Source: an uncultured bacterium (GTDB lineage Bacteria; Babelota; Babeliae; Babelales; Vermiphilaceae). Taken from it: 64,000 nt of DNA. Made by a program: the position numbers and the translations under genes. The notes under the pieces are model-generated. The model had not been told where the DNA came from and ran no database searches. It was given only the letters and a program-made list of their open reading frames with translations. The DNA is taken from NCBI GenBank assembly GCA_963713925.1, contig OY970212.1, positions 160,001-224,000 on the forward strand. The letters are read 5' to 3'. Shown in pieces: positions 1-64,000 of the stretch. Position 1 is the stretch's first letter. The number at the start of each line of letters is the position of its first letter.

Positions 1-543
1 ATATCCCCAATCGCATGATCCGTTTGCCAATGTCCATTCAAAAATATCTCCGGATTGTCGTCCTGTAGGAATCGGTTGTTTACAGTTGAGCATATAACAT
101 TCAGATAAGTTGAAGCCAAGCCTGAAATAAAAACCATATGCGCCAAATTGCTTGAGTTGCTTGGCGCAGAATAGCATGTCAAAGTCATCCTTGACGACTA
201 TGTCATCAACGGCAAAAACAACAAACTCATTGCCAGTTCTTTTTAATGCGTGCTCGGTAAGCGGCTTGAAATCAGCGCGTGGGTTGCTCCCTTGTCGCGT
301 GAATTGTGCCTGTGGAAATGTTTGAGCGACAATATCGTATCCCTTTTGATATTGATCATTGCTTGAGCGATAAATAACTTCAATTCGAGAAAGGCCGGTA
401 ACATAGGTATCAATCGATTCAAGCAATGCATAAAGTTGCATCGGTCTATCAAATGAAAAGATGATCATATCAACATTCGGCTGCTGAGCGAAGCCGGAAA
501 AGAATGAAAAAAAAGAAAGAAACATTACTAGTTTTAACTTCAT
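1..543 (-). CDS. Signal-peptide-bearing glycosyltransferase-like protein, partial (runs off the left edge)
   Basis: Not in ORF track; hand-translated from ATG at 543: [43 protein letters not shown]...VFAVDD...FYFRLG, open to base 1; overlaps the stop of the GT2 gene. Confidence 0.75.
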   Translation of the reverse strand, partial: MKLKLVMFLSFFSFFSGFAQQPNVDMIIFSFDRPMQLYALLESIDTYVTGLSRIEVIYRSSNDQYQKGYDIVAQTFPQAQFTRQGSNPRADFKPLTEHALKRTGNEFVVFAVDDIVVKDDFDMLFCAKQLKQFGAYGFYFRLGFNLSECYMLNCKQPIPTGRQSGDIFEWTLANGSCDWGY

Positions 544-1367
544 ACCTTTATCTCCAAAGAGGTTACCGTACCATATTTTGGTTTGCTACGAATATACATA
601 TCAAGGCGGGATTGGAATTCTCTATTCACTTTTGAGTCGTTAAGCGGGGTTCCATAATTATAGATGTACAGGACATCGGGAATAAATCGAGAGTGTGTTC
701 CAGTCATTTCAAGCATCGGGATCATTAATGCAACATCCCAAGCCATCGGATAAAATACGCCTTCATACAGGAGATCCTCTTTTTTTATCATCTTAAAAAG
801 TTTTGCATAAAAGGTGCGTAAATGGGATGTATGCCATTCATATGATCGGTATGTTTTTTGTTCAATGACCCAACGCGGCAATTCGTGAAACCAGCTTGCC
901 TGATTTAATGGCCACCATATGAACGTGCCATAGGTCATCCACACTTCGCCTGATTCATATTCTTGCGCAAGTCGTTCAAGCACATGCTCATGAGCAAACC
1001 AATCATCACCATCGAGCAATACTACTATTTCATCATCATCGCACGAATGTATTGCCTGATAGATATTTGCCAGAGCGCCTTGGCGTTGTTCATTGTTAAT
1101 GAACAACGCTTTATGTGCGTGTCGATGTTGTGCAATGTATTCTTGCACTAATCGAGCCGTGTCATCAGTTGATACGTCGTTAACATAGATAATTCTGAAA
1201 TCATCATATTCTTGATTCAGAGCTGAACTTAAGTTGCGTTCAAGCCATTCTTGATTATTGTACGAGGGAATTACGATGACAAAGCGTGGCAATGCTTCAC
1301 AGAAAGACATGCACAATACCACCTGTGACACAACGAAAAACTTAATAATTATTTTTTGTAGAATCAC
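540..1367 (-). CDS. Glycosyltransferase family 2 protein with N-terminal signal peptide
   Basis: [21 protein letters not shown] (DxD) motifs. Confidence 0.9.
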
Positions 1368-2478
1368 CGTAAAGCTCCTGTTCCATCATATCGGCAACCA
1401 ACATATTAAAATTGTAATATGGTTTCCAACCAAGTGTTTGACGCGCTTTAGAAGAATCTCCGAGTAAAAAATCAACTTCGGGCGGACGGAAATATTGCGG
1501 GTCAACAAACACGAGTTCTTGACCAGTTTCAGCATTGTACCCAACTTCTTCAACTCCGGAGCCTTTCCAAGCAATCTTTATATCAACATATGCAAAGGCA
1601 GCCTCAACAAACTCACGAACAGAATGAGCTTCTCCTGTTGCAACCACGTAATCATCGGGTTCATCCTGTTGCAGCATTAACCACATTGCCTGGACATAAT
1701 CTTTTGCATGTCCCCAATCACGCATTGCATCAAGATTTCCCAAATAGAGAGCTTTCTGCTCTCCCCGAAAAATTGCCCCGACAGCGCGTGTGATTTTGCG
1801 TGTGACAAAAGTTTCGCCGCGATAGGGAGATTCATGATTGAATAAGATTCCATTGACTGCATATATGCCATATGATTCGCGATAATTTCTTGTGATCCAA
1901 TAGGCATAGAGTTTTGCTACACCATAAGGAGAGCGTGGATAAAAAGGGGTAGTTTCTTTTTGAGGAATTTCAACAACTTTACCAAACATTTCGCTTGTAG
2001 ATGCTTGATAAAAGCGAACTGTTTTTTCAAGTCCAGCGGATCGAATTGCTTCCAGCAAATATAATGTTCCCAATCCATCGGATAAACCGGTATATTCCGG
2101 CATCAAAAAAGATACTTTTACATGGCTTTGAGCCGCAAGGTTGTATACTTCATCGGGTTTTATTTCTCTCATCAAGCGGATAAGATTAGATGTATCAGTC
2201 AAATCTCCATAATGAAGAAAAAATCGATGATCTCTTTTTTCATGAAGGTCGTGATACAACTTATCGATTCGAAATGTGTTTATTGAAGAACTTCTTCTTT
2301 TAATTCCGTGAACTTCATATCCCTTATCAAGCAGAAGTTCAGCCAAGTAGGCTCCATCTTGGCCGGTTATTCCGGTTATAAAAGCTTTTTTTCTTTGAAC
2401 AGTGTTTCCCCCGCGCACTTCTGTTGTGATGATCGAGCAAAACAAGGCGCACAGGATGAATTGAATTATATGCTTCAT
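1342..2478 (-). CDS. gmd: GDP-mannose 4,6-dehydratase
   Basis: [43 protein letters not shown] motifs. Confidence 0.97.
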
Positions 2479-2538
2479 AATACTATCATTCTACTTTTTA
2501 TTTATACCCATGCGGTTTTGTAATGCGCATGAGCTAAT

Positions 2539-3537
2539 TTACTCTTTTATATGATTTGTTTGGTGATACCACGCAATAGTTTTTGCAATTCCTTCTTCAA
2601 GTGAGGTTGATGCTTTCCAGCCTAGAGCATTTATTCGATCGACATTGAGCAGTTTTCGAGGAGTGCCATCAGGCTTTGTGTTGTCATACACCAATTCTCC
2701 TTCAAAGCCGACCGCTTTTTTTATTTTTTCAGCCAACTGGCCAATGGTAAGCTCTTGTCCCGTGCCGACGTTAACAACCTCATCGCCGGTGTAATTATTC
2801 ATTAGGAAAACGCATGCATCAGCACAATCGTCGACATATAAAAATTCTCGATATACTTTTCCAGTCCCCCAAATGACAACATTTTCGGCATTAGTTTCTT
2901 TTGCGCAAATCATTTTGGAAAGTAATGCAGGCAATACGTGAGACATTGTCAGATTAAAATTATCGCCCGGGCCATAGAGATTGGTTGGCATGCACGCAAT
3001 AAAATTAGTTCCGAGTTGACGATTATATGACTGACACAATGAGATACCGGCTATTTTTGCAATAGCATATGCTTCATTGGTTTTTTCCAAACCACCACTC
3101 AAGAGATATTCTTCTTTAATGGGTTGTGGACAATCGCGTGGATAGATGCAAGAAGTGCCTAAAAATAATAATTTTTTCACGCCATATTTATAGGATGAAT
3201 TAATAACATTGAGTTCAATCGCCAAATTTCTGAAAATAAAATCAGCCGGATAATCTCGATTGGCTACAATTCCTCCAACTTTTGCTGCCGCAAGAAAGAC
3301 ATATTCAGGACGTTCATTTGCAAAGAATGTTTCAACATCTTCTTGTCTGCATAAATCGAGCTCTTTAGATGTTCGTGTAATAATGTTTGTGTAACCTAAA
3401 GATTTAAGTCTGCGTACAATAGCTGAACCTACAAGTCCGGTGTGCCCGGCAACATAAATCTTTGCATCAAAAGGCATGCCCGCCTGTATGTGAACAAAGG
3501 TGCTCAAAATTATCAAGAATAGCTTCATTATTTTCAT
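2539..3537 (-). CDS. fcl: GDP-L-fucose synthase
   Basis: [39 protein letters not shown]; adjacent to gmd. Confidence 0.96.
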
Positions 3538-3680
3538 GGTTTGACTCCTCTTTTTTTTACTATCATCGCTTTGTTTTATTGGTTTGGTATACTATAGCGC
3601 AATGAAATGAGTGTCAATATACCCAAGCGTCATTTTATTATTATTGAGATTTTGGGAATATCGAAAGCGATGCAATATCC

Positions 3681-4241
3681 ATGACTTTTAAAACTCTCGG
3701 TCTCATTTTAAAGCACAAACATTACATCATTTTGCTATTGCTTGGAATGTCATACATCTTTTCGCAAGAAATTCCGGTTCCCGTTCCGCATATTGATCAA
3801 AATCAATTGCCCAAACAGCCGATGAATGTGAATTTTAACGTCTTGAATAAAAACAGCAATCTGGGATTTCAAGGGAATTCTTCCTGTTTGTGCACCTTTT
3901 TTTTTGATGAGCGCTTAAAGCATTGCTTACTGCAGCTTTCAGATGAAGAATTTAATCGAGAAGTAAAAAGTTATCACGATAATCGAATTAAGCATGTATG
4001 GAGAATGCTTGATCGTAATCAAAAAATACAATTTTTATCTACCGTTGATGAAGTATTATATCAACGAATTATCGGTATGATGGAGCCTTTGCCAGAAATG
4101 CCAAAAACAAAACGAGAATGGTTAGCATTAGCTAAAGAAGCTGAAGGGAAAAAGCGAGCTTTAGAGAAATGTGAAAAGGTCATCAATGGGATATTTTATG
4201 TAGCAGGGCTAGCGGTAACCGCAATCATATTTGGCAAATAG
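3681..4241 (+). CDS. Hypothetical exported protein
   Basis: 186-aa ORF, hydrophobic N- and C-termini; NVNFNVLNKNSN motif resembles NVSFNLVNNNSN of next gene. Confidence 0.65.
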   Translation: MTFKTLGLILKHKHYIILLLLGMSYIFSQEIPVPVPHIDQNQLPKQPMNVNFNVLNKNSNLGFQGNSSCLCTFFFDERLKHCLLQLSDEEFNREVKSYHDNRIKHVWRMLDRNQKIQFLSTVDEVLYQRIIGMMEPLPEMPKTKREWLALAKEAEGKKRALEKCEKVINGIFYVAGLAVTAIIFGK

Positions 4242-4335
4242 CCGCACTGAAGCTCATGAATATCTGAAAAAATGGTTGAATAGGACGAGCTCAATAACAA
4301 ACTAATCTCAAAATTAGATCATAGATAGGAAAATA

Positions 4336-5064
4336 TTGATGAATATCAAACTAATTTTCTTTGCACTGTTTCTTGGACAACTACAAGCGGGCGACTCGAC
4401 AAAAAATAGTACGCAACTGACGCCCGAAAAAAACCCTTTAAGTAGTTTTCTCAATGTCTCATTTAACCTGGTCAATAACAACTCCAATAGTTTGTCATCG
4501 GAAATGCAACAAGCATCGGTGCAAAAACAAACGAACGAACAGAGCCTTTTGGTCGACCCGCGATTACTCGCATTAACTGACGTGGTTAAACGGCATTGGC
4601 TCGGCACGACATGCACCATAGTTGGAGTGTGCGCCTTCAGTTCATATATGCTTTTATTTGCTTACATTATGCGAAATAAAAGCTGGATTCATTATGCGAC
4701 TGATGCATGGCACTGCTGGAGAAGCGACGTGTCGATTGATGTGTTAAAACAAGTAGATCCTTCGCTTACAGCTCGAGAACTATGGAAAACGATCCAGAAC
4801 AAATATCTCGAAAATCGAGACAGATCTCCAAACAATCAAGCGGCTGATTGTTTGACGCTTTTTATCAATGAAACATCATATGAAATAGATAGACTTAATA
4901 CATTTATTGAGACGTGCAATACTATTGAAAAACGATACCTTTTTTATATCATACCGACTATTACGCATTCACGTTCTCTTGCATCGGAAAAGCTTTCGCG
5001 TTTACAATTGATGCAACATGCTGTTACTAATACTGTTGTGGCGGCTCTGACGAACCCGATATGA
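4336..5064 (+). CDS. Hypothetical exported/membrane protein
   Basis: Signal peptide, one internal TM segment, AGGA RBS. Confidence 0.7.
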   Translation: MMNIKLIFFALFLGQLQAGDSTKNSTQLTPEKNPLSSFLNVSFNLVNNNSNSLSSEMQQASVQKQTNEQSLLVDPRLLALTDVVKRHWLGTTCTIVGVCAFSSYMLLFAYIMRNKSWIHYATDAWHCWRSDVSIDVLKQVDPSLTARELWKTIQNKYLENRDRSPNNQAADCLTLFINETSYEIDRLNTFIETCNTIEKRYLFYIIPTITHSRSLASEKLSRLQLMQHAVTNTVVAALTNPI

Positions 5065-5120
5065 ATCTCAAAATAGACGGACCTATTTTGAGATTGGATT
5101 AATGATGATTTATTTTTAAG

Positions 5121-5654
5121 TTGATGTGCAATATGCCGCTTCCACGTTTCATTTTCTTTTCCGTTTTTGTTATCTACGCTTTACATGCTCAAGATAATGA
5201 ACAACTTTCTCCTTTTGATACGGCGGTGCAAGAAATTGCACAACAACCAATCAATACACCCCAAACCAGTACACCCCAAATTCCATTTGGGGACCCCGAG
5301 ATAAATAACAAATCAGAATCACACTTTTTAAATTACGAAAACTGCAAAAAAGCAATCGATTTCATTGCTCTGGCATCGGCATTTATACGCGTGTATGTTC
5401 GATATCAACGCATTTATGGACCTCCCGTTGAGCCGGATTGGCTTGATAAAGCATGGAGTGCCATTTGTCCGGATATTATTCAAGATGCATCGCAACACAG
5501 CAGACTTTTTAAAGAAACCCTGGAAATAACGTTTGAAACAGTAACTATCAAAACGGTGGCGAAACTCATACTTTTTTGTTGGAAGGGCGATGCTTTTACG
5601 ATGATGAAAGCAACAGCTCTCAAAATTCGCCGATTTTTTTGGTTGCTTGTATAA
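5121..5654 (+). CDS. Hypothetical exported protein
   Basis: Signal peptide (..YALHA|QD); start uncertain (5121/5124/5133); 3' end duplicated at 6279-6444. Confidence 0.7.
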   Translation: MMCNMPLPRFIFFSVFVIYALHAQDNEQLSPFDTAVQEIAQQPINTPQTSTPQIPFGDPEINNKSESHFLNYENCKKAIDFIALASAFIRVYVRYQRIYGPPVEPDWLDKAWSAICPDIIQDASQHSRLFKETLEITFETVTIKTVAKLILFCWKGDAFTMMKATALKIRRFFWLLV

Positions 5655-5771
5655 GGCTGATTTTGCAAAGGCAAAACCGCAGATTTAAAAAATAAGCGTT
5701 TAACAAGCATTGCAACATGTTATACTTATGTCCACAAGCTATATTTCATTATTTTCGCAAGGTGACTGACA

Positions 5772-6122
5772 ATGAAAATCAATAGTACTATGATAACAAC
5801 AGCGTTCGAACTTCCGGGATATAAAATCAACCAATCACTCGGGATGGTCAAAGGCATTTCGGTAAGATCACGCAGTATTATCGGCGGAATCGGAGCCGGA
5901 ATACAAACTCTTTTCGGAGGAAATATTTCATTGTATACAAGTCTATGCGAAAAAACTCGTCAGGAAGCTTTTACTATTTTAATTGCACAAGCAGAGGCAT
6001 TAGGAGCAAATGCAATCATCGGAATGCGTTATGATGCTACGGAAATTGCTGCCGGAGTCACTGAGGTAATAGCATATGGAACAGCCGTTATTGCCGATAC
6101 CGGGTTGAAGAGTAATTTTTGA
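5772..6122 (+). CDS. YbjQ/UPF0145 family protein
   Basis: [35 protein letters not shown] motifs. Confidence 0.92.
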
Positions 6123-6278
6123 CAACAAGGCGACTATTTTATTTGTGAATAACTACAGCAACCCTGTCATATTTTTATCCATTTGGTTATTTATAGCTAA
6201 CCAAATTGTCAACAAATTGATATTTTTAACTTACTATTTTTAACCATAAAAGCCTTATTTCACACATTTTTTATCCCT

Positions 6279-6444
6279 GCAATACAGCAGACTTTTTTAA
6301 AGAAACGCTTGAGATAACGTTTGAAACTGTAGCCATCAAAACGGCGGCGAAACTCATACTCTTTTGATGGAAGGGCGATGCCGTTGCCATGATGAAAGCA
6401 ACAGCTCTCAAAATACGCAGATTTTTTTCGTTGTTGATTTAGGC
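6279..6444 (+). pseudogene. Degenerate copy of the 3' end of gene 5121-5654 (direct repeat of 5492-5657)
   Basis: Aligns to 5492-5657 with an extra T in a T-run and TGT->TGA at 6365-6367. Confidence 0.85.
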
Positions 6445-6533
6445 GTATGGACGGACCTGAATACCTCCCCTTGTTTTTATGTAAAAGCTGACTTAAGATA
6501 AAAAACGTTCAATGGCTCAAAAAAGGAAGTTGG

Positions 6534-8066
6534 ATGAAAAGTAATCTTCGCGTCAGTATTCCGGTGTTTTTATCATGTGCCGTCGGAACGCTTATTAACG
6601 CGTTCACCGGAAATCCGTGCTGCATTCCACAGCGTCGGGATCCTATTATTTGTTATGACGACTGTTATGAATATACAAGTCAGACCTTCATGTATACACA
6701 TCCTATTACGCATAATATTGCTGCATACAAAGATATTTGGCACAGTCTTGTTTACACTCAAGCTCCGGACAGCACTGCATTTCAAATTATAGGAATTGGC
6801 CAAGGGTCAAATTACAACCATAACGTTGTTCGTTATTTTTTATTCGACAAGAAAACATCACTTACGTTCCGTGGTGATGATGCTCCTGATGCGCGATATC
6901 GTGACGTTCGTTCGGAATGGTTTGGCATTAACAACGACAATTTTGCTGCAGATTTAACTCTCAATCCAAAACAAAATCAATTAGGTTTCTTTGTTAATGT
7001 GTATCAGCCGCTTGATACCTTCTTTAATCACCCTTTTTTTGATGATTGGTGGTTAGAAGTTCGTGTTCCGTTTGTACTTGTTGATAACAACATAGGATTA
7101 ATTCAAACGAATTTACACAATCCGGGAACAGCTCAAGGCCCTGAAGATGTTATTCAGGCATTTAATCAACCGCTCTGGAAATTCGGCAGAATGGGTATTC
7201 CCAAGACACGTGCCGGAATTGCAGATATCAGTTTTCTTTTGGGGTCAACCTATTTGAGCAATGGATTTGATGAATTTGCATATTACTCTGGATTTAGCAT
7301 TCCGATTCGTGGATCGACAGACAATCATTACATTTTTGATTCAGTAATGGGAAACAACGGCCACGTTTCATACGATGGCGGCGTTAACTTACAAGTAGGG
7401 CTCAACTGTGACACAGATTGTTACGTTGCTGCATGGTTTTTAAATCTTGAGGTGCATTGGTTGTTTCAAAATAGGCAATGCAGAACATTTGATTTGATGG
7501 ACAAGCCATGGAGCCGCTATTTGTATTACAACAAAAAGGATGGGTTGCCAAATCAGAATGTTTCCGGAGTGAACGTACTTACCCGAGAATGTAAAATCAG
7601 ACCTTATGCTATGTGTGAATTTAACACTGGCTGGCGATGGATCACTGATTCGCTTGAGGCGAATGTGAGTTATTCTTTGTGGGGACATGGTACGGAAGGC
7701 ATCCAGTTGCTCTGCCCTTTTGAAGAAGAGTGGGGTATCGCCGGCGTAGGCCCGTTAAGTCCGCAGCAGCCCGGACTCGCTGCTTCGGCGAGCAATAGCA
7801 CCATTAAAAACCTGGCACCTAATGATGTTGATCCGGATGGAAATCCTATTTTTGTAACCGTCAAAGCCTCTGATCTTAATATTCGCTCGGTACAAAGTCG
7901 CAGCGCGATTGCGCATCGAATTAATGCCTCAATAGGTTTTCATTCATTCGGCAGTTACGCCGATGGATTCTTGGGATTTGGTGGATACTATGAATGGCCT
8001 CAGCCGCATTTCACGAGCACATTGCAAGTGTGGGGCTTGTGGGCCAAGTTTGGCGCTTCGTTCTAA
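6534..8066 (+). CDS. Hypothetical exported protein, possibly outer-membrane beta-barrel
   Basis: 510 aa, signal peptide, aromatic-rich, ends WGLWAKFGASF (C-terminal Phe beta-signal-like). Confidence 0.7.
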   Translation: MKSNLRVSIPVFLSCAVGTLINAFTGNPCCIPQRRDPIICYDDCYEYTSQTFMYTHPITHNIAAYKDIWHSLVYTQAPDSTAFQIIGIGQGSNYNHNVVRYFLFDKKTSLTFRGDDAPDARYRDVRSEWFGINNDNFAADLTLNPKQNQLGFFVNVYQPLDTFFNHPFFDDWWLEVRVPFVLVDNNIGLIQTNLHNPGTAQGPEDVIQAFNQPLWKFGRMGIPKTRAGIADISFLLGSTYLSNGFDEFAYYSGFSIPIRGSTDNHYIFDSVMGNNGHVSYDGGVNLQVGLNCDTDCYVAAWFLNLEVHWLFQNRQCRTFDLMDKPWSRYLYYNKKDGLPNQNVSGVNVLTRECKIRPYAMCEFNTGWRWITDSLEANVSYSLWGHGTEGIQLLCPFEEEWGIAGVGPLSPQQPGLAASASNSTIKNLAPNDVDPDGNPIFVTVKASDLNIRSVQSRSAIAHRINASIGFHSFGSYADGFLGFGGYYEWPQPHFTSTLQVWGLWAKFGASF

Positions 8067-8080
8067 AAAATGACACACTT

Positions 8081-8320
8081 AGAGCTTATATGAAATTCCC
8101 AGAAGTTGCTCATTGCTATGTCAGGGCAGAATTTATTTCAGGATCTACTTAACCTGGATCCAGCCTTTTACCCAAATTCAGCGTGCGCTTCATTTGGGAC
8201 CCAGCCTTCGCTTATCCAGGCTTTCGGGCTTGGTAAGCTACGGCGGACAAGTTGCTGAAACAAGTGCCTCTTGACAACCAACCCCTTTTAGTTAGAAAGC
8301 TTAATTTTCGGATAAGCTCT
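8081..8320 (-). mobile_element. MITE-like element copy 1 (240 bp), with nested palindromes
   Basis: Ends AGAGCTTATATGAAA ... TTTCGGATAAGCTCT; reverse complement aligns with 27356-27501 and 31360-31629. Confidence 0.85.
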
Positions 8321-9369
8321 CATTCTTTAATCGGGATCAAACTTTTGTATAGTCCCTGTTTATCAATTTTTGCAATCCACATTTCATGGTCTTGGCGGCC
8401 GTAGGCAAGGACAATGGAGTCGTCAGCATCAATAAAACCGCACGGAAATACGGCAACAATGGAACCCCAATACGGTTTGTAGGTTGTGCCATGATAAAAG
8501 TTTTTTCCAATAATCGGGAATGAACTCATTCCGGTTATGTTAAAGGGAAATTGCGTAGAAAAAGTGTAAGCACCGATAAAATAATGGCGGGCCAGTTTAG
8601 GATGATGTACTGATTTCATCATCAATGATGAATGAAAAAATGATAGGTAGTGATCTCTATATCGCAGTGCTGTAGTTCCTCCGCGAGGCTCACCCCATTG
8701 CCAATCAATTCTTGCTTCAGTTGTTCCTATCGATTGGCAAAATTCCGTGCCCGTCAAATCAGGTTTAAATATTTTGTGCGGGGTAATACTGTATCCCAAC
8801 AATAATGTATCTTGAGACACAAAAGGAACCCAGTTTTTTTCTCGTTGGTTGTTATCACATCCTTCAAAGAGCGATAATCTTTCGATCTGTTCGATGAGCA
8901 CTTTTTGAGGTGCACGCCCTTTGCATGATAATCGAGCAACATGCATACGAAATCCTTTTTTACTGATAACCGGATCTACGTTATCGCTATAAATCAAATA
9001 GAGCTTATCTTTAATCGAGACAAGTCGACCGTCTTCCGCACGTGAAGGAATCGTTGAGTTGGGACGGAAATCCAAAAGCATCGGCTTTGAAATAGGTTTC
9101 AAATCTTCATTGAGCCACACAAGGCCTATGTATGAGACAAAAGAATTTTTCGGATCGGGTATAACACGAAAACTCATCAAAATGTTGTGCTGCCAACGAA
9201 TAATTGAAGGATTAAAAGCGGTAGGATATTCTTCAAGAATGATCTGCTTTGTCTCTCGGACAAAATCTTGGCTGAAGTTTTCTAAATCAATGTGTGAGCT
9301 CTGCAAAAAACGAACGTATATAAGAGCAATGCAACAAGAGAACTTAGGAAATGTCATAGATATTCTCAT
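8320..9369 (-). CDS. Exported five-bladed beta-propeller glycosidase/mannosyltransferase-like protein, paralogue 2
   Basis: FNPSII, EDGRL, EKNWVPF, RGGT, FFHS, YGRQD motifs; paralogue of next gene. Confidence 0.65.
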   Translation of the reverse strand: MRISMTFPKFSCCIALIYVRFLQSSHIDLENFSQDFVRETKQIILEEYPTAFNPSIIRWQHNILMSFRVIPDPKNSFVSYIGLVWLNEDLKPISKPMLLDFRPNSTIPSRAEDGRLVSIKDKLYLIYSDNVDPVISKKGFRMHVARLSCKGRAPQKVLIEQIERLSLFEGCDNNQREKNWVPFVSQDTLLLGYSITPHKIFKPDLTGTEFCQSIGTTEARIDWQWGEPRGGTTALRYRDHYLSFFHSSLMMKSVHHPKLARHYFIGAYTFSTQFPFNITGMSSFPIIGKNFYHGTTYKPYWGSIVAVFPCGFIDADDSIVLAYGRQDHEMWIAKIDKQGLYKSLIPIKE

Positions 9370-10450
9370 CTACTGAGACATCAGTTATTGCTTTAGTGCT
9401 TATTGATTCAGCTTGCTCGATGTCAGCGTGTGAGCAGGGCATTAAGCTTTCATACAATCGTTTCTTGTCCAATTGTGCAACCCATATCTCAAAATCTTGT
9501 CGGCCGTAGGTAATCCAAATATATTCTTTTTCAGCGATGATTCCCATGGGAAATACGACGCGCAATGGCTTCCAGGTAGGATATGCAGGCGCATTGTAAA
9601 AATTTTTTTCCACAATTGGCAGGGGACTTATGTCAGTAACTGCAAACGGCGGTTCGCTTGAAAATCGGTAGGCTCCCATGACATAGTGGGACATTTTTTT
9701 CCCGTCTGAATGAACCGTTTCCATTTCTTGTGACGAATGAAAAAATGAAATGTATTTTCCTTCATCTAAAATTGCCGGTGTTCCGCCACGCAACACTCCC
9801 CATGGCCAATGTATATTGCATTGTGTTGAAGATACTGTCTGACAATAGCCATCTTCATATGATGGCTTGAGAATGATGTGCGGATTTTGACTGTAGGCAA
9901 GCAAAAGTGAGTCCTGATAATTAAAAGGAGTCCAATTCTTTTGCCATCTGGTAAGCGATCCGAAAGATGAGTTTAAGCATAATGGGTTTTCTACAAAAAA
10001 AGTGTCTCCATCTTGCTGCATCTGAGCAACAAACATTCTCCGTGTGACAAAATCATCAATTTTTGTGAAATTGCAGTATAAAATGTGGAGCTTTCCTTGA
10101 ATGACAATCAAGCGTGGGTCTTGATTTTGATTAAAAGAAGAATCAGTATCTTTTATTTTCAAAATCTGAGGTCGGCTTATTGGGTTAAATTCTTCATCGA
10201 GCCACACACATCCAACTTGAAAAGTTGATCTCATATGCGTGTCTCTCACTCGAAAACACATGAGTAATGAATTTTGCCAGCGAATGACAGATGCGTTAAA
10301 TGCTCCGGGATACCCGGGGATATGTATCTGCTTGGTTTGAAGAACAAAGTCTTGACAATAATCTGTGAGATCAATCAATGCCGCGCGTGATACATTTGAC
10401 AGTACCAACAGATATATCAGTAAAAATCTAACAATTTCCACTTTGATCAT
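9344..10450 (-). CDS. Exported five-bladed beta-propeller glycosidase/mannosyltransferase-like protein, paralogue 1
   Basis: FNASVI, QDPRL, QKNWTPF, RGGTP, FFHS, YGRQD motifs. Confidence 0.65.
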   Translation of the reverse strand: MIKVEIVRFLLIYLLVLSNVSRAALIDLTDYCQDFVLQTKQIHIPGYPGAFNASVIRWQNSLLMCFRVRDTHMRSTFQVGCVWLDEEFNPISRPQILKIKDTDSSFNQNQDPRLIVIQGKLHILYCNFTKIDDFVTRRMFVAQMQQDGDTFFVENPLCLNSSFGSLTRWQKNWTPFNYQDSLLLAYSQNPHIILKPSYEDGYCQTVSSTQCNIHWPWGVLRGGTPAILDEGKYISFFHSSQEMETVHSDGKKMSHYVMGAYRFSSEPPFAVTDISPLPIVEKNFYNAPAYPTWKPLRVVFPMGIIAEKEYIWITYGRQDFEIWVAQLDKKRLYESLMPCSHADIEQAESISTKAITDVSVDENIYDIS

Positions 10451-11316
10451 TCATTTTTACTTTCATTAAAAGGTAGTTCCATTTTTCGGCATTCCCAACA
10501 CTCAAATGGAAATGAATCGTATAAGACTTGCAAGTCACATTGGACGGGCGGCTCTCCGCCTAAAATTAAGGCTTCTTCAATCGAAGTTGCAGCTTTGAAT
10601 TCTGGGCGATTCGTTCCCCAATAATAGTCTTGATATTTTAACAGGGGCTCATTTTCGGTGACCTTCAAAAGCCGGGCCGGAATACCGAAAGCTTCAGCTA
10701 CAACAAGTCCATGTAATGAGCTTGAGATAACGAATTTACTATCAACTATTTTTTCAACAACGATGTCCCATGGTTCAGTGGGATACACCACATTTTGATA
10801 TACATCCTTGGGAAATAATTGTTCTTCAGAGTAGTGAGGAATAATAATGTATTCATATTTCGGATTCTTTTTTCTTTTGAATTCAGGAAAAAAATAGGGC
10901 ATAAGTAACGCGGGGTCACCATATACTTCTGGGCATGTGATGCCAAAATTTTCGATCAAAAATTGTCGCGTTATTGGCCCTCTGACTGCGCGAACATCGA
11001 GTCCATTAAATCTATAATATTTCAGATCAAGCCATTTGCCGTTGACTCCTGAGCCCCAAATGACATCATTATCGCGGGCAAACGTCATTATTGAGCCGAT
11101 GGCTAATAATTTCTTTTCTTTCACTCCAGCATTTTTATCAAATACGCGAACCGATGTTTGCACGATCCGTTCAACTAATTTGAGCGACAAGTAATCGCCG
11201 AAATTAATAAATTTATCGTTCCAGTAGTAAAGCGGGAGCGCTTTGTTCGATAATGCATTGTTCCCGATTAAGCAAAAAGAAAAAAGTATAAAAATAAAAA
11301 AATTAGATCGCTTCAT
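10447..11316 (-). CDS. Polysaccharide pyruvyltransferase family protein with signal peptide
   Basis: NFGDYLS, WGSG, AVRGPIT, YGDPALL, SSSLHGLVVAEAFGIP. Confidence 0.9.
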   Translation of the reverse strand: MKRSNFFIFILFSFCLIGNNALSNKALPLYYWNDKFINFGDYLSLKLVERIVQTSVRVFDKNAGVKEKKLLAIGSIMTFARDNDVIWGSGVNGKWLDLKYYRFNGLDVRAVRGPITRQFLIENFGITCPEVYGDPALLMPYFFPEFKRKKNPKYEYIIIPHYSEEQLFPKDVYQNVVYPTEPWDIVVEKIVDSKFVISSSLHGLVVAEAFGIPARLLKVTENEPLLKYQDYYWGTNRPEFKAATSIEEALILGGEPPVQCDLQVLYDSFPFECWECRKMELPFNESKNE

Positions 11317-11427
11317 ATTGATCTCATTCTCACTTTTTTTGTCAGACCAAAATCCTTAATAGGAGAGAGTTTACCAGAGATCACATTTTAAAAACAACCT
11401 AATAGTTAGATTGCATATGAAAAGATT

Positions 11428-12111
11428 CTATTTCTTATGTTTACGCACATATCGCACAATCCATTGTGTAACCATTGGAAGCAATGCGACGAAAGCGCAT
11501 AGAACTAATATCCCCATCATGCGCCACGAGACAATATCGTGCAGGCTTTCCATCGTGCGCAATTGCCCGCCCGCTAGGGTATAGACCAAAGTTAATGGTA
11601 ATGACCCAAGTAGGGTGGTCCAAAAAACAGTAAACAGCGAAATGTGTGAAAAGACTGCCAGTGCATTAATAAAACTCAATGGCACAATCCCCAAAAATTG
11701 GAGCATCAATAAATAACTCGCCCCATGTTTTTTTATTTTTTCTTCGTATTGACCATATTTCTGGCGCAACTGATCGTGCATATACCGAGTAAACAGAAAT
11801 TGAAAAACAAAATAACTAATGATCGAGGCGATAACGCATCCCAGTACGGTGTACACAAATCCAACCCATGGCCCGAACAAAAAGGCTCCCGTAACACCAA
11901 ACAAGGGCACGAGAGGCAAACCTATGATAAGCACAACCGTCATGACCGAGAGAAATATGAAGCTTGCAAGCGCATAATGGCGCGGCACTTGTTGTGATAA
12001 TGAAAGAATAGCCTGTTTTATCGGCTGAAATCCGGCAGAAGTTATATATCGTCCGACTAAGAAGAACAAGAGAATACCACATGCGATAAAAACGACCTGC
12101 TTTAATTTCAT
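11428..12111 (-). CDS. TVP38/TMEM64 (DedA/VTT) family membrane protein
   Basis: GAFLFGPWVG..TVLG pattern, several TMs; start moved to ATG 12111 because upstream codons overlap a terminator hairpin. Confidence 0.85.
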   Translation of the reverse strand: MKLKQVVFIACGILLFFLVGRYITSAGFQPIKQAILSLSQQVPRHYALASFIFLSVMTVVLIIGLPLVPLFGVTGAFLFGPWVGFVYTVLGCVIASIISYFVFQFLFTRYMHDQLRQKYGQYEEKIKKHGASYLLMLQFLGIVPLSFINALAVFSHISLFTVFWTTLLGSLPLTLVYTLAGGQLRTMESLHDIVSWRMMGILVLCAFVALLPMVTQWIVRYVRKHKK

Positions 12112-12156
12112 AACAATCCTATCATTGAGTAGTGCATAACCCGATACATTAATTAT

Positions 12157-12200
12157 AAAAAAAGAAGCACACATCTTGATAGATATGCGCTTCTTTAAAA
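12157..12200 (-). terminator. Probable intrinsic terminator after gene 12209-13063
   Basis: AAAGAAGCACACATC-TTGATA-GATATGCGCTTCTTT imperfect stem with A-run (U-run on minus strand). Confidence 0.55.
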
Positions 12201-12208
12201 ATAGTAGT

Positions 12209-13063
12209 TTATTCAGATTCTGAAGTCGAGAGATTAGACACTGATGATGATGGTGATAATGATTGCGATAAATCTTCTAGGTTGTTTGAATCATTGGAAT
12301 TGTGGCTCGTGCTTGATGGAAGCAAAGAACGAGTCGGGTTAAGAAAGCCGGCTGTTATCGCGGCATGAAGAGTTTGATGTATTACTCTTTCAAAACCTTT
12401 ATTTTGTTTAGAAAATTCTTCTTGCATAGTTGTTCTAACCGTGTTGGCAACCTCTAGCGTGAGCTCTTTTTTGAAAGTATCAAACTCTTGTTTCAAATAG
12501 TCCCTCGTTACTTGTTCATCTCTCATTTTGGTGATTTGATTCAAAACAAGGTCCTTCGCACTCGCCACTTGGTGCATAAAATTTGGCAACGTTTCTTCTG
12601 TCAATGTATTCACCTTTGTATCAACATCGACCAAAAGCCCATTCAAAACATTAGTTTTTTTATTTAATGTATTAGTATCGGTTTTTAATCCAGCAAGGGT
12701 TAGTGTTGTTTTTTGATTGAATTTCCAAAGATTGACATTAAGAGTTTCAACGCGACCTTGAGTTTTTTTCGCAATGCCTGTCAGCGTCGTCACCTCTTTA
12801 TGTACGTCTCCCAGCTCTCTTTTCACATCCGTTGTTGCATTGCTAAGGTTATCAATCTTACCCTCAACCACCCCAAGCTGTTCCTTAATCTCACCAAGCT
12901 CTCTCCATTGAATAAACTTTAATCTAATAAGCTCAGCACCGAGAATAATGGTTGGCGCGGCTGCTCCGGTGAAAATGAGCCATATTTTATCAGCGGCGTT
13001 TGTTTTTTCAACAAAGGATGCGCATGCAAGACTCAAGAAGACAAGTTTTTTTGTGATGTTCAT
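12209..13063 (-). CDS. Hypothetical exported coiled-coil protein
   Basis: Signal peptide, TM segment, heptad-like region, Ser-rich tail. Confidence 0.75.
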   Translation of the reverse strand: MNITKKLVFLSLACASFVEKTNAADKIWLIFTGAAAPTIILGAELIRLKFIQWRELGEIKEQLGVVEGKIDNLSNATTDVKRELGDVHKEVTTLTGIAKKTQGRVETLNVNLWKFNQKTTLTLAGLKTDTNTLNKKTNVLNGLLVDVDTKVNTLTEETLPNFMHQVASAKDLVLNQITKMRDEQVTRDYLKQEFDTFKKELTLEVANTVRTTMQEEFSKQNKGFERVIHQTLHAAITAGFLNPTRSLLPSSTSHNSNDSNNLEDLSQSLSPSSSVSNLSTSESE

Positions 13064-13254
13064 TCAATAAATCCTTGTGAATGTTTTTTGAAACATTGCA
13101 AAGTGTAAACTTTTTTTTATAACTTGTACATTGTCATACATATAGAAATAGCTGTGGATCAAAGATTTCAAGCGAAGCCTAAAATATCTTGTTTTTGGGT
13201 CCCCGCACGCAGTGTAGGGTATCAGCATGGGGTTTTAAAAAAGAGGAATAACTC

Positions 13255-13929
13255 ATGTGTTTTTCTGCCAATGTTAGTTTTGTAAGTGCCGGAATTCTGG
13301 CCCTCATCGGCATCACCTGCTTTGCTCTTTCAAAAACAAAGGGCGAGCGATTTGTGTCATCAATACCTCTGTTTTTCAGTATTCAGCAACTCATAGAAGG
13401 ATTTCTGTGGCTTACCTTGCCGGGAAATTCATCATTTGCTTCGTTGTTGACATACAAATATCTCTTTTTTGCACTGGTGTGGTGGCCGATTTGGATGCCG
13501 ATTTGCATTGCCGTGTATGAAACGAATTTTTGGAGAAAGGGAGCGATCGGTATATGCGCGATCTTAGGAATTTGCACCGGTATTTTTTATCTCAAACAAC
13601 TTTTTTTGTATGGCGCAACAGCAAGTATACATAACACACACATAGCCTATGACTTGGTGCAACCACTGAGTTTGCCGATGGGTATTATTCTCACACTGCT
13701 CTATTTTGTATGCGCGATCATTCCCTTTTTTATATCGAGTCGTCGATATATGTGGGCTTTGGGGGCGGCTATCTCAGCTTCATACGTCATCTCGTTTATT
13801 TTTTACTATGCGAACCTTGGTTCAATATGGTGCTTCTGTGCCGCCATTATAAGCGCACTGACATTGTGGATACTATGGCAAAATCAGAAAGAACATCGAA
13901 ACGAAATAGTGGACACGGATTATTTTTAA
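13255..13929 (+). CDS. Polytopic membrane protein (DUF6629-like)
   Basis: MCFSA start, IPLFFSIQQLIEG, SIWCF motifs; AGAGG RBS. Confidence 0.8.
   Translation: MCFSANVSFVSAGILALIGITCFALSKTKGERFVSSIPLFFSIQQLIEGFLWLTLPGNSSFASLLTYKYLFFALVWWPIWMPICIAVYETNFWRKGAIGICAILGICTGIFYLKQLFLYGATASIHNTHIAYDLVQPLSLPMGIILTLLYFVCAIIPFFISSRRYMWALGAAISASYVISFIFYYANLGSIWCFCAAIISALTLWILWQNQKEHRNEIVDTDYF
13865..13929 (+). repeat. 65-bp direct repeat, left copy (bounds toxin-immunity cassette)
   Basis: TGTGGATACTATGGC...GGATTATTTTTAA, one mismatch to 17786-17850. Confidence 0.95.
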
Positions 13930-13964
13930 GCATCAGATCTTCATGGTTACTACTGTATAAGTAG

Positions 13965-14309
13965 CTATGCTCGAGTTTTTTCATGGGATAATGAGTCTGC
14001 TAAGTCGATAGCCTCTTGAAGGTATTTTTTCATTTCTTCTAATGTTTTACATCTTTGTTTGTAAATTGGTTTTGTCCAATCTTCATTCCGAATAATCCTT
14101 ATCATAAAAGAACCATCCGGCTTAGTTGCGGGATAATAACCCACATCTACGCAAAGAGCTTCTCCAAACTCTATTTGAATTAGATCCTCTGTAAAGAAAA
14201 ACTTTTGATCATCAAAAGGAATCTCAGGAGCTATTTCAAAACTATCATATTCAAGTACGCCTGACTTTATATCGATAGCATACAAGTAATTGCTTTTAAA
14301 TTTTTTCAT
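13965..14309 (-). CDS. Putative immunity protein 5
   Basis: EDLIQ, VDVGYYP, DW, YLQEAIDLAD family motifs. Confidence 0.8.
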   Translation of the reverse strand: MKKFKSNYLYAIDIKSGVLEYDSFEIAPEIPFDDQKFFFTEDLIQIEFGEALCVDVGYYPATKPDGSFMIRIIRNEDWTKPIYKQRCKTLEEMKKYLQEAIDLADSLSHEKTRA

Positions 14310-14634
14310 GGGATAACGAATCGGCTAAATCGATAGCCTCTTGCAAGTATCTTTTCATTTCATCTATTGATTTACAACACTTGTCATATGAGGGCTTTTC
14401 CCAATCTTCATGTAAAATAACTTCTACCATGAAAAATCCGTTAGGCTTACTTGCCGGATAATAACCTACATCCACACAAAGAGTTTCTCCAAACCCTATT
14501 TGAATAAGATCTTCTGTGAAAAAAAGATTTTGATTTTTAAAGGGAGCGTTAGGATTTATTTCAAAATTATCATAATCGAGTGAGCCGGATCTCAATTGTA
14601 TATTTTTTAAGAAAGAGCTTTTAAATATTTTCAT
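14296..14634 (-). CDS. Putative immunity protein 4
   Basis: Same family motifs; stop overlaps start of next gene. Confidence 0.8.
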   Translation of the reverse strand: MKIFKSSFLKNIQLRSGSLDYDNFEINPNAPFKNQNLFFTEDLIQIGFGETLCVDVGYYPASKPNGFFMVEVILHEDWEKPSYDKCCKSIDEMKRYLQEAIDLADSLSHEKI

Positions 14635-14677
14635 AATCAGTCTTTTAAATGATACCGATATTCTTCATATTGATTCA

Positions 14678-15025
14678 TTACGATTGTGCACGTGGCATGC
14701 GATACATTTCATCGGCAAGATTGATTGCTTCTTGGAGATACTTTTTCATGTCTTCCAATGATTTACATTGCTTTTTATAAATTGGTTCATCCCAATTTTC
14801 ATCTAAAATAACTTCTATCGAAAAAAAGCCATCGGGTTCAAATTCAGGGTACCAGCCGACATCCACAATAATTGATTTCCCAAAATTCATTTGAATAATG
14901 TCTTCTTTATATGATAATTCTTGTTTTTCAAATGATACTAATGGATCTATATCAAAATCATCAAACGTCAACTTTCCACTTTTAACTGTAATGTTTTTTA
15001 GATATGGGCTTTTAAATTTTTTCAT
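14678..15025 (-). CDS. Putative immunity protein 3
   Basis: EDIIQ, VDVGWYP, NW, YLQEAINLAD. Confidence 0.8.
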   Translation of the reverse strand: MKKFKSPYLKNITVKSGKLTFDDFDIDPLVSFEKQELSYKEDIIQMNFGKSIIVDVGWYPEFEPDGFFSIEVILDENWDEPIYKKQCKSLEDMKKYLQEAINLADEMYRMPRAQS

Positions 15026-15341
15026 GGGATAACGAATCGGCTAAATCGATAGCCTCTTGCAGGTATAGTTTCATTTCGTTGATCGATTTACAACGCTTAT
15101 CATATAAGGGCTTTTCCCAATTGCTTTCATGGATAACAAAAATCCTAAATGCGCCCTTGGTATCTATTGAAGGATACCACCCAACATCAATGGTGTAATT
15201 TTTGGGATAGTTAATCTGTATTAAATCTTCTTGTAACAATAGTTTTTGACTTTTAAGTGGAATATTTGGATCGATTTCGAAGCTGTCAAAAATGCGATTA
15301 AACCTCTTAAGTTTAATTTCGCTCAAATATGGACTATTCAT
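15012..15341 (-). CDS. Putative immunity protein 2
   Basis: EDLIQ, IDVGWYP, NW, YLQEAIDLAD. Confidence 0.8.
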   Translation of the reverse strand: MNSPYLSEIKLKRFNRIFDSFEIDPNIPLKSQKLLLQEDLIQINYPKNYTIDVGWYPSIDTKGAFRIFVIHESNWEKPLYDKRCKSINEMKLYLQEAIDLADSLSHEKI

Positions 15342-15697
15342 TATGATTGTGCGTGGGGCGTTCGATACATTTCATCGGCAACATCGATTGCTTCTTGAAA
15401 ATATTTTTTCATTGTTTTTACATCTTTACAATATTTTTTGTAAATAGGATTTTGCCAATCATAGTTGATAGCGACCATTATTTGAAATTGACCATCTTTC
15501 TCAAACTCCGGATTCCATCCAACATCAACTGTAATGGGTTTTCCATCCTTAAAACTTATTAAATAAATAATATCGGAAGCAAGTAAAGATTCTTGTTCTT
15601 CAAGTGATAGATCCGGATCGATTTGAAAATCGTCGATGATCAAACTACTTGATTTGATATCGATATCTGAAAGATAATCACTCTTAAAATATTTCAT
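15341..15697 (-). CDS. Putative cognate immunity protein 1
   Basis: Starts 5 nt after toxin stop; VDVGWNP, DW, YFQEAIDVAD. Confidence 0.8.
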   Translation of the reverse strand: MKYFKSDYLSDIDIKSSSLIIDDFQIDPDLSLEEQESLLASDIIYLISFKDGKPITVDVGWNPEFEKDGQFQIMVAINYDWQNPIYKKYCKDVKTMKKYFQEAIDVADEMYRTPHAQS

Positions 15698-15702
15698 CTA
15701 TT

Positions 15703-17691
15703 TTATATCCTTATACCACTTTCTTTTAAAAGATTTTTGTATTCTTGATAAGGTATTGGATGTCCATGTATAGTGTTTGTGGTCATTTCTATTCTACTGT
15801 ACTGTGTTTCAATACCATTTTTGGCGCCAATGATTTTACCCCAATCCATAACCTTCCATCTGCCATCTTTTACCGAGATTCCTTGTTCCCAGCCTAACCG
15901 TTCAAGTTGTTCTATATTTACTCCCGGCTTATATCTTGCATTTCCATGACGGGTGCTTTCTACAATCTCTTTCCAACTGAGCCTAGGCTGAGGACGATGT
16001 TTTGGATAATCTTGTGCCCATTCAACTTTTGATGCCCCATTTTTTGATTGATCGATACGACTTGATTGATCGGTTTTTGTCTGGCGCAAGTTATTACTCG
16101 TGCTGTCATCAATCATTTTAAAAATTTGTCCATCGGGAGTGGTGGCAACAAATTCGCGTTGACGATTTTTGTAAAACTTACGCAGTTTTTGAGCAGCTTT
16201 CTTTGCGCCTTTGATCAGTTTCCTGGCACTTTTCATCAAAGTGTAATCGGCACTCAATTCACCGCCAACACGGCCGAAGTCTCGCAGCGAATGCTCTAAC
16301 TTGTATGTTCCGTCATGGATGCCTTTAAACCGATCGGTAATGCCTTTGAACTTTTCACTCAGTTCGGCTTCTGCCGCTTCTTTGCCTTCAAAGCAATACA
16401 GGCCGAGCGTTTCGCCTATTTCAACGCCGAGTTGAAATGCGCTGTAACATAAGAATGCTTCTTTTACTCCCGGGACAAACACTCCAGCAGTGATCACTCC
16501 GGCAACCATGAGACCTTGGACAATAGTTTCCGGAATTCTGCTTTGCACCCCGTCAACATAGCCTCCCCATGTGGCGGTCGAATAATCCATTAATGCAGCA
16601 CAAAAGTTGTTTACTTTGGATGCTTTTGTGCAATAGCCTTGCGCATTAAGAGCTCTGCCTGAATCAATCGTTTGTACGAGCTCCGTTATATTCTCACGCA
16701 TCCAAATACTTTTAAATGGATGACTACTTTGCTCAAGAAGCCGGATTGAATCAAGATGGATCTCTTTCTGAATTTCATTTCCATACAAAGTATTCCAATC
16801 GCTCGGATTGAGATTATGTTCTTTGATATAATCATTCAGCTCTTGCGCATTAAATTCATGCACGGCAAAAACATCCCGTGAAAGAGTGATAAGATCTTTT
16901 TTGTATCGATCTGGAACTTCGCTTGGATCAACTACCTTTTCGATCCAACAACGCATGTTTTTGTTGTAATCTTGAAACTCAGGGAAATCTTTTCTGAAGT
17001 GTTCATGAATGATGAGGTATTTTTCTTCTTTTGCGGAAGTTGCTTCCGGTTTTTGTTCCCGAACCGGTTTTGAGTCATTTGAGGCTTGTTGATTCGAAAT
17101 AGCTTGTTCTTGAGCCGCTTTTGACTCATTAGGCGTTTGATAATCAGGGAGAGGTCCATGGGCCCGAGGCTCTTTGGATAGTAAAAGAATTCGTCGCGCT
17201 TCAGCTTTCTTTTGAGCAACCCATTCTTCTTGCGGTACTTTCCTAGAGTCATTACTATTTATTCTCCAACGAGATTGTGGTATTTCAGCTTCCTTCAGAA
17301 CTTGTTCATAAGCACGGTATTCTTCTTTCGTGAGTGTAAATTTTTGATCGTTATCGTATACGATATATACAACATCAATACCATCGGATTCGATCTGATT
17401 GGGAGACTTGTTTTCTTGAGAATTGTCATATCCAAGAAGTTTTTTTATTCCTTTATAAGTCAAATAACCAGCACCTATAGTTGCAACAACGATACTTATG
17501 ATCGGAATTTCCGATATTCTATCAAAAAACTTGTTTTGATTCTTTTGTCTATCATTATTTCCGTTTTGACTATTCCTGTTGCCTTGATCCAAAAGATTGG
17601 GGCCGTTGTTGTTCGGGTCATACGGATCATAATAAGATGAAATATTTTGTATTGAGAAGATCGATAGGATGATAAAAAGAAGTGTGCGCAT
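15703..17691 (-). CDS. Secreted polymorphic toxin with putative C-terminal nuclease-type toxin domain
   Basis: AGAGGAG RBS before ATG 17691; signal peptide; hydrophobic segments; ATTPDG then basic C-terminal domain KH..W..I..ST..G.A.Y...IGA..G...R.E....IHGHPI; followed by small acidic paralogues. Confidence 0.8.
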   Translation of the reverse strand: MRTLLFIILSIFSIQNISSYYDPYDPNNNGPNLLDQGNRNSQNGNNDRQKNQNKFFDRISEIPIISIVVATIGAGYLTYKGIKKLLGYDNSQENKSPNQIESDGIDVVYIVYDNDQKFTLTKEEYRAYEQVLKEAEIPQSRWRINSNDSRKVPQEEWVAQKKAEARRILLLSKEPRAHGPLPDYQTPNESKAAQEQAISNQQASNDSKPVREQKPEATSAKEEKYLIIHEHFRKDFPEFQDYNKNMRCWIEKVVDPSEVPDRYKKDLITLSRDVFAVHEFNAQELNDYIKEHNLNPSDWNTLYGNEIQKEIHLDSIRLLEQSSHPFKSIWMRENITELVQTIDSGRALNAQGYCTKASKVNNFCAALMDYSTATWGGYVDGVQSRIPETIVQGLMVAGVITAGVFVPGVKEAFLCYSAFQLGVEIGETLGLYCFEGKEAAEAELSEKFKGITDRFKGIHDGTYKLEHSLRDFGRVGGELSADYTLMKSARKLIKGAKKAAQKLRKFYKNRQREFVATTPDGQIFKMIDDSTSNNLRQTKTDQSSRIDQSKNGASKVEWAQDYPKHRPQPRLSWKEIVESTRHGNARYKPGVNIEQLERLGWEQGISVKDGRWKVMDWGKIIGAKNGIETQYSRIEMTTNTIHGHPIPYQEYKNLLKESGIRI

Positions 17692-17785
17692 GGTTACTAC
17701 TCCTCTGATGTATTGTTTGCGATTCATGCATCACAATAGCACAAAAGAGAATGGATGGAAATCTGTAAACCGGACTGCTTGACAG

Positions 17786-17850
17786 TGTGGATACTATGGC
17801 AAAATCAGAAAGAGCATCGAAACGAAATAGTGGACACGGATTATTTTTAA
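17786..17850 (+). repeat. 65-bp direct repeat, right copy (contains uvrB stop codon)
   Basis: Matches 13865-13929 with one mismatch. Confidence 0.95.
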
Positions 17851-19814
17851 CCGACAATCTTTTTCAGCTGCATCCATTCATCGCGCAATGCGATTGCTTT
17901 TTCAAAATCAAGTTCTTGAGCGGCAACTTTCATAAGCTCTTCAAGCTCAATCATGCGCGCTTTTGCTTGCTCGGGAGATGATGCGAGTTGTTTCTTTTTG
18001 GAGCGCTTTTGTTCAGATGCCTGTGCGATTGCTTTTTGAATGTCAGTGATGGTTTTTGAGACTTCGCGACGAACCGTTTTTGGAATAATGTTATGCTCTT
18101 GGTTATATGCCTGTTGCAATGCTCTGCGTCGTTCTGTTTCATCCATCGCGCCACGCATTGATTGCGTGATCGTGTCGCAATAGAGGATTACTTTCGATTC
18201 AGTGTTACGCGCCGCTCGCCCGATAATCTGTATTAATGATCGTTTGTCGCGCAAGAAGCTTTCAATATCTGCATCCATGATGGCAACCAGCGCAACTTCA
18301 GGAAGATCAAGCCCTTCACGCAGTAAGTTAACTCCAACCAAACAATCAAAAATGCCAAGACGAAGCTTTTGAATAAGCTCAGTCCGTTGTGGCGTTTTGA
18401 GCTCGGAATGTAAGTAACAGACTTTAATTTTTCGTTCTTCTAAATAATGGGCCAACTCTTCGGCCAATTGTTTGGTCAAAACGGTCACTAATGTACGGAA
18501 GCCTTTATCAGTTGTTTTTTCAATTTCGGTAACCAAATGATCGAGCTGCCCTAAACGGGGGTGCATTTCAACCACCGGATCAAGCAATCCGGTCGGACGA
18601 ATTAATTGCTCAACAATCTGATCAGAGTGTTTTAATTCATAATCACTGGGAGTTGCAGAAACAAAGATCACATCTTTAAAATATTTTTCTATTTCTTCAA
18701 ATTTAAGCGGTCTATTATCAGCAGCTGAAGGAAGGCGGAAGCCAAACTCAATCAATGATGTTTTGCGCGCCTTATCTCCCGCATACATGCCGCGCAATTG
18801 CGGAAGCGCAATGTGAGATTCATCAATAATAAGCAAGAAATCTTTAGGGAAGAAATCAAACAAGCATGCCGGTTGTTCTCCCGCTGCACGTCCATCAAAA
18901 TGGGCTGAATAGTTTTCAATACCCGAACAGTATCCAACCTCTTGCAACATTTCAAGATCATGTGCAACACGTTTTTCAATGCGCTCGCGATAAATAGGGT
19001 TTTGCAGCTTCGGCGCCCATTGTTCAAGCTCCATTTTGATCGTTTTCATGGCCGCTTCTTGTTTGTCTTTGGTTGTTACAAAGTGCTTGGCCGGATAAAT
19101 AACGGTGTCTTGAATATCTTGAATAACATAGTTGTTCATTTTATCAACTAATTGCATCGATTCTAAGGTGTCTCCAAAGAGCTCAAAGCGTAATTTTTCT
19201 TTGATATAGGGCAATATGATCTCGATGGTGTTGCCCATGACGGTGAATGTCCCTGCTTTTTTTTCGGCATCATTGCGTTCATATTGAATAAAAATGAGGC
19301 GACGTAAGATATCATTGCGATCAATCGTCATGCCGACGGTCAGTGGAATGGCTAATTTACGCAACTCTTCTGGGTCACCAAGTGAATAGATGCATGAAAC
19401 AGAAGAAATGATAATAGTGTCCGGTCGATTAAAGAGTGACGCCGTTGCTTCAACACGTAACCGCTCAATTTCACTATTTACCTTGGTTTCTTTGGGGATA
19501 TAAATATCTTGTGCCGGGAGGTAAGATTCTGGTTGATAATAATCATAATAGCTGACGAAATACCCAACCTTATTTTCAGGGAAGAATTGACTAAACTCTT
19601 CATATAATTGGGCGGCAAGCGTCTTGTTGGGCGATAGAATCAAAACAGGCTTGTTTTGATTGGCTATCACGTTGGCCAAGGTAAAGGTCTTACCCGAGCC
19701 AGTCACACCAACTAGCGTCGAAACACCGGGTCTGCCTTTGACCAATTGCTTGATCGCTTCAGGCTGACTACCGGCCGGTTTATAAGGTGAATGAAGTTTA
19801 AAAATATTTTTCAT
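17847..19814 (-). CDS. uvrB: Excinuclease ABC subunit B
   Basis: GVTGSGKT, FVSYYDYYQPE, IIDESH, NLLREGLDLPEV, GRAAR, C-terminal UVR domain. Confidence 0.98.
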   Translation of the reverse strand: MKNIFKLHSPYKPAGSQPEAIKQLVKGRPGVSTLVGVTGSGKTFTLANVIANQNKPVLILSPNKTLAAQLYEEFSQFFPENKVGYFVSYYDYYQPESYLPAQDIYIPKETKVNSEIERLRVEATASLFNRPDTIIISSVSCIYSLGDPEELRKLAIPLTVGMTIDRNDILRRLIFIQYERNDAEKKAGTFTVMGNTIEIILPYIKEKLRFELFGDTLESMQLVDKMNNYVIQDIQDTVIYPAKHFVTTKDKQEAAMKTIKMELEQWAPKLQNPIYRERIEKRVAHDLEMLQEVGYCSGIENYSAHFDGRAAGEQPACLFDFFPKDFLLIIDESHIALPQLRGMYAGDKARKTSLIEFGFRLPSAADNRPLKFEEIEKYFKDVIFVSATPSDYELKHSDQIVEQLIRPTGLLDPVVEMHPRLGQLDHLVTEIEKTTDKGFRTLVTVLTKQLAEELAHYLEERKIKVCYLHSELKTPQRTELIQKLRLGIFDCLVGVNLLREGLDLPEVALVAIMDADIESFLRDKRSLIQIIGRAARNTESKVILYCDTITQSMRGAMDETERRRALQQAYNQEHNIIPKTVRREVSKTITDIQKAIAQASEQKRSKKKQLASSPEQAKARMIELEELMKVAAQELDFEKAIALRDEWMQLKKIVG

Positions 19815-19885
19815 ATAGAAATTTTACCACAACTCATATTTTTGTAAAATGAACTAAAATTACAGGCATACTTCAGGGGAATTGG

Positions 19886-22219
19886 TTATGCAAAATCCAA
19901 GAGAGCTCTGCCTGTATGACTGTCTGTCTCTCCGGACAGGTCGCGCTTGATTTTTGCCATCAAAGCATTTCGTTTTGCACAATATTTTCTATATTCGGGA
20001 GTATCTTGCCCCAGGCTAAATGGATAAATTTTTATATCCTCGCCAGCTTTTTTGGGATTGAGTGCGTAATCATTGGTAAGGATCATGCAATGCTCAATTC
20101 TATCGGAGTCAAAATCGTACATTTTTGGGTGCGCATGAGTATCATTTTTATTGGTGTAAGTATATTTCGTAATTTTTTCAGGCTTTGTTTTAAGAATATC
20201 AACAACCTTCGAAATATTATGAGTCAGGTTTTGGGAACCATTGGTATTATTTTCCCCGTCGATTTCAAAAAGAGCTTTATATCCTCCCGGTACAGCCGGA
20301 TACATATAATTCGATGCTTCTTTTGGATCAATTGAAAATAAAAGTAAAGTTCCCTTATTTTCTGCCTGTTTATGCAGTTGCGTTAATTCTTCAATTTCTT
20401 GTTCATATTTTGAATAATAATTTTCAAAACCTGCGGTCTTGAAAATATCCTTCATATTAAAATCAACTTTGCTCATATCTCTATTATCATACCAGTAAGA
20501 AAAGGTGCAACTTCCCGAATTTGTGGTGTTTCCAAAGAGGGCATGATTCATAAATAACAACTTTGGCCTTAAATCGTCTGTTCTTCCTTCTGAAAGCAAT
20601 GTTTCACGAATGGTTTGCTGTTCCGGGGTATTCTCATATCCGGGCTCAAATCTTAAAAAGCGATAATTTTTAAATCGTTTCCCAGCCTTGATTGCCATCA
20701 AATTGGTAAACAAATCTTGTAAAATATCCCAATCCCATTTACACCCATGCACAAAGGTCAAGCGGCCATCTTTTTGTTCTTTTTGCTCTTGTTGATGTAT
20801 TTTCTTTATAAAATTCATTGTTGCTGTTTGTGCGAATGCATTCTGAAAAGTCTCTTTGATATCATCATCATGTTCTAAAAAATGTTCCTGTGTTTGACTC
20901 AAGTGATTAAATTCAGAATCTATTTTTTTGGAGCGTGTGGGTGAGGGTAAAGCAAGAACGACATCATATTTATATTCTAATCTTGGCCTGTACCATGGGA
21001 TAGAGTAGTTGTTATACAATGCCGTAAGGTGACAGTATCTCGCGAACAAATAATTCCAGTTTAATGGTGCTCTTTTTTGCGATTGCTTCTTGATGAGCTC
21101 AGGTTTATCTTTCAAAAGAATTGAGTCAACTCGGTGAAAGGTCTGTTGTTCATTCCAAAAATTTTGTATGACTGTTGGGTCTTTTTCGTATGTCTCAATT
21201 GTTTGTTTTATTGCATCAAGAATCTTTCCACGAGATTTAAAAGAAGTTCTAAACAAAATAGTTCTCAATGCTTCTGCGTTTAGACGATTAATGTTTGAGG
21301 TTATGCTCTCGGTCAAAGACGCTAGTTCCGATGATGAAATAGTATTGGCCAATTTTTCAAGTTCGTTCGAATTAAAATCCTGAAAGTTATTTCGTACATG
21401 GGGCACTATTGTGGATTTCAAATCATTAGTTAAGGCTCTATTGGAAGCATTCAAATAAACGAAAATATTTTTAACACATGCTGTGGTTAATGGCTTTGTC
21501 TTGACCTGCTTCATAAGATCTATTGAATTACCGGTCTTGGACGCAATGCGGGATAATGTTTCGGAATCTACTTCAGAGAATTTGTTGCCGACGACGCTCA
21601 ATAGTTTTTGTACATCGGAATCATTATTAATTTTCTTTTCACCAAATTCATTTTCTATAAACAAATTTGTTAAAAGAGTGTTCGTTGTTTCAGGATTAAG
21701 ATGTGAAATATCTTGATCTGCGGCAGATATGAATGAGTTTCTTGCCTCAGGTAGTTGCATTAAAAACTGGAATCCAACAGGGGAAACCTTTTTCCAATCA
21801 GATGCGGCAACTTGTGTAAATTCTTGAGCGAATGTTTGTGGACCAACTTTTTCATCAATGAGAGAGCCAAGTCTTTCTTCATAATGGTTAAGCATTGCCC
21901 CGAGAAGTTCAGTTTTTTTCTTGCTTATAAAATCGAAAGTTTTTGAGCCCCATTTATCTTTGTCATTTACTTCGGATTCATCAAGCCATTGTAAGCCTTT
22001 TTGAACGGCTGAGTATTGCACATTGAACTTGGCTGCTTTGAATCGAGTTGACACGTTTTTGAGCTTATTCTGAGCCAAATCTAACCATTGCCCAGCTTCA
22101 GATTTCATTCCTGCAAACATCTCAGGGGTCATTTTATCATGCAGATGGGCAGTCATAGGGTGGGTTGAGGCCATTGCCAAGAGGGCGCTCCATAGGGTAA
22201 ATCGTATAATAATAGTCAT
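19886..22219 (-). CDS. Large hypothetical exported protein
   Basis: 777-aa ORF with signal peptide; no family recognised. Confidence 0.8.
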   Translation of the reverse strand: MTIIIRFTLWSALLAMASTHPMTAHLHDKMTPEMFAGMKSEAGQWLDLAQNKLKNVSTRFKAAKFNVQYSAVQKGLQWLDESEVNDKDKWGSKTFDFISKKKTELLGAMLNHYEERLGSLIDEKVGPQTFAQEFTQVAASDWKKVSPVGFQFLMQLPEARNSFISAADQDISHLNPETTNTLLTNLFIENEFGEKKINNDSDVQKLLSVVGNKFSEVDSETLSRIASKTGNSIDLMKQVKTKPLTTACVKNIFVYLNASNRALTNDLKSTIVPHVRNNFQDFNSNELEKLANTISSSELASLTESITSNINRLNAEALRTILFRTSFKSRGKILDAIKQTIETYEKDPTVIQNFWNEQQTFHRVDSILLKDKPELIKKQSQKRAPLNWNYLFARYCHLTALYNNYSIPWYRPRLEYKYDVVLALPSPTRSKKIDSEFNHLSQTQEHFLEHDDDIKETFQNAFAQTATMNFIKKIHQQEQKEQKDGRLTFVHGCKWDWDILQDLFTNLMAIKAGKRFKNYRFLRFEPGYENTPEQQTIRETLLSEGRTDDLRPKLLFMNHALFGNTTNSGSCTFSYWYDNRDMSKVDFNMKDIFKTAGFENYYSKYEQEIEELTQLHKQAENKGTLLLFSIDPKEASNYMYPAVPGGYKALFEIDGENNTNGSQNLTHNISKVVDILKTKPEKITKYTYTNKNDTHAHPKMYDFDSDRIEHCMILTNDYALNPKKAGEDIKIYPFSLGQDTPEYRKYCAKRNALMAKIKRDLSGETDSHTGRALLDFA

Positions 22220-22447
22220 AGGTCACCTTATGAAAAATAGAGGATTCTATTCCTATATATCATACTATAAATATTCAAATTGTCAATTTGTGCAGGTATA
22301 GCCTATACCTGAAATCGATTTTCGGGTAGGAAGGCTTTTTTATGTATTTTTTGCAGGTATAAACAGCATTGCAAAAACTATATTAGAAATTTCTTGAATT
22401 ATGCTCAGTAACATTGATATCTTAGTAGGCGAGCATATAAAATTATA

Positions 22448-23716
22448 GTGGTAAAAAGGGAAATCATGGAGCGTTTCGTAGGGGAAAAGCAGGTAAAATA
22501 TCATATTTTATTAGTCATTTTATTATTGGTCGCTGCCGTTTGTGCCCCACGCCTTTTTCTGGCTATGCGCTCTTTTTTATCAAAAAGCCAGGTTTCCACC
22601 ACCCCTTCAGGACTTATGCTCGGTGTTGATCTTTGTGATAAAGCGGCGCTTAAAAAACTTCTACAATCCAAAGGCTCCTTTGCGCTTGTGGCAAATCGGC
22701 TGAGCCTGACCAGCTCAGGGCTGCATACCATTGATCACCTTGTTTGCCAAGGCTTTGTTCCGCAATACTGTTTGTCCACGCATGAGTTTCATTTCTCAAA
22801 GGCAGACGCATCTTATTTATATCAAGCATCCGGAACTGCCGTTCCCTGTATCAATTTGTATGTTGAGAATGCGCTTAATACAGAGCCGCTTCAGGCTGTT
22901 GATACTATCATCTTTGATATGTCGGATCGAGGACTCGTCCAAGATGCGTATCAAAAAATGGTATTGGATGTTATGACCTATGCCCACTCGAATCAAAAAA
23001 AGCTCATTATTCTCGATCGTCCAACGCAGGTGAGCAGCTCCATAGAGGGGACATTAAAACGTATCGCGTCAGATGCTTACACCATACAACTGCCCATTGC
23101 TCATGGATTAACGCTCGGGGAACTTGCCACCTTTTATAATCATCAGCTTTTTCATAACGAAATTGATATGCATATCAATCAGATGAAACATTTTACAAGA
23201 GATGTCACGGACTTTACCGGCAATGATGCTACCTATATAAAAATGGTGCTCAAGCCATTTGAAGCAATTGCTCCCTTTGATATCACACCACCAACCGATG
23301 CATGTCACCAATGCATTCTACTGGCCGATTCTCTGTCATTTGATCGGCATAATTGGTTTGATTTACGCGCCCAGCTCAAAAAATATGGCATCGATGCGCG
23401 CATGTATCGCTATTATAATGAACTCAAAAAAGAATATATGAGTGGATTGCAGCTTTTTGCGATGCCGGGGCAAACGAAAAAGCCACTGCAAACAACTGTT
23501 TTTCTCCTGCAATTTTTTAAACAAAAAGGCCTGGGTTTTCATTTAAATGAACAGTTTGATACGGTTGTCGGCAATCACAAAATACGAAACTACATCGAGG
23601 GTAAAGTGACAAAAGATGTTTTCACCAATGAAACGAATGCTGAACTTTCAACCTACTTTCAAAATGTGTATCCAGCATTTTTATATCAACCGGTTCCGAT
23701 TGTTCTAACGTTATAA
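22448..23716 (+). CDS. Divergent NamZ/DUF1343-like protein (probably degenerate active site)
   Basis: ALVAN, FDMSDRG, ILDRP, PIAHGLTLGELA; lacks PEHG. Confidence 0.75.
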   Translation: MVKREIMERFVGEKQVKYHILLVILLLVAAVCAPRLFLAMRSFLSKSQVSTTPSGLMLGVDLCDKAALKKLLQSKGSFALVANRLSLTSSGLHTIDHLVCQGFVPQYCLSTHEFHFSKADASYLYQASGTAVPCINLYVENALNTEPLQAVDTIIFDMSDRGLVQDAYQKMVLDVMTYAHSNQKKLIILDRPTQVSSSIEGTLKRIASDAYTIQLPIAHGLTLGELATFYNHQLFHNEIDMHINQMKHFTRDVTDFTGNDATYIKMVLKPFEAIAPFDITPPTDACHQCILLADSLSFDRHNWFDLRAQLKKYGIDARMYRYYNELKKEYMSGLQLFAMPGQTKKPLQTTVFLLQFFKQKGLGFHLNEQFDTVVGNHKIRNYIEGKVTKDVFTNETNAELSTYFQNVYPAFLYQPVPIVLTL

Positions 23717-23765
23717 AATGCCCCCAAACGAAAGCTTTTGGGGCCCCCTAAAGAAGGAGTAATGT

Positions 23766-24983
23766 ATGCGGTATTTGTATATAGTGTGCGTACTACTCAT
23801 GCAAAATCTTGCTGCGTACAAACTTGGCATTGATCAATTTTCCCCTCAAGATCTGCGCGTTCTTGGCTACAAACCTGATGCTCGCATAGCACTTGTTACC
23901 AATCAAACCGGCATGAACAGTATCGGCAAAAGCACGCTTGATATTCTGAGGGCGCATCGCCTCACGGTGAGTTGCTTGTGTGCCCCTGAACATGGAGTTG
24001 ATGGAAAAATACAAGCCGGCATTCCTGTGGCAGATTCAACGCAGAAAAAAACACGCATTCCTATTATTAGTTTGTATGGGCATGGCAGAAAAGATTTAAC
24101 GCCTGATTTTTTTGATACATTTGATCTGTTTGTCTTTCACCTACAAGATGCGGGGATGCGCCATTATACTCATGTCGCTACCTTATTATATGTTTTAGAA
24201 TTGGCAAGCATACACAACAAAGGATGTATTGTGCTCGATAGGCCAAACCCGCTGGGGCACATCATGGAAGGCCCGGTCATTGAAAAACCGATGGTAAAAA
24301 ATGGGGTAGCATCATTTTTAGGTTCTGTTCCGTTGCCGTTACGCCATGGCATGACTATTGGGGAAATCGCTCTTTTTTTAAACAAACATGTTTTGAAAAA
24401 ATCGATACCGCTGCATGTTGTTTGCCTGTGTGATTATGAACGAACGATGCATGTCAAACCGCATGATTGTAAAACGCTTTCGCCTAATATCCAAAGTAAA
24501 AAAGCGTGCATGGGCTACAGCTTTTTAGGCCTGCTTGGTGAAGTGCGCCCCTTTGATGTCGGCATTGCAACTGATCATGCCTTTTGCAGATTCGGATTGC
24601 CACATTCTGTTGCCGATAAACAGCAATGGATTGCGTTAAAAAATTCGCTTCACAAAAAAGGAGTAATATCCGAATATAGTGCATATAAACGAAAAGATGT
24701 CACTCACCACGGCCTGACTATACGCGCATTTGATCCTTTGAAAAGCTCAAGTTGCACATTATTTTGCGACATCATTGCTCACTTTAAAAAATGTGGAGTT
24801 ACATGTTCATTCTCAGATCATTTTGATACCGCAGCCGGATCTGAATTGCTTCAAAATCTTGCACAAGGTCTCGTGAAAAAAGAATCTGGCGTTGCAACAC
24901 TTTCGCAGCAATTAAAACAATTTTATACAAAAGCCCAATCCTGTTTTCTGTATAAGCCATATCCGCAAATGCTCGTGCCCTAA
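23766..24983 (+). CDS. Exo-beta-N-acetylmuramidase NamZ (DUF1343) family protein
   Basis: LVTNQTG, APEHG, LQDAGMRHYT, VLDRPNPLG, PLRHGMTIGE. Confidence 0.88.
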   Translation: MRYLYIVCVLLMQNLAAYKLGIDQFSPQDLRVLGYKPDARIALVTNQTGMNSIGKSTLDILRAHRLTVSCLCAPEHGVDGKIQAGIPVADSTQKKTRIPIISLYGHGRKDLTPDFFDTFDLFVFHLQDAGMRHYTHVATLLYVLELASIHNKGCIVLDRPNPLGHIMEGPVIEKPMVKNGVASFLGSVPLPLRHGMTIGEIALFLNKHVLKKSIPLHVVCLCDYERTMHVKPHDCKTLSPNIQSKKACMGYSFLGLLGEVRPFDVGIATDHAFCRFGLPHSVADKQQWIALKNSLHKKGVISEYSAYKRKDVTHHGLTIRAFDPLKSSSCTLFCDIIAHFKKCGVTCSFSDHFDTAAGSELLQNLAQGLVKKESGVATLSQQLKQFYTKAQSCFLYKPYPQMLVP

Positions 24984-24985
24984 TA

Positions 24986-26047
24986 TTAAACAGTTACCTG
25001 TTTTGCCGAAGCTTTTAATACCTGATCTCTTCGCTGCAATGTAAGATCGACAAGTCGATTAATTTGTTTTTTATCTGAATTTTGTAAAGCTTCAGACCAT
25101 ATTGTTTCTAATATTTCTCTGTTTAATGTTATATATGGTTGCAGCATTGATGAATCACAATGCGATATATAACAAGGTCGCATTCTTTTGTCATTCTTAT
25201 AATATTGTATCCACAAACAATTACGCCATGTACAATAGGTAATTCCTTGCTCATGATAACGTTTCCACATTTTTAAACTTTTCTCATAATCGAAGAAATC
25301 TTTAAATGCTTCATGCAGCTCATCCATGGTGGCGTTTTCTAAAGTGATTGCTTGATCAAAGGGAAAAGGAATATCCCAATCATCATTTCGAAGATCACTG
25401 TATGCAACCCGCACAAAGGAAAAATCTCCATATTGGCTCTGTTGTTGATCATATATTCCTGCATTATCAATGAGAGCAAGATATGCTCTATCCTCATTGT
25501 ACTGGACAATTTGATTTCCAAAATTCAAATCCCACTGGCCAAATACAAAATAAAATAATCTCATTGCATCCATCATCTTTGAATCAATTATCTTTGAAAG
25601 ATAATCAGGGTCTTCGTTTTGAAGATCAACATCTGGGTCCACAAAAAATTGCAAACTCCCTTCTTGCCCATTCACAATCCTTAAAACTGTTGGCGGCACA
25701 AGATGAAGATTCAAAATGGATGATGCTTTATAGGCTGCTACCTCAGCAAATCTACACTCGGAAAGCTTGAATACAGCTTTAACGCCACTTTCAAGAATGA
25801 CCAAAAATACTTCGTTATCAAAATCTGATATTTTACCTATGGATGATAAATACTCTTGCATGGGGATACACGAAGTCACTTGTTCATGTGTTAATCGGTT
25901 TTCTATATCTCGGTGATCTAAATTATGATCCCATCTTGGATGAGAGTATGATCGAGCGTTCTCAAGATGGCTTTGGGCGATAATAATGACAACGCTCGCG
26001 CACGAAAAAACTAAGCTGAAGAATAGAATCATACGTTTTTTCATCAA
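24986..26047 (-). CDS. Exported PI3/PI4-kinase-like (atypical kinase) protein A
   Basis: AVFK, EVAAY, VPPTV, GSLQFF, WDLNFGN, LIDN. Confidence 0.75.
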   Translation of the reverse strand: MMKKRMILFFSLVFSCASVVIIIAQSHLENARSYSHPRWDHNLDHRDIENRLTHEQVTSCIPMQEYLSSIGKISDFDNEVFLVILESGVKAVFKLSECRFAEVAAYKASSILNLHLVPPTVLRIVNGQEGSLQFFVDPDVDLQNEDPDYLSKIIDSKMMDAMRLFYFVFGQWDLNFGNQIVQYNEDRAYLALIDNAGIYDQQQSQYGDFSFVRVAYSDLRNDDWDIPFPFDQAITLENATMDELHEAFKDFFDYEKSLKMWKRYHEQGITYCTWRNCLWIQYYKNDKRMRPCYISHCDSSMLQPYITLNREILETIWSEALQNSDKKQINRLVDLTLQRRDQVLKASAKQVTV

Positions 26048-26132
26048 TTCACCTTTCTTGACAATGTTGATGATGTTTTTAACCTGAATAAGTAAATATC
26101 AATAAAAAACAAATTAATCAACAGGGCTATGC

Positions 26133-27200
26133 ATGCTAATATATTTCTGTCTATTCATTCTATCGGTTTTTTACACACCTTTTCTAAAAGCAAGCGATTC
26201 AAAAGATCAGCCACAATGGAATTCTTCATTGGATCACATGAAAATTGAACAACAACTAATGAAACAACCGATTGTGAAATTGGAAGATATGCGTACTTAT
26301 CTTGAAAACTCAGGAAAGATAGCACATTTCTCTAATCAGGTGTATCTCGCTACATTAGCAAGTGGGTTATTGGGAGTATTCAAGCCAGAAAAAGAATTGA
26401 AAGATGCTTTTGCAGAAGTTGCAGCATATAAAGCAAGCAAATACCTTGGATTGCATCTGGTCCCTCCAACGGTTCTAAAAACATTTGATGATCAAAAAGG
26501 TAGTCTTCAATTCTTTGCCCCCTCAAAATACGATTTATTCAAAAAAGATGACTGTGAAAAAGCGACAGCGCTTCTAACAAAAGAACAAAAAAGCAATGGC
26601 GCTTTATTTCGATTCATATTTGGCCAATGGGATATTCATAATGGAAATCATATAATAGCCTCAGACGATGCCGATACATCTGCTCACCTTGCGCTTATTG
26701 ATAATGGCGCTATATCTAATACAACGCATACCCGTTATAGTCAACACTCATATGTCAGAAGATTCTACCGAGAACCACTAGCTTCTGATGAACTTGAGAG
26801 GACTGAGGCTGAAGAATTTCCGTTCGATCGTGCATTTAATATACGCTTTCCCATAACGAGAGAAATAGCCCAAGAAAAATTCAAAGGATTCACAATTACC
26901 GATGATGTTTTAGAGCGTTGGAATCAATATGGAGGGAGAAAAGAATTTGTGATTTGGGAAGATTCTCTCTGGGTAAAATATTACCAAGAAGATACTGTTG
27001 TACCGAATTCTACTGATTATTATTCTGCAGACACCTTGGAAAATTTAAAAAAACTCAACATTTTGGCATTAGAAAAAATATTTAGCGATGCAAGAGAAGC
27101 AAGCAGTAAATTCTGTACAAATCGCTATCTAAAACAAATTTTATCGAGAAGAGATATTGTGTTAGCAGAAGCTAAAAAGTCTATGGCTGACAGCAAGTAA
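26133..27200 (+). CDS. Exported PI3/PI4-kinase-like (atypical kinase) protein B
   Basis: GVFKP, EVAAY, VPPTV, GSLQFF, WDIHNGN, LIDNG. Confidence 0.78.
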   Translation: MLIYFCLFILSVFYTPFLKASDSKDQPQWNSSLDHMKIEQQLMKQPIVKLEDMRTYLENSGKIAHFSNQVYLATLASGLLGVFKPEKELKDAFAEVAAYKASKYLGLHLVPPTVLKTFDDQKGSLQFFAPSKYDLFKKDDCEKATALLTKEQKSNGALFRFIFGQWDIHNGNHIIASDDADTSAHLALIDNGAISNTTHTRYSQHSYVRRFYREPLASDELERTEAEEFPFDRAFNIRFPITREIAQEKFKGFTITDDVLERWNQYGGRKEFVIWEDSLWVKYYQEDTVVPNSTDYYSADTLENLKKLNILALEKIFSDAREASSKFCTNRYLKQILSRRDIVLAEAKKSMADSK

Positions 27201-27242
27201 TCTTATTATAAATTAAATGTCCATCTCGAGATTAGAAAAGAA

Positions 27243-27286
27243 GTTCGTATGGTTCAATTCCGCTGCGCTACACTCACCACGAACGG
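27243..27286 (+). repeat. REP-like palindrome (related inverted copy at 63945-64000)
   Basis: GTTCGTATGGTTC...GCTACACT...CCACGAAC; reverse complement of window end reads GTTCGTATGGTTCGAATTCGCTACACT. Confidence 0.6.
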
Positions 27287-27355
27287 AGAGAACCCCATGC
27301 GAAAGCATGGGTAAAAACGGAGAACAGATTTTTTTTAGTTTCGGAAAGAAGCCTA

Positions 27356-27501
27356 AGAGCTTATACGAAAATTAAGTTTTCTAACTAAAAAAGGGTTGGT
27401 TGTCATGCTGAACTTGTTTCAGCATCCAGGTTAATTAGATCCTGAAATAAATTCAGGATGACATGAAAATAAGGAACTTCTGGGATTTTCGGATAAGCTC
27501 T
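27356..27501 (+). mobile_element. MITE-like element copy 2 (146 bp, shortest form)
   Basis: AGAGCTTATACGAAAAT ... ATTTTCGGATAAGCTCT terminal inverted repeats; inner GTCATGCTGAA...TTCAGGATGAC palindrome. Confidence 0.85.
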
Positions 27502-27684
27502 AAAGTTTCAAATTTTGCAATAATAAAATAAAAAAGTCTGATGAGGTTCACCGAACCAATGAAGCAATTGAAAATTGCGTATGGTGAGTTGAATCTCAAG
27601 AATCTTTAAAACCTCGGTTTTAAATGCCTGGATTCCAAAGGAGGTGTCTGCCACCTCCTTTGGTGCATGTCCCTGCACAAGGGA

Positions 27685-28356
27685 CTAAACTAGGCTTTTA
27701 ATCTTGTTTTTTGTCCACGAAAATCCATCTTTTATTTTTGTTCCCGCATACTGTGCGCTACTCTTAATTTTTTTTAATACTGAATTTTTTTCCTTTAATG
27801 GCGCATACAGTAAAGCAATAATGTTCTCTTGCTCTTCTTTTGATTTGCTATTAAATAGGCGCAATAATTCGTTCTCGCGAGTGCGATCATTCTGAATGTG
27901 AGCAGTTTTGTGTTGTTGCGTTGGTTTTATCGCGCTTTTTTTGCCTTGTGATTTTGACGATGATGAAGATTTTTTCCCAGATAATGAATTCACATTATTC
28001 TTAATGTCACTCGCGCTGCCGCCACCAAAATGGGTTAAATGGCTTTGTTCTTTTCCGTCAACAAAATATTTGAAGGTTGGAAGACTTCGTATATCATGCG
28101 CATCTGCAACTTTTTTCACGGTATCGACATCAACTTCAAGAAATTTTACATCAGGAAATTCTTTTGCAATCGATTCATATGGCGCTTTCATGCCTTTACA
28201 TGCACTGCACCATGGAGCGAAAAATTTCACTACCACTATTCCTGATTTTGTTTCTCTTTCAAAATCGGCAGGAGATGCAATGCTTATGACTTTTGCATAT
28301 GCAACGCCTGACATGAACAGCCCGCTCAGCATTACTATTTTTTTCATTGTTTTCAT
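27685..28356 (-). CDS. Exported thioredoxin-domain protein with basic C-terminal extension
   Basis: Signal peptide, FFAPWCSAC, VDVD, LPTF. Confidence 0.88.
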   Translation of the reverse strand: MKTMKKIVMLSGLFMSGVAYAKVISIASPADFERETKSGIVVVKFFAPWCSACKGMKAPYESIAKEFPDVKFLEVDVDTVKKVADAHDIRSLPTFKYFVDGKEQSHLTHFGGGSASDIKNNVNSLSGKKSSSSSKSQGKKSAIKPTQQHKTAHIQNDRTRENELLRLFNSKSKEEQENIIALLYAPLKEKNSVLKKIKSSAQYAGTKIKDGFSWTKNKIKSLV

Positions 28357-28756
28357 AACAACATCCCTTCTTTTTAATAATGTGTATTACTTTCCTTCAT
28401 ACTACTGAGTCAAATAATCAAGGCGCAAGATATATTTCTTGACATTTTGCAACTTCGCGATTGTTTTCAAAATGTATTTATAATGTCAAAAAGTTGTTGA
28501 AAAATTTTAGAATATTTTTTGCAAAAAAAATTTGGAAAAACTCATTGATTCTAAGGTCTTAAACCGTTACATTATGTGTATGCTTTTTTGAAACGATTAT
28601 TCACATAGAAAGAAATCATAAATTTTTGGTTCTCTGCTTCAGAAATTGGCCGCACATATCCCCGACTTCGGGGGCAGGATAGAATAGTCTCGTTTTAAAG
28701 GTGCATATAAAAAGGTGTAGTAGCATGATTAAGATGGTCGTAATCGAAAGGATACC

Positions 28757-31309
28757 ATGGACACGCAACACGTAACACAATCTGTCGGGTCTTTGTTTGG
28801 GACACAAGCTTCGACAGAAAATAATAATGTAAGTATGTTTCGAGTAACGGCTGTTGACGGCACTTTGGTGCCATTACATATAGCGCAGTTACAAGATTCT
28901 ATTTACTGGGCTTCTCAGGGGTATGAGAGAAGCATTTCAGTCTCGTTAGTTCTTGAAGAAGTGATGCGCAATGTATTTGACGGTATAACGACCAAAGAAC
29001 TTGCAGACGCTCTGATTCTTGCCTCAAGCGCGTACATTGAAAAAGATCCGGCCTATTCAGCGCTTGCGTCGCAACTGATGCTCAAAAAATTGTATAAAGA
29101 AGTGGTTGGTTCTTCTATCCGCTCTTTAACAATGACTCAAGAATATCGCCAATCGTTTGTTTCAGGAATACACAAAGGGGTGACCGAACAAATATTTGAT
29201 TCGCGTTTGCTTGATTATGATCTTGAAATGATTTCATCAGCATTGGTCATTGAGCGAGACCATTTGTTTGGTTACATGGGTATGAGAACATTGTATGAGC
29301 GCTATTATGCTCGAACAGAATCGCAACAACGTTTTGAATTGCCACAGGCATTCTGGATGCGCGTTGCGATGGGATTATGCTACAACGAAAGAAACAAAAC
29401 TGCCAAAGCCATTGAATTTTATCATTTGATGTCGAGCATGCGCTATGTTCCGGGCACTCCGACTTTGCTTCACTCCGGACTTATGCGTCCACAACTCAGT
29501 TCGTGTTTCTTGGGGACTGTTGAAGATGATTTGAAACATATTTTCAAATGTCTTGGCGATAATGCACAGCTTTCAAAATGGTCTGGGGGCGTAGCCTATG
29601 ACTGGACAAACGTGCGTGCAACTGGTGCGATGGTCAAAAGTATCAAAACAGAAAGCCAAGGGTTAATTCCATATCTTAAGATCGCAAACGATGTGACTGC
29701 TGCAATTAATAGATCAGGGAAACGTCGCAGCGCTGCTGTTGTATATCTTGAAACATGGCATTTGGATGTTGAAGATTTCTTAGATTTGCGTCGAAACACC
29801 GGTGATGAGCGTCGTCGTGCCCATGATATCAACACGGCAAATTGGGTGCCTGATTTGTTTATCAAGCGAATAATAAACAATGAGCAGTGGACTCTCTTTT
29901 CACCGGATGAAGTATCAGATTTGCATCATATGTATGGAAAAGCATTTGAAAAACGATACCAAGAATATGAACGTATGGCGCAAGAAGGCCACATTAAAAA
30001 GTTTAAGGTGATCGAAGCGGCCGTGCTTTGGCGTAAGATGTTGTCACGTCTGTTTGAAACCGGACACCCTTGGATCACTTTTAAAGATCCATCAAACATT
30101 CGCTCTCCACAAGATCATGCAGGAGTGATCCACAATTCAAACTTGTGCACCGAAATTACGCTCAACACCAGCGCACAAGAAACTGCGGTGTGCAACTTGG
30201 GTTCCGTCAACTTGGCTCGGCACATTAGCAATGGCCGCATTGATGACGAGATGCTTAAAGAGACCGTTACAACTGCGATTCGCATGCTTGATAACGTGAT
30301 CGATATTAACTTCTATCCAACAGCAGAAGCTGAATTTTCAAATATCAAGCATCGTCCGATCGGATTAGGCTTGATGGGCTTCCAAGATGCACTCTACAAA
30401 CTTGATATTGCATTTGATGAGCCGGCTTCGCTTGATTGTGCTGATGAAGTGATGGAAAAAATTTCCTATCACGCGATTATGTCATCTTCGCTTTTGGCAA
30501 AAGAACGGGGAACCTATGCTTCATATCATGGTTCCAAATGGGATCGTGGATTATTCCCACAAGATACTCTTGATTTGCTTGAACAAGAACGTGGCATGCC
30601 GATTGAAGTTTCCAGAACCGGAAAACTTGATTGGACGCCGGTTCGCGAACATGTGAAACAATATGGTATGCGTAACTCAAACACTATGGCAATTGCACCA
30701 ACAGCAACGATTTCCAACATTGTGGGCAGCTTCCCGTGCATTGAACCGATTTACAAAAACTTGTATGTTAAAGCAAATATGAGTGGCGAATTTACCGTTG
30801 TAAACGAGTATTTGGTCGAAGATCTCAAGAAATTGAATTTGTGGAATGATGAAATGCTTGATCAACTCAAGTATTATGACGGAAGCGTGCAAATGATTGC
30901 TTCTATCCCATATCATATCAAACACAAATACAAAGAAGCATTTGAAATCTCTCCTGAGTGGCTTGTTGAGCTGACTGCCGCGCGTGGTAAGTGGATTGAT
31001 CAAAGTCAGTCACACAATGTATTCTTAAAAGGGACTTCCGGAAAACAACTGAGCGACTTATATATTCTTGGTTGGAAGAAAGGAATGAAAACCTTCTATT
31101 ACTTACGCACCCTCGGCGCGACACAAATTGAGAAATCAACGCTTGATGCTAAAAAGTATGGATTCACACAAAAACGTGAATACACTACGACACAGCAAGC
31201 GCCAACAGCATCGGTTGAAACCGTTACTGAAAATGTAACTGTTGATATCAAGATGACAAAAACAAGCTGCTCGATTTCTGCTGATCCGAGCTGTGAAGTG
31301 TGTCAATAA
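28757..31309 (+). CDS. nrdA: Ribonucleoside-diphosphate reductase alpha subunit (class I)
   Basis: TPTL, LSSCF, SNLCTEI, VCNLGS, IAPTATIS, C-terminal CxxC. Confidence 0.97.
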   Translation: MDTQHVTQSVGSLFGTQASTENNNVSMFRVTAVDGTLVPLHIAQLQDSIYWASQGYERSISVSLVLEEVMRNVFDGITTKELADALILASSAYIEKDPAYSALASQLMLKKLYKEVVGSSIRSLTMTQEYRQSFVSGIHKGVTEQIFDSRLLDYDLEMISSALVIERDHLFGYMGMRTLYERYYARTESQQRFELPQAFWMRVAMGLCYNERNKTAKAIEFYHLMSSMRYVPGTPTLLHSGLMRPQLSSCFLGTVEDDLKHIFKCLGDNAQLSKWSGGVAYDWTNVRATGAMVKSIKTESQGLIPYLKIANDVTAAINRSGKRRSAAVVYLETWHLDVEDFLDLRRNTGDERRRAHDINTANWVPDLFIKRIINNEQWTLFSPDEVSDLHHMYGKAFEKRYQEYERMAQEGHIKKFKVIEAAVLWRKMLSRLFETGHPWITFKDPSNIRSPQDHAGVIHNSNLCTEITLNTSAQETAVCNLGSVNLARHISNGRIDDEMLKETVTTAIRMLDNVIDINFYPTAEAEFSNIKHRPIGLGLMGFQDALYKLDIAFDEPASLDCADEVMEKISYHAIMSSSLLAKERGTYASYHGSKWDRGLFPQDTLDLLEQERGMPIEVSRTGKLDWTPVREHVKQYGMRNSNTMAIAPTATISNIVGSFPCIEPIYKNLYVKANMSGEFTVVNEYLVEDLKKLNLWNDEMLDQLKYYDGSVQMIASIPYHIKHKYKEAFEISPEWLVELTAARGKWIDQSQSHNVFLKGTSGKQLSDLYILGWKKGMKTFYYLRTLGATQIEKSTLDAKKYGFTQKREYTTTQQAPTASVETVTENVTVDIKMTKTSCSISADPSCEVCQ

Positions 31310-31359
31310 TCATACCCCACGCACGCTTACGCTGAGCGTGGGGGCCCCATAAAAACTTA

Positions 31360-31629
31360 GGAGCTTATACGAAAAATTAAGCTGTCCGAATAACAAAGGT
31401 CGGCTGTCAAGAGGCACTTGTTTCAGCAACTTGTCCGTACGTCTTCGCCAAAGGCTACGCCGCACACGGCCGTAGCTTGGGTGAAAAAGCCTGGATAAGC
31501 AAATGCCGGGTCCCAAATGAAGCGCACGCTGAATTTGGGTAAAAGGCTGGATCTAGGTTAAGTGGATCCTGAAATAAATTCAGGATGACGAAGTAATAAG
31601 GAACTTTCGGAAATTTTCGGATAAGCTCT
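31360..31629 (+). mobile_element. MITE-like element copy 3 (270 bp), between nrdA and nrdB
   Basis: GAGCTTATACGAAAA ... TTTTCGGATAAGCTCT; interior aligns with copies 1 and 2 plus extra inserts. Confidence 0.85.
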
Positions 31630-31699
31630 AAAACATAACAGCATTTCAGAAAACCTCGGGAAAGAGATTCAAAGCTTTCCCGAATATTAGGAAAATATC

Positions 31700-32704
31700 A
31701 TGGCAAAACAAGGAATTGTAAACAACTCAACAATTGATCCAAACAAAATATTGCCGATGCGCTATCTCTGGGCGCGTAAGCACTATAAAGACGGCGTTGC
31801 AAACAATTGGACTCCTGAAGAAGTTTCCATGCAAAAAGATGTTGAGCAATGGAAGTCAAATGATGTACTCACGCCGACTGAACGTCGCTTGATTATGTGG
31901 AATCTTGGCTTTTTCTCAACAGCTGAGTCACTGACGGCAAACAATTTGGTGCTCACGGTGTATAAACACGTAACAAACCCTGAATGCCGTCAATATCTGC
32001 TCAGACAGGCATTTGAGGAAGCAATCCATACCGACACCTTCATTTATTGCTGTGACTCATTAGGTTTGAATCCTGATGACATTTACAACATGTATGAAAC
32101 GATTCCATCGATTAAAGAGAAAGATGATTTTGTTATCAACTTAACAAAATCGATGCTTGATCCAAAATTCAATACTGTTGGATTGGCAAACATGCAGCAG
32201 TTTTTGCATGATTTAGTAGGTTACTATGTCATCATGGAAGGTCTTTTCTTCTATGCCGGCTTTGCCATGATGTTGGCTCTTAAACGGCAAAATAAGATGG
32301 TTGGCATCGGAGAACAATTTGAATACATCATGCGCGATGAAAGTATTCACTTGGCATTCGGCTGCGATTTGATCAATACAATCAAAGCTGAAAATCCTGA
32401 AATATGGACGCAAGAATTCCAAGACAAAATTGTCGAGCTTATTAAGCAAGCAGTAATTCTTGAAAAGAATTATGCTCATGATGCATGCCCACAAGGAATT
32501 TTGGGAATTAATGCACAGCAATTTTGCGATTACGTTGAGTACATTGCGGATCGTCGTTTAGAGCGTATTGACTTGCCAAAAGTTTACGGTCGCCAAAATC
32601 CATTCCCGTGGATGTCTCAATCGACCGATCTTTCAAAAGAAAAGAATTTCTTTGAAACTCGGGTGACTGAATATCAAACAGCCGGATCATTGGAGTGGGA
32701 ATAG
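31700..32704 (+). CDS. nrdB: Ribonucleotide reductase beta subunit, class Ic-type (R2c)
   Basis: FFSTAES, EEAIHTDTF, MEGLFFY, RDESIH, NFFETRVTEY. Confidence 0.95.
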   Translation: MAKQGIVNNSTIDPNKILPMRYLWARKHYKDGVANNWTPEEVSMQKDVEQWKSNDVLTPTERRLIMWNLGFFSTAESLTANNLVLTVYKHVTNPECRQYLLRQAFEEAIHTDTFIYCCDSLGLNPDDIYNMYETIPSIKEKDDFVINLTKSMLDPKFNTVGLANMQQFLHDLVGYYVIMEGLFFYAGFAMMLALKRQNKMVGIGEQFEYIMRDESIHLAFGCDLINTIKAENPEIWTQEFQDKIVELIKQAVILEKNYAHDACPQGILGINAQQFCDYVEYIADRRLERIDLPKVYGRQNPFPWMSQSTDLSKEKNFFETRVTEYQTAGSLEWE

Positions 32705-32796
32705 ACTAAACAAAAGATGCATTTTAAAATCCAAAATACATTTTTCGGTAAAGGAGATTTTCCTCTTTGAGGTAAGATCTCCTTTTTTAAGGGATA

Positions 32797-33768
32797 TTGA
32801 TTATGAAACATTTTTTAATGGGATCAATTTTTTCTTTGCTTATTGGCGCGCATGTGTGTCCGGCTGAACGAGGACTTCTCGCTATTAACAAGCTTTTTAT
32901 CTTGCAGGCTACCAAAAATAACGATGCGCAAGCGTTAGATAAGGAATTACAAAAATTGAGCCACAGCGAAAGGAAAGATCTTTTTGAATTAGATGAACCT
33001 GAAAATAATCCGATTAATGTATCCATTGTAGGAGCATCTGACGCACAAAAATTTCGTGACACTATAAATGTTTTTACGCATTATGGAGCAAATATTACAA
33101 AAAACCTATTCGATCTTTCTGTGTATGCGGTAGGTGTCGTTGGTTATATGGGGAATAGAATTCCACTTGAAGTTTTACTAGAACCTGGTTTCGATTCGGC
33201 AGAATCTGTAATTGGTAAAGATCAATTATTTTTTATTTCACACACAATGTTTTTACGACGAACAGATATCCCACGTAAAAACTCATTTTTGGCAATGCAA
33301 TTAATAGGCGGATATACGAACCAATTATCGGAAGCGTGCGCAGCATTATTGCCAAAAAAAGTTGACGAGATTCTACAGGCAAACAAAGAATCAATTCGTC
33401 AAGTTGATTTCGAAGGATGGGATGTGTTACATAACACGATTGCATCCGCCTACCTTGCCCCTGAAGAAAATGTCATATATGGCGATATTTTTCAGATAGT
33501 CACATCACTTATTAACGCAGGGGTGAACCCTGATGGAGAAAGTTCAAAAAGAGGGCCTTATATGCAAGCAGCAATTCTTTCAGCAAAAGGCTGTGGAAGG
33601 ATGATGGCGTTGAATGCTCTTCTTGAAAATGGCGGTGACCCATACCAAAAGGCTTCAAATGGTCGTAGCGCATACGATATAGCACTTGCTGTAAATGATC
33701 TCATCTTGAGAAAACAATTGCTTACAAAATTTGAAATGTATAGACGAGAAGAAGTCCATCTCGAATGA
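32797..33768 (+). CDS. Exported ankyrin-repeat-like protein
   Basis: Signal peptide; LINAGVNPD, ALLENGGDP...GRSAYDIA. Confidence 0.7.
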   Translation: MIMKHFLMGSIFSLLIGAHVCPAERGLLAINKLFILQATKNNDAQALDKELQKLSHSERKDLFELDEPENNPINVSIVGASDAQKFRDTINVFTHYGANITKNLFDLSVYAVGVVGYMGNRIPLEVLLEPGFDSAESVIGKDQLFFISHTMFLRRTDIPRKNSFLAMQLIGGYTNQLSEACAALLPKKVDEILQANKESIRQVDFEGWDVLHNTIASAYLAPEENVIYGDIFQIVTSLINAGVNPDGESSKRGPYMQAAILSAKGCGRMMALNALLENGGDPYQKASNGRSAYDIALAVNDLILRKQLLTKFEMYRREEVHLE

Positions 33769-33821
33769 CGCGTCACGGATTGAAAGTTGTAACTTTTACA
33801 GACTCATTTTGCGTGCACAGT

Positions 33822-33867
33822 AAAAAAAGCACCACGCAAGAAAAATTTTCTTGCGTGGTGCTTTTTT
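33822..33867. terminator. Bidirectional intrinsic terminator
   Basis: AAAAAAGCACCACGCAAGAAAA-A-TTTTCTTGCGTGGTGCTTTTTT perfect inverted repeat between convergent genes. Confidence 0.9.
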
Positions 33868-33879
33868 GTATCAATATTC

Positions 33880-35853
33880 TTAAATCAATACCAATAGCAA
33901 TGAAACTACTGACATTAACTTAATCAAAATATTCAGTGCTGGGCCTGATGTATCTTTGAATGGGTCTCCAATCGTATCGCCAATAACGGCAGAACGATGG
34001 GTGTCTGACCCTTTGCCGCCAAAATGGCCGGCTTCAATATATTTCTTCGCATTATCCCATGCACCGCCGCCATTTGCCATCATAAGCGCAAGCAACACAC
34101 CGACAACGGTCGCACCTGCCAAGAATCCGCCAAGGGAGCTCTTATCAAGCGCAAAGCGCACGATAATCGGAGATAGAATGGTGATAATGCCGGGCAAAAT
34201 CATTTCTTGCAATGCAGCACGAGTACTGATTTGAATGCAGCGTGTGTAGTCTGGTTCAGCGGTACCTTCCATAAGGCCTGGAATTGTCTTGAATTGACGA
34301 CGCACTTCCATCACCATCTTAAGCGCAGCATTACCAACTGAACGCATGGTGAGCGCTGAAATCAAGAATGGCAATGTTGAACCGATAAACACACCAACCA
34401 TCACTTTTGGATTGAGCAAATCAAGGGTAGCGATTCCTGCTTGTTGGCAATAAGCTGAGAACATTGCCAAAGCAGTCAACAATGCGGATCCGATTGCAAA
34501 ACCTTTACCCATTGCTGCGGTTGTGTTTCCAAGCGCATCAAGCTTGTCAGTAATTTTACGCACCGGTGCACCGAATCCTGCCATTTCAGCAATTCCGCCT
34601 GCGTTATCAGCAATTGGGCCATACGCATCAACGGTCATGGTGATACCAACGGTCGCCAGCATTGCAACTGCGGTTAAGGCAACGCCGAACAATCCGCCAC
34701 CAAATTGATACGCAAGTAAAACAATGATTCCTAAGATGATCACTGGAGCAACGGTTGATTCCATACCAACTGATAATCCATAGATCACGTTGGTTGCAGC
34801 GCCTGAGCGCGCACTTTCTGCGGTGCGTTCAACCGGTTTTCCGCCGGTGTAATACTCAGTAATCAAACCGATGATAATGCCGGCTGCGCATCCAAGCACT
34901 ATTGCAATAAAGAGCGCAAACTCGATATTCATATAACGAACATAGCCATAAGATAATGCGACAAAAAGCGCTATGGAAACATAGGTTGCATTGCGCAACA
35001 TTGCTGCCGGTTCAAAACGAATGAATAAGTTTGAAGCAAGACCAATCAGTGAGGCAAAAAGACCAAGCACGGAAAGCGCGAGTGGAAGAGCCACATAACT
35101 CAATTGTCCTGAATAGGCTGTGATTGCCAAAATGGTTGAAGAAACCATGGCTCCTACATATGATTCATAAATATCTGCGCCCATGCCGGCAGTATCGCCA
35201 ACGCAGTCACCTACGTTGTCAGCAATAACAGCTGGGTTACGTGGGTCATCTTCAGGAATATTTTCTTCAACTTTTCCTGCCAAATCAGCGCCAACGTCAG
35301 CCGATTTGGTAAAAATTCCGCCGCCAACACGCGCGAAAAACGCAACGAGCGATGCACCCAAGCTAAATGCGGTCAAATAAATGATAAAGCGAGGATCTGA
35401 GCTGAAGAAAAAGAAGATAAGGCCAAGCCCAAGCAAGCCAAATGCTGCCACGGAAAGACCCATCACGCCGCCACCAAAGAATGAAATCATAAATGCAGCA
35501 TGCTCACCTTTGTTTTTTGCTGCAATGGTTGTGCGAACATTTGCATCAGTTGCCGCAATCATACCGATGAAACCGGTGACCATTGAAAGGATCGATCCTG
35601 AAGCAAACAATAATGCTGCGGTCAAGTTCAGAAAGTAACCGATTGCGCCACCCACTAGTAAAATGACGAGCGCGATAATGGCATACTCTTCTTTTAAGAA
35701 GGTCATTGCTCCGCCGCGAATCGCGCGGGCAATTTTTAATGCTTTCGCATCATCAACCTTGATGCTTTTCAAATAGCTCAACAGATAGGCAACCACTGCC
35801 AATCCGACTAGGGAAATCCCCGTAGAAGCTAACAAATAATGTGTTATCTCCAT
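33880..35853 (-). CDS. hppA: Membrane ion-translocating pyrophosphatase, K+-dependent type
   Basis: [35 protein letters not shown] (Ala = K+-dependent), DPFKDTSGP. Confidence 0.96.
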
Positions 35854-35868
35854 ATGATCCTTTATAAA

Positions 35869-35926
35869 ACATGTTTTTAATAACAGTATTTTAATGTAAC
35901 AAGAGCATACGGATTTGCAAATTCTA
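35869..35926. repeat. 58-bp direct repeat, copy 1 (hppA upstream region)
   Basis: ACATGTTTTTAATAACAG...GCAAATTCTA; two mismatches to 36787-36844. Confidence 0.92.
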
Positions 35927-35947
35927 TCAGCAAGAAGTCCATCTTAA

Positions 35948-36754
35948 TCAAGATCCACAGCCGCCACAACCACCGCCCCCATCTCCGCTGCTACAACCGC
36001 TACCATCTCCTGAACCACAACTTGAGCTATCTCCGCTATCAGTTGAGCCAAAAGCACTGCTACCACAGCTTGAATTTGATTTGTCAGGAACAAAGCTCGT
36101 AAGCCAAGTCGTAGCCAATAGTGCCATATCAGCCGGCGAATGATCTTGGCTCGATTTATTAATATCTTCAGCACGTTGTGCCGCAAGTGACATTTCTATG
36201 CAATTCGATGAACATATCTTTAATCCATCCCAAATCTCAACATCCGGGGTGGTATCAAAATATTCTTGATATGTTGTTATAAATTGCATTTTTTCCTGAA
36301 CATTGCATTTTTTGGGACAACCTTGCCCAGGTTCAAACGGGATGTGATATAACATTTTTTTATGATCATTGATAGGTAGAAAGGAGCAAAAATGTTCGTA
36401 GTCTCTGTTGAAAAGCAAAAATGTATGCCACATTTTATCAACATCTTTACTAAACATGTTCACCGATTTTCCACTCGTGCTTGCTATTATTGCATATCGA
36501 ATCCATTCTTTGCGTATTTTTTCAGCGTGCTCGAGAGTAGATTTTGAATCTTTTATGTACCGCCTTAAAACCGCGTGTGGAATTTGTCGCTCAAAACTAT
36601 ATTCCAATAATTTCCCACGACCACTCCAATATGATGTCTGTTGCGAATAATTTCTTCTGTGGACTGCCGGTCTCTGATACGTTTTTACATGCATTGAAAA
36701 AAGAGGGCTTGAAATGATGCACAACAGATAGGGTAAAGAACGCTTATTAATCAC
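35948..36754 (-). CDS. Exported glycine-rich-domain (GRDP-like) protein with Cys/Gly tail, paralogue A
   Basis: SKDVDKMWHTFLL..DY..FC...YHIP; tail GGGGCGGCGS. Confidence 0.75.
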   Translation of the reverse strand: MINKRSLPYLLCIISSPLFSMHVKTYQRPAVHRRNYSQQTSYWSGRGKLLEYSFERQIPHAVLRRYIKDSKSTLEHAEKIRKEWIRYAIIASTSGKSVNMFSKDVDKMWHTFLLFNRDYEHFCSFLPINDHKKMLYHIPFEPGQGCPKKCNVQEKMQFITTYQEYFDTTPDVEIWDGLKICSSNCIEMSLAAQRAEDINKSSQDHSPADMALLATTWLTSFVPDKSNSSCGSSAFGSTDSGDSSSCGSGDGSGCSSGDGGGGCGGCGS

Positions 36755-36786
36755 TTTTTAATCCCTTTAACGCATCAAAATACACT

Positions 36787-36844
36787 ACATGCTCTTAATA
36801 ACAGTATTTTAATGTAACAAGAGCATACGGATTTGCAAATTCTA
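36787..36844. repeat. 58-bp direct repeat, copy 2
   Basis: Matches 35869-35926. Confidence 0.92.
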
Positions 36845-36928
36845 ATAATAAATATTGCAATTTGATTATTTAATATAATACAATAGACATGATTGGATTA
36901 TAACGGAAAATAATCGAGAGTCTTTACA

Positions 36929-38437
36929 ATGAAAAAGTTTATTTTAGTTTCAGTCCTCGTAATGTCATATTTCTCGCCAGCTATTGAAGCTTCAGACGTT
37001 GAAACCGTCGTATTTGATGACGGAACTCAATTTAAAGCCGATCGCGCTACATTGGAAACATCAAGCGTATTGAAAAATCTGCTTGAGGCTACCAAAGGCA
37101 AAGAATTGCCAATTTCCGGAATCTCTTCTGCAACGTTTAAAAAACTGTACGAATTCATGCAAATAACCAAAGAAGAAAAACCTGCTTTGCGAAAAATTTG
37201 GCCCCATCTGAGTGATCCGATTGAACAGCGTGCTCAGACATTAGATTTGAATACAACAAAAGAACTGCTCATTGCAGCGGATTTTTTCAATATCAAGCGA
37301 TTGATAGAACCATTTATTAATCATTTTGTAGATTTGTTGGTAAGCAATGAACAATTAAAGAAAATGCTCAAAGATCCAATTACCTTTATGAATAAAATAA
37401 AGTTAAATCCTGTTCTAGATGAATTGGTACGTCAAAAAATTATGGGTAATACTGATGTAAAAAAAATATTCATACGAATCATTGAACGAGCACCAAGAAA
37501 AATTGAAACGTTCTGTGCCGGCAACATTAAGTTTTCTTCAGAATCAAAAATTTTAGGTGAATGTGAGTGGCTTCCAAGTGGTGATTTCTTGATAAATTCA
37601 TGGGATCCAAAAACCGGAAAGTCTATAGACACCTTTGTAGGGGGTCAGCTTTATTACAATACAACAACTTCCCCAGACGGTTCGATGTATCTATCTACTG
37701 AACGGCGACTCACCAAATTATTATCGAACACGGTTAGTATTGAACACGGTTACGGTCTTGTGTTGCACAAATATGATACAGGAGAACCATTGCGTAAATT
37801 CGGCAATGCATTTAATCAACATGACACATGGATTAGTTTTGAGATATTTTCTCCCGATGGCTCACTGGTCGCCAGTGGATCTAATGATGGAGCTCTCAAA
37901 TTATGGGACACCAAGACCGGAAATTTACTGCGCAATTTTACTGGTGGTCATAAAGAAAGGATTACTTCAATTGCTATCTCTAGCGACAATTCAACTTTGG
38001 TGAGCATAGGCTACGACAATGCCATGAAGATATGGGATATCAAAACAGGTGATTTATTACGCTCTTTCGATTTCAGTGGATACCTTTACACCCCAGTCGC
38101 AATTTCACCGAGCAACTTAATGTTTGCTGCATCCGGCAAAGACTCCTCCAAAAAGGAATATAACATCGACATATTCGATATGTCCGTTGAACAAATGCCT
38201 CTTGATCTCGCCTTACTGCTTTTGGCTCTCTCAATTGATCCTTTAAAAGAAATTTCGCAACCACAGATAGATATTAAAGACATACAGCCTATCGCAACCA
38301 ATGCGCTTGAAAAAATAGACGATGAAGATGTAAAACAATCAATCAAAAAATATATCGAACAAAGAGAAAAACTCTTTTCATCATGGTGGACTGCATTTCT
38401 GTATCGATTCCGAAAAGCCGGTAGTCAATTTGAGTAA
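36929..38437 (+). CDS. Exported Skp1/BTB-POZ-like plus WD40-repeat protein
   Basis: SSVLKNLL, ELLIAADFFNI; ASGSNDGALKLWD, GHKERITSIAIS, MKIWD. Confidence 0.85.
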   Translation: MKKFILVSVLVMSYFSPAIEASDVETVVFDDGTQFKADRATLETSSVLKNLLEATKGKELPISGISSATFKKLYEFMQITKEEKPALRKIWPHLSDPIEQRAQTLDLNTTKELLIAADFFNIKRLIEPFINHFVDLLVSNEQLKKMLKDPITFMNKIKLNPVLDELVRQKIMGNTDVKKIFIRIIERAPRKIETFCAGNIKFSSESKILGECEWLPSGDFLINSWDPKTGKSIDTFVGGQLYYNTTTSPDGSMYLSTERRLTKLLSNTVSIEHGYGLVLHKYDTGEPLRKFGNAFNQHDTWISFEIFSPDGSLVASGSNDGALKLWDTKTGNLLRNFTGGHKERITSIAISSDNSTLVSIGYDNAMKIWDIKTGDLLRSFDFSGYLYTPVAISPSNLMFAASGKDSSKKEYNIDIFDMSVEQMPLDLALLLLALSIDPLKEISQPQIDIKDIQPIATNALEKIDDEDVKQSIKKYIEQREKLFSSWWTAFLYRFRKAGSQFE

Positions 38438-38463
38438 TAAATAGAGTTTACTTTAATATATAT

Positions 38464-39381
38464 TTAAGAACCGCAGCCACCGCCGCCTCCACAGCCACCT
38501 CCGCTGCAGCTGCTACCGCCGCTACAGCTACTATCTGAACTGCTGCAACTGCTATCTGAACTACAGCCGCTAGCGCTTGAAGTATCGGTGGTTGGAGAAC
38601 TATTGCTACAACTAGCCCCTGACTTGTCATGTTTTGAATAGTCTTTCTCTTCGCTGGACCAGGTATGTCGCACTTTTGAACGGACTTTCTCTTCATCAGA
38701 CCAGGCATGTCGCACAACTTCACCGGCAATCAAAAAGGTTGCCCACATTGCAGTAGTTGACAAATAGCTCTGAGTACTTTCATTCAGGGAGCCCATTTGA
38801 TATTCATTTAGATGTAGTTTTGATCGCTCTATACAAACCGAGGAGCATATTTTCAGCTTATCCCAAACTTCGACATCTGGATCGACATTAAAATGCTCTT
38901 GGTACGCTGCTATAAACCGCATTTTTTCTGAAGCGTCACATTTTTTTGGACATCCTTCTTCTGATTCGAATGGCTGGTGGTAAAGCATTTTCTTGTGATT
39001 ATCAAAAGGCAGATGTCCGCAAAAATTTTCATAATCTTTATTGAAGAGCAAAAAAGTGTGCCACATCTTATCAACGTCTTTACTAAACATGTTCACTGAC
39101 TTTTCAGCACGGCTTGCAATTATTGCATATCGAACGAATTCATCACGCAATTTTTCAGCATGCGAATAATTAGAATTTCCAAAATCTTTCATATAGCGCA
39201 TTACAACTTGGTTCGGGAAATGGCGTTTCAACTCATCAGCTTTTGAAATCATCTGATACGAGGCTTGCTGAGAATAGCTTCGTTTGTATGCCTGACATCT
39301 TTGACGAACCTTTAAATGCATTGGAAGAACTTGGCTTGAAAACATACAGAGTAGAAACATTGAAATATATTTATTGAACAT
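38464..39381 (-). CDS. Exported glycine-rich-domain (GRDP-like) protein with Cys/Gly tail, paralogue B
   Basis: Same SVNMFSKDVDKMWHTFLLFN core as 35948-36754; tail CSGGGCGGGGGCGS. Confidence 0.75.
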   Translation of the reverse strand: MFNKYISMFLLCMFSSQVLPMHLKVRQRCQAYKRSYSQQASYQMISKADELKRHFPNQVVMRYMKDFGNSNYSHAEKLRDEFVRYAIIASRAEKSVNMFSKDVDKMWHTFLLFNKDYENFCGHLPFDNHKKMLYHQPFESEEGCPKKCDASEKMRFIAAYQEHFNVDPDVEVWDKLKICSSVCIERSKLHLNEYQMGSLNESTQSYLSTTAMWATFLIAGEVVRHAWSDEEKVRSKVRHTWSSEEKDYSKHDKSGASCSNSSPTTDTSSASGCSSDSSCSSSDSSCSGGSSCSGGGCGGGGGCGS

Positions 39382-39428
39382 TTTTTAAACTCCGGGTGCA
39401 AAGTTTTTCAAGATTACAGATGAATATT

Positions 39429-39977
39429 CTATTTTTTTTCCGGGTAATTACGGTTTACGATCACCATCAATTGATCTATCATCGCCTGTTGATCTTGTAT
39501 AATGTTCTTAGAATTTGGCATTAATTTTTTGGTCAGTTTTAAAGTTGCCAAGCGTTCTTCCCTTTTAGCTGTTACATCTTCTTTCTTGCGAGATATGGGA
39601 AATTGAATTGCTTGCTTAATTTTTTCTTCCGTTTCATCTAAACTACTTAGAAGATTTATGACCTCTCTTCGTTTCACGTTATATTTGAATCGAAGGAATG
39701 AAACTGATCGTAGCGTTTGATCATGGCTTTTGATGAGCTTATCTGGCGAGGCATTAAAAGTAAAATCTTCGTCATCTTCGTCAAGGTTCTGTAATTCATC
39801 AGCTGACCCTGTTTTGGGAAACGATGTATATTTTCCGATATCCGAACAACTATGGGAGTTTTTTGAAGGCTTTGAGAGTTTATCATCGCTATCCCATGGG
39901 TTTCTATCCCACGGATGATCTGATGCAAACAAAGGCAATGAGCCCAACAACATGATACTGTTGAACAGGTTTTTCAT
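39429..39977 (-). CDS. Hypothetical exported protein
   Basis: Signal peptide (PLFA|SD), AAGGAG RBS. Confidence 0.7.
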   Translation of the reverse strand: MKNLFNSIMLLGSLPLFASDHPWDRNPWDSDDKLSKPSKNSHSCSDIGKYTSFPKTGSADELQNLDEDDEDFTFNASPDKLIKSHDQTLRSVSFLRFKYNVKRREVINLLSSLDETEEKIKQAIQFPISRKKEDVTAKREERLATLKLTKKLMPNSKNIIQDQQAMIDQLMVIVNRNYPEKK

Positions 39978-40040
39978 ATCGGTCTCCTTAATTTATGATA
40001 TGAGAACTTGCTATCAACATTGAACAAAAAATATCTTTAG

Positions 40041-40328
40041 TCAATGATTGGGTTTAATGGAGTATTGTTCAGTGAGATTTGGAGTCTTTGGCTTACTTTT
40101 CTTACGTGTGCCTTCTTTTAATCGCTTGATCACATTATGTAACCTCTCAATTTCTTTTTGTTGCGCAGCAAGCTGTTGCAGCTGTAAAGCAAACAATGAT
40201 CTATAATCTTCTATCATTTGCTTGTCTAAAGATTTCTTGGTCTGTACTTTTGTGACTTTTTTTGCCGGAAGATCTGCGCAATAAAGACTAAATGACACGA
40301 ATACGAGAGCAAGCTTCATAAGCCACAT
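40041..40328 (-). CDS. Hypothetical exported coiled-coil protein
   Basis: AAAGGA RBS before ATG 40328 (MWLMKLALVF..); ORF-track start lies in a repeated spacer. Confidence 0.65.
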   Translation of the reverse strand: MWLMKLALVFVSFSLYCADLPAKKVTKVQTKKSLDKQMIEDYRSLFALQLQQLAAQQKEIERLHNVIKRLKEGTRKKSKPKTPNLTEQYSIKPNH

Positions 40329-40390
40329 ATGGATTCCTTTATGTGTGATATAACGACTTGCTTTCAGCATTGGATAAAAAATATCTTTCG

Positions 40391-40966
40391 TCAATGATTT
40401 GCACGAGTGATTGCATCGCGTTCTTTTTTTGCTAACTCATTTTGCAGTTGCATCACAGATGCTTCAAGATGTTTTGTTGCTTGAAATGATTTCCTCACGA
40501 GCGAGTAGAGTGTCCGTATTTGCTCCTGCTGCAGCTCAATAAAATCATGGTATTTAACTAATCTTTTTGATATATCAGTAAGGGAATAGTTATCATCAGA
40601 TGGTTTATCTCCCACTGGGCTTTTTACAAATCGTTTTCGCTTTTTGAAAACCTTATAACCCAACCAAGCGACAGGATCATTTCTCAGCTTTTTCTTCATT
40701 TTTTTATATTCAGTATCCATTCTTGAATTTTTATCCTCATTTTCAAAATCAAATGACAGCTCAAACAGTTCATCGGGAACGAGTGAATATTTGATTGGGT
40801 CTTCGACATCGGATGTAGGCTCTGAGGAAGATGAATGGTAGGATGATGAGATTGACGAATCGCTGTTATATCCAAGCGGCTGCATATATTCAATCTCTCC
40901 AGGAGAATCAGCGCCACAGAGATTCAGAAATAGGAACACAATAGATAAACAACAATATTCTTTCAT
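40391..40966 (-). CDS. Hypothetical exported coiled-coil protein
   Basis: Signal peptide, GGGAG RBS, C-terminal coiled coil. Confidence 0.7.
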   Translation of the reverse strand: MKEYCCLSIVFLFLNLCGADSPGEIEYMQPLGYNSDSSISSSYHSSSSEPTSDVEDPIKYSLVPDELFELSFDFENEDKNSRMDTEYKKMKKKLRNDPVAWLGYKVFKKRKRFVKSPVGDKPSDDNYSLTDISKRLVKYHDFIELQQEQIRTLYSLVRKSFQATKHLEASVMQLQNELAKKERDAITRANH

Positions 40967-41035
40967 GATTCACTCTCCCCTAAAAGCTTTACCACTTTCA
41001 ATTATACTACAGGAAGAGCGTTGATTATCACAAGG

Positions 41036-42448
41036 CTAACGCAATGCTTTTATAATCTGCGCTTCGCTGAAAAAGATTTTTTGATCCCCAAAAATCTGAT
41101 ATTCATCCGGCCCTTTGCCCAGTAATGCGATGATCGATCCTGTTCGCGAGCGTTTGTAGGCCTGAATAATTGCTTGTTCGCGATCAAGCTCAATATGAGC
41201 CCTTTGTCGGCCTTCACCTGAAATACCGGCCATAATTTCTTGAGCAATTACGGCAGCATCTTCAGATCGTGGGTTGTCGGTGGTGATAATGCTGTAATCA
41301 GCCCACTGTTCAGCCAATGCCCCCATGAGCGGGCGACGCGTTTTGTCACGATCTCCGCCGGCGCCAAAAACGACAATTAAATCATCGGTCATTGACCGCA
41401 ACAGTTTGAATATATTTTCAAATGATAAGGGGTTATGCGCATAATCAATGATCGCTTGAGCGCCATTGGGCAGTTCAAATTTTTGTACACGCCCCGGCAC
41501 TCCTGAAAAGGTGGCTAAACCCTGTTGAATAATCGGCCAGGCAACACCAAGTTCGTGCGCCAACACACTGGCGGTCAAACAGTTGTATATGTTAAATTCT
41601 CCGACCAATGCCGGACTATGCAAACGATATTCATTTTGATCATGCGAAACACGCATATCAAGATGTGGAAATGTTTTCAGTTGAGTGACAGACCAATCAG
41701 CATCTTGTGCAGCAAGGCTTATGGTGGTAGCATTGTTTTTGTGTTGAGTTAGCCATTCATTATCAATATTAATGATAACGGGGGCTTCGGGATTGGCATG
41801 CTCAAAAATGCGAGATTTCTGCTCAAAATAGGTTTGCATGTTTGGGTAAAATTCCAAATGTTCTTGAGAGAAATTGGTAAAAATAATGCCTGCAAAAGAA
41901 ATGCCTGCAACCCGATTCATGCTAAAGGCCTGAGCGGCAGTTTCCATAACAACATATTCAATGTCATGTTCGACGCAGAGTTTTAAAAACTGATGTAAAT
42001 AATCAGGTTGTGCCGTAGTGAGTGGTGCTTTAAAAATGTGCGAGCCGATCCGATTATAAACGGTAGTCATCAGAGCGGTGTTATATCCGGCTGCACTTAA
42101 CAAATGATGAGTGATAAAGCTGGTGGTTGTTTTTCCCTTTGTTCCGGTGATGCCGATTATTTTGAGTTTGTGCGCCGGAAATCCAGCCGCATGCGCACTG
42201 AGATCAGCAAGTGACGCACGAGTGTCCGCGACGCGTTGTAATGTTGCGCCATATTTTTGCAAGAGCGCATACATGTCTTGTGAAATTGTTGTCGATTCAT
42301 CCACGACAATATGAGTCGCCCCTCGCTCAAGCGCGAGGGGCACATAGTCAAGACCATTTTTTGCAAAACCTTTGATCGCCACGAAAGTGGTTCCTGCTCC
42401 GACAAAATCAGTGTGAGCAGTCACAGGAAAAATGGCAGGCATCTTCAT
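41036..42448 (-). CDS. murE: UDP-MurNAc-tripeptide synthetase
   Basis: GITGTKGKTTT, FTNFSQEHL, DYAHNP, FGAGGDRD, DNPR (mDAP type), GKG. Confidence 0.93.
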   Translation of the reverse strand: MKMPAIFPVTAHTDFVGAGTTFVAIKGFAKNGLDYVPLALERGATHIVVDESTTISQDMYALLQKYGATLQRVADTRASLADLSAHAAGFPAHKLKIIGITGTKGKTTTSFITHHLLSAAGYNTALMTTVYNRIGSHIFKAPLTTAQPDYLHQFLKLCVEHDIEYVVMETAAQAFSMNRVAGISFAGIIFTNFSQEHLEFYPNMQTYFEQKSRIFEHANPEAPVIINIDNEWLTQHKNNATTISLAAQDADWSVTQLKTFPHLDMRVSHDQNEYRLHSPALVGEFNIYNCLTASVLAHELGVAWPIIQQGLATFSGVPGRVQKFELPNGAQAIIDYAHNPLSFENIFKLLRSMTDDLIVVFGAGGDRDKTRRPLMGALAEQWADYSIITTDNPRSEDAAVIAQEIMAGISGEGRQRAHIELDREQAIIQAYKRSRTGSIIALLGKGPDEYQIFGDQKIFFSEAQIIKALR

Positions 42449-42463
42449 AGAAACTCCGTACAA

Positions 42464-43801
42464 TTATGCGCGAAATTCTTTAACCGCTTTTGAAATGATT
42501 TTCATCAGATACATAATTCCATATAAGTTCACAAAGAGCATGAGTCCATTGATAATGTCGGCAAGTCCAAAGACTTGTTCTGCTTCAACAAGAGCTCCCA
42601 AGAAAACAACACCACAAAAGACGATTGGAAAGAGGGCTAGCAACCGTCCTCCGGTGACGCTCATCCACGCTTCACGCGTGATGTAGGCATATGCAACAAG
42701 CACACCCACTCCAAATGCGATTGATAAGAAGCTTACGACAAATCCGCCAAATGACCCGAATAATGTTGAGAATGCGGAAATAGTGAGTTCTGTGCTGGTT
42801 GTCCCATTATCCCACACGCCACTGGCAACAATGCAGAGTGCTACTAAGAAACATACTAAGGTGCTGATAAAGGTGCTCAACATTGCGATAATGCCGTCTT
42901 TCACCGGCTCTTTACTGCCCGTTGAACTGAACAACACTGCGGCGGTTCCAAGCCCTGATTCTGTTGCCAAAATAGAGCGCAAGATGCCAAATCGCATCGC
43001 TTGAATCATAGTGAATCCAGCGACTCCACCAAAAAAAGCTTGTGGGCTGAGTGCTGCTTTGATCATTAATGAAAGTGACGGAATGATCGCGGCATAATGA
43101 TATGCAAGCAATGCGAATGCGGAGACAAAAAAGATCCCAACTTTAAAAGGAACTATCGCATCTGAGACTTTTACAATGCGTGACGCACCGCCATACACGA
43201 CATAGACCATGAAGAGCAACAATGCTAATCCAGTTGCAAGAGCGGGAATGTTCCAGGTTGTTGCCATGCTGATGCGAATTGAATTTGATTGAACGGCGCT
43301 TCCGATTCCCATGAAAATGAGACAGAGTAAACCATAGAACGGCGCCAAGAATCTTCCACCGGCAACCGATCTGAGATAGAGCATTGGCCCACCAATGCCT
43401 GAGCAACGCTCTTTTTGTTGCATGCCAAAATGCACGCTCAGAAACACTTCGGCAAATCGGACTGACATCAAGATAAATCCTATGATGACAACCCAAATAG
43501 CCGCTCCGGGCCCACCCATGTGCACAGCGGTTGCCATACCTGCAATACTGCCGTTACCTAAATTGGTGCTCAAGGTGTTAATAAATGCTTGAAATGGCGT
43601 CATGTCAGCACATTGGTCTGACTGTTGTTTTGGAGGAAACAATACTTGCTTCCACGCATAGGCAAAATAGCGGATTTGGATAAAACCAAGAGCAATGGTA
43701 CACATGATACTCGCACACAACACATAGATCATTAAAGGCCAATTGAGGAGCGCTTGGGTAATATGTGAGGCCATTTGAATCAGGCCGGCGGTATCAAACA
43801 T
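42464..43801 (-). CDS. Alanine/glycine:cation symporter (AGCS) family
   Basis: GNGSIAG, GGPGAAIW, GGPMLY, ESGLGTA. Confidence 0.92.
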   Translation of the reverse strand: MFDTAGLIQMASHITQALLNWPLMIYVLCASIMCTIALGFIQIRYFAYAWKQVLFPPKQQSDQCADMTPFQAFINTLSTNLGNGSIAGMATAVHMGGPGAAIWVVIIGFILMSVRFAEVFLSVHFGMQQKERCSGIGGPMLYLRSVAGGRFLAPFYGLLCLIFMGIGSAVQSNSIRISMATTWNIPALATGLALLLFMVYVVYGGASRIVKVSDAIVPFKVGIFFVSAFALLAYHYAAIIPSLSLMIKAALSPQAFFGGVAGFTMIQAMRFGILRSILATESGLGTAAVLFSSTGSKEPVKDGIIAMLSTFISTLVCFLVALCIVASGVWDNGTTSTELTISAFSTLFGSFGGFVVSFLSIAFGVGVLVAYAYITREAWMSVTGGRLLALFPIVFCGVVFLGALVEAEQVFGLADIINGLMLFVNLYGIMYLMKIISKAVKEFRA

Positions 43802-43890
43802 GGTATTCCTTTACCTGTTTTATTGGTTTAGACAATTACAGTGGTTTTCAGTATACTAAAAGTTGAATTATTTAAAATCATGGAATTTAT

Positions 43891-44181
43891 ATGAATTTTT
43901 CAAAGGTTTTTTCACTCATGGCATTTGCTCTATTGTCATTTATGAGCCCAATGCATGCTGCAGAGGAAACCTCACAAAAAGAGACTTCTTCTCTAACAAG
44001 CAAAATTAAAAAAGCTTCCAAATACGCTCTGTATATTGCCGGCCCTTCAGCTTTGATTTTCTACACGATAAAAATCACACTCCGATACCTGGATGCCTGC
44101 GCTCAGCCGGTAAAAGCTCCTTACGAACCTTTTTCTATGATTAGAGCGCTCAATGATCGCGTAAACGTAAATAAGTATTAA
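43891..44181 (+). CDS. Hypothetical small exported/membrane protein
   Basis: Signal peptide plus one TM. Confidence 0.6.
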   Translation: MNFSKVFSLMAFALLSFMSPMHAAEETSQKETSSLTSKIKKASKYALYIAGPSALIFYTIKITLRYLDACAQPVKAPYEPFSMIRALNDRVNVNKY

Positions 44182-44207
44182 ATTTCCAGCGGGAAAGTTA
44201 CATTATT

Positions 44208-44624
44208 ATGAAAATTGCAGCGCTTGATATCGGCGATGTATGGATAGGCGTGGCTCTTTCAGACCCGCTAGGAATTATAGCTAAGCCGTACACCACCTTT
44301 CAAAATAAAACGTTTATACAAGAAATCAGTCAGCTTTTCAAAACTGAGAAAATAGCCGAAGTCGTTGTTGGATATCCCAAAACAATGCGCGGCACACATT
44401 CGGAGCAAACGGAAAAAGTGATTCACACTTTTGAAAAATTAAAACAGCTTTTTCCTGAAAAAAAATGGGTGCTTTTTGACGAGCGATTGACCAGCAAGCA
44501 GGCCGAAGATATTAAGAGATCTATAACCAAAGAAGAAAAAATCAAATCTCACGCGCGAGCCGCGGCTGTTTTTTTGCAAAATTATTTGCATGCGCGAGCT
44601 TTTAACTCGCAAGAAACACAATAA
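44208..44624 (+). CDS. ruvX: Holliday junction resolvase-like / pre-16S rRNA nuclease YqgF
   Basis: ALDIG..WIGVALSD, VVGYP, DERLTS. Confidence 0.93.
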   Translation: MKIAALDIGDVWIGVALSDPLGIIAKPYTTFQNKTFIQEISQLFKTEKIAEVVVGYPKTMRGTHSEQTEKVIHTFEKLKQLFPEKKWVLFDERLTSKQAEDIKRSITKEEKIKSHARAAAVFLQNYLHARAFNSQETQ

Positions 44625-44765
44625 TACACATTGAATTTTACTCTCATTGACAAATCGAGAGCTTGTTGATTACCTTGTAGTAAAAGGATCAGTAGTAATT
44701 GTCAATGAGCAAAAAAATGTTTAAAAAAAGGCGTTTTTTGCTTAACCTTTAAAAAAGGATGTAGC

Positions 44766-44945
44766 ATGAAGTGCAAAAAATGCGGTGGCCTTATGGTCCT
44801 GCAGTCATTTTTTGACCACTTTCTCAATTTCGATGGTTGGAAGTGTCTCAACTGTGGTAAAATTATTTTAAAGAAAGATAAAACAATCGAGTTTGATTCA
44901 TTCAGCTTGTTTTATCAACAACAAAAGTGTCGGAACAAGAATTAG
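44766..44945 (+). CDS. 59-aa zinc-ribbon protein
   Basis: Below ORF-track cutoff; MKCKKCGGLM...WKCLNCGK; AAAGGA RBS; stops 3 nt before tsaB. Confidence 0.85.
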   Translation: MKCKKCGGLMVLQSFFDHFLNFDGWKCLNCGKIILKKDKTIEFDSFSLFYQQQKCRNKN

Positions 44946-44948
44946 AAT

Positions 44949-45626
44949 ATGGTCATTTCGCTTGCAATACAAAGCACATACCAATCAATTGAGGTTGGTC
45001 TTTGCTTTGATGGAGTCATAAAAGCAGTTGTTCAAGAACATAAAAGCTCCGCAAGCAAAAATATTGTCCCACTGATCGGATCGCTGCTTGCTGGCCAAAA
45101 TCTTACTTTTGCAGACGTTGAATATATCGCTGTCAATCAAGGTCCTGCTCCATATACCACGCTTCGTGTGGTAATAGCAACTGTAAACGGCCTTGCGTAT
45201 GCAACGGGAAAACCAATATTTGGTGTTGACGCTTTTTCAGCTTTGGCATACGAAATATCCGATAGCGGCAAACCAACATATATCCTTTTGGATGCATTCA
45301 ATAAAGATGTGTATTATGCGCAGGTTATAAATCATGTCATTATACAATCGGGATGTATGCAGACAAGCGAACTTCCGCAGATTATTCCTGTAAACACGCC
45401 TATTTATTTTATCGGTAATGCCTGCGAAACATATGCGCCAATACTCACGCAACTTTATCCGGAAGCAACTCTCATACCGGAACATTCGTATCCTCAGCTA
45501 AGCTCAATTGCTATTATTGCACGCCACCAATGGTCTCTTAATCCACACGGTAAATCGCACATCAGTCCGCTCTATCTCAAAGAGCAAAAATATAAGAATC
45601 AGATGGGCATCATGACGTCGATATAA
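44949..45626 (+). CDS. tsaB: tRNA threonylcarbamoyladenosine biosynthesis protein TsaB
   Basis: IAVNQGPAPYTTLRV, GLAYA, PLYLK. Confidence 0.9.
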   Translation: MVISLAIQSTYQSIEVGLCFDGVIKAVVQEHKSSASKNIVPLIGSLLAGQNLTFADVEYIAVNQGPAPYTTLRVVIATVNGLAYATGKPIFGVDAFSALAYEISDSGKPTYILLDAFNKDVYYAQVINHVIIQSGCMQTSELPQIIPVNTPIYFIGNACETYAPILTQLYPEATLIPEHSYPQLSSIAIIARHQWSLNPHGKSHISPLYLKEQKYKNQMGIMTSI

Positions 45627-45752
45627 TTCCAAAAGACGCGAATTTGTAAATTCTTGCAAAAATTGGTCGGAAGAGTAGTATCTTGCTGTTCAATTTGTTG
45701 GAAATTCAAATTTTCCATATATAGTCTAGGAGCGGGTATGAGGGAAGCGATC

Positions 45753-46704
45753 ATGATGAAACAAGCGTTATTTTTTTTAGCATTTATGGGGGTTGTCGAT
45801 TGTAGCAAGCGATCGCGCGATACTTACCCTACAAGAGCCTCAGTCATTAGCGGAGATCGCACGCGAGCTCACACGCAATCGAGATAATGATTGCGGCATC
45901 AATCTGGCTAATCCTACGGCAGCACGGTTTATTGATAAACATAATGAAACTCGGAAAGCCTCTGAAACTGCAGATGAAAAAAGGTGCCTTTCGCGATGCA
46001 ACTCTTTAATGGAATCGTATATGGCGTGAAAACTAAAGGCTTTTTCATCATTTGTGCCCGGAAAATTAGAAACTTCACCCTCACCTTCAGCTTCAAGCGC
46101 TGAAAGCGGAAGCGTCGTCACTTATGTCGATTATCAGCAACCTTCCGTGCTATATGTTGATTCTATTTCAGACGCAAATAAACTTTTGAAATCCTGTTAT
46201 AGTGCAATTAGCTATGTAATAGAAAGGGGTTTCAAGTTCAATTTTCAAACGAGGCTGCAAATACTTCCCGGGGCAGGGTCAGGATATACGGGCGCATGTA
46301 ATTGTATCGAATACGATAAACAAGAAATACAATTCCTTCGTTTTTATGACTTTCTTCGAGGAGAATGTCGGCTTCCCAAAGATTTGGAAAGGCAAGTAAT
46401 ATCAATACTTACATCGTCCAAATCAAAAGCAGAACAGGAGGCAGAAATTGATGGATTCGATCAAGAGCATCACATACTAAGTCAAAAAGAGCAGATTCAA
46501 GAAAATCGTAAAAAACTCGCAGCCGCACTTCAATTGGGCGATGTGGCGCAATTCAATAACGCACGCAAGAAGCAGTTGCATATTGGGGAATTTGTTTCTC
46601 TCGAACAAACTGTCCAAAATATGATCCTCGACATAACAAGCTATAAATCTGATGAAAATCCTTACATTAATAATGCTCATCGCGGTCAATGCACTATGAG
46701 TTAG
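45753..46704 (+). pseudogene. Disrupted gene for an exported protein (frameshift plus in-frame stop)
   Basis: Removing one G from G5 at 45788-45792 joins MMKQALFFLAFMG to LSIVASD..; TGA at 46027-46029 is in frame with ORF 46054-46704. Confidence 0.7.
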
Positions 46705-46730
46705 AGTGGCGAAAAGCTAGGCTTCCCGAT

Positions 46731-46761
46731 AATATTTTTGTGAGAGTCTCACAAAAATATT
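46731..46761. terminator. Bidirectional terminator-like palindrome
   Basis: AATATTTTTGTGAGA-G-TCTCACAAAAATATT between convergent genes. Confidence 0.7.
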
Positions 46762-47677
46762 ATTCATGAGCGCCATATTGTCTTAAAAGAAGTTCGATAG
46801 GAAGATTTTTTGAAATAAGCACTTGTTGTAGGGCTGATCCGATTGCATTGTTTGGGATTGCATTCACATCAACGCCTGCTTGCAATAAGGCTCGCACCAT
46901 TGGCTCATTATTATTCATTGTCGCCTGAATTAATGGCGTTTTGCCTTCGTTTACTACATTCAAATCAAATCCATGCTTTTTAAGAAGAGCAATATCGGCA
47001 GGAACCCCAGCGGTAGCCACTTCCCAGACTAAGTTTTTTTTAATTTCTGGGTCAGCAGGAAGTGGGTTGCTCAGAAAAAGTTTCAATCGCTCAGGATTTT
47101 TTGTCGCAGCTAAACGTTTTTGGGCATCGATCATGAGTCGTTGTATGTTAGTTCCGGCTTTTGTAAATGATTTAACAAATGGACCAAACGCAGTGTGATA
47201 GTCCGGGTGAACGCCAACAACATATAAAAACGGTTCTCGATAGAAAGAAGACTTGAGTCCAAGAAGAATTTTTACCAGTTTATCAATAAAAGATTCATCC
47301 TTACTGTGTGCAAGCGCAGCTCCAGCAAATAGTTGATATAAATCAGACAGATCAAAATTTGTGGCGCCTCGATCTACCTTGTCTGCAATTCCGCCGAGCA
47401 ATTGAACGATCCTTTCAGGGGCTTCCGTCACCATGAGACGAACAATCTTTTGCACGGCTCGAGATTCTAATAAATCATGAATAAAGGCAAGTGCATCTTG
47501 CGGTGTTTGCAAATCAAGAATGCCTTCGTGAGCTTGCTCTGCGGCAACCTGTGTATTAAGCGATTCATAGGGTGTGTAAATGGAAAATGAATTGAACAGA
47601 GCTATCAGAGAACTAAAAACAAAGAGCGACCCTAAAACTATTACTAAATCTCGGTGCGAATCTATTGGTGACTTCAT
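46760..47677 (-). CDS. Membrane-anchored ankyrin-repeat protein
   Basis: N-terminal TM; GKTPLIQA...ALLQAGVDVN; LLRQYGA. Confidence 0.82.
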   Translation of the reverse strand: MKSPIDSHRDLVIVLGSLFVFSSLIALFNSFSIYTPYESLNTQVAAEQAHEGILDLQTPQDALAFIHDLLESRAVQKIVRLMVTEAPERIVQLLGGIADKVDRGATNFDLSDLYQLFAGAALAHSKDESFIDKLVKILLGLKSSFYREPFLYVVGVHPDYHTAFGPFVKSFTKAGTNIQRLMIDAQKRLAATKNPERLKLFLSNPLPADPEIKKNLVWEVATAGVPADIALLKKHGFDLNVVNEGKTPLIQATMNNNEPMVRALLQAGVDVNAIPNNAIGSALQQVLISKNLPIELLLRQYGAHE

Positions 47678-47759
47678 AACTATCCTTTCCTTTTAGTCTA
47701 GGATAGCTTGGGTTGTGTCATGAAAGCAAGTTGATTTCTGTGTGAATTAATTCACGAAG

Positions 47760-48509
47760 TTATGATTTCTGATGCGTTAAAGATCGCACAGCTCCGGCCA
47801 ATAAAAATACCGCTTGAAACGACCGCAAAATGGTTGGCGTCAGCGAGACAAATTCAAAGGAATGTTTTTGTAGCAAAGTCAGCTCATCGGCACTAAAATC
47901 TGCCTCAGGGCCGACAATGAGCACATATTCTTGCGATGTTGTTGCTGCTTGCGCAAAGTCAAAAAATGATTTCCCCTCCGGGTGTGCGCAGACTTTTTTA
48001 CAGTGTGGATCTGCAAACATGCCCACAATTTTATGCAAAGGTTCCGGCTTTGTAAGCTCTGGAAATCTAAAATGTTTTGATTGTTCAGCGGCAGCGATAA
48101 GAATTTTTTCAGCGCGGATAGATTCGTGCTCCGTGTATTTCCCTTGGCTTTTTTCAGTTGTTACCAATTGAATTGCATCAACCCCAGCCTCAACAAGCGA
48201 GTAGAGGGCTAGTTCGAATGATTCTTTTTTTAGTAGTGGAAGCAATACAGTAATTTGAGTCGTGTTGCACGGATTTTGATCAATTGAGCGTATTAAAACA
48301 ATGGCCCGCTTTTTTTCTATAGACACAATTTCAACAGATGCGTGCAAAGAGCGATCAAATAAAATACATGCGTCGCCTATCTGCATACGAAGCACGTGCG
48401 TCATTCGGTGTACTATTGTTTCATCAGTGAGCACAAGCTGAGCATTAATTCGTGGCCTTTGTTCGGAAAATGTTCTGATATAGAGGGCAAAGACATGAGC
48501 GTTTGACAC
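47760..48509 (-). CDS. rsmE: 16S rRNA m3U1498 methyltransferase
   Basis: HVLRM, AAAEQS, VGPEADFS, LTPTILR. Confidence 0.9.
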   Translation of the reverse strand: MSNAHVFALYIRTFSEQRPRINAQLVLTDETIVHRMTHVLRMQIGDACILFDRSLHASVEIVSIEKKRAIVLIRSIDQNPCNTTQITVLLPLLKKESFELALYSLVEAGVDAIQLVTTEKSQGKYTEHESIRAEKILIAAAEQSKHFRFPELTKPEPLHKIVGMFADPHCKKVCAHPEGKSFFDFAQAATTSQEYVLIVGPEADFSADELTLLQKHSFEFVSLTPTILRSFQAVFLLAGAVRSLTHQKS

Positions 48510-48623
48510 GTATTATTTCTTTTCGTTCAAACATTTATGCAGAGCATAAAATGTTTGATATTTCGGATTGGGGATCGAATTATTCATTTGTTTTGCCATG
48601 TAACTTTTATAGTATCTAAAAAA

Positions 48624-48980
48624 CTAAGCTCTCTTGCTGATTGCTAGTAAGGCAAGAACTTTCACTCGAATATGACGAATTTGCTCGCGCGTGTGATTAT
48701 ATATTTTCATCATGTAGTAAACAACTGGATCAGCAACAGATCGTAAAAAGACGACAAATCGTGACGGCTCTTTGATGTTGAAAGCGTCTCCATCACATTT
48801 ATCCAGCATCGCATCAAGTTCATCTGAAAAGTCCGGCTGGGCCGCAAAATCTAGTTCTTGACGAACAACTGAGTGGTTAGGTTGAACCTCTTCTTGGTGT
48901 GCATGCAAAGTACAGACCATTGTTGCAAAAAGATATGCGATGAAAAATAATTTCTTTTTTCGTCCTGATGCGTGCGCCAT
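48624..48980 (-). CDS. Hypothetical exported protein
   Basis: Signal peptide (LHA|HQ), AAGGA RBS. Confidence 0.65.
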   Translation of the reverse strand: MAHASGRKKKLFFIAYLFATMVCTLHAHQEEVQPNHSVVRQELDFAAQPDFSDELDAMLDKCDGDAFNIKEPSRFVVFLRSVADPVVYYMMKIYNHTREQIRHIRVKVLALLAISKRA

Positions 48981-49108
48981 TGTTTATCCTTATAAAGAAT
49001 TCTGAAAATTAGGTCCCAAACGGAACAAAAGTGAGTTTGGGTAAATTATTACTGTGTAAAATCAAGTGTAACAGAAGTTCTTTTCTATAAAAACAGTTGC
49101 AGGCATCT

Positions 49109-49573
49109 TTATGCCAACTGTTTTAAACTCCGCATCATTGTTCGCGTCATGTGTTTAACGCTATTCCTGAATAGTATGAGGTTCTGAGCAATGAATGAAC
49201 CATACAAAATGTTATTCACGAGATTAAGAGCGCGTTCATCTTCTTGAAGCTGTTGCTCGGTTGGGGATGGTTCATATCGAATTAAGCTTTGATGAAGATT
49301 TGTGTATATTTTTGCCACACTTCCAAATGCGGCAACTGAAATACCGGCTGAAAGATATCCATAATGTGTTGGCGGCATTTTTTCTTGTATATACAATCGA
49401 TTCGGAGCCTGCTTCGATATTTTTGCATTAATCGAGCGTAAAGTTCGTAGCCCTCCGTCAGAATTCAAAACTGCGGTAACATAAGGGCGTTTGTTTCCTT
49501 TGAAAAACATGCCGTAGTTGAATTGGATGCTCAATGCGATAAGCAGAAACGATATGAAATGACTTTTTTGCAT
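49109..49573 (-). CDS. Hypothetical exported protein
   Basis: Signal peptide; coupled to upstream gene. Confidence 0.6.
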   Translation of the reverse strand: MQKSHFISFLLIALSIQFNYGMFFKGNKRPYVTAVLNSDGGLRTLRSINAKISKQAPNRLYIQEKMPPTHYGYLSAGISVAAFGSVAKIYTNLHQSLIRYEPSPTEQQLQEDERALNLVNNILYGSFIAQNLILFRNSVKHMTRTMMRSLKQLA

Positions 49574-49575
49574 AT

Positions 49576-50181
49576 TTATTTGATGTTCTGATCTTGTTTA
49601 AATTGCTTAAATTCGTCTTCAAGTGTCCTATTCATCACTCCGAAAAGTATCGGTGTATCGGAGCGACATATAACATTCCCGGACTGTTTTAATACATCTT
49701 CGTCTTTAAAATAAAGCAGTGTCTCTTTATAGCCACATATAATATTTTTTGACAACCGCCATATGTCGCCTGTCTTTGGGTCACGTAGCTTTCCAAAGCC
49801 AAAGAAACTTTTTTTGTCATAACCGAAATCTTTTGCAAGCTCTTCTTTTGAAAACTTGCCATATCGAGCATAGCCCGCGAACCAATCAAAAACTTTGCTT
49901 CGCCATTTAAATTGAATAGATATCGTACTTTCGACATCTTCATCTTTGTTGCCATCGACGCATGTTACCACGGCTGCCATGTCAATGTTTTTACTTTTGC
50001 GCATCGCTTCATATGTTTTTTGACGCCATTCTGTATCTCCTTCCATATAATTTGATCTCCAAAACCGTTTTGCCTGAGCTTGAAATCGTTTAAACCCGGC
50101 ATCATCATCGGAAGCAATAAGTGTCGCAGAAAGAAACAGTGCGATGGTCGCAACTTTAGACACGCTTACTCTAAATAACAT
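49576..50181 (-). CDS. Hypothetical exported protein
   Basis: GAGGGG RBS before ATG 50181; signal peptide (LIA|SD). Confidence 0.65.
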   Translation of the reverse strand: MLFRVSVSKVATIALFLSATLIASDDDAGFKRFQAQAKRFWRSNYMEGDTEWRQKTYEAMRKSKNIDMAAVVTCVDGNKDEDVESTISIQFKWRSKVFDWFAGYARYGKFSKEELAKDFGYDKKSFFGFGKLRDPKTGDIWRLSKNIICGYKETLLYFKDEDVLKQSGNVICRSDTPILFGVMNRTLEDEFKQFKQDQNIK

Positions 50182-50346
50182 GGATCCCCTCAAGTATTTT
50201 TTCAAATTCAAAAAAATCTACCTTGCGTTTTAATTCTGCCTGAAATAAATAATAAATCAATAAAAAGAGTAAAAACGGTTTTAAAACAATGCTTTTTCCA
50301 TAATTATGCTATACTGAACAAAAATCACCTTTCATTGCAAAAAATC

Positions 50347-51480
50347 ATGAATAATTACTTTCGTTTTGAACTTATTTATCAATCAAAAAAATCGCGCGCA
50401 CGAGTGGGCCGTATCCATACCCCTCACGGCATTATTGACACGCCCAATTTTGTGGCGGTCGGTACCAATGCGACCTTAAAAGCTCTTGATAGTTTGGCTG
50501 CTGATGATTTGGGGTTGCAGCTCATGTTTTGTAACACCTACCATCTCATGCTCCAGCCGGGGACAGATACCATTAAAGCTGCGGGCGGTTTGCACAAGTT
50601 TATTAATAGAAAACAGCCTTTAATTACCGATTCCGGCGGATTTCAAGTATTCTCCTTGGCCTATGGCACCGTCAAAGACGAGCTCAAAAGCAAAGGCCAA
50701 AAGCAGGCTAACAATTCCGTTATTAAAATATCTGAAGAGGGTGTTTTATTCAGATCATATCGAGATGGCGCGCCTGTTTTGCTGACCCCTGAGACATCAA
50801 TTGCCGCCCAAAAAGATTTGGGAGCCGATATCATTATTCCTTTTGACGAATTGCCTCCCTATCATATCGATCGCCGAAAATTAAAAGCATCGCTTGATAG
50901 AACCCATCGCTGGGAAAAAAGATCATTAGATGCCCATTTGGCAAACCCGCAAAGCCAGGCTATGTATGCTGTTGTTCATGGGGGCATAGATCAAGACATG
51001 CGCCTTGAAAGCTGCAAAATTCTGACAGATTTGCCGTTTGATGGATATGCAATTGGTGGCAGTTTGGGCAAAACGCATCAAGAAATGTTTGATATGCTTA
51101 CGTACCTCATGCCACGCATCCCGGCAGAAAAGCCAAACCATCTATTGGGGATCGGTGATCTTCAATCGCTTGAGCCGGCAATACAATTAGGGATTGATAC
51201 ATTTGATTCATCGCACCCAACACGCTGTGCCCGGCATGGTCTTTTATTCACCTTTGAAGGCACAAAAAAGATTATGCATGCGCGCAACAAACAGCTTTTT
51301 GAACCGATCGAAAAAGGCTGTTCCTGTTTTACCTGCAAACATTATACAATTGGTTACCTCCACCATTTGTATAAGGCGCATGAAATGACCGGATACACTT
51401 TGGCCACCATTCATAACATTCATTTTATGGTGAAACGAATGGAGAAATATAGAGCCCTTATAATGGAAGGTTTACTGTGA
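50347..51480 (+). CDS. tgt: tRNA-guanine transglycosylase
   Basis: CNTYHL, TDSGGFQVFSL, HLLGIG, CSCFTC zinc site, TIHN. Confidence 0.96.
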   Translation: MNNYFRFELIYQSKKSRARVGRIHTPHGIIDTPNFVAVGTNATLKALDSLAADDLGLQLMFCNTYHLMLQPGTDTIKAAGGLHKFINRKQPLITDSGGFQVFSLAYGTVKDELKSKGQKQANNSVIKISEEGVLFRSYRDGAPVLLTPETSIAAQKDLGADIIIPFDELPPYHIDRRKLKASLDRTHRWEKRSLDAHLANPQSQAMYAVVHGGIDQDMRLESCKILTDLPFDGYAIGGSLGKTHQEMFDMLTYLMPRIPAEKPNHLLGIGDLQSLEPAIQLGIDTFDSSHPTRCARHGLLFTFEGTKKIMHARNKQLFEPIEKGCSCFTCKHYTIGYLHHLYKAHEMTGYTLATIHNIHFMVKRMEKYRALIMEGLL

Positions 51481-51968
51481 TACTCAGCCTGGCTAAACTC
51501 GTTTGGGGTCCTGTTATACCCAAGCTCACGAGGTTCGCTCGGGGCCCTGTGGTTGGTTGCTGCTTGTTGTCAAGCGGTATGATTGCATCAGAAACATATC
51601 AATTCACACCATTTGAATATACTGCCGGATTACAAATTTTTCGCGGCCATGAAATAGACGAAAACAAGCCGTTTAATCGAGAATCTTTTGCAATTCTTGA
51701 AAATTCAATTCTTGAAAATATTCATTTTTTGTATGATCGAGAGCCAACAGCTATCATTCATTTAATGCGCAGAGCTCACTGTGTTCACCATTATGATTTG
51801 AGAATTCGATATCCTATACCGACATGGGTGAAGCGTTCTCTAAAAGCAGAAACTTTGCATCCAAAAAATCCAATCATATTGTCTATTATGTACAATAAAT
51901 TTAAACTCACAGACCCCGAAAATATTTTTACTTCCGCCATTGAAATACGAAACGCTCCAAACCAATGA
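51477..51968 (+). CDS. Hypothetical protein
   Basis: 163-aa ORF overlapping both neighbours by 4 nt. Confidence 0.65.
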   Translation: MILSLAKLVWGPVIPKLTRFARGPVVGCCLLSSGMIASETYQFTPFEYTAGLQIFRGHEIDENKPFNRESFAILENSILENIHFLYDREPTAIIHLMRRAHCVHHYDLRIRYPIPTWVKRSLKAETLHPKNPIILSIMYNKFKLTDPENIFTSAIEIRNAPNQ

Positions 51969-52705
51969 AAAAAATTGAATCACTCGACAATCCTCTGGTT
52001 AAAAAAGTAGTGCAACTGCACACACCAAAAGGCCGAAAAACATATCAGCTCGCTATAGCCGAAGGTGAACGGGTATGTGTTACGATTGCTGAGAGCGCTC
52101 TTGAAATCGTGCATATTTTTGTAACGCATGCTTTTTTAGAAAAATATCCCAACTGGTCTGACAATGCGTTGTGCATTACTGTTTCTGAAAAAATTTTTGC
52201 AAAAATGAGTGCAAGTGTGAGCCCGAGCGGCATTCTGATCGTTTTTAAGATAACGAACGGATCGAAAAAATTGACTTCTGCTGCCGTGCTTTCCCACGTA
52301 TCAGATCCGGGAAACATGGGTACTCTTATCCGTTCTGCGTCGGCATTTGGATATGAAAGTTGCGTCATTATCGGCGGGGCCGATGTATGGAGCCCCAAGG
52401 TCGTGCAAGCGAGTGCGGGAATGTGTGCACATATGAACATTGTCACTATGACTTTCGAAGAACTTATTGCAGCAAAAGGGACATTGCAACTGACTGGCCT
52501 GATTGTGAAAGAGGGAACTCCGATTGCTCAAGTGAAAAAAAATGATCATCGGCTCATTCTGATCGGCTCTGAAGCGCATGGTTTATCAGATCAAGAAAAA
52601 GCTGCGTGTGACGAATTGGTGACCATTCCTATGCAGGGGCATACAGAAAGTTTGAATGCTGCCATTGCGGGCTCGCTCGCATTGTATTTGTTAAAAACGT
52701 CGTAA
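51965..52705 (+). CDS. TrmH/SpoU family RNA methyltransferase
   Basis: DPGNMGTLIRSA, IGSEAHG, IPMQGHTESLN. Confidence 0.93.
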   Translation: MKKIESLDNPLVKKVVQLHTPKGRKTYQLAIAEGERVCVTIAESALEIVHIFVTHAFLEKYPNWSDNALCITVSEKIFAKMSASVSPSGILIVFKITNGSKKLTSAAVLSHVSDPGNMGTLIRSASAFGYESCVIIGGADVWSPKVVQASAGMCAHMNIVTMTFEELIAAKGTLQLTGLIVKEGTPIAQVKKNDHRLILIGSEAHGLSDQEKAACDELVTIPMQGHTESLNAAIAGSLALYLLKTS

Positions 52706-52779
52706 GAACTACTGGAACCACGTTTTTTAGTGTGATACACTGCCGAAAAAGATTTTCAAAATACAAGGAACAATACTTT

Positions 52780-54093
52780 ATGACCTCACTCAAAGAAGAA
52801 CGTATACCGTTTCTCGTTGCCCTTTTTATTAATATTAACATTATGATTGGCGCGGGAGTCTTTCTCAACACTGTTGAACTATCAAAGCGTGCGGGAATTC
52901 TGGCATGTTTGGCTTATTTGAGTGTCGGAATACTCATGTTTCCCCTGATTGCAAGCATCGCGCAGCTCGTGCGATTGTACCCAGTCGGTGGTTTTTACAC
53001 CTATGCACGCGAAGAACTCGGATTGTTTGCCGGATTTATCAGCGCGTGGTCTTATTTTATTGGTAAACTCGGGTCAGCAACGCTGCTTATGTACACCGCG
53101 GTTGTGCTGTTGCAACAGATCATTCCTGCCGCAATCGTGGTCTCTCCATTTCTTTGCACAGTCGGCATTCTAACTCTTTTTATCGTTCTTAATACGCTCA
53201 ACTTGAAAACGAGTGAAACAATTCAAGGATGGCTTTTTGTCTTCAAGCTTATTCCGCTCTTCTTTGTGATTTTTACTGGTCTATATCTTTTAAATCCTAC
53301 TGACATTGCATATGTGTTTACCAACGTTCCGGATACTCTTTCAACAATTCCTCTGGTGTTGTTCGCTTTTTTGGGCTTTGAAGCAACCTGTTCGATAAGC
53401 AGCAAAATAGAAAATGCTCAATACAATGGACCTCGAGCTATTTTGTATTCATATGCCATTGTGATATGCATCTACATTCTTTTTCAGCTTCTTTTCTTCA
53501 CATCCGTCGGCAGCCAGCTGATGCAAGCTTCGTCATTCACTGCTGCGTTTCCCCTTTTGATTGCAAAAATAGCTCCAAATTATCAAACGCTCTTCTGCGC
53601 ATTATTAAACATCTTCATTGCATCCTCTGCGCTGGGGGGCAGCTACGGTATACTGTTTAGTAATAGCTGGAACGCCCATATTTTAGCTGAAAAAAATTTG
53701 TTGCCGTTTAGTTCTTTTTTCAAAAAACTTAACAGCAATGGCATACCCTATCGAGCTGTCTTTTTGGAAGGAGCTATTTGCCTGCTCTATCTTTTTGTTT
53801 CGCAAGCGACGGTTGTTGCCTTACAATTGACGAGTGTATTAGGATCGATTATTGCGTATAGCTTGAGCGTTATCGCTTTGTACGCAGCACATCGCCGCGG
53901 CATGCGTCTTCAGCTGCCGGCATGGGCCATACTGCTCGCATTGGGTAATTGCCTCATATTATTGGGCGCCTCAATGAAACTTGCTTACAATCTTTATCTT
54001 TTGCCCATCTCAGGGTTTATCACGCTCTTTATAGCGGGAGTGGCGTATGCGGTGTATGCGAGAAAACAAGGTATGCCACAGCGCAACCAATAA
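52780..54093 (+). CDS. APC-family amino acid permease
   Basis: MIGAGVF, GGFYTYA, FAFLGFE, ~12 TMs. Confidence 0.9.
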   Translation: MTSLKEERIPFLVALFININIMIGAGVFLNTVELSKRAGILACLAYLSVGILMFPLIASIAQLVRLYPVGGFYTYAREELGLFAGFISAWSYFIGKLGSATLLMYTAVVLLQQIIPAAIVVSPFLCTVGILTLFIVLNTLNLKTSETIQGWLFVFKLIPLFFVIFTGLYLLNPTDIAYVFTNVPDTLSTIPLVLFAFLGFEATCSISSKIENAQYNGPRAILYSYAIVICIYILFQLLFFTSVGSQLMQASSFTAAFPLLIAKIAPNYQTLFCALLNIFIASSALGGSYGILFSNSWNAHILAEKNLLPFSSFFKKLNSNGIPYRAVFLEGAICLLYLFVSQATVVALQLTSVLGSIIAYSLSVIALYAAHRRGMRLQLPAWAILLALGNCLILLGASMKLAYNLYLLPISGFITLFIAGVAYAVYARKQGMPQRNQ

Positions 54094-55009
54094 TTGAAAT
54101 TGCTGTTGCAAGCAAGGCTATGGCAATTTCATGCATACCTGATAATTCAAGATGGTGGTGAAAGGGCGCCATTTTAAAGATGCGCTTTTTACGCGTTCTA
54201 TATGAAAAGATTTGCAGCATAACGCTTACTTCTTCAAAAAAGTATACAAATCCGGCAATGGGAATAAGAAATTCAAGCCCCATCATTAAAAATGTGGTTC
54301 CGTAACAAGCGCCCAGCGCAAGTGCTCCGACATCTCCCATAATCAAGCGTGCGGGAAACCAATTAAGCAATAAAAAGCCACATAAAACTGCTGCCATTTG
54401 AATCAAGAATAAAGAAACATCCTGATATGCATATATCGATGCAAATGTGCTTAAAAGAAAGAGATTTGGAATAAATGATGCTGTTGCAAGCCCATCGAGG
54501 CCGTCGGTCAAATTGACTGCGTTGGAACAGGCAATAATGATAAAAACACACCATGCCATTGAAATAAGCTGCGGAAGTTGCAAGGTTCCATAGAAGGGAA
54601 TCAGCATGGAATGTCCATGCCAAAAAGGGATTATGACGACCAATCCCGCTAGTATTTGCAAGATAAATTTGGCTCTGGCTGAAATACCTCGACCGACTCT
54701 CAATTTTTGGACATCATCAAGCAGGCCTATTCCCCCAAACAAAAGGAGGGATACAAGCAGCTGGGCTATTTTCCAATCGAAGGTGAGTGCAAACCAGATG
54801 ATGCCAATGCCAACTATCATGGTCAAAAAGTAGATTCCCCCTGCAGTCAATGCAGGTTGTTTTGATTGGTGTCGCTCAGGGGTGTCAGGTCGGGCTTTTC
54901 CGGTCAGATATGGCCTGAACAGATGAATAAAGAGCAAGCCTATCCCATACGAGCAGGCAAGTATGAAAAGTGGTTGTAATTGAGTGAAAATATCATTCAG
55001 AGTTTTCAT
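54029..55009 (-). CDS. mraY: Phospho-MurNAc-pentapeptide transferase
   Basis: GLLDD, SNAVNLTDGLDGLA, MGDVG, FKMAPFHHHLE. Confidence 0.95.
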   Translation of the reverse strand: MKTLNDIFTQLQPLFILACSYGIGLLFIHLFRPYLTGKARPDTPERHQSKQPALTAGGIYFLTMIVGIGIIWFALTFDWKIAQLLVSLLLFGGIGLLDDVQKLRVGRGISARAKFILQILAGLVVIIPFWHGHSMLIPFYGTLQLPQLISMAWCVFIIIACSNAVNLTDGLDGLATASFIPNLFLLSTFASIYAYQDVSLFLIQMAAVLCGFLLLNWFPARLIMGDVGALALGACYGTTFLMMGLEFLIPIAGFVYFFEEVSVMLQIFSYRTRKKRIFKMAPFHHHLELSGMHEIAIALLATAISIIGCAVAYLVFSHTPHTPLPL

Positions 55010-55209
55010 ATAGTAACTTTTTCGAAGTTTAAACCTGGAAATAGTGCTTTTTGGGGGCTTATTGTGAAGGATCCCTCCCTGGGAAAAACCCACTATCTAA
55101 GCCATTTGTGGCCTACCCATTTGACTTTGACGGGTGCTGCTTTAGAATAGTAATTGTAACGTTAGAATATTAAAAAAGAAATATTTCTCTCTCATAGGAG
55201 ATTTTTATT

Positions 55210-55851
55210 ATGAATATGTTCTTCAATACAAAACGCACCCTGGCGCTGGCCGCTCTTTTGGCGACCGCGACACCTGCCCTTCAGGCAATGACTAGCGAAG
55301 ATTTGAATTTTATTGAGCAAATAACTCAAGAAATTAAAGATCTCATTCAATCGAGTGAAGCTCGTATTAAGGCATTCACTGATCCAAGAGATACGACTTC
55401 TTTGGATGCATATACTGTTGAATTCCATAACAAAATCAAATTTGTTCATGCAGCTGTCTTAGTCCCTCTTCAACAAAAGCTCGCTGATGCTACGCTCGAT
55501 CATAATTCCACTTTCGGCAAAACTTTGAAGATAACTGAAGAGCTTGTCAAAGATCTTTACAAAGAGTTCGAAGGTTTCCACAAGTTGCTTATATCGGCTG
55601 ACGCTCGTAAAAGTGCGCTTAAGATGGCGACTGAGCTTGGTAAAAAAGTTGATCAGCTTAAAAAGAAATATGATCTTTTTGAACAAAAGCTTGTGGTGAT
55701 TCACAAATACCTTGCAGAACTTTCACTCACCGAACTGACAAATAAAATTGGCGAAATGATCACATTGATCAAAAAGGCAAAAGTTCAAAAAGAGCTTACC
55801 GCCGCTGAAAAAACAGCTATTGTGCTCATGCTTAAAAGAAAAATGAAATAA
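55210..55851 (+). CDS. Hypothetical exported helical protein
   Basis: AGGAG RBS; signal peptide (ALQA|M). Confidence 0.75.
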   Translation: MNMFFNTKRTLALAALLATATPALQAMTSEDLNFIEQITQEIKDLIQSSEARIKAFTDPRDTTSLDAYTVEFHNKIKFVHAAVLVPLQQKLADATLDHNSTFGKTLKITEELVKDLYKEFEGFHKLLISADARKSALKMATELGKKVDQLKKKYDLFEQKLVVIHKYLAELSLTELTNKIGEMITLIKKAKVQKELTAAEKTAIVLMLKRKMK

Positions 55852-55866
55852 GAATAATAATGTTTC

Positions 55867-55890
55867 TTGCCCCGGATAAAACCGGGGCAA
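55867..55890 (+). terminator. Hairpin after gene 55210-55851
   Basis: TTGCCCCGG-ATAAAA-CCGGGGCAA. Confidence 0.5.
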
Positions 55891-55913
55891 ACTCATTCAT
55901 AGTGGAAAAACAA

Positions 55914-56600
55914 ATGAAATGTATGAAAATAATACTTGCGGCTCTTTCGGTGATACCGATGGTTGGAGTTGCGCAAGAACTAGATCGCCTCAATCTCTTA
56001 AGAAGTAAAATTTATCAATTGATGAAAAAAGTTGATAATCTTCCGGAAAATGAACTTAATAATATGGATGAAAATCGACGTAATAAACTTATTAAAGAAG
56101 TTGGCTTTTCGCAAGATGAATTGGATGAAGTGAGGGAAGAAGCACCTAAGGAATATTGTTTTTCTATAAAAAATAATACAGAAAAAATCTCCGCTTATGT
56201 GAGCAATGGCTGGTCAGGGGTTCGAGCTTATGATGAAGAAAAAGACAAGACGCTTCGACCGCGCAAGCTCTTGTTTGAAGAAGATTTTCCATATATTATA
56301 GATCTTATTTTCATGCAAACTCGCCATCTTACGGAAACCTGTGTTAACTGGCCTTTTGACTGGATCGATATTAGTCGCAAAACCGGTTTTAATCGCAATC
56401 GTGATATACTTCTAGAAAAAGTAGTTACTATCACATTTACCTTACATGAAAATTGCACCATTACAGAATCAAAAAGCGCTGATGAATACAAAAAAGCTAT
56501 CTACCGAGCTTTGGATCATTATTGTGGAGGCCATAATTATTGTGAAGGCGATCTCGTGCTTGATTGGAAATATGAAGAAAAACACTCCGACAGCAACTGA
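55914..56600 (+). CDS. Hypothetical exported protein
   Basis: Signal peptide from ATG 55914/55923. Confidence 0.65.
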   Translation: MKCMKIILAALSVIPMVGVAQELDRLNLLRSKIYQLMKKVDNLPENELNNMDENRRNKLIKEVGFSQDELDEVREEAPKEYCFSIKNNTEKISAYVSNGWSGVRAYDEEKDKTLRPRKLLFEEDFPYIIDLIFMQTRHLTETCVNWPFDWIDISRKTGFNRNRDILLEKVVTITFTLHENCTITESKSADEYKKAIYRALDHYCGGHNYCEGDLVLDWKYEEKHSDSN

Positions 56601-56642
56601 TCTGCCCCAATCTTGCGCCAATTCTTATTATCGATTAGTATT

Positions 56643-56677
56643 ATACGAGGATGCAAACAGCATCCTCGTATTTTTTT
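56643..56677 (+). terminator. Intrinsic terminator
   Basis: ATACGAGGATGC-AAACA-GCATCCTCGTAT followed by T-run. Confidence 0.75.
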
Positions 56678-56694
56678 AGGGACTTCTATTTCAT

Positions 56695-58500
56695 ATGGTT
56701 CGAAATTCTCAATTTGATTATGACGTTATTGTCGTTGGCGGCGGACATGCCGGCATAGAAGCCGCATATGCTGCCGCGCGCATGGGCTCAAAGACATTGC
56801 TCCTCACGCTTGATGTGGATAAAGTTGGCCTGATGCCCTGCAACCCTTCTGTTGGCGGAGTGGGCAAGGGACACATCGTCTATGAAGTCAGTGCACTGGG
56901 CGGCATGATGCCCCAGCTGTGCACGCAAACTTATCTGCAAGCACGCATGCTCAATACAAAAAAAGGCCCCGCTGTGCAAGGGCTTCGTCTGCAGATTGAT
57001 AAATACGCATACAACAAATTAGCCAAACAACGGCTTGATCATGTTGACAATCTGACGCTTGCTAATGGCACCGTCGATCAACTTATTATCAACGATTCGC
57101 GCATCGAAGGTATTATAACCAACGATGGAACTCGCATTTCCGCTCCGACGGTTGTCATTACCACCGGAACTTTTTTAAATGGTCTCATTCATATCGGCAT
57201 GACGCGCTACAGCGCCGGTCGCCAAGGCGAACACGCGGTTGCGAATTTGTCAGAATTTTTATCGCGCGCAGGGCTGCGGCTTGGGCGTTTAAAAACGGGC
57301 ACGCCTCCGCGCTTGTTGCAAGAGAGCATTGATTATTCAAAGCTTGAACGCCAAGAACCTGATAATCTTGATTACTTATTTGAATTCTATCCACACAAAG
57401 CAGTGAGCTCACGCACCTGCTTTATTGCCCACACCAACGAAAAAACACACAAAATAATTAAAGATAATCTTCATCTTTCAGCAATGTATTCCGGCAACAT
57501 CAAGGGCATTGGCCCACGTTATTGTCCGTCCATTGAAGATAAAATTGCGCGCTTCCCGGATAAAACCTCACATCATGTGTTTGTTGAGCCTGAAGGCGCC
57601 AACATCAATGAAGTCTATCCAAGCGGCCTTTCAACCTCCTTGCCGGCGGAAGTGCAGAAGGCCTACATTCAAAGCATTGTCGGGTTTGAAAATGCAGTGA
57701 TCGCCAGACCTGGATATGCGGTCGAGTATGATTTTGTTCTTCCGGATCAATTGAAACATTCGCTTGAGACAAAAACAATTTCCGGCCTCTTTCTTGCTGG
57801 GCAAATTAATGGAACGACCGGCTATGAAGAAGCGGCTGGGCAAGGAATTGTCGCCGGTATTAACGCAAGCTTGAAAGCTCACAACAAAGAGCCATTCATT
57901 CTTGATCGTAACGAAAGTTACATCGGTGTCATGATTGACGATTTAGTGAGCATGAGTGTTGATGAGCCATATCGTATGTTCACTTCTCGTGCGGAGCGAC
58001 GCCTTACGCTCAGACAAGACAATGCATTTCTGCGCTTAACTGATAGAGCATATCATCTTGGTTTGATTGAAAAACAACTCTACACCGACTTTCAAAATGA
58101 AAAGCAGATTGTAAATCAAACACTTTCTGATCTGCGCGCCGGGCATACCCATGCACAACTGCTCAAGCTTTTTGGGGCAGATACTTGCTCTCCTGAAGGC
58201 CTTCGGCCTGTCGCCGGAACAAACGCAAGCGCACGAGCGTTGCAAACAATCCAGGCAGAGATTCATTATGAGCCCTATTTAAAGCGGGAAGAAAAAGAAA
58301 GTGAAAAGGCCCGTTATTATCAATCCCTGGAAATCCCTCACGATTTCCCTATTGTTAACCTCCCGGGGCTATCCAAAGAACTTCAGCAAAAAATAGGCAA
58401 GCATCGCCCACAAACGATTGCTCAGGCTGCCCTAATACCAGGGATGACCCCCGCCGCACTTTCGTTGCTTATATTCAAAATTAGGGAGCATACCCGGTAA
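56695..58500 (+). CDS. mnmG: tRNA uridine-5-carboxymethylaminomethyl(34) synthesis enzyme
   Basis: GGGHAG.EAA, CNPSVGG, KTGTPPRL, GPRYCPSIEDK, AGQINGTTGYEEAA. Confidence 0.98.
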   Translation: MVRNSQFDYDVIVVGGGHAGIEAAYAAARMGSKTLLLTLDVDKVGLMPCNPSVGGVGKGHIVYEVSALGGMMPQLCTQTYLQARMLNTKKGPAVQGLRLQIDKYAYNKLAKQRLDHVDNLTLANGTVDQLIINDSRIEGIITNDGTRISAPTVVITTGTFLNGLIHIGMTRYSAGRQGEHAVANLSEFLSRAGLRLGRLKTGTPPRLLQESIDYSKLERQEPDNLDYLFEFYPHKAVSSRTCFIAHTNEKTHKIIKDNLHLSAMYSGNIKGIGPRYCPSIEDKIARFPDKTSHHVFVEPEGANINEVYPSGLSTSLPAEVQKAYIQSIVGFENAVIARPGYAVEYDFVLPDQLKHSLETKTISGLFLAGQINGTTGYEEAAGQGIVAGINASLKAHNKEPFILDRNESYIGVMIDDLVSMSVDEPYRMFTSRAERRLTLRQDNAFLRLTDRAYHLGLIEKQLYTDFQNEKQIVNQTLSDLRAGHTHAQLLKLFGADTCSPEGLRPVAGTNASARALQTIQAEIHYEPYLKREEKESEKARYYQSLEIPHDFPIVNLPGLSKELQQKIGKHRPQTIAQAALIPGMTPAALSLLIFKIREHTR

Positions 58501-58681
58501 CATTTCTATCTGAAAAGTCGGCTTATTACAGGCAGGACTTTTTTAAAAAAGATGGTATAGTGAAAATAAGTGGAGGCCCGTCACGCCATAGCTCGATGAG
58601 CGCCTAATCAAACGCAGTTTTGATTGGGTGATCAGAGCGACGGCGGATTCTAACTAAGATTAACGAACAGAAAGGTATTTC

Positions 58682-59230
58682 ATGAAATCATTTTTAATTG
58701 CTATCCTGTGCGCTGCGAGCCTGATTTCTGCTGCCCCCGATGCCCCACAAGGCACTCCCGCACATATTGTTGCGACAATGAATAAATCGCTTACGGGTGA
58801 AAAAACAAAAATAACGGTTATCAATGGTATTGATGAAATCGGATGCTTGCTCGATTTGCCAGATGAATCTATCGAAAAAATTAATGCCAAGCTTCCGTCG
58901 GTTGTTACAAAGGTTAATGGACAAGTCATTAAACTTGGTGAAACAAAAGAGATGATGGCCGGGTCTATGGTCCTCGTTTCAGTAGAACTTCCCGCAAAAG
59001 CATGTGCTGAGCTTGTCAAAAAATTAGATATATTCAAAAGAATTGCTTTTTCCGTCTTGAATCGAGCTGTGCACCTTAAAATTTTATTTTTAGTGCCAGT
59101 AGAACCTGAAAATCCTGAAATAAATCTTCTGATGCATTTGGTTGGTCAACTTGAAAAATGGGAAACACAACTTCCTAAAGTGCATGTGACATTCAAATCT
59201 CCGTTTATTTTTGTTATAACATTGAGCTAA
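58682..59230 (+). CDS. Hypothetical exported protein
   Basis: Signal peptide, AAAGG RBS. Confidence 0.65.
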   Translation: MKSFLIAILCAASLISAAPDAPQGTPAHIVATMNKSLTGEKTKITVINGIDEIGCLLDLPDESIEKINAKLPSVVTKVNGQVIKLGETKEMMAGSMVLVSVELPAKACAELVKKLDIFKRIAFSVLNRAVHLKILFLVPVEPENPEINLLMHLVGQLEKWETQLPKVHVTFKSPFIFVITLS

Positions 59231-59374
59231 TTATTACACGAAAGTTTTTACCCAAATTATGCTATGCTTCATTTGGGGCCCATTTACGCTTCTTTGACGC
59301 ATAAAACATCAAAGTTTTGCTCCACTTAGGGCCGGGTTTCTAATTGGAAAGTCTTTTTATCATCGATAGGCGCA

Positions 59375-60166
59375 ATGAGTCGTCAAATAGTCTCCATATA
59401 TTCATCATTTGGCATTGAAGGGTATGGCCTTTGCATCGCGATAGGTCTGCTTATCGTGTATGCTTTGCTTGCGCGTGATCAAAAACGAAAGCGGCTTGTT
59501 GATGATGATCATCTTTCTGCCATTATCAATCTCACGATACTAGCCGGAATTTTTGGGGGGCGAATTCTTTTTGTTCTCACGAATTTCAGTTCAATGGAGT
59601 CATGGTTCGACTGTATACGACTCTGGGACGGAGGATTCTCTTTGCTTGGCGCACAAATCGGTATTGTTCTTGGGTTAATCTGGTATTGCGTTGCATACAA
59701 AATATCATTCTTAAAGCTTGTTGATATTATTTCTTTTTATGCGCCTCTCATGATTGCCATTTCGCGCATTGGATGTTTTTGGGCAGGATGTTGTTTTGGA
59801 ACACTGTGCCGATTGCCTTTTGCGCATGTGTATACGGATCCGACCTGTTTGGCCCCGCTGCACATTCCACTGCATCCTGCGCAGCTCTACCACAGCGGAA
59901 TTTTATTTTTCATTTTTATAACATTGATTGTAATCAGAAAAAAATTTTCTGATGTAAAACCTGGACTTATGACAGGTCTCTCATTTTTGCTGATGGGCTT
60001 TGAGCGATTTTTTGTTGATTTCTTCAGAGGTGATAGGGAGTTTGTCACTCTTTTTTCACTATCCGTGAGTATTCACCAAATTCTCTCATTGGCAATAGTC
60101 GCTTTTTCCATTAGCCTTCTATTAAGTATTTTTTTCAATAAATCTCGCGCGGTGACTATTCCATGA
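59375..60166 (+). CDS. lgt: Prolipoprotein diacylglyceryl transferase
   Basis: GGRILFV, WDGG, RIGCF.AGCC, HPAQLY, DFFRGD. Confidence 0.93.
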   Translation: MSRQIVSIYSSFGIEGYGLCIAIGLLIVYALLARDQKRKRLVDDDHLSAIINLTILAGIFGGRILFVLTNFSSMESWFDCIRLWDGGFSLLGAQIGIVLGLIWYCVAYKISFLKLVDIISFYAPLMIAISRIGCFWAGCCFGTLCRLPFAHVYTDPTCLAPLHIPLHPAQLYHSGILFFIFITLIVIRKKFSDVKPGLMTGLSFLLMGFERFFVDFFRGDREFVTLFSLSVSIHQILSLAIVAFSISLLLSIFFNKSRAVTIP

Positions 60167-61932
60167 GCAGTAATCTGTTTTCTCTCATAAAATCACGAGT
60201 TTCTATTTTAGACGTGATTAACACCTATATTACGCTCAAAAAAGCCGGACATTATTGGAAGGCTCCGTGCCCTTTTCATTCTGAGAAAACCGGATCTTTT
60301 ACCGTGAGTCCGCACAAAGAAATTTTCTATTGCTTTGGGTGCCATGCAACCGGAGATGCTATTAGTTTTATTGCAAAAATTGAAAATTGTTCCGCTTTGG
60401 AAGCAGCAAAACTGTTGGCCGATCGGTATAAAATAGAAGTTCCGGAGTTTATGGCTCATAATGAGCCGACCCAATCTGAAAAAAAGATTCACCATGCAAC
60501 GTGTGAAGCTGTTGCGCAATGGTGCCATGCTCAACTCAAGACATCTCGCGCAGCAAGCGCATATCTTGAATCTCGCAAAATCAGCAAACAAACGATAGAT
60601 CAATTTAACATTGGCTATTTTCCCGGCGGTCTTAACGCGACACGTGCATTGCTTGATACCCTGAAAAAGGCGCATATCATGGCAGAGGATTTGATTGAAG
60701 CGGGCATTCTTATCCCTGGAAAACAAGTTTTTTATTCTCCCTTTGAAGAACGTATTATCTTTCCAATCAAAGACCATTTAGGCAATGCGGTGGGTTTTGG
60801 GGGAAGAATTTTCAAAGAGCATGATACTCGCCCAAAATATTACAACTCAAAAGAAAATAAATATTTCAGCAAAGGCGAGCTTATTTTTGGGCTTGATGTG
60901 GCCAAAAAGGATATTCAAAAGCAAGAATCGGCATTCCTTGTTGAGGGATACACCGACTGTATCGCCATGGCGCAGCATGGATACCCGAATAGCGTTGCGA
61001 CATTAGGCACCGCATGCACCCTTGAACACCTTAAAATATTGGCCCGATATACCCCGAAAATTTATGTTTTATATGATGGGGATAATGCTGGGCAACAAGC
61101 AATGCTCCGGCTTGCGCAACTCTGCTGGCAGGCAACCCTCGATTTACATGTTATCATTCTCCCTGCACAGGAAGACCCTGCATCATTTTTGACTAAGCAC
61201 AAGAGTCTTGAGGGGCTCATTGAAAAGGCTCAAGAGATATTTGACTATTTTATTACTACCCTGGGCAAAGATTACGCTAAAAAATCATTAAGTGAGAAGC
61301 TTGCCATTGCCAAAAAAATAGTCGAAACAATCCAGACTATTGATGACAGGCTTAAACAAGATATTCTCTTTGAAAAGGCCTCTGGGGTGCTCTCTATTCC
61401 ATTTGAATCGCTCAAGGGATATCAGACCAATAAACCTACCCGATCAACCCCTGATTTGCCCCAGGGTGAACCAAGCGCTCCCCAGGCCCCCGCCCATAAC
61501 ACAGAACTCATACCAAAATTAGAAAAAAGAATATTTTTTGCTATAATGAGCAATATACATTTACTAACTTCGGAGAACGCTTGGTATTTGTTGCATTTCC
61601 TCCCTTCCCCATTGCGGGACATTCTGGATCAGTTATATGAGGAAAAAGAAGCAAACAAAGGCATCTCTTTTGACCAATTTTTTGCGCAACTTTCTCCGGC
61701 AGAACAGCAATACACCAATAAGATTCTTCTTGAAGAGGGGGTAACGGCAGACGAAGGGAACTTTGAAACACTTCTGAGTCAGTTACAAAAAAATCATTGG
61801 AAAGTTATTGTAAATGATATAAAAAAGAAGATAGATCAAGCAAAAAAGAATGGTCAGGAAGAAAAAGTAAAAGAGTTAGTTACTGAATTTATAAACCTCA
61901 GACACAAGCTCATTAGTAAAGAACTTATATAA
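60163..61932 (+). CDS. dnaG: DNA primase
   Basis: CPFH..CFGC zinc finger, FGGR, KYYNS, VEGY.D, YDGD TOPRIM. Confidence 0.97.
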   Translation: MSSNLFSLIKSRVSILDVINTYITLKKAGHYWKAPCPFHSEKTGSFTVSPHKEIFYCFGCHATGDAISFIAKIENCSALEAAKLLADRYKIEVPEFMAHNEPTQSEKKIHHATCEAVAQWCHAQLKTSRAASAYLESRKISKQTIDQFNIGYFPGGLNATRALLDTLKKAHIMAEDLIEAGILIPGKQVFYSPFEERIIFPIKDHLGNAVGFGGRIFKEHDTRPKYYNSKENKYFSKGELIFGLDVAKKDIQKQESAFLVEGYTDCIAMAQHGYPNSVATLGTACTLEHLKILARYTPKIYVLYDGDNAGQQAMLRLAQLCWQATLDLHVIILPAQEDPASFLTKHKSLEGLIEKAQEIFDYFITTLGKDYAKKSLSEKLAIAKKIVETIQTIDDRLKQDILFEKASGVLSIPFESLKGYQTNKPTRSTPDLPQGEPSAPQAPAHNTELIPKLEKRIFFAIMSNIHLLTSENAWYLLHFLPSPLRDILDQLYEEKEANKGISFDQFFAQLSPAEQQYTNKILLEEGVTADEGNFETLLSQLQKNHWKVIVNDIKKKIDQAKKNGQEEKVKELVTEFINLRHKLISKELI

Positions 61933-61950
61933 CCAAGGGACAGGAAGCAC

Positions 61951-63882
61951 ATGGTCAAAAAAGTGCAATCCAAATCTTCATCAAAAGTAAAAAGTTCTTC
62001 TGAACATGCAAAAGGTTCAGGGGATATTGATTTAAAAAAAGAGATGATCGAAGAATTTATAGAAAAAGGTAAACAAGCGGGTGTTGTCACCTACGAAGAA
62101 TTGATCGAATTCGGTGATAAGAACCATCTTGTTGAGGGCGATACTAACGAGATTTTAAAAGCCTTTGAGCGTGAGCATGTTGAATTAGTAACACAAGAAG
62201 AGCTTGATAAAAACCAAAACGAGCTTGATGAGTTTCAAGAAGAAGAAGGCATTGAGGGTGGCGTCAGCCTTAAAAGCGCGCTCGACACATCGATTGATAC
62301 CGGTGCAGATGCCTTTGATGAAGACGAAGAGGAGCTTGAGGATGGTGATGAAGAACGTGAAGTGGTTCGAGATGCCGGGGCATCACAAATTACCGATCCG
62401 GTAAAATGTTATTTGCGTGACATAGGAAAAATTCCGCTTCTGAACAAAAAAACAGAAACAGTCATTGCCGACCAAATCGCGCAAAGTAAGATCGATTCAA
62501 CTGACGCTATTTCACATTTCCCTGTTATTCATAAAGAATTTGCCGGACTTTATGATAAAATCCAAAAAAATATCGTTCAATTGAAGGATATTATTCAATT
62601 TTCTAAATTTGACGATGAAGATAACGTTCCTAAAATTGATGAGGAAAAACAACAATTACTTCCCGTTCTCAAGCAGATCAATGATCTGATAGATAATGAG
62701 GAAAAAATTTACGTAAGTTATCGCGGTAAGCTCGATTCTGATAAAGCAAAACAAGAGATGTTGCAAAAAGTTCGCGCCAATAGAGAAAAAATTGGTGAGA
62801 CAATACGCTCAATTAAGCTTGCAAATAAAATCATCAGAAAGCTTGGCAAAAAGATTGAAAAATACATCAAGAAGATCAACGAAAAAGAAGAAATCATTCG
62901 TTTTTCAAGAGAACAACTTGCCGCTTACAAACAAATTCAACAACCAAATCCTGATCAATTGGCTCAGATGGAAGAGCTTGAGCGTGCGATACGAGCAAGC
63001 AACAAAGTCATTAAAAAAATAGAAGTTGAGGTTGGGCTTTCTCGTGAGCGGATGGAGCAATATTTCAGAGTGTTTATGGTTGCTCAAGCGAAAGATAAGC
63101 GAGCAAAAGATGATCTTGCGCGAGCAAACCTGCGCCTTGTTGTTAATATTGCAAAAAAACATGTCAACCGCGGATTACATTTTCTTGATTTGATTCAAGA
63201 AGGTAACATTGGTTTGATGAAAGCCGTTGAAAAATTTGAATTTGAACGTGGATACAAATTCTCAACCTATGCAACATGGTGGATTCGCCAAGCTATTACA
63301 CGCGCGATTGCTGACCAATCTCGTACTATTCGTGTTCCAGTTCACATGGTTGAAACCCTCAACAAAATCAATAAGATCAAGCGCACCTTTGTGCAAGAAC
63401 ATGGGCGTGAACCAAGCTACGCGGAATTATCAAAAGAGCTCAATCTTGATGAAAAGAAGATTAAAAATATTATCAAGATTTCAAAAGAGCCGATCTCCCT
63501 GGATACGCCAGTAGGTGATAGCGAAGATGCATTCATTAAAGATTTCATTGAAAATGAAAATGAATTCTCTCCGGCTGATACTGTTGCCAACAATGACCTA
63601 AAAGAGCGTGTTCGGGAGGTGCTTAAATCATTGACGCCGCGTGAGGAAAAAGTGCTGAAAATGCGCTTTGGAATCGACGTTGCTTCTGAGCACACCTTAG
63701 AAGAAGTTGGTAAAGACTTCTCGGTGACCCGCGAGCGAATTCGACAAATCGAAGTTAAAGCTTTGAAAAAGCTTCGTCATCCTTCAAGAAGCAAAAAATT
63801 ACGCACATTCTTTGATAAAGAATTTGAAGATATTATTATGAGTGATGAAGATGATATGATAGATGATGATTCAAATGAGTAA
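61951..63882 (+). CDS. rpoD: RNA polymerase primary sigma factor
   Basis: [43 protein letters not shown], region 4 [16 protein letters not shown]. Confidence 0.98.
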
Positions 63883-64000
63883 TATGAGACCCATTGTGAA
63901 AATGGAACAAAGAAAAAATCTGTTCTGCGTTTGTGATAAGCGGCCTGTTCTACGAAACTTTAGTGAAGTAGAAAGTGTAGCGAATTCGAACCATACGAAC

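Follow-up and report, generated by a model that had tools for sequence, protein, structure and literature searches.

A putative polymorphic toxin with five immunity-family paralogues belongs to a new carrier family in Babelota

Among described systems, MafB of Neisseria has a signal peptide, where the locus analyzed here has a signal-peptide-like start, and resembles this locus in a constant domain restricted to its lineage and a variable tip with predicted immunity downstream, as well as in predicted general/type II export and in the tips EndoU, Ntox17, Ntox21 and Ntox35, which occur in both. Microscilla-N and APD1/APD2 of Amoebophilus are lineage-specific N-terminal domains that are grouped with MafB by this likeness (PMC3482391, section 37). 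A second relevant pattern is homogeneous polyimmunity, that is, a single immunity family represented by a number of paralogues in tandem (PMC3482391), as in the esaG, tsaI and tipC strings of non-identical paralogues that lie behind a toxin and share blocks of DNA (PMC9484751; PMC3482391, section 39). For the toxic moiety, the precedent is the Rhs toxin of Salmonella bongori, for which a preprint predicts an RNase A-like fold with residues H1437, K1458, H1515 and H1517 and reports that the immunity protein must be co-expressed. According to that preprint, the top structural match is CdiA-CT of Yersinia kristensenii, of the RNase A superfamily (PMC5435912), with the catalytic His/Arg pair at equivalent positions.

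In the window, the 64,000-nucleotide stretch of DNA analyzed here, whose source is a bacterium likely of the Babelota (Dependentiae) and a probable inhabitant of protists, a predicted toxin gene is followed by five small paralogues on the reverse strand (13965-17727). The initial annotation described a signal-peptide toxin-like gene with five paralogues of 109-118 aa, and both the ORF calls and the paralogy bear this out. The whole toxin ORF (15703..17727, reverse strand) encodes 674 aa from the first ATG and 662 aa from the second, at 17691, which is preceded by the Shine-Dalgarno-like AGAGGAG and is probably the true start. The protein comprises a signal-peptide-like start (17635..17691, reverse strand, judged from the sequence by AGAGGAG and a hydropathy peak), a helical core of about 320 aa and a C-terminal tip; scored by hydropathy alone, signal-peptide-like starts gave 84/105 versus 101/208. 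The tight coupling ascribed to these genes holds for three overlapping junctions and for the 5-bp gap between the toxin and paralogue A but not for the 43-bp gap between C and D. The array is AT-rich, with a GC content of 0.32-0.34 compared to about 0.40.

The tip (aa 568-674; 15703..16026, reverse strand) is homologous to the Rhs toxin domain of S. bongori (sequence match to PDB 8QJC, E 1.7e-19). The proposed catalytic residues align, with H577, H654 and H656 invariant in 60/60 tips compared and position 598, an arginine here, occupied by K or R in 53/60. The BECR pattern (10.64898/2026.08.28.747851), which combines two histidines, one N-terminal and one on the terminal strand, with a basic residue, is present as well, and the tip family may already be listed in the tables of the BECR preprint. 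The RNase A-like fold is predicted by analogy with the preprint's prediction for the S. bongori homologue; PDB searches gave no sequence match of the tip to the Y. kristensenii CdiA-CT, whose Thr276/Tyr278 correspond to His/His in the present tip. The tip forms the protein terminus in 120/120 homologues, 25 of which have the YGNxxQ carrier core described below, other carriers including Rhs, filamentous haemagglutinin (CdiA-like), pyocin, PT-TG and HINT proteins. Unlike the S. bongori toxin, which is housed in a T6SS Rhs shell, the present one has no companion Rhs or PAAR gene, and no gene for a T6SS sheath, that we could find.

Across 261 genomes of the phylum, the small-gene family directly follows 20 of the 23 tip matches, and the same pairing recurs at 5/5 places outside the phylum (3/3 genomes of other phyla and 2/2 plasmids). 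In the reverse direction, the tip lies upstream of the small gene at 10 of 13 metagenome loci. Because the family directly follows the tip at 20/23 and 5/5 places, the five paralogues are likely, judging from gene order, to be the cognate immunity family of the tip, and paralogue A (118 aa; 15341..15697, reverse strand), which occupies the shared position immediately after the toxin, is the likely cognate partner. The suggested complex prediction, made for A (0.42 versus 0.00 for the best control, with 100% contact agreement between runs and a partner pLDDT of at least 88), lends weak support; the score mark, reached by 116 of 157 solved pairs versus 2 of 215 mismatched pairs, is reached at 0.60 or below by only 18 solved pairs along with both mismatches. 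Orphan members of the immunity family follow other tips in this genome, and at 7/9 orphan loci among those listed.

The remaining paralogues, all on the reverse strand, are B (109 aa; 15012..15341), C (115 aa; 14678..15025), D (112 aa; 14296..14634) and E (114 aa; 13965..14309). Pairwise identity among A-E is 40-66%, with D and E the 66% pair, and tblastn E-values of 1e-23 to 1e-49 are far beyond chance. Several details of the original description require amendment: four of the proteins are acidic (pI 4.4-4.9) but B is near neutral (pI 6.1); the motifs EDxIQ, DVG[WY]YP and YLQEAI run through the array in general but A departs from all three (SDIIYL, DVGWNP, YFQEAI); and the N-halves are indeed more divergent than the C-halves, albeit modestly (37-62% versus 45-69% identity). 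The AlphaFold model of C (pLDDT 95.7) is alpha+beta and has no clear fold match. The tandem paralogues of one immunity family constitute homogeneous polyimmunity, although the family differs from those of the esaG, tsaI and tipC strings, has no Pfam or NCBIfam match and is not T7SS-linked.

A-E form one clade with two orphans of this genome and proteins of close relatives, and no toxin tips intervene between the copies (the tip profile matches this toxin alone in the genome, and no other ORF lies among A-E); hence, the five copies appear from their sequences to have arisen by local duplication. The proposed layout of toxin and same-family immunity genes is supported, with the refinement that these copies do not represent orphans gathered from other lineages. 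The single clade and the homogenized 3' DNA blocks (95% identity between the last codons of B and D, 86% between A and C), which are recombination substrates as in esaG arrays (PMC9484751), would also fit an antibacterial system in which the array reflects dosage or recombinational drift and all five copies share one specificity. We consider this unlikely, given that the copies share no more than 40-66% identity, are intact without exception and show pN < pS in 10/10 pairs with synonymous sites near saturation, a pattern indicative of purifying selection. Furthermore, B, C and D/E cluster separately, each with its own protein from an apparent relative's array, which suggests that distinct types have been retained since the split.

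The conserved carrier core (aa 235-552; 16072..17025, reverse strand) is a helical bundle with a YGNxxQ...H motif, a hydrophobic stretch (aa 402-420) and a T[PT]xG motif ahead of the tip, and has no Pfam or NCBIfam match and no clear fold match. The family comprises 826 clusters and is represented in 98 of the 261 Babelota genomes, that is, over a third; it was not found among 602 genomes from two other phyla. Core genes, 9 in this genome and hundreds elsewhere, each have a swappable tip and their own small downstream gene: the 9 carry 7 tip families, and the search for relatives with the same carrier and other C-termini yielded 30 tip clusters among 121 representatives with tails. Pfam toxin tips (Ntox17, Ntox21, Ntox35, EndoU, Cytotoxic and Ribonuclease) terminate 29 of 135 scanned core proteins, and the gene downstream of another core member matches CdiI_ImmP (E 6.5e-24). 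YD repeats, haemagglutinin repeats, LXG, PAAR and PT-TG were not found, in agreement with the reported lack of RHS, CdiA, LXG or T6SS trafficking domains, and the tip swapping on a common core supports a lineage-specific carrier. By sequence comparison, the core defines a polymorphic-toxin family new to description, with about 30 tip types. The carrier is new; the logic of the system, MafB-like with homogeneous polyimmunity, is already known.

The resemblance to MafB has limits. MafB-N/DUF1020 (PF06255) was not found in 23 cores (E 0.1) or 135 full proteins (E 1e-4), no conserved MafA-like upstream gene was seen by eye in 19 rows, where the upstream neighbors are unrelated, and in the ESM Atlas a weak feature lead pointed to MafB (0.87, 98/256 features), below the reliable range. 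In contrast to MafB, the constant part of this family lies in the middle, behind 200 variable N-terminal aa, the locus lacks orphan tip cassettes, which polymorphic toxin systems have commonly but not universally, and the family spans a phylum rather than a genus.

The genome (95.75% complete) encodes two secretins. Markers of T3SS, T4SS and T6SS were not found in it, the sheath protein VipB included, for which the positive control was detected; a search for ShlB (CdiB) gave no match, but its positive control also went undetected. In Babela, host effectors are predicted to leave through the type II system, the only one there (PMC4378268); a strictly intracellular life is ascribed to the phylum (PMC12172432); and in Amoebophilus the host-directed tips vary while the N-termini stay constant (PMC3482391, section 37). 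All this would suit a nuclease sent into the protist, with the small genes only guarding the producer against mis-exported toxin. Such a role is quite unlikely, however, because the tip families belong to antibacterial Rhs, CDI and pyocin toxins, adjacent immunity genes are regarded as a sign of intraspecific conflict (PMC3482391), and divergent arrays and orphan immunity to toxins absent from the locus would be useless for self-protection alone.

A 71-nt direct repeat (97% identical), overlooked in the initial annotation, brackets the cassette. The left copy (13859..13929, forward strand) consists of the last 23 codons and stop of a DUF6629 membrane-protein gene (13255..13929, forward strand; PF20334, E 1.6e-14), the 3' end of which is a likely insertion site; the right copy (17780..17850, forward strand) overlaps the stop codon of uvrB (17847-19814). 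Together with the recombinases or integrase-like genes that adjoin other core-family members, the repeat might indicate a selfish addiction cassette, in which toxin and antidote stabilize the element between the repeats and play no intercellular role. This is highly improbable: a signal peptide, a 320-aa carrier, tip swapping and orphan immunity are not needed for addiction, and 9 of 13 repeat pairs enclose non-toxin cargo.

We favor, as a probable reading, an antibacterial polymorphic toxin system consisting of a Sec-exported protein with an RNase tip and five immunity proteins, its toxicity, neutralization, export and target being what we infer from the comparisons above. The tip would likely degrade RNA via H577/R598/H654/H656, and A very probably binds and blocks it. 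B-E, locally duplicated and kept intact, would, somewhat more plausibly than otherwise, cover variant tips of related strains; each copy may neutralize a different variant, and the targets may be kin in a shared host. Export could run through Sec followed by the type II secretion system, and uptake into a related cell through the core and its hydrophobic helices, a route to which we give slightly less than an even chance. The cassette itself rather likely entered through recombination at the DUF6629 3' end, which would have created two alleles of that end.

In the judgement of the 2012 survey (PMC3482391), immunity proteins are mostly missing from intracellular bacteria, which would thus rarely compete with kin; Odyssella was an exception. 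The present genome contrasts with this picture: it belongs to a strictly intracellular phylum, a setting in which immunity genes had been regarded as rare, and in its reduced 1.3 Mb has 13 toxin-like loci, 9 of them with arrays of immunity genes. Our literature search, which had subscription papers and supplements outside its scope, returned no paper joining 'Dependentiae' with 'polymorphic toxin' and none with a 'Babel' word together with 'polymorphic toxin' and 'immunity protein'. The locus presents an unnamed nuclease-immunity pair found in several phyla, an unnamed carrier domain that would need to deliver toxins without T3SS, T4SS or T6SS, and, for studies of how immunity specificity diverges, a natural panel of five genes. 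If the favored reading is right, within-host competition would be routine for these parasites and might control superinfection exclusion as well as host range. More tentatively, the YGNQLQQ core could be a new delivery domain that leaves the cell via the type II system and then enters related cells by itself, in which case kin warfare would be pervasive in Babelota, with co-infecting strains excluding one another in protist hosts by means of dozens of swappable nucleases and the diverged immunity arrays as a record of the arms race.

The toxin ORF (674 aa; 15703–17727, minus strand) is followed by five ORFs of 109–118 aa, A (15341–15697), B (15012–15341), C (14678–15025), D (14296–14634) and E (13965–14309), which are 40–66% identical to one another. 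The toxin gene likely starts at the ATG at 17691, behind AGAGGAG. The initial annotation, a toxin with an array of paralogues, describes a real locus and is right in outline; the acidic character claimed for the paralogues holds for four of the five and fails for the remaining one. E is followed by a short frame that begins with an overlapping ATG (13930–13984, minus strand); the first residues of this frame, including an EDL motif, resemble a paralogue start, so that it might conceivably be the remnant of a sixth copy. Elsewhere in the window, two tandem paralogue-like pairs and one neighbour (8320–11316 and 22448–24983) appear to resemble glycan-processing enzymes.

The C-terminal tip (aa 568–674; 15703–16026) is homologous (PDB 8QJC, E 1.7e-19) to a Salmonella bongori Rhs toxin domain that required its immunity protein for expression and was disordered in the crystal, and for which the RNase fold of CdiA-CT Ykris, a demonstrated RNase (PMC5435912), was predicted, with H1437, K1458, H1515 and H1517 at active-site positions (S. 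bongori preprint). These residues align with H577, R598, H654 and H656 of the tip; the three histidines are invariant among the aligned homologues (60/60), and position 598 is occupied by Lys in 50 of these 60 and by Arg in 3. The tip is a putative RNase. The tip ends at most six residues from the C-terminus in all 120 homologues listed, of 166 found, and the carriers of these homologues include Rhs, filamentous haemagglutinin, S-type pyocin, PT-TG and HINT proteins; the tip is a mobile toxin domain. In other Babelota genomes, the same tip and immunity family also ride unrelated low-complexity N-termini (loci L006:472–1842 and L007:40–1869), so that several carriers exist in the phylum. At two more loci (L009:421–1704 and L050:1638–2722), tips are severed from their carriers with the immunity gene intact; an annotated transposase gene adjoins the severed tip at L050, and the gene next to the tip at L009 is presumably a transposase gene too.

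The carrier core (aa 235–552) is common to eight further genes of the source genome, with seven strong matches, including the window toxin, and two weak ones, and these nine genes bear seven tip families, including Ntox21, Ntox17 and EndoU. Identity to the closest paralogue is 47% over aa 1–555, beyond which the tip and the first downstream gene both differ. The core profile matches 826 clusters at 50% identity, and 121 of the best 150 matches extend past the core into 30 tip clusters, of which a few are probably fragments. Pfam toxin tips, all of nuclease or predicted-nuclease families, were detected in 29 of the 135 core proteins scanned, and an N-terminal PT-HINT in two; no MafB, Rhs, LXG or PT-TG domain occurs in any of the 135. 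The core is present in 98 of 261 genomes of the phylum (71 of 189 of good quality); a search of two other phyla, covering 301 genomes of each, did not find it. Its predicted structure is almost wholly helical, confident over the first 150 residues and poor in the glycine-rich hydrophobic part; the core model gave no significant fold match. With its signal-peptide-like start, a constant domain specific to the lineage, a variable tip and immunity, the system would work in the manner of MafB, but it does not pass the membership tests for MafB.

In one relative (G013), four complete core-family toxin–immunity pairs lie in tandem (L034:3586–14356), downstream of a presumably integrase-like gene. 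Recombinase or integrase-like genes occur near several core-family loci: a Pfam-identified serine recombinase adjoins the toxin at L003:7063–8583, next to tRNA genes, and the toxins at L041:1–1287 and L037:13380–16001 have neighbours that are serine recombinases or, we assume, primase-like. Some core-family toxins thus ride integrative elements.

Of the 261 genomes, 21 contain matches to the tip profile (23 in total) and 27 contain matches to the small-gene profile (44 in total). The small-gene family directly follows 20 of the 23 tips, the window's own included, and the other three tips rank with the weakest matches. The pairing recurs at 3/3 loci outside the phylum (two Paenibacillus, one Bacteroidetes) and on 2/2 Klebsiella plasmids and, in the reverse test, a tip lies upstream of the small gene at 10 of 13 metagenome loci. 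Complex prediction weakly supports binding of the tip to A (0.42 against 0.00 for the best control, with contacts in 100% agreement between runs and partner pLDDT of at least 88). In calibration, 116 of 157 solved pairs and 2 of 215 mismatched ones reached the mark, but with scores of 0.60 or under only 18 solved pairs did so, along with both mismatches. The fold of the family is confidently predicted (pLDDT 95.7 for C), and neither a clear structural match to it nor a Pfam or NCBIfam model for the family was found. Independent support for the downstream genes of core members as immunity genes comes from the gene behind another member, which is Pfam CdiI_ImmP. At L091:1501–2127, a 208-aa ORF behind a tip contains two immunity-family matches, a fused pair.

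Seven copies of the small-gene family are present in the source genome, compared with at most three matches in any other of the 261; two of the seven are orphans that follow another tip. All seven belong to one 12-row clade, with support of 100/99, together with five metagenomic proteins, in a tree of 66 rows and 114 columns (fragments and near-duplicates excluded, many forks open). B, C and D/E each pair with a different one of three metagenomic proteins whose contigs are equally long and which are probably one relative's array. This clade and these groupings indicate that the array was made by local duplication, before the split from that relative. All five genes are intact, with pN < pS in 10/10 paralogue pairs, and we consider it unlikely that the array reflects dosage or drift. 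The 3' ends form two homogenised types (B/D/E, 87–95% identical; A/C, 86%; 58–65% across types), reminiscent of the blocks of recombination described for esaG arrays (PMC9484751). The tip profile search detected no orphan tip within the array; in other genomes, orphan small genes sit, by eye, behind a different toxin tip in 7 of the 9 orphan loci listed.

With all carriers counted, the source genome (one contig, 1.32 Mb; completeness 95.75%) has 13 toxin-like loci, 9 of them followed by 2–5 same-family small genes. A second carrier type combines a signal-peptide-like start with a HINT-like domain (L124:955–2502, with PT-HINT; L126:1447–3189; L129:516–1654, where the gene is split; G000:C1:4592–6172 and 37366–39168), and one tip family occurs in three of these loci and in two core-family genes, with two paralogous small genes after each. 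At L125:1329–4473, the gene for a 498-aa protein, whose tip resembles a restriction endonuclease in a motif identified by eye, is followed by four small paralogues and by an orphan from another immunity-like family. A dispersed repeat family of ~150 nt is abundant in G000 (for example, C1:341059–341222 and 645545–645696), and two toxin genes are immediately preceded by repeats that resemble it.

Two secretins are encoded in the source genome, as also reported for TM6 genomes (PMC4776705), and VipB, VirB4 and FHIPEP were not found there; in Babela, type II was the sole secretion system detected (PMC4378268). Export of the toxin would most likely proceed via Sec followed by type II secretion, and the core would carry the tip into a related cell, where it would cut RNA; A would serve self-protection and B–E would protect against variant tips. 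The analysis demonstrates the modularity, the gene pairing, the history of duplication and the selection, whereas we infer the activity, binding, specificity, export, uptake and target. An effector directed at the host instead is a quite unlikely reading.

The layout of such a toxin with its immunity array is textbook. Homogeneous polyimmunity loci have been defined, and further lineage-specific domains of this sort anticipated, in a study that describes intracellular bacteria as generally devoid of immunity proteins (PMC3482391). Homologues with a name bear the labels Babeliaceae, Babeliales or Dependentiae, which points to Ca. Babelota as the phylum of the source genome. This phylum has been described as strictly intracellular, in protists (PMC12172432). 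Our literature search found no paper linking it with polymorphic toxins, and the main text of the BECR preprint (10.64898/2026.08.28.747851) mentions neither bongori nor Dependentiae; 10.1101/2021.10.19.465003, PMC13460014 and PMC10469887 yielded no specific information. Apparently, neither the carrier domain nor the toxin–immunity pair has been described before, and the same holds for such a scale in an intracellular phylum.

A 71-nt direct repeat, 97% identical, lies on either side of the cassette, the left copy being the 3' end of the DUF6629 gene and the right one abutting the uvrB stop. The cassette contains no integrase, and no empty insertion site was seen; that this is an addiction cassette we regard as very improbable. 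Of the 68 mismatches in six gene-overlapping repeat pairs, 57 fall on third codon positions, and 10 amino-acid changes result from the 64 codons altered; the window's 71-nt pair has 3 mismatches and 1 amino-acid change. The copies therefore resemble two alleles of one gene end, which fits cargo acquired from related strains through recombination anchored in a flanking gene. Two other pairs in the window each enclose one gene, of 116 aa (5772–6122, between 5492–5645 and 6279–6433) and 268 aa (35948–36754, between 35869–35926 and 36787–36844). By our own filter, close direct repeats form 13 unique pairs in the source genome, and 4 of these enclose toxin–immunity cassettes. The pairs are often duplicated ends of genes that differ synonymously, and this genome-wide pattern suggests a general way of acquiring genes from relatives.
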